A stretch of DNA of 11,185 bases from Candidatus Hodarchaeota archaeon (lineage in GTDB: Archaea > Asgardarchaeota > Heimdallarchaeia > Hodarchaeales > Hodarchaeaceae), in contig JAEOTQ010000018.1 in the NCBI GenBank assembly GCA_016839785.1, forward strand, positions 1 to 11,185. Direction: 5' to 3'. A program made the position numbers and the translations under genes. The notes below the pieces were generated by a model. That model was given only the letters and a program-made list of their open reading frames with translations, did no database searches and had not been told where the DNA came from. Shown here one piece after another: positions 1-11,185 of the stretch (positions are counted from its first letter, which is position 1; every line of letters begins with the position of its first letter).

Positions 1-1
1 G

Positions 2-37
2 ATGAAAAACTACAAAAATGATCATGTTCTGCCTTAA
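2..37 (+). CDS. Possible 3' end of an upstream gene running in from the window edge (...MKNYKNDHVLP*)
   Basis: Open frame from the window start to TAA at 35-37, followed directly by the first attC-like element. Too short to assign. Confidence 0.25.
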   Translation: MKNYKNDHVLP

Positions 38-53
38 TGCAACGGGGTAGCAA

Positions 54-135
54 AACAAGAGTTATTGCAGCAAGAATTATTTTCATATGGGAAATAAATA
101 GGGTGTATGTTTGAGGGTTTAACCAACGTTATGTG
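54..135 (+). repeat. Degenerate ~82-bp repeat copy 1 (attC-like), ending in TAACCAACGTTATGTG
   Basis: 120..135 matches 911..926 at 15/16 nt. Both copies also start with AACA-purine and share a central AATT..TTTTCAT.TG segment. Ends in GTTATGT, resembling the attC R' box. Arm pairing is weak. Confidence 0.4.
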
Positions 136-273
136 TTCTTAAAAAAATTTGATTTAGGAATATTTTACTATTCTATACTATTGGTGGAATGTTTAAAAAT
201 AAAAATAATTGATAATATTTAAGTCAGAATCAACCATTCAAATCTTAAAACGCTTAATAAAAGGTGAATTTTA

Positions 274-594
274 ATTATCATAATCAAAAGCAGTTCTCTG
301 AAGATCGAAATAAGATTGACAGAAGAACGCTGGAATCATATTATTGAAGCTCACCCAGAATTAAAAAACTTTAAAGAATATTTAATGAAAACAGTTAGAA
401 CACCTGATAATCTATTCTACAATGAATTTACAAATCAATACATATTTATAAAAGAATTTGATGTGTTTATTACAGATAATTTATTAGTTTATGTAAAAAA
501 ATTAAATGGAGAAGGTTTTATTATCACCTGTCATCCTATATCAATTAAAAGAATCAGCAGGAGAATAAAAAAATGGAAAAAACTAAACCCTTGA
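274..594 (+). CDS. Putative type II toxin (RelE/BrnT/PBECR-like small RNase, RLTEERWxHIxxxHPE type)
   Basis: Motif ERWNHIIEAHPE and C-terminal beta strands (LLVYVK...GFIIT), basic tail, overlaps the downstream DUF2283 gene. The track starts at TTG 316, but the frame is open back to 268 and AGGTGA at 262-267 points to an ATT start at 274. Confidence 0.7.
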   Translation: MIIIKSSSLKIEIRLTEERWNHIIEAHPELKNFKEYLMKTVRTPDNLFYNEFTNQYIFIKEFDVFITDNLLVYVKKLNGEGFIITCHPISIKRISRRIKKWKKLNP

Positions 595-842
595 TTCGGA
601 TGCAGATTGAGGCAACTGAAATAATTAATAGGATTTCAACTAAGTATTCTTTATCGCTACCTCATGAAATCATCAGAATGGGTTACGATGCAGAAGCTGA
701 TGTGCTTTACGCACATTTTGAAGCAAATGCCGAGGCAGTAGATAGTGATATACTTGAAGCAAATGAAAATATTATTTTAGGATTAAATAAAAAAAGCAAA
801 ATGGTCAGAATCACTATTTTAAATGCCTCTCTTTTTAATTAA
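573..842 (+). CDS. DUF2283 domain protein (putative antitoxin partner)
   Basis: YDAEADVLYAHF...DSDILE..NIILGLNKKSKMVRITILNAS fits the DUF2283 pattern YDxExDxLYxxF...IxIxxAS. Overlaps the upstream gene by 22 nt. Confidence 0.8.
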   Translation: MEKTKPLIRMQIEATEIINRISTKYSLSLPHEIIRMGYDAEADVLYAHFEANAEAVDSDILEANENIILGLNKKSKMVRITILNASLFN

Positions 843-926
843 CAGGGTTTTACTCCTTGCAATTCTTTTTCATCTGAAAACTCTCATTCTTATGTAAAAG
901 CACTGTGCAATAACCAACGCTATGTG
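841..926 (+). repeat. Degenerate ~86-bp repeat copy 2 (attC-like), ending in TAACCAACGCTATGTG
   Basis: Begins at TAAC overlapping the DUF2283 stop codon, as attC R'' boxes often do. The 16-nt end matches 120..135 with GTT changed to GCT. Confidence 0.4.
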
Positions 927-953
927 GAGTAACGGGATAAGCCTTTCTTTGGA

Positions 954-2651
954 TTATTTATTCCACTGACTATCCCTGAATCCCTTTACTCTCGGTTTCT
1001 TCTGTTTTCTAGCTAATAAAAAACCAATGGAGAGGATTAATAATCCTACGACAGAAATCGAGTATCCAAAACCAGGAGTGAGTGTTATCGATCCAGTGGA
1101 AGTTGTTAAGAGAACGCTGGAAGTTGTTGAGGTTTCATTGGGGATTGGATAGGCATGCAGGTCAATAACTTTTTCCAATGCTTTCGAATTTACATCTATC
1201 ACTGAGACACTATCTGAGCGTATATTAAGACTATAAATCTTACTATAATTATTATTTGCAAATATGAAATTTGGAAAATATCCCTCCAAGGGGATAACCC
1301 GCTCTAGAAACTGTTCGGTGTTTAAGTCATAAATACTGATAAAACTTCGATCAAGATGGGCAATGTAGAGATAGTTTTCTTTGTATAAAAAGACGTCAAT
1401 TTTTGGAAAAGTCTGCAGATGAGACAACCAAGGAATTCCACTTCCTGGATCTCTAATATAGAAAAAGATTGATAGATCTAGTCCTAACCGAAAGAACTGA
1501 GCGGAATTGAAGAGAAGCTGATTCTGAATATATTCTTTAACACGACGAGATATTTCTTTGACACTCAAATTAATGTGCTTGCTAAAATTCTGCAAGGATG
1601 AAAAATTCGTAACAAGAAATGCATCTAGAATTTTGAGATCTGCAGGTGTCAAACTTCGAAATTGGAGTTTCTCAACTCTTGTTTCTAATGCAAGATTAGG
1701 TGCAGACTTTTGGAAGTTTATTTCAGCCTGGCTATGAAATATTGGCGGAGGATGGACCCATCCTTCTTTAAATCTACTTAACCCATCAAAACACCATGAA
1801 ATTATTCGTTGATCAATAGGTACAGAGTATTCAGGGCTAATTTCATTTATCAACGCATCTATCAACAAGGGTTGAGAAATTGGAATTTGGATAATACTGA
1901 ATTTCCTCCGAAAAAAATTTGCAGTATACAGCAGATACTGTGAGTATGAATCAGGAAACGGAGATAAGTGGTGGAGGAGTAGAGTTTCATATCCTAATCG
2001 TGCCATATCTATATAACGGGCAATATTGATTATATCAAGCATAGTTATCTGACTCATCCGTCGTGTGACTGTACTCAAAGATTTATTGACAAATTCAGCA
2101 ATATCATGGAAAGATGGTCCTCGAATAAATTGGGCTGGAATTAGCTCCTTCTTTGATAAAACACAAATGGCCTTAAATAGGTCAATATCTAATCTATCAA
2201 CAGGAATTGTTATATTGAGTAGAGGAGCGACAATTAATTCGACCAATTGAGAAAAATTGAGTTGTGATTCCTCCTTTTGCAAGCGATTGAGGTAGGATAT
2301 TAACATAGAGTCATCTTGCTTAATAATTTCATAAATTACAAGGTGACGAGGAATCGTAAGTACTCCTCCTCTATCTTTAACCTCCATTAATATCGACGAG
2401 ATGTTCTTTGTAAATGATTCTATCTTTTTCAAAAATCCTACTTCTTTATTTCGTTCATAGAAAGGTAGAGTATGGTTTTTCAATAGTTTTCGTGAGATTT
2501 CATCAATATCGATCAATGCTGCTTCTTTTGCCTGATCGTGTACTTCGAGCCATAATTCTACAAACTCTAACACAAATTTAGACTCTGGTGAACTATTTTG
2601 ATGTTGGATATTTCGGACTTGATTTAGGAGAGAGGATAGCTGTTTGGACAT
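954..2651 (-). CDS. Paralog A: tandem Lrp/AsnC-like HTH protein fused to a YVTN-type beta-propeller fragment, S/T linker and PGF-CTERM-like anchor (chimeric)
   Basis: Residues ~1-421 align by eye with paralogs B and C (FVLEFVELW..VH, LPFY, IDMARLGYE, FRSLTPADLKIL, QFFRLGLDLSIFF, TFPKIDVF). The remainder reads YLYIAH..SFISIYD, KIYSLN..SDSVSVID, TSTTSS.., TPGF, a TM helix and RKQKK. Confidence 0.75.
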   Translation of the reverse strand: MSKQLSSLLNQVRNIQHQNSSPESKFVLEFVELWLEVHDQAKEAALIDIDEISRKLLKNHTLPFYERNKEVGFLKKIESFTKNISSILMEVKDRGGVLTIPRHLVIYEIIKQDDSMLISYLNRLQKEESQLNFSQLVELIVAPLLNITIPVDRLDIDLFKAICVLSKKELIPAQFIRGPSFHDIAEFVNKSLSTVTRRMSQITMLDIINIARYIDMARLGYETLLLHHLSPFPDSYSQYLLYTANFFRRKFSIIQIPISQPLLIDALINEISPEYSVPIDQRIISWCFDGLSRFKEGWVHPPPIFHSQAEINFQKSAPNLALETRVEKLQFRSLTPADLKILDAFLVTNFSSLQNFSKHINLSVKEISRRVKEYIQNQLLFNSAQFFRLGLDLSIFFYIRDPGSGIPWLSHLQTFPKIDVFLYKENYLYIAHLDRSFISIYDLNTEQFLERVIPLEGYFPNFIFANNNYSKIYSLNIRSDSVSVIDVNSKALEKVIDLHAYPIPNETSTTSSVLLTTSTGSITLTPGFGYSISVVGLLILSIGFLLARKQKKPRVKGFRDSQWNK

Positions 2652-2674
2652 CTTTCTAAATATAGGTTAATCAT

Positions 2675-2682
2675 CTTTAAAA
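2675..2682 (-). promoter_or_regulatory. Putative TATA box (TTTTAAAG) of paralog A
   Basis: 24-31 nt upstream of ATG 2651 with no obvious SD, consistent with a leaderless archaeal transcript. Confidence 0.45.
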
Positions 2683-2688
2683 CTTAAT

Positions 2689-2724
2689 CTAAAATCTACA
2701 TCCGAGTATTTATGCAGATTTTAG
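2689..2724. promoter_or_regulatory. Inverted repeat CTAAAATCTACAT-N10-ATGCAGATTTTAG (operator or hairpin)
   Basis: 13-bp arms with 12/13 complementarity, just upstream of the paralog A TATA box and downstream of the paralog B stop. Confidence 0.5.
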
Positions 2725-2788
2725 TCTAAAAGGGAGTCAAGAACAATTTGAAATCCCAAAGTACGAACTCAAACCTGATAGTTTATGT

Positions 2789-4228
2789 TCAATTATGATG
2801 ATACGTATCTTTTAATGAAATTCCCCATCTAAAATGATCGACCATGCTGTAGATTTTAAAATAAATCTTCACATCATAATTCTTACGGATATAGTCAACT
2901 TTTCTGGAAAAAGGTTTAATCCACTTATGTGGTAGTTTCACATATCCAAAGTAATAGTTTGGGCTCTCATCCTGTTGATAAAAGACATCTACTTTGGGAA
3001 AGGTTAGCAAATGGTTTATCCAAGGAATTTCACTGTTATTATCTGAAATGAAGAAGAACACTGATAAATCCAATCCAATATTGAAGAACTGGTATGTTTT
3101 AAAAATCAGATTTGCCTCTTGATATTCCTTCAGACGTTGGGATATTTCCATACGATTAACACTAATTGCTTTGCTTAAATGATCGTAATTTCTAAAACTT
3201 CCTTCTTGGACAAGAAAATCTAGTAGTTTGAAGTCAGCTCGAGATAATTTTCGAAAAGAGTCAAAGGCAGGACGAAGTGGGACTTCTAGATCTGGACTTG
3301 GGGTACTCACAGCCACTTGAGGTTTTGAGTTAAAGAAAGAAGGAGGGCCTGACCATAAGTCTTCCCCTGCAGATAATCCACTAATATTCCATGATGTAGT
3401 CCGGTTTACCAGTGGCTCATACATTATAGGCTGCAGTTCTTCTTGTAATACCATCTGTTCTTGAATCTGAGATGCAGGCATCTGAATCAAACTAAACGTG
3501 CCGATATCCATGTTTCCTGATAATAGTAGATTATTCCTGTATTCTTTTGGGAACTCTTCTTGATGGACTACGAGGAGAGATTCGTATCCAAGTTTTCCCA
3601 TATCAAGAAAGTGGTTCGCATGAACTAACTGCAAGAACCGGAAAACCTTCAATCTCCGAATAATAGTTCGTGTAGAAACCTTTAACAATTCCGCTAAAGA
3701 TTTGTTATCAGGATTCTTGTAAAGTAGTGCTTTTAAGGATTGGATTGATTGAAAGCCTTTTAATAATTGAATATCTACCTCATCTAAGGGAGGTACATAA
3801 TTTATTAATAAGGGAAAGATTTCTTCGAAGAGATCATCTTTTGTTTGGCTCATTAAATCCGTTTTTAGCTTCTTCAGAATACTAAAGAGGACGCTCTTTT
3901 TATGATTGGTAATTTCGTATGCGACCAGCTTTAATGGAAACATAATTCCACCACTATCACCCCATGTGAGGTACAGTGATGCGTATGAATCGATCCATCC
4001 CTCGAACTTTTGTAAATCACCCTTTCCCTTGTGGTTTTCGTAGAACGGTAATATATAAGGTGTCAGGAGCGATTTACATACATCGAGAGTATCCTCTAAA
4101 TTTGCTTTTGCAGTCACTTGGTGGATTTGATACCAGATATCTAGAAAATCTAAGACAAACTGGCCTGATTCATCCGCCCTATTTTGTCGGATAGTTTCCA
4201 ACATTTCTCGGATTGGACGCTCTGACAT
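2789..4228 (-). CDS. Paralog B: transcriptional regulator-like protein with N-terminal helical domain and two tandem Lrp/AsnC-type HTH(+RAM-like) units
   Basis: HTH1 at ~aa148-215 (LDEVDIQLL...LAELLKVSTRTIIRRLK...LDMGKLGY). HTH2 at ~aa328-387 (LSRADFKLL...LSKAISVNRMEISQRLKEY...FFNIGL). Each is followed by beta/alpha segments. Confidence 0.8.
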   Translation of the reverse strand: MSERPIREMLETIRQNRADESGQFVLDFLDIWYQIHQVTAKANLEDTLDVCKSLLTPYILPFYENHKGKGDLQKFEGWIDSYASLYLTWGDSGGIMFPLKLVAYEITNHKKSVLFSILKKLKTDLMSQTKDDLFEEIFPLLINYVPPLDEVDIQLLKGFQSIQSLKALLYKNPDNKSLAELLKVSTRTIIRRLKVFRFLQLVHANHFLDMGKLGYESLLVVHQEEFPKEYRNNLLLSGNMDIGTFSLIQMPASQIQEQMVLQEELQPIMYEPLVNRTTSWNISGLSAGEDLWSGPPSFFNSKPQVAVSTPSPDLEVPLRPAFDSFRKLSRADFKLLDFLVQEGSFRNYDHLSKAISVNRMEISQRLKEYQEANLIFKTYQFFNIGLDLSVFFFISDNNSEIPWINHLLTFPKVDVFYQQDESPNYYFGYVKLPHKWIKPFSRKVDYIRKNYDVKIYFKIYSMVDHFRWGISLKDTYHHN

Positions 4229-4260
4229 CGCTCTCAGATGCTAAAACAGCCATATAAGAA

Positions 4261-4274
4261 TTTATAAGGCTTTG
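4261..4274 (-). promoter_or_regulatory. Putative BRE/TATA of paralog B (CAAAGC-CTTATAAA)
   Basis: TATA 33-40 nt upstream of ATG 4228. Mirrors CAAAGG-GTTTAAAT upstream of paralog C. Confidence 0.5.
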
Positions 4275-4276
4275 GG

Positions 4277-4324
4277 TTTCTCTAGAAAAACTAACGGTTT
4301 GTCTAGATAAAGTATCCGGATAAC
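4277..4324. promoter_or_regulatory. Three operator-like palindromic boxes: TTTCTCTAGAAAAA (4277-4290), TTTGTCTAGATAAA (4298-4311), AGTATCCGGATAAC (4311-4324)
   Basis: Palindromic consensus TTTNTCTAGANAAA with core spacings of 21 and 13 bp. The same spacing recurs in the spacer of pair C. Confidence 0.6.
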
Positions 4325-4370
4325 TGTTAAATGAGAAGAAAAATCGACTCAAAGTAAAATGGTGAAATTT

Positions 4371-4526
4371 ATGGACAAGAAATTAAGACTACGTGATAAA
4401 ACAAACTCTGCTGAACTCTTAGTACTAAAGATGCTTCCTCTGATATTCATGCTCCTCCTCTTCCTACTCAGCACATCCATTGGTGCTGGTATATCTGATG
4501 GGGGCCATTTACCGGGAATGAACTAA
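4371..4526 (+). CDS. Small secreted/membrane peptide precursor B, 51 aa: MDKKLRLRDKTNSAELLVLKMLPLIFMLLLFLLSTSIGAGISDGGHLPGMN
   Basis: GGTGA SD at 4361-4365, 5 nt before ATG. 21/51 ungapped identity and identical length to 6489..6644. Divergent from paralog B. Confidence 0.85.
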   Translation: MDKKLRLRDKTNSAELLVLKMLPLIFMLLLFLLSTSIGAGISDGGHLPGMN

Positions 4527-4584
4527 GATTTTTGCGTCGTTATTCAGTATATTAGATGTTCAAATTTAAAAGTTGGATAATAGA

Positions 4585-4604
4585 GAGTACATTTAGCTGT
4601 ACTC
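4585..4604 (+). terminator. Possible hairpin downstream of peptide B (GAGTACA-TTTAGC-TGTACTC)
   Basis: 7-bp perfect stem ~60 nt after the stop. A T5 tract also follows the stop at 4529-4533. Confidence 0.25.
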
Positions 4605-5014
4605 CCAAACTCTATGATTTTAGTGATTTTCTAAATTTATAGAATAAAATCCAGTCTTTTCAAAACTAATGGACATCTAGCATCCGAGATTAGGACTTAT
4701 ATCTACATTAGCTTCCCATAAATTTGGAGTTCCATTTAGCTTTTTATTAAATGAGGAGTTCAACAAGACCTCTCCATAGACAATCTATTTGAAATAAATC
4801 CTAGGTTTATTCTTTCCGATTCATTGCCTAAGTAATCAATCAGTTTTATGGTTCTAATGTTCTAAAAGAAATTTAGATTGATCAATACCAGTACATACTT
4901 CTTAGATGATTTTTCTCATCATTCTGCAATTTTTAAATCTGCTTAAGGAAAACTTTCATCATCAAGGTCGTTGTAATAGGTATCATCGTTCAGGAATCAT
5001 TTTTCTCTAAATTA

Positions 5015-5035
5015 TAAATCACCGACAAAACCCTA
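5015..5035 (+). repeat. Direct repeat copy 1 TAAATCACCGACAAAACCCTA
   Basis: 20/21 identical to 6218..6238 (first 17 nt exact). Both copies are preceded by AATCATTTTT 20-22 nt upstream. Confidence 0.75.
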
Positions 5036-5040
5036 TATCA

Positions 5041-5077
5041 AAAATTCAGTTACTTACACTAAGATCCAGTTACTTAC
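5041..5077 (+). repeat. Tandem direct repeat AA[A/G]AT[T/C]CAGTTACTTAC x2, 20-bp period
   Basis: 5041..5057 vs 5061..5077 match 15/17, with CAGTTACTTAC exact. Confidence 0.55.
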
Positions 5078-5448
5078 GAACTTCTATCCGAATTACTGAG
5101 GTCTCATCTTTTTATGAGTCGAATGGAATTTAACGCATTCAGATATAGAGATTATACTAAATTACAGAACAATTCCCAGTTATACAGATGGCAATAGAGT
5201 CCCTTTCTTCATACCTTTTCTTTATTTAAAGCATCTAGTACCCGCTTTAGCTCATTTTTTGTCCATTTCTGAGCTATTCTGCGTACTGCCTTATTTATAA
5301 TTCCCACGAGAACAATTACGGTTATGAGTTGTGGGATAGTTTTTTCACACATTTGGAGTTTTTTTCATATATATTATGACGTATCCAAGAATAATTCTCT
5401 GTTACAACTTCATTATAATGTAAAAGGGCTTTATGGGAGAGATTATGA

Positions 5449-6153
5449 TTGACTCATTCCCTTCCCTCCTCTTATTCTGCAGGTGTTTTTTCCGACCTTA
5501 AGACCAGTCGCGCTTGCCATGATATTTGCCCTTTGATGCTATGTCGAGTGATCAAGAAATATAATGGCATTCTTTTATTGAAACTATTGTTCCAAGAATA
5601 TTTTTCTCTCCCTGGAGTCCCCAGTCCTAACATCCCTTACTATACTCGTTCTGACCTTTTTTCCTTGGCAGTTAACCATTTTCGTGAGAAGCCGTCAGAA
5701 GATTCACTAGAAGAATTGGTAAGATACATTAATCAAAAGTCAGGGATGATTCTGATAATCCCCTCATCACATCCCGAGCATCGTGGTGTTCGTCCAACCA
5801 ATAGATATTGTCTCAATCCAGTAATTCTCAGAGATTTTGTCATTTTAAGGGAAAAAAGCCTGCGTTTCCCGTTGACATGTCCTTTTGGTAATGACGAAAA
5901 GGTTTTTCTCATTTTAAATTATCTCGCTGAACAGGGGAGCGCTTCAATCCAAGCCGTCCAACTACATTTCGGTTTTTGTCGCGATACAGCCTATCGCACC
6001 ATTAACCAAATGCATTTCCAACAATTGGTACGCAAAACCCATCAAAATGGAGCCAAATCCAAGCTTATCTCTCTTAACTCTGACCATTTCTTAATTAATG
6101 ACCTCTCATTTTCTGTGACAAAAAATCCCTTAATTCAGGAGAAATTAGCTTAG
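5449..6153 (+). CDS. Hypothetical protein with C-terminal winged HTH
   Basis: 234-aa ORF. ILNYLAEQGSASIQAVQLHFGFCRDTAYRTINQMHFQQLVRKTHQNGAKSKLISL fits a DeoR/MarR-like wHTH. Start codon uncertain (TTG). Confidence 0.6.
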   Translation: MTHSLPSSYSAGVFSDLKTSRACHDICPLMLCRVIKKYNGILLLKLLFQEYFSLPGVPSPNIPYYTRSDLFSLAVNHFREKPSEDSLEELVRYINQKSGMILIIPSSHPEHRGVRPTNRYCLNPVILRDFVILREKSLRFPLTCPFGNDEKVFLILNYLAEQGSASIQAVQLHFGFCRDTAYRTINQMHFQQLVRKTHQNGAKSKLISLNSDHFLINDLSFSVTKNPLIQEKLA

Positions 6154-6217
6154 ATAATTATTTCTTAGCTTTAACATGAGTGAATGATGAGGAAAAATCA
6201 TTTTTTTCCGCTTTTTG

Positions 6218-6238
6218 TAAATCACCGACAAAACACTA
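6218..6238 (+). repeat. Direct repeat copy 2 TAAATCACCGACAAAACACTA
   Basis: Matches 5015..5035. An inverted partial copy (GTGTTTCGTCGG, 11/12) lies at 6328..6339. Confidence 0.75.
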
Positions 6239-6488
6239 GTTCGAAGATGTGTAGTGTAAGATCAGTATGAGAATATTACCTTTCTTATCATGTACCAGAT
6301 TTACTCGAAAAGTAGTAAATAATTTCTGTGTTTCGTCGGGAAATGGGCATTTTGAGTTGTCAAATTAACAATTGTTAACAGAAAGAAACTTGTTACTATT
6401 TAAAGTCAACAGAAAATCGTGTAATAAATCTGTATCAGAATTCATGATTAGGATCCTAAATTTTACTTATTAGGCTCTTATTTCAATT

Positions 6489-6644
6489 TCAACATGTAGG
6501 AGGAGCAGCACCACCGCTGGGAGCGCCTGATCCTATGACAAAGGACATTACATAGAGTAATAGCAGAAACAGGATAGGTAACATCTTCCACAAGGTAATA
6601 TCTACATTTCCAGAGATTTTTCGTGTTCTTAATTTCTTTTCCAT
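6489..6644 (-). CDS. Small secreted/membrane peptide precursor C, 51 aa: MEKKLRTRKISGNVDITLWKMLPILFLLLLYVMSFVIGSGAPSGGAAPPTC
   Basis: GGTGA SD (6651-6655, minus strand) 6 nt before ATG. Paralogous to 4371..4526. Divergent from paralog C. Confidence 0.85.
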   Translation of the reverse strand: MEKKLRTRKISGNVDITLWKMLPILFLLLLYVMSFVIGSGAPSGGAAPPTC

Positions 6645-6684
6645 TTATTTTCACCATTTAATTCTTAGATTCGTTATTTAGAGA

Positions 6685-6732
6685 GATACCCGAAGATTTT
6701 TACTAGATAAATCATTCGAGTTTCCGATCAAA
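6685..6732. promoter_or_regulatory. Operator-like boxes of pair C (minus strand: TTTGATCGGAAACT, TTTATCTAGTAAAA, AATCTTCGGGTATC)
   Basis: Cores at 6723-6728, 6702-6707 and 6689-6694 give the same 21/13-bp spacing as pair B. A 32-nt block is 22/32 identical to 4296..4327. Confidence 0.55.
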
Positions 6733-6744
6733 TATGACCCTAAT

Positions 6745-6758
6745 CAAAGGGTTTAAAT
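6745..6758 (+). promoter_or_regulatory. Putative BRE/TATA of paralog C (CAAAGG-GTTTAAAT)
   Basis: TATA 28-35 nt upstream of ATG 6786 with no SD, so probably leaderless. Confidence 0.55.
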
Positions 6759-6785
6759 GTTGTTATAGTTACACTAGCTCTTATA

Positions 6786-8228
6786 ATGGTTCCTTCCCCC
6801 CAACAGCAGCTAGACTTCAATCAGATCCGACAAAATACTGTTGGTCAACATGTGGAGCCGTTAGTCCTAGATTTCTTAGAAATCTGGTGGAATATTCATT
6901 CTGACGCTGCATCTTTATCTATGAAAGATATTCCTGAGTATGCTAGTAGTCTGCTTCAATCCTTTACGCTACCCCTGTATAATCAATATAAGAACACGAA
7001 GCTCTTCCATAAGTATGATGCCTGGATCAAGGATTTTTCTGCCCTTGGAATCTCTTGGCGTAATGGGGTAATCATGTTCCCTTTACGCTTGATCACATAC
7101 GAAGTTAATTCCCATCAGGACCAATTACTTGAGTATTACATCAATCGCCTACAAACAGGTCAATTACAAGGCACACAAAAGGAACTATTTGATTTCCTCT
7201 TTCCCCGCCTCATTATTGCCTCGGTTCCTTTGAAATCAGTTGATATTTTTCTTATGAAATCATTACTTGAAGCTGATCAGGGGAATTTTAATTATTTTAA
7301 AGGCTTAGAATTGATTGCCCAGGCTAAGCTCACAAATACATCCGTTCGTACTGTCAAGCGTCGAATGAAGCTTCTCAATTTCTCCCAAATCCCGATTCCT
7401 GTCTATTTCTTAGATATGGCTGCATTGGGATATGAGACTTACATAATTTCTCATTTCAATAATATTCCCGAAAAAATTTCACCGTGGGTATTACATTCTA
7501 TTGATTTAACGATCAGTCAATTCAGTCTCCTTCAATTACCTTTAAGAAATCCCCGCCTTTATAAGAACGTCGAGGATCAGTTGGAACCTCTAATATTTTC
7601 CCCGTTATCCGAAAGGATTCATTCCTGGAATTTATCAGGATTAGATGAGGGAAAAGATGCTTGGAAGACTCCACCCTCTTTTGTACATACCTATCCTACG
7701 AGGGATTTGGCTACTCCCTCCCCACATCTCAAGATGTTGCTTCAACCCCAATTTGATCGATTTCGTGACCTAACTTCCCCTGATATCAAACTCATCGAAT
7801 TTATCACTACACAAGGCACCGTTTCTAGTGTTAAGAAGCTCAGTCGGATTCTAAGAATGACCGTGCCTGATATTACAGAAAAAATGAAAGAATTTCAGCA
7901 GCAAAGACTGATTCTTCGGACTATCCAATTCTTCAATATTGGTCTTGATCTGAGTTTATTTTTCTTTATTTCTGCTCCAAAAAGCGTCGACATCGACTGG
8001 GCGACTTTATTCACAACTTTTGCTAAAGTAGATGTTTTTTACGATACTTCTACTGACGTAGATCTGTATTTTGGCTTTTTAAAACTACCTGTTAAATTCT
8101 ATAAAGATTTCACTCAAAAGGTCGCTGCCGTCAAGAAAGAATTCCCTGATATTAAATTTTATTATACTGTTGAACCCGCTGATATTACTCGCTGGAACCT
8201 TTCTCTTTCTGATACGTATAGTGGCTAA
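6786..8228 (+). CDS. Paralog C: tandem Lrp/AsnC-like HTH regulator-like protein
   Basis: Colinear with paralog B over its full length: VLDFLxIWxxIH, IMFPLxLxxYE, FLDMxxLGYE, SWNxSGLxxGxDxWxxPPSF, QFFNIGLDLSxFFFIS, YFGxxKLP, RWxxSLxDTY. Confidence 0.8.
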   Translation: MVPSPQQQLDFNQIRQNTVGQHVEPLVLDFLEIWWNIHSDAASLSMKDIPEYASSLLQSFTLPLYNQYKNTKLFHKYDAWIKDFSALGISWRNGVIMFPLRLITYEVNSHQDQLLEYYINRLQTGQLQGTQKELFDFLFPRLIIASVPLKSVDIFLMKSLLEADQGNFNYFKGLELIAQAKLTNTSVRTVKRRMKLLNFSQIPIPVYFLDMAALGYETYIISHFNNIPEKISPWVLHSIDLTISQFSLLQLPLRNPRLYKNVEDQLEPLIFSPLSERIHSWNLSGLDEGKDAWKTPPSFVHTYPTRDLATPSPHLKMLLQPQFDRFRDLTSPDIKLIEFITTQGTVSSVKKLSRILRMTVPDITEKMKEFQQQRLILRTIQFFNIGLDLSLFFFISAPKSVDIDWATLFTTFAKVDVFYDTSTDVDLYFGFLKLPVKFYKDFTQKVAAVKKEFPDIKFYYTVEPADITRWNLSLSDTYSG

Positions 8229-8389
8229 TGTAGAAAAAAAAGCAAATTTCTGTTTAGAAATTGATTTTCGCGACCGATAGTAATAATACAGATTCTGAAG
8301 TTTTTCATAGACATTTGTCTAGTCTAGACTGAACCTTTTAGAAGGCACTGGTTTTATTTGAAGAAAGTTAAAAACAAGTTGGGATCCGT

Positions 8390-9796
8390 ATGAGTGATGA
8401 ATTAAAACCTGAACCGATCGAATGGAGTATATCTCTTCGAAATAAAATAACTTTTTCTTTGGGTGAAATCGGAGATGGAGTAGCTTATCAAACATTTTCA
8501 TTTCTGATCTTCACATTTTATTTTACGGTAGTTCGGTTACCAGTCTTATGGATAAGTGGAGGATTTATCATCTGGTCTTTCTGGAATGCAGTTAATGACC
8601 CTCTCATTGGGATCTTATCTGATAAAACGCATACTCGCTGGGGTCGACGTTTTCCTTGGATGATGGGAGCCACCATTCCCCTTGCAATTGTAATGGTACT
8701 ATTATTCCTTCCTCCTATGTCATCTGATACTGTTAATTTTGCTTATTTTCTCTTCATCTTATTTCTCTTTGATACCGTTTATACAGCTTTTAACCTCAAT
8801 TATAATGCAATGTGGTCTGAAATGTTTCTTTCGACTAAGGATCGGAGTGAAGTTGGCCAAATGCGAGGAATTTTCGTTATTATTGCATTAGTTTTTGCAT
8901 TCCTCCTTCCTACCATTCTCATTGAAGATTTGACAAATCAGTTTGGCTACGATTATACTCAGAGTCAATATATTCTAGTCGGGATTCTGGCAGCTATTAT
9001 CATTGTCCTTTCGTATTCCATCGTCTTAAAATGGGGAGCAAAAGAGCGAAAAGAATTTATCAAAGACTCAGCGACGGCCCCCTCCTACATGGAAGCACTA
9101 CGATATACATTCAAGAATAAGGCCTTTCGATTCTTTGCGATAGCAGCTTTAGCTACTTGGATCTGTAATGGAATACTTCCAACCGTCATTCCTCTTTTTG
9201 CCACTTATGCTCTGAACATAGCTGAGGAAGATTCAATCCTGATTGGTGTTTTACTTCTTGTAGGATTCCTTGTAGGAGCCATATCCATCCCTTTTTGGAC
9301 AAAGATTCGCCAAACACGAGGTGCACGTACTACTGGTATGCTGGTTTTCATTAGCTGGGCAATAGGTCTACTTATTTTCATGTGGTCTTTTGATCTAGTG
9401 TCAGGTCTAGTAACAATGGCTTTAGTGGGAATTGGGCTTGGGGGAAGTATTTATTTTTATGACCAGATTATTGCTGAAATTATTGACGATGATGAGCTTC
9501 GGTATGGCACACGTCGCGCTGGGGGTTATTATGGGGCGATTTCATTCGTTATTCGCCTCTCTGGAGTAGTAAATTTCTTTATTATTGGAATCGTATTTTC
9601 TGGTACAGAATGGTCTAAGTTTACCCCAAACCCAAGTGTAGATGTGATTTGGGGTCTTCGGTTTCTGATAGGTATTTTTCCCGCACTAGTTCTCATACTA
9701 GGCTTGATAAGTCTGTATTTCTATCCTATCCATGGCGAATATCTAGAGAAAATGAGGAGTAGTGTTACAGAAGTTCATATTAAGAAACGAGAGTAA
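8390..9796 (+). CDS. MFS transporter, GPH (MelB/MFS_2-like) cation symporter family
   Basis: WNAVNDPLIGILSDKTHTRWGRRFPW motif, IIAEIIDDDELRYGTRRAGGYYG motif and about 12 hydrophobic segments. Confidence 0.92.
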   Translation: MSDELKPEPIEWSISLRNKITFSLGEIGDGVAYQTFSFLIFTFYFTVVRLPVLWISGGFIIWSFWNAVNDPLIGILSDKTHTRWGRRFPWMMGATIPLAIVMVLLFLPPMSSDTVNFAYFLFILFLFDTVYTAFNLNYNAMWSEMFLSTKDRSEVGQMRGIFVIIALVFAFLLPTILIEDLTNQFGYDYTQSQYILVGILAAIIIVLSYSIVLKWGAKERKEFIKDSATAPSYMEALRYTFKNKAFRFFAIAALATWICNGILPTVIPLFATYALNIAEEDSILIGVLLLVGFLVGAISIPFWTKIRQTRGARTTGMLVFISWAIGLLIFMWSFDLVSGLVTMALVGIGLGGSIYFYDQIIAEIIDDDELRYGTRRAGGYYGAISFVIRLSGVVNFFIIGIVFSGTEWSKFTPNPSVDVIWGLRFLIGIFPALVLILGLISLYFYPIHGEYLEKMRSSVTEVHIKKRE

Positions 9797-10133
9797 TAAA
9801 TCTTGGATTCGGAGGGAACTAACTTAGATTTCTGATCAGAGAGCGACATAAGGAATTTTGCACTCTAACAAATCTCCTTACATATAATGGAAATGATTAG
9901 CTTTCAGAAATATAGAATAATTTATTATTAACACTCTGTTACCCATGTCACTCACATAGTTATCCTATAGTCTTATATTTCTTTAGCTAATTTTTGAAAT
10001 TCTCCATGAATTATCGAACCAAACAAGAATTTATAAGGAACATAATTCTCCAATCACTTAGTGTCCTGACAATTAACAAGTAACGATTTTTTGTTGGTAA
10101 AAACTTAATTCCTAAATTTTGAAGGAAGTAAAT

Positions 10134-10751
10134 ATGCAAGAAAATACCACTAATTTACGAATTTATGGCCCACAGATGCCAGAGGCCATTAAACGATTGC
10201 ATGATTTAGAAAAAAAGGTAATCGCTGAATTTCCAATTGAACGGGGTGAGATCAATATCGGTAAGTATGATTATATTTACCACTGGGAAAAGGCTCCCAG
10301 GCCTGAACCCCTATTAGCTCTGATAGAATATATCGATGAGGCATTTGCTGGTTTACCGACTCGTTATTCCATTACGACAGAGGGATATCACACTCGACGA
10401 GTAACAGCAGAGGCTGATCGTATGGGGTCAAATACAACCTTTAGCTTTGTTCGAATACATGGTCCAAGTATTTCGAAGGCTCTTCGAGCGATTGAAAAAG
10501 TAGTTGAAGATGTCGAGACCACAAATACAATTCAATCACTTAAATCATCTGTTCTTGTAGGAGAATGGGACTACGCATTTGAATGGGATCATTATCCTAC
10601 TATGGATGAGATTCATGATTTACTTGCCTCCGTTGATAAATTGGTGGGCCCCACTGGTGCTTTATACAAAATTTCTACATTGAAAAATGTTTATCGAACG
10701 GAAAAGCATGTAGACGACCATACTTCTGAAAACCTAATGGCGTTCTTATAA
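10134..10751 (+). CDS. Hypothetical protein made of two homologous ~75-aa repeats
   Basis: RIYGP...GKYDYIYHW...P...IDE.....TRYSITT vs RIHGP...GEWDYAFEW...P...VDK.....ALYKIST. ATG 10134 follows GAAGGA, whereas the track starts at TTG 10119. Confidence 0.75.
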   Translation: MQENTTNLRIYGPQMPEAIKRLHDLEKKVIAEFPIERGEINIGKYDYIYHWEKAPRPEPLLALIEYIDEAFAGLPTRYSITTEGYHTRRVTAEADRMGSNTTFSFVRIHGPSISKALRAIEKVVEDVETTNTIQSLKSSVLVGEWDYAFEWDHYPTMDEIHDLLASVDKLVGPTGALYKISTLKNVYRTEKHVDDHTSENLMAFL

Positions 10752-10857
10752 GCGATAATTTTTCATTTTCAAATGGTTTTGGAAAATTCCCCCCAAGCAG
10801 CTGTACATTCCCATAATATCTTGATATACAGATGATAAATACTTGAAGGAACTACTG

Positions 10858-11185
10858 ATGGTAAATATTGTTCCAATAGTAATTGGAGCTCTAGAAAGTG
10901 CTCTCTTAACGCTAGTAGATTACCTTTCTCTCCATGTGCTTCTATGTCTTATCCCTGCATTCTTCATTGCTGGTGCCATGGTAGTGTTCATTCCCAAAGA
11001 TGTTATTATGAGGTATATGGGGAAGAACGCGGATTCTAAAGTTGCTTATCCTATGGCTACAGCCGCTGGGTTTTTACTTGCTGTCTGTAGTTGCACTGTT
11101 TTACCATTATTTGTTGGAATCTGGAAAAAAGGAGTAGGCCTAGGTCCTGCAATAACTTTTCTCTTTGTTGCTCCGGCAATTAATA
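10858..11185 (+). CDS. DUF318/ArsP-type permease, N-terminal part (runs off the window)
   Basis: Not in the ORF track. MVNIVPIVIGALESALLTLVDYLSLHVLLCLIPAFFIAGAM...LLAVCSCTVLPLFVGIWKKGVGLGPAITFLFVAPAIN carries the CSC.vlPl..g..kkG..lGpa..FL...PaiN signature. GAAGGA SD upstream. Confidence 0.85.
   Translation, partial: MVNIVPIVIGALESALLTLVDYLSLHVLLCLIPAFFIAGAMVVFIPKDVIMRYMGKNADSKVAYPMATAAGFLLAVCSCTVLPLFVGIWKKGVGLGPAITFLFVAPAIN

What the first reader, a model, noticed from the sequence alone, without database searches (positions are those of the whole stretch)
2789..8228. Candidate archaeal peptide-signalling system: two cognate small-peptide / tandem-Lrp regulator pairs
Seen: two 51-aa ORFs absent from the ORF track (4371..4526 +, 6489..6644 -). 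Each is divergent from a ~480-aa paralogous regulator (2789..4228 -, 6786..8228 +), with spacers of 142 and 141 bp, an identical AAATGGTGAAA RBS context and conserved boxes. The peptides are 21/51 identical without gaps. Known: divergent or adjacent 'small exported peptide + cognate cytoplasmic regulator' pairs define bacterial RRNPP systems (SHP/Rgg, Phr/Rap, PapR/PlcR, AimP/AimR), whose receptors use TPR domains, and Lrp/AsnC RAM domains bind amino-acid ligands. Inference: this may be an analogous quorum-sensing/communication module built on a tandem Lrp-like receptor with a novel ~145-aa N-terminal domain, with two specificity types side by side. I know of no described archaeal system with this architecture.
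Basis: partly seen in the sequence, partly recalled or inferred. Interest (0 to 1): 0.92.

Follow-up and report, generated by a model that had tools for sequence, protein, structure and literature searches.

The report
Asgard peptide and regulator gene pairs
Two neighbouring gene pairs, each a tiny secreted-looking peptide gene beside a large DNA-binding-type regulator, belong to a family conserved across one order of Asgard archaea and may be a peptide-based cell-to-cell signalling system of a kind not described in archaea.

Summary
Both 51-aa ORFs exist, are paralogous (21/48 identical), and each lies 142 or 141 bp divergent from a ~480-aa paralogous protein (38% identical).

The pairing is far beyond chance:
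- In the window's own genome, all 7 peptide-family ORFs lie next to regulator paralogs.
- Across 22 genomes of one genus, 52 of 63 full-length regulators have an adjacent peptide gene.
- All 3 testable distant homologues in a second family of the same order have one too.

The peptides have a basic N-region, a 13-aa hydrophobic core, a small-x-small site and a 5-16 aa Gly/Pro-rich tail. The signal part is under purifying selection (pN/pS 0.05-0.16) and the tail evolves fast (0.77).

The regulator is a tandem Lrp/AsnC fold behind an N-terminal helical domain with no fold match. Homologues are named Hodarchaeales/Heimdallarchaeota (Asgard).

The best reading is an RRNPP-like, non-homologous peptide-receptor signalling module (about 0.45). 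Peptide binding, export, cleavage and expression are not shown. The rivals are an uncleaved membrane microprotein partner and a plain locally regulated secreted peptide.

The parts
2789..4228 (-). Regulator 1 (479 aa): N-terminal helical domain (~1-145) followed by two Lrp/AsnC-like modules (~148-280 and ~320-460)
   Evidence: ORF. AF2 model with pLDDT 90.3. Profile hits to solved Lrp/AsnC regulators on both halves. Foldseek top hit is the tandem Lrp-fold protein NirDL, E 6e-8.
4229..4370 (.). 142-bp divergent intergenic region 1, with a bipartite box at 4303-4321 and GGTGA at 4361-4365
   Evidence: The box recurs at the same relative place in other pairs.
4371..4526 (+). Peptide gene 1 (51 aa): basic n-region (1-20), hydrophobic core plus small-residue c-region (21-40), inferred tail 41-51 (nt 4491-4523)
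6489..6644 (-). Peptide gene 2 (51 aa), same layout; inferred tail is residues 41-51 (nt 6524-6492)
6645..6785 (.). 141-bp divergent intergenic region 2, with a bipartite box at 6688-6706 (- strand) and GGTGA at 6655-6651
6786..8228 (+). Regulator 2 (480 aa), paralogue of regulator 1 (38% identity)
954..2651 (-). Third paralogue (565 aa) without a peptide gene of its own, 137 bp downstream of regulator 1 on the same strand. The family profile covers only positions 7-433 of 480. The C-terminal ~135 aa is unrelated: a beta-propeller repeat followed by a hydrophobic tail.

Best explanation
The window holds two copies of an order-specific two-gene module, plus one peptide-less regulator paralogue. 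Each module has two genes.
(a) A ~480-aa cytoplasmic protein built from an unmatched N-terminal helical domain and two fused Lrp/AsnC modules (wHTH + RAM, twice), which form an intramolecular pseudo-dimer.
(b) A divergently transcribed ~50-aa pre-peptide gene.

Proposed mechanism:
1. The pre-peptide is inserted or exported by the Sec pathway, N-terminus inside. This is inferred from its layout: a basic ~20-aa n-region, a 13-aa hydrophobic core and a small-x-small c-region.
2. Signal peptidase I cuts after the c-region and releases a 5-16 aa Gly/Pro-rich acidic tail. The inferred 11-aa tails are ISDGGHLPGMN for pair 1 and APSGGAAPPTC for pair 2.
3. The tail accumulates outside the cell and is taken up again, for example by one of the genome's oligopeptide-type ABC importers.
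4. It binds its cognate regulator. The regulator occupies the bipartite box just upstream of the peptide gene's promoter and changes transcription of the peptide gene, and possibly of other genes. This would be a closed autoinduction loop with several orthogonal types per genome.

Shown: the anatomy, the paralogy, the conserved pairing, coding selection, the fast-evolving tail, the fold of the regulator, and the conserved intergenic boxes.
Inferred: export, cleavage, re-import, peptide-regulator binding, DNA binding and the direction of regulation.
For: Pairing:
- In the own genome an improved peptide profile finds 7 ORFs (E <= 6.6e-12; the next best is 0.057). All 7 lie next to regulator paralogues.
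- Among 60 full-length regulators from 22 genomes, 48 have a divergent peptide gene, with a median spacer of 133 nt (range 62-225). One more has the peptide downstream on the same strand.
- Three further regulators add 2 divergent and 1 downstream case. The total is 52 of 63.
- In a second family of the order, 3 of 3 testable distant homologues (E 1e-16 to 2e-21 to the family profile) have a divergent small ORF with the same layout.

Coding and selection (6 orthologues, Nei-Gojobori pN/pS): n-region 0.11, core 0.16, c-region 0.05, tail 0.77, with pS of 0.36-0.50. The cognate regulators score 0.21.

Layout:
- 47 of 48 peptides have a small-x-small site after the core.
- K+R is 28% in the n-region against 2% in the tail.
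- The tail is 28% Pro and 18% Gly.
- An SD-like motif lies before 32 of 48 starts, against a 15.6% background.
- Secreted solute-binding proteins of the same genome carry similar core and c-regions.

Machinery in the genome: 14 SBP_bac_5 matches and one archaeal signal peptidase I. This is compatible but not specific.

Regulator: Lrp/AsnC profile hits on both halves (7fby E 8e-8 at 326-419; 2dbb E 4e-5 at 148-236). The tandem Lrp fold is confirmed (4ch7 E 6e-8, 351 columns).

Tail types follow regulator clades, and the two window pairs sit in different clades.

Boxes: 15 of 48 intergenic regions carry the loose CTAG...YCSG box, against 1.1% of random 175-nt genome windows. The box has two different half-sites, as expected for a pseudo-dimer with two unlike HTHs (my inference).
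Against: - No result shows that the peptide is exported, cut, re-imported or bound.
- The n-region is long (median 20 aa) and under strong purifying selection (0.11). A plain signal peptide does not need this, so it hints at a cytoplasmic role.
- The uncharged stretch (residues 21-40) is long enough to be a membrane anchor.
- A tail pN/pS of 0.77 is below 1, so relaxed constraint cannot be told from diversifying selection.
- Tails of different pairs in one genome share motifs: three tails in the own genome carry G-G/C-A-P-P. That limits the expected specificity.
- 11 of 63 regulators have no adjacent peptide gene, mostly members of tandem arrays.
- No transporter, protease or target gene is conserved beside the pairs.
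- The known ligands of RAM domains are amino acids, not peptides (established knowledge of the Lrp/AsnC family, recalled).
- The best fold match, NirDL, is an enzyme and not a regulator.
Confidence: 0.45

Rival explanations
1. Locally regulated secreted or surface peptide without feedback. The tandem-Lrp protein is an ordinary local transcription factor that controls its divergent neighbour. The neighbour encodes a small secreted or surface-exposed Gly/Pro-rich peptide with some other role, such as antimicrobial activity, adhesion or envelope function. The peptide is never sensed by the regulator, and the regulator responds to some other ligand, for example an amino acid.
For: Divergent TF-target pairs are common. 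Co-inheritance alone explains why tail types track regulator clades. Conserved boxes in the shared intergenic region fit simple cis-regulation. RAM domains classically bind amino acids (recalled). No dedicated import or processing gene lies nearby.
Against: Every peptide-family ORF in the own genome sits next to a regulator (7 of 7), and the pairing is kept down to about 20% regulator identity. Up to 7 separate pairs occur per genome. This is more typical of cognate ligand-receptor cassettes than of an effector with a housekeeping regulator. A product of only about 10 residues is short for an effector.
Confidence: 0.25
2. Uncleaved membrane microprotein partner. The 51-aa product stays in the membrane (N-terminus in, C-terminus out). 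Its conserved basic cytoplasmic N-segment binds the regulator, for example its N-terminal helical domain, and tethers or releases it in response to what the short external tail meets. This would be a two-piece trans-membrane signalling device.
For: The n-region is long (median 20 aa) and strongly constrained (pN/pS 0.11). The uncharged stretch of about 20 residues can span a membrane. The charge asymmetry fixes an N-in topology. The regulator has an extra N-terminal domain of unknown role.
Against: The c-region is the most constrained part (0.05), and 47 of 48 peptides have a small-x-small site. Both point to processing. A 5-16 aa external tail is very short for a sensor.
Confidence: 0.2
3. 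The tandem Lrp-fold protein is an enzyme or chaperone, like the siroheme decarboxylases NirDL and AhbA/B, that acts on the small peptide or recognises it as a substrate. The wHTH would serve as a peptide-recognition element, RiPP-like, and the protein would not be a DNA-binding regulator.
For: The best fold match is NirDL (E 6e-8). There is a weak AhbA match in NCBIfam (E 0.011).
Against: The AhbA score is 15.5 bits against a cut-off of 140. Sequence-profile matches are to Lrp/AsnC regulators. No modifying enzyme or haem-pathway gene is in the window. A peptide with a Sec-type signal is not a typical RiPP precursor (established knowledge, recalled).
Confidence: 0.05
4. The small ORFs are chance reading frames in conserved regulatory DNA and are not genes.
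For: They are short, and no transcript or protein evidence was obtained.
Against: pN/pS is 0.12 at pS 0.45 over the signal part. The frame is open and the n-h-c layout is kept in more than 50 loci across two families. Some are already called as hypothetical proteins in public annotations.
Confidence: 0.02

Closest known systems
RRNPP peptide-receptor quorum-sensing systems of Bacillota and their phages (Rap/Phr, NprR/NprX, PlcR/PapR, PrgX, Rgg/SHP, ComR/ComS, AimR/AimP)
   Same: - A small adjacent gene encodes a pre-peptide whose exported C-terminal part would be the signal.
- A cytoplasmic one-component receptor/regulator is encoded next to it. The gene order is divergent, as in many SHP/Rgg pairs (recalled).
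- There are many orthogonal pairs per genome, as reported for Paenibacillus (abstract of PMC7425212 in the listing).
- The variable signal part sits beside a conserved export part.
- Oligopeptide importers are present in the genome.
   Different: - The receptor has no TPR domain. It is a tandem Lrp/AsnC fold plus an unmatched helical domain.
- The host is an Asgard archaeon, not a Bacillota bacterium.
- The n-region of the pre-peptide is unusually long and conserved.
- No relative was found in viral contigs.
- No functional evidence exists.
Lrp/AsnC (feast/famine) transcription regulators of archaea and bacteria, e.g. PH0140 (7fby), PH0061 (2dbb), ST1022 (2efn), NMB0573 (2p5v)
   Same: Each half has a wHTH followed by an alpha-beta RAM domain. 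Profile E-values run from 8e-8 to 4e-5. Foldseek probability is 1.0 over 140-170 columns.
   Different: Two modules are fused in one chain behind a ~145-aa extra domain. Pfam HTH matches stay below the gathering scores for regulators 1 and 2. The proposed ligand is a peptide, not an amino acid. The protein is paired with a dedicated small ORF.
Siroheme decarboxylase NirDL / AhbA-AhbB (4ch7, 4czc, 4czd)
   Same: It is the only solved example found of two Lrp/AsnC modules in one functional unit, and the best structural match (E 6e-8, 351 aligned columns).
   Different: Identity is 11-13%. The NCBIfam AhbA score is far below the cut-off. There is no haem-pathway context. It has no N-terminal domain and no partner peptide.

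Membership tests
RRNPP quorum-sensing systems | Receptor with a TPR-type peptide-binding domain, usually behind an N-terminal HTH | tested here: not met
   No TPR family in Pfam at E <= 1. The C-terminal 330 aa is a tandem Lrp/AsnC fold. The N-terminal domain has no match above Z 5.0.
RRNPP quorum-sensing systems | Adjacent small gene for an exported pro-peptide | tested here: met
   52 of 63 regulators have an adjacent ~50-aa ORF with an n-h-c layout. Export itself is not shown.
RRNPP quorum-sensing systems | Mature peptide is re-imported and binds the receptor | not testable with these tools
   The co-fold gave no verdict and cannot be counted either way.
RRNPP quorum-sensing systems | Occurrence in Bacillota, their plasmids and phages | tested here: not met
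   Homologues are named Hodarchaeales/Heimdallarchaeota. The family is found only in one archaeal order among 400 genomes of the phylum. There is none in viral contigs.
Lrp/AsnC regulators | wHTH DNA-binding domain of the AsnC type | tested here: met
   At profile and fold level: PDB profile hits at 148-236 and 326-419. Pfam HTH_24 passes its cut-off only in the third paralogue (23.4 against 21.9 bits) and is below the cut-off in regulator 1.
Lrp/AsnC regulators | C-terminal RAM (alpha-beta sandwich) effector domain | tested here: met
   Foldseek alignments to full-length Lrp/AsnC chains cover 140-170 columns at probability 1.0. The secondary structure is beta-alpha-beta-beta-alpha-beta, twice.
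Lrp/AsnC regulators | Single ~150-aa module that assembles into dimers or octamers | tested here: not met
   There are two fused modules plus a 145-aa N-terminal domain in one 479-aa chain.
Siroheme decarboxylase (AhbA/B, NirDL) | Family score at or above the NCBIfam cut-off, and a haem-pathway context | tested here: not met
   AhbA scores 15.5 bits against a cut-off of 140. No haem-pathway family appears among the window's ORFs.
Sec-type signal peptide (on the small ORFs) | Basic n-region, hydrophobic h-region, and a c-region with small residues at -3 and -1 | tested here: met
   47 of 48 peptides have a small-x-small site. K+R is 28% in the n-region against 2% in the tail. No dedicated predictor such as SignalP was available, and cleavage is not testable here.
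Heimdall-CTERM / PGF-CTERM sorting signal (C-terminus of the 565-aa paralogue) | Match to NF045529 at or above its cut-off | tested here: inconclusive
   E 0.14, 12.7 bits against a cut-off of 24.

The most novel reading that the evidence does not exclude
Hodarchaeales, the Asgard lineage often placed closest to eukaryotes (recalled), run a peptide-based quorum-sensing system of their own invention. Sec-exported 5-16 aa Gly/Pro-rich peptides would be read inside the cell by tandem Lrp/AsnC receptors. Up to seven orthogonal peptide-receptor types would coexist per genome, diversifying by tandem duplication. This would be the first peptide pheromone system in Archaea and a new receptor class for peptide signals.
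Probability: 0.4. Interest if true: 0.95.

Novelty: categorically new. Interest (0 to 1): 0.85.

Why it matters
No peptide-based cell-cell signalling system turned up for archaea in six full-text searches. To my knowledge none is described (recalled).

If the reading is right, it adds three things:
- a new receptor class for peptide signals, a RAM-domain pseudo-dimer instead of TPR;
- convergent evolution of the 'small exported peptide plus cytoplasmic receptor' logic in a different domain of life;
- a concrete, synthesisable set of ligands and DNA sites for probing social behaviour in Asgard archaea, which are hard to grow.

Even under the rival readings, this is an undescribed, strongly conserved microprotein-regulator module. 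It is restricted to one order, is the target of repeated tandem duplication, and adds more than 50 members to the poorly charted archaeal small-protein repertoire.

Tried and rejected
**Co-folding.** Regulator alignment A2 plus peptide alignment A3 were co-folded. The result was no verdict (ipSAE 0.02 against a mark of 0.32) and the controls were not run. It is not counted for or against binding. The tool needs chains of 30 residues or more, so the tails alone could not be sent.

**Expression.** One metatranscriptome run (X1) held 5% of the sampled words. When laid, it gave two contigs at 6151-6385 and 6680-6903, each with 2 differing letters (about 99% identical). Neither covers a peptide ORF. 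They are Logan contigs without strand information, and DNA carry-over cannot be excluded. This gives no evidence on expression.

**ESM Atlas.** The N-terminal 145 aa gave no usable hit.

**Fold of the N-terminal domain.** The model has pLDDT 92.8. Foldseek found nothing at E <= 1e-3. VIA-align wide gave a best Z of 5.0, within the noise range for helical models. A ComR chain at rank 9 (Z 4.3) is within that noise and I give it no weight.

**Viral contigs.** No relative of the regulator was found.

**PADLOC and PHROGs.** Only weak HTH-level matches appeared, with the best E at 2e-5 to a CARF-HTH model on the third paralogue.

**Rfam and tRNA scans of the window.** Both found nothing.

**Regulon search.** The strict box regex gave 10 genome sites, 4 of them at pairs. 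My composition estimate of about 2.4 expected is a hand calculation and not a shuffle. The 6 other sites (C16:3420, C32:1243, C46:3127, C53:5147, C66:385, C155:4655) showed no interpretable common context.

**Box test in the window.** The test is circular, because the pattern was written from those two sites. The independent support is its recurrence in other loci.

**Conserved neighbours.** None was found, apart from a homologue of the 210-aa ORF after the regulator in two genomes.

**Tree.** The careful treekit search did not finish in 300 s, so the quick tree was used. My regex labels 'ADP' and 'GP' mislabelled several tails. I therefore rely on the printed tails and not on the label statistics.

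**Rows dropped.**
- The regulator tally used 60 of 67 unique ORFs, keeping those of 440 aa or more. Fragments at contig ends and one split copy were left out.
- Peptide hits longer than 90 aa were excluded.
- The peptide pN/pS used 6 of 7 orthologues. G051 was left out for its different length.
- A3 holds 39 of 51 unique peptides: those of 56 aa or less and non-identical, minus one.
- A2 holds 44 full-length sequences picked by hand from the hits.
- A4 holds 48 of 59 N-terminal stretches.

**Limits of the wider searches.** Supplements of papers were not seen. Those of 10.1101/2025.07.24.666526 may list which 'quorum sensing' KEGG genes are tandemly duplicated in Asgard genomes. I saw only the two passages returned.

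Full report
**1. What is in the window.**

ORF listing and direct reading confirm two 51-aa ORFs, at 4371..4526 (+) and 6489..6644 (-). Each is divergent from a ~480-aa ORF, at 2789..4228 (-) and 6786..8228 (+), with spacers of 142 and 141 bp.
- The peptides share 21/48 residues without gaps (E 7e-9).
- The large proteins share 38% identity over 467 residues (E 7e-113).
- Both peptide starts are preceded by AAATGGTGAAA. In pair 2 the ATG inside that element is out of frame with the peptide. The element is therefore conserved as DNA and reads as a GGTGA Shine-Dalgarno-like site 5-6 nt before the ATG.
- A third paralogue (954..2651, -; 565 aa) follows regulator 1 on the same strand after 137 bp and has no peptide gene of its own.
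- No Rfam family or tRNA is present.

**2. Is the pairing more than chance?**

The window is a whole 11-kb contig of a 4.04-Mb, 248-contig genome that is 84.5% complete. That genome holds 11 regulator paralogues, one of them split into two frames. They lie on five contigs.

Own genome:
- A profile of the two window peptides was searched against all 33,837 ORFs of 25-150 aa in the genome. After the queries, it returned three ORFs at E 4e-19 to 4e-15 and one at 0.023. All are divergent from other paralogues.
- With a profile of 50 peptides the genome has 7 hits (E <= 6.6e-12; the next best is 0.057). All 7 are adjacent to regulators.

Other genomes:
- The source names of homologues are Candidatus Hodarchaeales, Hodarchaeota or Heimdallarchaeota.
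- Among 83 genomes of the class, the single-protein query matched 22, all in one genus-level group (21 of 21 plus the own genome).
- I fetched every matched place and tallied unique ORFs. Of 60 full-length regulators, 48 have a divergent peptide gene, with a median spacer of 133 nt. One of the 12 others has the peptide 267 nt downstream on the same strand.
- A profile search over 400 genomes of the phylum matched 29. It covered all 21 of the genus and both genomes of a second family of the same order. The five matches outside the order cover only the C-terminal Lrp-like part.
- That search exposed three more regulators in the genus: 2 with a divergent peptide and 1 with a downstream peptide. 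The total is 52 of 63.
- It also exposed distant homologues in the second family. Three had enough upstream DNA to test, and all three have a divergent small ORF with a basic N-terminus, a hydrophobic stretch and a proline-rich tail.

The regulators without a peptide are mostly members of same-strand tandem arrays and cluster together in the tree.

**3. The small ORFs are coding genes with a signal-peptide layout.**

Layout of the 48 tallied peptides:
- n-region: median 20 aa, 28% K+R;
- hydrophobic core: 13 aa;
- c-region: polar and rich in small residues. A small-x-small site is present in 47 of 48;
- tail: 5-16 aa (median 10) after the last such site. It is 28% Pro, 18% Gly, 2% K+R and 10% D+E.

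The charge asymmetry predicts the N-terminus inside and the tail outside.

Six orthologues give the following pN/pS values, at pS 0.36-0.50:

| Segment | pN/pS |
|---|---|
| n-region | 0.11 |
| core | 0.16 |
| c-region | 0.05 |
| tail | 0.77 |

The frame is therefore under purifying selection, most strongly at the putative processing site, while the tail changes about six times faster. The cognate regulators score 0.21, with no outlying segment.

Further points:
- An SD-like motif precedes 32 of 48 inferred starts, against a 15.6% background.
- A profile search of the 5.8-billion-protein collection found only 12 relatives of 43-56 aa. None has a Pfam family, and those that are named are called 'hypothetical protein'.
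- The genome encodes an archaeal signal peptidase I and 14 matches to the oligopeptide-type binding-protein family. This is compatible with export, cleavage and uptake, but it is not specific.

**4. The large protein.**

Pfam gives only weak HTH matches.
- An alignment of 44 homologues matched solved Lrp/AsnC regulators with both halves: 148-236 to 2dbb at E 4e-5, and 326-419 to 7fby at E 8e-8.
- The AlphaFold2 model is confident (pLDDT 90.3, pTM 0.87).
- Its best Foldseek match is NirDL, a fusion of two Lrp/AsnC-fold modules (E 6e-8, 351 columns). A long list of single-module Lrp/AsnC regulators follows.
- It is not a siroheme decarboxylase by score or by context.
- Residues 1-145, modelled alone at pLDDT 92.8, have no convincing structural relative and no Atlas hit.
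- The family is small. Only 49 representatives reach E <= 1e-3 among 1.84 billion cluster representatives.
- No relative was found in viral contigs. Nothing significant appeared in the defence or phage family libraries.

**5. Intergenic signals.**

Within the clade that contains both window pairs, a bipartite box recurs between the genes. It reads CTAGAGAAA-n3-TCCGGAT or a variant. Its proximal end lies about 50 nt upstream of the peptide ATG in pair 1 and about 44 nt in pair 2, at 4303-4321 and 6688-6706 in the window.
- A loose form is present in 15 of 48 intergenic regions, against 1.1% of random 175-nt genome windows.
- A seven-genome orthologue group carries a variant with two short palindromes (TGTCTAGACA ... 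ATTCGAAT).
- The proline-tail clade has a different conserved box (CTTCATTAA..TTATCTA).

The box has two unlike half-sites and lies just upstream of an AT-rich TATA-like stretch before the peptide gene. This is what one would expect for a pseudo-dimer with two different HTHs acting as an upstream activator. The Lrp-family activator Ptr2 works this way (recalled, not checked here). This step is inference.

**6. Tail types and clades.**

In a quick maximum-likelihood tree of the 60 regulators, tail types follow regulator clades:
- a proline-rich 'ADP/APP...PPP' clade;
- a 'GGAPP..D' clade, which includes pair 2;
- a 'DGG/NGP..G..' clade, which includes pair 1;
- a 'GP....[IV]D' clade;
- an 'ADPLEGPYPPIGY' clade.

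Linkage predicts this pattern by itself, so it shows co-inheritance of cognate pairs and not co-adaptation. Most genomes carry one member of several clades, and the own genome has seven pairs.

**7. Mechanism and odds.**

The best-supported reading (0.45) is a peptide-receptor signalling cassette that works like the RRNPP systems of Bacillota. In it a Sec-exported, signal-peptidase-released 5-16 aa tail is re-imported and read by the cognate tandem-Lrp regulator, which controls the peptide promoter.

The RRNPP logic of secretion, maturation, re-import and binding to a cytoplasmic regulator is taken from the abstracts of PMC7564271 and PMC4873490, as seen in the listing, and from recall.

The cassette is not a member of that family. 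The receptor lacks TPR repeats and the host is an archaeon.

Two observations do not fit the simple version, and both feed the rival in which the microprotein stays in the membrane and its N-segment talks to the regulator (0.2):
- the n-region is long and strongly conserved;
- the uncharged stretch could serve as a membrane anchor.

Other readings:
- A plain local regulator of a secreted peptide with another role (0.25) cannot be excluded, because nothing here shows binding.
- An enzyme or RiPP-like reading is unlikely (0.05).
- A non-coding artefact is contradicted by the substitution pattern (0.02).

**8. Literature.**

Six full-text searches found no description of a peptide/Lrp system or of peptide quorum sensing in archaea (listings and abstracts only). 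The one paper that holds both 'Hodarchaeales' and 'quorum sensing' mentions only a KEGG enrichment among tandem duplicates (passages). Its supplements were not seen.

**9. Verdict.**

The architecture and conservation parts of the interpretation are supported. The signalling function remains a well-motivated inference with clear bench tests. The module is non-homologous to any described communication system, so I rate it categorically new in kind, with an interest of 0.85.

Noticed in passing
window 954-2651 (-): The third paralogue looks chimeric. The family profile covers only positions 7-433 of 480. The last ~135 aa carry a YVTN beta-propeller repeat (TIGR02276, E 1e-5, residues 471-502). 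A Ser/Thr-rich stretch and a PGF...hydrophobic...basic tail follow, with a sub-threshold Heimdall-CTERM match (E 0.14). That is the 3' end of a surface-protein gene fused to a cytoplasmic regulator without a signal peptide.
   Followed up: partly
own genome C234:3576-14008; G061:C14:63000-77500 (L041); G059:C14:1-7500 (L042): Regulator paralogues form same-strand tandem arrays in which only one member has a peptide gene. The copy at C234:12544-13991 is split into two frames. Contigs carrying the family in the own genome are short (5.7-15.6 kb).
   Followed up: partly
L064 (G061:C1) 1497-3350; L078 (G051:C296) 977-2934: A variant gene order: the peptide gene lies 267 or 239 nt downstream of the regulator on the same strand, instead of divergent.
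   Followed up: partly
window 5449-6153 (+): A 234-aa ORF with a weak DeoR/IclR-type HTH lies between the two pairs (Pfam E 3e-4, just below the cut-off). It has no paralogue in the genome and no homologue in the other loci.
   Followed up: partly
window 10119-10751 (+); L013 3291-3920; L014 3157-3786: A 210-aa protein of no known family has 87%-identical homologues directly downstream of the regulator-1 orthologues in two other genomes. It has two distant paralogues in the own genome, on C87 and C108.
   Followed up: no
window 316-594 (+) and 573-842 (+): An overlapping pair of small ORFs. The second is DUF2283 (E 5.7e-10). The layout looks like a toxin-antitoxin-type pair.
   Followed up: no
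own genome C16:3420-3438, C66:385-403, C53:5147-5165: Good copies of the bipartite box lie away from any regulator or peptide gene. The C53 site is about 190 nt upstream of a 437-aa ORF with a signal peptide. These may be regulon sites or chance matches.
   Followed up: partly
window 6151-6385 and 6680-6903: Two contigs of a metatranscriptome run match with 2 differing letters each (about 99% identical). The second starts inside the pair-2 intergenic region, 106 nt upstream of the regulator-2 ATG. The strand and the RNA origin are not established.
   Followed up: no
window 8390-9796 (+): An MFS_2 transporter (E 2e-64) lies directly downstream of regulator 2. It is not conserved next to the pairs elsewhere, apart from one weak 23%-identical match in L066.
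   Followed up: partly

Follow-up and report, generated by a model that had tools for sequence, protein, structure and literature searches.

The DNA analysed here, a stretch of 11,185 nucleotides that we call the window, comes from a Hodarchaeales archaeon of the Heimdall group of Asgard archaea. The Hodarchaeales count among the archaea known to be most closely related to eukaryotes. The window carries two genes for peptides of 51 aa and three regulator paralogs. Peptide 1 (4371-4526, + strand) lies inside a 55-aa ORF starting at 4359, and peptide 2 occupies 6489-6644 on the - strand. Both are divergent from a regulator gene, and the intergenic region between peptide 1 and regulator 1 is 142 nt long. 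The features of the window are as follows.

954-2651, - strand: regulator paralog 3, 565 aa, with no peptide partner and an unrelated C-terminal extension
2789-4228, - strand: ORF of regulator paralog 1, 479 aa, for which an AF2 model was used
4277-4318, no strand: two 21-nt boxes in tandem, each with a TCTAGA core (repeat family D1), between peptide 1 and regulator 1
4361-4365, + strand: Shine-Dalgarno core GGTGA of peptide 1, 5 nt ahead of the ATG
4371-4430, + strand: n-region of peptide 1 (aa 1-20), basic, with a predicted location in the cytoplasm
4431-4469, + strand: hydrophobic core of peptide 1 (aa 21-33, 13 aa), in which Pro23 is nearly invariant
4470-4490, + strand: polar c-region of peptide 1 (aa 34-40, STSIGAG), in which the -3 and -1 positions hold the small residues G38 and G40
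4491-4526, + strand: tail of peptide 1 (aa 41-51, 11 aa) and stop codon, the part potentially exposed or released
6489-6524, - strand: tail of peptide 2 (aa 41-51, 11 aa) and stop codon
6525-6644, - strand: leader of peptide 2 (aa 1-40), with n-region, 13-aa core and c-region to IGSG
6651-6655, - strand: Shine-Dalgarno core GGTGA of peptide 2, 6 nt ahead of the ATG
6698-6718, no strand: third TCTAGA-type box (D1, 76% identity with the reference copy), lying between the genes of peptide 2 and regulator 2
6786-8228, + strand: regulator paralog 2, 480 aa, which shares 38% identity with paralog 1 and is transcribed away from peptide 2

The two peptides are identical at 21 of 48 residues (44%, BLASTP E 7e-9), a likeness far above chance. 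As originally predicted, both 51-aa ORFs contain M[DE]KKLRxR, KMLP..F.LLL, IG[A/S]G and an 11-aa tail with GG..P. In the longer pattern KMLPxxFxLLL..S, the Ser lies three residues past LLL (aa 34), not two. The sequence AAATGGTGAAA is found 5' of both peptide genes, with its GGTGA core 5-6 nt ahead of the ATG. Among the homologs, 19 of 27 in subfamily A and 8 of 13 in subfamily B have a Shine-Dalgarno-like core no more than 18 nt ahead of the gene. Both peptide ORFs are genuine genes and not chance ORFs. Scans of the peptides against Pfam and NCBIfam gave no match over cut-off, and the top protein atlas score of peptide 1 (0.76, to unnamed clusters) is under the level that counts. The window gave no match in Rfam and tRNA scans. 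The cassette clearly exemplifies a small-protein gene that is conserved and yet lacks a family annotation.

A search of sequencing runs returned six runs from three studies. Two of these, X1 and X2, contain 0.76 and 0.58 of the sampled words; both are labelled marine sediment metagenome, and the source sample may be among them. X1 has a near-identical DNA contig that differs from the window at two positions in the leader of peptide 2 (6525 and 6585). By hand from the coordinates, both differences fall on third codon positions and are synonymous. Four runs were mapped, and the sole RNA run among them (X6) gave short contigs at 6151-6385 and 6680-6903 with a depth of 2, none of them on the peptide ORFs, which speaks neither for expression nor for silence.

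The regulators and their pairing with the peptide genes

The AF2 model of paralog 1 (pLDDT 89.1, pTM 0.85) begins with a helical N-domain (aa 1-142). This is followed by a helix-turn-helix (HTH) domain (150-199) with a RAM-like alpha/beta domain (202-280), and then by a second unit of the same kind (HTH 330-371, RAM-like domain 375-459). The top Foldseek match is the fused double Lrp/AsnC protein NirDL (4czc, 4ch7; E 1.3e-7). Many Lrp/AsnC regulators come next, whose structures single units match at a target-normalised TM of about 0.6-0.68. On the evidence of the model, the regulator is a fused double Lrp/AsnC unit, with HTH and RAM twice per chain, joined to an N-domain. At the sequence level, Pfam HTH matches are mostly sub-threshold, and paralog 3 alone passes (HTH_24, 23.4 vs 21.9 bits). 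AsnC_trans_reg does not occur among the Pfam results for the window regulators. The names given by the sources to 37 regulator homologs are all 'hypothetical protein' or, from JGI, 'Lrp family'. Two identities were considered and rejected. Siroheme decarboxylase is a likeness of fold only, as the AhbA model NF040708 gives 15.5 bits where its cut-off is 140, and PGF-CTERM was dropped for the C-terminus of paralog 3 because no such model is among the NCBIfam matches.

The N-domain has no Foldseek match at E <= 0.001 (all E > 0.6), and the best match in VIA wide has a Z of 4.8, to helical proteins, with no clear fold match; this does not establish a new fold. TPR proteins are not prominent among these matches; ComR (5fd4_B, Z 4.0) appears amid unrelated helical proteins. 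The regulator has no membrane segment. Complex prediction for regulator 1 with peptide 1 (alignments A4 and A5) gave a score of 0.02 and a mark of 0.32, which speaks neither for nor against a contact.

The two genes are paired at nearly every locus. All seven peptide copies in the source genome are divergent from a regulator paralog of about 480 aa, as are 36 of 41 further loci (21/21 best loci and 15/20 others). Conversely, 4 of the 11 regulator loci in the source genome are without a peptide. Two weak peptide matches (L067 and L068) have no regulator neighbour, and the 489-aa ORF beside L067 shows no relation to the regulator (hhalign probability 0.14%). One further locus (L059) holds a truncated peptide copy with no regulator within reach, and another (L069) is cut by the contig end.

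The cassette is restricted to one lineage, the Hodarchaeales. Within the genus, 20 of 21 other genomes carry a peptide copy at E <= 1.4e-6, with 2-9 matches per genome at E <= 1, and the copies cluster on contigs. The pre-peptides of the cassettes are 47-56 aa long. A profile search of 1.84 billion protein representatives returned 52 peptide matches at E <= 1e-3. Of these, 51 span 41-81 aa, so the peptide is not found fused to a larger protein. Outside the genus, the best E of the peptide profile is at least 0.026 (19 genomes from four other families). The regulator profile has matches in two of two genomes from a second family within the order and in none of three genomes across three further families. 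Beside one of the second-family regulators (L071), a divergent 68-aa ORF has a like layout, a single case suggestive of a peptide counterpart outside the genus.

The motif CTAGA-N6-9-TCCG precedes 19 of 27 peptide genes of subfamily A, where 1.36 would be expected from shuffled sequences. The TCTAGA-type boxes of the window are candidate operator sites. In one orthogroup, species-specific inverted repeats can be seen by eye as a 5'-UTR hairpin, which RNAalifold scores as weak (-3.47 kcal/mol, covariation term +0.27).

Around the cassettes, the flanking genes differ even within the same genome. At one locus (L077) the cassette is inverted between the same flanks, which shows that the flanking genes are not operon partners. 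In the neighbourhoods sampled, no gene for an exporter, protease or receptor is consistently linked. Likewise, no immunity, transporter or antitoxin-like gene consistently adjoins the cassette in the window or these neighbourhoods. ABC or C39 genes were seen neither in the window nor in the sampled neighbourhoods, where ten neighbour proteins of one locus were scanned.

Leader and tail of the pre-peptide

The anatomy of the peptide was counted over 83 distinct family members, and per-position conservation was taken from 39 homologs. Median values for the n-region are 20 aa in length and +4 in net charge (minimum +1). It is conserved and is longer than usual for a Sec signal. Among the 39 homologs, R6 is kept in 36, K20 in 32 and Pro23 in 37, and R8 is nearly invariant. 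The h-region consists of a 13-aa core (aa 21-33), after which positions -7 to -4 are rich in Ser, Ala and Thr. In 18 of the 83 members a Gln, Lys or Asn at -7 leaves a hydrophobic run of 13 residues. The median length of the uncharged stretch is 20 residues. Position -3 is G/A/S/T in 79/83 (G in 65) and position -1 is A/G/S/T in 81/83 (A in 60, G in 13). Both are G/A/S in 72/83, and Pro at +1 occurs in only 4/83. The predicted tail is 9-15 aa long (median 11), rich in Pro and Gly, and has a median net charge of -1. It keeps a G-P, and 30 of the 83 members end in Asp. The tails of subfamily B are fairly uniform, with G-x-A-D-P-T followed by a proline run.

The family sequences thus show the hallmarks of Sec-type signals, namely a positive n-region, a hydrophobic h-region that leads into a polar c-region, and small uncharged residues at -3 and -1. 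In their h- and c-regions they are like the putative native signal peptides on peptide-binding proteins of this genome. For Asgard signal peptides in general, a translocon and processing system has been used in PMC11417166. A Tat signal was rejected on alignments inspected by eye, as the R-x-R lies about 12 residues ahead of the core and does not form a twin arginine. The genome has a match to the archaeal type I signal peptidase (71.5 bits vs a cut-off of 51.85). Given the signal-peptide anatomy and the small -3 and -1 residues, cleavage after IG[AS]G is plausible, and the end of STSIGAG in peptide 1 is a putative type I signal peptidase site. The original prediction had placed a cut here, and a small-x-small pattern followed by a tail of 9-15 aa extends over the family. 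A second proposed cut, after a 'conserved GG' to give hexapeptides, is not supported. In the 39 homologs the position is G in 28/38, followed by P in 25/39, and the site reads G-P or D-P family-wide. The Opp/Dpp-type binding-protein family is represented in the genome by 14 matches, some being pieces of one frame. Such genes are common and say little on re-import.

Leader and tail evolve at different rates. Over 15 pairs of one six-species orthogroup, pN/pS is 0.12 in the leader (codons 2-39), which places the reading frame under purifying selection, and 0.77 in the tail. Between closely related cassettes, the p-distance is 0.24 in the leader and 0.44 in the tail. The notion of a conserved leader with a variable tail is borne out by these values; invariant or absent tails had been named as evidence to the contrary, and homolog tails vary. 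The regulator domains have pN/pS values of 0.18-0.30, all above that of the leader, and none of them evolves fast enough to match the tail. The long conserved n-region, the core conserved residue by residue and a constraint tighter than that on the regulator domains suggest a specific function of the leader as such. Over 32 cassettes, distances between peptides correlate with those between regulators (Mantel r 0.81 for the leader, 0.62 for the tail). This correlation reflects co-inheritance only and is no evidence of binding.

Interpretation and comparison with known systems

We tentatively favour, at somewhat under an even chance, a regulator-linked cassette that releases a secreted peptide, possibly an archaeal peptide signal. 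Peptide and regulator are transcribed divergently from a common control region of about 140 nt with TCTAGA-type boxes. The pre-peptide would insert N-in/C-out, with its basic n-region of about 20 aa remaining in the cytoplasm, and type I signal peptidase would cut after the G-x-A/G site. The cut would free a Gly/Pro-rich peptide of 9-15 aa (11 aa for both window copies), which may act as an extracellular, paralog-specific signal. The adjacent regulator, a cytoplasmic protein, would control the peptide gene and perhaps sense the re-imported peptide. That the Hodarchaeales run a whole system of encoded peptide signalling, in which paralog-specific peptides of 9-15 aa are each read by their own double-Lrp regulator, we consider unlikely. 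In such a system, the RAM domains or the N-domain would have switched from amino-acid to peptide sensing.

Several observations count against a secreted signal. Among them are the long, conserved n-region, the core kept residue by residue and the tight constraint on the leader. The uniform tails of subfamily B are unlike those of specificity-determining pheromones, and no regulator domain has the raised rate expected of a co-diversifying receptor. Exporter, protease and receptor genes are not consistently linked, and the four regulator loci without a peptide point the same way. The uncharged stretch, at a median of 20 residues, could cross the membrane uncut. The main alternative is an uncleaved bitopic membrane microprotein (N-in, C-out) in which the conserved cytoplasmic N-terminus and the transmembrane helix would carry the function. 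Its role could be to hold the adjacent regulator at the membrane, to modulate it there or to act on another membrane protein, and its outside tail would be loosely constrained. The n-region and helix are indeed the most constrained part (0.12 vs 0.77 for the tail), with Pro23, K20, R6 and R8 nearly invariant and an uncharged segment of suitable median length. This family-specific peptide is accompanied by a regulator with a family-specific N-domain, and genes for export and import are not linked. However, the 18 of 83 members with Q/K/N at -7 split the run into a 13-aa core and a 6-aa polar-small segment, a layout usual in cleaved signals and ill suited to a stable helix. The small-residue rule at -3 and -1 is kept in 72/83, and a tail bounded to 9-15 aa with conserved G-P or D-P is not free to drift. 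We regard an uncut microprotein as doubtful but still a substantial possibility.

The small size and hydrophobicity of the peptide, its multi-copy and lineage-restricted occurrence (2-9 matches at E <= 1 in each genome within the genus), the clustering of copies on contigs and the fast-evolving tails would also suit a membrane-active toxin or a secreted bacteriocin-like antimicrobial under tight regulator control. The tails are Gly/Pro-rich with a median net charge of -1, neither cationic nor amphipathic, and the cassette lacks a consistent neighbour of the immunity, transporter or antitoxin-like kind. To our knowledge, a double-Lrp regulator of about 480 aa is no known antitoxin type. These points make a toxin improbable. 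A RiPP precursor, in which modifying enzymes recognise the leader and a variable core is modified and released, had also been proposed. The layout of conserved leader and variable C-terminal core agrees with it, as do two M16 peptidase genes 3-6 kb downstream in one orthogroup only. This proposal finds little in its favour elsewhere, as no RiPP-modifying enzyme occurs in the window or is common to the neighbourhoods, which differ within a genome, and the inverted cassette at L077 keeps the same flanks. A membrane-type hydrophobic core is also unusual in RiPP leaders, and we hold a RiPP to be very improbable.

Little is known of cell-cell communication in archaea. Passages of PMC12240190 describe a carboxylated AHL in a methanogen, as well as a proteinase K-resistant signal of Haloferax, which the authors conclude to be a small molecule. 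Our literature search, which covered papers outside subscription journals, found no paper on the peptide family, the regulator architecture or Asgard peptide signalling. If the cassette does release a signal, it would be the first ribosomal-peptide cell-cell communication described in Archaea within the literature searched. It would represent a new kind of archaeal signalling, in which Asgard archaea use a gene-encoded peptide with a dedicated regulator, built from parts unrelated to bacterial RRNPP receptors. The synthetic 11-mer and the soluble regulator with its predicted operator would then form a tractable test pair. If the peptide is instead an uncut microprotein, the cassette would be a new regulatory module with a double-Lrp architecture in the lineage closest to eukaryotes.

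Known systems resemble the cassette in different parts. MgrB with PhoQ is an example of a small single-pass membrane protein that modulates a regulator. Proteins of this type share with the peptide a length of about 50 aa, one hydrophobic helix, an N-in orientation by the positive-inside rule and the linkage to a regulatory system. They target membrane sensor kinases, whereas the Hodarchaeales regulator lacks a membrane segment, and the conserved small-x-small site and length-bounded tail of the peptide point to processing. The cassette differs from the double-glycine leader peptides of C39/ABC exporters in that GG is not conserved family-wide and no C39-ABC exporter was seen in the neighbourhoods sampled.

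On the regulator side, parts of PMC8707732 describe divergent transcription from a regulated neighbour as common in the Lrp/AsnC family. The HTH and RAM unit occurs twice in one chain, as in NirDL. Unlike NirDL, the Hodarchaeales regulator has an extra helical N-domain of 142 aa and does not reach the sequence models, and there is no haem-pathway context of the NirDL/AhbAB kind at the cassette. The known ligands of the Lrp/AsnC family are amino acids and not peptides.

In Rgg/SHP of streptococci, the peptide gene is divergent from the regulator gene and the two have a common control region, an arrangement also found here. Sections of PMC7564271 describe secretion, maturation and re-import of the peptide in that system. 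SHPs are shorter and hydrophobic to the C-terminus, and depend on a membrane protease and PptAB rather than a signal-peptidase-type site. Rgg has a TPR-like fold; neither this fold nor PptAB or the membrane protease was seen in the Hodarchaeales cassette.

The RRNPP pre-peptide combines a Sec-type signal peptide with a short C-terminal signal, and there are many paralogous cassettes with diverging peptides. RRNPP systems of Firmicutes and phages (Rap/Phr, PlcR/PapR, NprR/NprX, AimR/AimP) pair a cytoplasmic regulator with a pre-peptide of about 40-55 aa (see parts of PMC7564271 and PMC4970707). The Hodarchaeales cassette differs from them in its archaeal host, its conserved n-region of about 20 aa, its divergent instead of co-oriented genes and a secretion that is only predicted. 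Its regulator combines a double Lrp/AsnC unit with an N-domain of unrecognised fold, and is not a TPR protein. What it shares with RRNPP systems is a small pre-peptide gene that adjoins the regulator gene, and paralogous cassettes whose peptides diverge.

Two divergent peptide-regulator gene pairs

The window is the whole of contig C126 in an assembly of 4.04 Mb (248 contigs, G+C content ~35%). It carries two small peptide genes, each divergent from a gene for an Lrp-type regulator, and the following features were located.

Features of the window, with strand where assigned
954-2651, minus: third regulator paralog, without a peptide gene
2789-4228, minus: regulator paralog 1, ~480 aa, divergent from the peptide 1 gene
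Regulator 1-peptide 1 intergenic region (142 nt): two tandem 21-nt boxes with TCTAGA cores
4371-4526, plus: peptide 1, 51-aa ORF
6489-6644, minus: peptide 2, 51-aa ORF
Ahead of regulator 2: third copy of the TCTAGA-type box
6786-8228, plus: regulator paralog 2, ~480 aa, divergent from the peptide 2 gene
8390-9796: MFS_2 gene, downstream of regulator 2

The peptide ORFs exceed chance expectation. Peptides 1 and 2 are 44% identical across 48 residues (E 7e-9), and GGTGA lies 5-6 nt before each ATG within AAATGGTGAAA, which is common to both. Since GGTGA sits at this distance, the start at 4371 is favoured over the upstream ATG at 4359. The motifs listed in the original prediction (M[DE]KKLRxR, KMLP..F.LLL, IG[A/S]G and an 11-aa tail with GG..P) are all present in both peptides, with one spacing corrected by a single residue.

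Peptide homologs fall into two subfamilies by tail type, with both window copies in subfamily A. Of 27 subfamily-A peptide genes, 19 have CTAGA-N6-9-TCCG upstream (1.36 expected), as do 2 of 13 in subfamily B (0.7 expected). A TATA-like TTTAWAW lies immediately upstream of the box in orthologs. Judging from sequence, the TCTAGA-type boxes are candidate operator sites of the Lrp-type regulator. At seven loci (L029, L030, L033, L034, L035, L038 and L051), an inverted repeat of 6-12 bp that differs from species to species stands in the same place within the 120 nt preceding the peptide gene. On one side of it is the TATA plus TCTAGA box, which is highly conserved, and on the other an A-rich Shine-Dalgarno (SD) region, also conserved. 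The repeat, for which RNAalifold support is weak, might serve as a species-specific operator or form a hairpin in the 5' UTR.

The segment between the two peptide genes (4527-6488) is single-copy in the genome. It contains a 34-nt direct repeat (5012-5045 and 6215-6248; 82% identical, with an exact 16-nt core, 1203 nt apart). Between the repeats are two ORFs: one of 47 aa with a single hydrophobic helix (5209-5352, minus), the other of 234 aa with a weak HTH resembling DeoR/MobC/Csa3 (5449-6153, plus). The stretch between the two cassettes may be a small inserted element. At the contig start, two small overlapping ORFs of 92 and 89 aa occupy 316-842 (plus), and the second matches DUF2283 (E 5.7e-10).

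Distribution and pairing with the regulator

Seven peptide ORFs are found in this genome: two each in the window and on contig C97, and single copies on C234, C47 and C23. A divergent regulator paralog stands beside all seven. The regulator gives 12 matches at 11 loci, four of which have no peptide. Of 21 other genomes in the genus, 20 have significant matches (E <= 1.4e-6) to a profile of six copies; the remaining one, G009, is 80% complete. Against 19 genomes from four other families of the class, the best score was no better than E 0.026. At the best 21 loci, the peptide gene is always the divergent neighbour of a regulator homolog. Among 20 further matches, 15 are divergent from a regulator and one is co-oriented; the others are a truncated copy and two weak matches without a regulator, and one cut by a contig end. 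Searching 1.84 billion representative proteins with a 39-peptide profile yielded 52 matches at E <= 1e-3, including 16 at E <= 1e-10; all but one are 41-81 aa long. The exception, P0088, was set aside as it looks unrelated (219 aa with repeated matches).

Peptide and regulator distances are correlated over 32 cassettes (r 0.81 for the leader, 0.62 for the tail); this shows joint duplication and divergence of the whole cassette and nothing more. Regulator and peptide are also its only constant partners. In one orthogroup (L072-L077, from G010, G008, G007, G012, G003 and G016; ~20 kb each), the cassette is flanked on one side by a conserved block of nine genes, among them those for two M16 (insulinase-type) peptidases and five proteins without a Pfam family, and on the other by genes for an Mrp/NUBPL ATPase, an MFS_2 transporter and DUF362. 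The cassette is inverted in G016 between the same flanks. The neighbours differ for the C97, C234, C47 and C23 cassettes. The gene family and its pairing with the regulator are well supported; the function is inferred.

C234 of this genome also holds three tandem regulator paralogs without a peptide gene (7826-13970); the third, split between the frames 12547-13788 and 13791-13970, appears to be a broken copy. A distant homolog of the regulator from a different genus within the order (L071, on G022:C539; E 7.9e-12) is divergent from a 68-aa ORF (2869-3075, plus) that combines a single hydrophobic helix with a tail containing proline. This arrangement hints that the cassette layout predates the detectable peptide sequence family.

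Peptide anatomy and possible function

Anatomy was compared over 83 distinct peptides (39 from loci and 51 library representatives, duplicates merged), which are 41-81 aa long (median 51). Region medians are approximate, as a few rows (P0039 and P0087 among them) were parsed wrongly. On this basis, the median n-region is 20 aa long with a net charge of +4. R6, R8 and K20 are kept in 36, 32 and 32 of 39 peptides. The hydrophobic core of 13 residues, with Pro23 in 37/39, is followed by seven polar and small positions. Counting from the putative signal-peptidase site, position -7 is S/A/T in 58/83 and Q/K/N in 18/83, -3 is G (65/83) or A (8/83), and -1 is A (60/83), G (13/83) or S (6/83); G/A/S occupy both -3 and -1 in 72/83. 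Asp is found at +1 in 35/83 and Pro in just 4/83, while +2 is Pro in 50/83. The tail past this site is 9-15 aa (10-12 aa in 63/83), with an approximate median net charge of -1, a kept G-P or D-P and a terminal Asp in 30/83. Subfamily A tails are Gly/Ala/Ser-rich with G-P, often ending in a hydrophobic residue and Asp. Subfamily B tails read G-x-A-D-P-T and then a proline run. The peptides reach the cut-off of no Pfam or NCBIfam family. Four subfamily-B loci from four genomes (L055, L057, L060 and L061) have an apparent TTG start 8-9 nt past a GGAGG or GAGGTG SD core; the C47 peptide has an ATG start after GGAGG.

The proposed cleavage after IG[A/S]G coincides with this family-wide small-x-small site, and an 11-mer product is therefore a reasonable prediction. 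Hexapeptides released by a cut after a conserved GG had also been proposed; this idea fails because the GG is not conserved across the family. The expected contrast of conserved leader and variable tail was borne out in one orthogroup of seven species (six equal-length copies, 15 pairs): pN/pS is 0.12 over codons 2-39 (pS 0.45, pN 0.055) versus 0.77 over tail codons 40-50. The former ratio makes purifying selection on the frame clear.

Our leading reading, held tentatively at somewhat less than an even chance, is that the peptide is a regulator-linked precursor. It would be exported by the Sec route and cut by signal peptidase, and its 9-15-aa tail would act outside the cell. By eye, the putative signal peptides of a few of this genome's peptide-binding proteins have similar h- and c-regions, with short n-regions. 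In the genome, an archaeal type I signal peptidase is matched once and Opp/Dpp-type binding proteins 14 times, so the parts for a cut-and-re-import route exist, though such genes are common. Conservation of the leader, however, goes beyond the needs of a generic signal. This keeps alive a possible, less probable alternative, in which the microprotein stays uncleaved with an N-in/C-out topology and its conserved N-terminus and helix work together with the regulator or with some other protein of the membrane. A toxin or antimicrobial is improbable, and a RiPP precursor more improbable still; the remaining probability belongs to an explanation beyond these four.

The regulator and known systems

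A word-indexed search gave 37 regulator homologs. The names supplied by the sources are all either 'hypothetical protein' or (JGI) 'DNA-binding Lrp family transcriptional regulator', and the organisms given are Hodarchaeales, Heimdallarchaeota or Promethearchaeota MAGs. Sequence-model scores are mostly under cut-offs. The AF2 model built with 34 homologs is confident (pLDDT 89.1, pTM 0.85) and consists of a helical N-domain (1-142) and two HTH plus alpha/beta units. With this model, the first-ranked Foldseek match is NirDL, a fused double Lrp/AsnC protein (E 1.3e-7), and many single Lrp/AsnC regulators come next. The N-domain alone (pLDDT 87.6) had no convincing match in structural comparison. 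As modelled, the regulator is of the Lrp/AsnC fold class, in the double form with a domain added. Its pN/pS is even (0.18-0.30), and no fast-evolving region was found by this measure.

The third paralog has a C-terminal extension of ~90 aa, in which a YVTN beta-propeller repeat scores below threshold (25.3 bits; cut-off 27.85). The extension also has a region rich in Thr and Ser, a hydrophobic helix and a basic terminus. From its sequence, it looks like a surface-protein tail fused onto a cytoplasmic regulator. The protein may be a genuine membrane-tethered form, the product of a gene fusion, or an artefact of assembly.

A passage in PMC12240190 describes archaeal quorum sensing as little known. 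In the literature searched, no paper came up on this peptide family or on Asgard archaeal peptide signalling. RRNPP and Rgg/SHP cassettes are the nearest systems in working logic. The modelled regulator does not have the receptor fold of RRNPP systems, and the cassette is thus not a member of that group. With NirDL the regulator has the fused double Lrp/AsnC form in common, and it carries an added domain.
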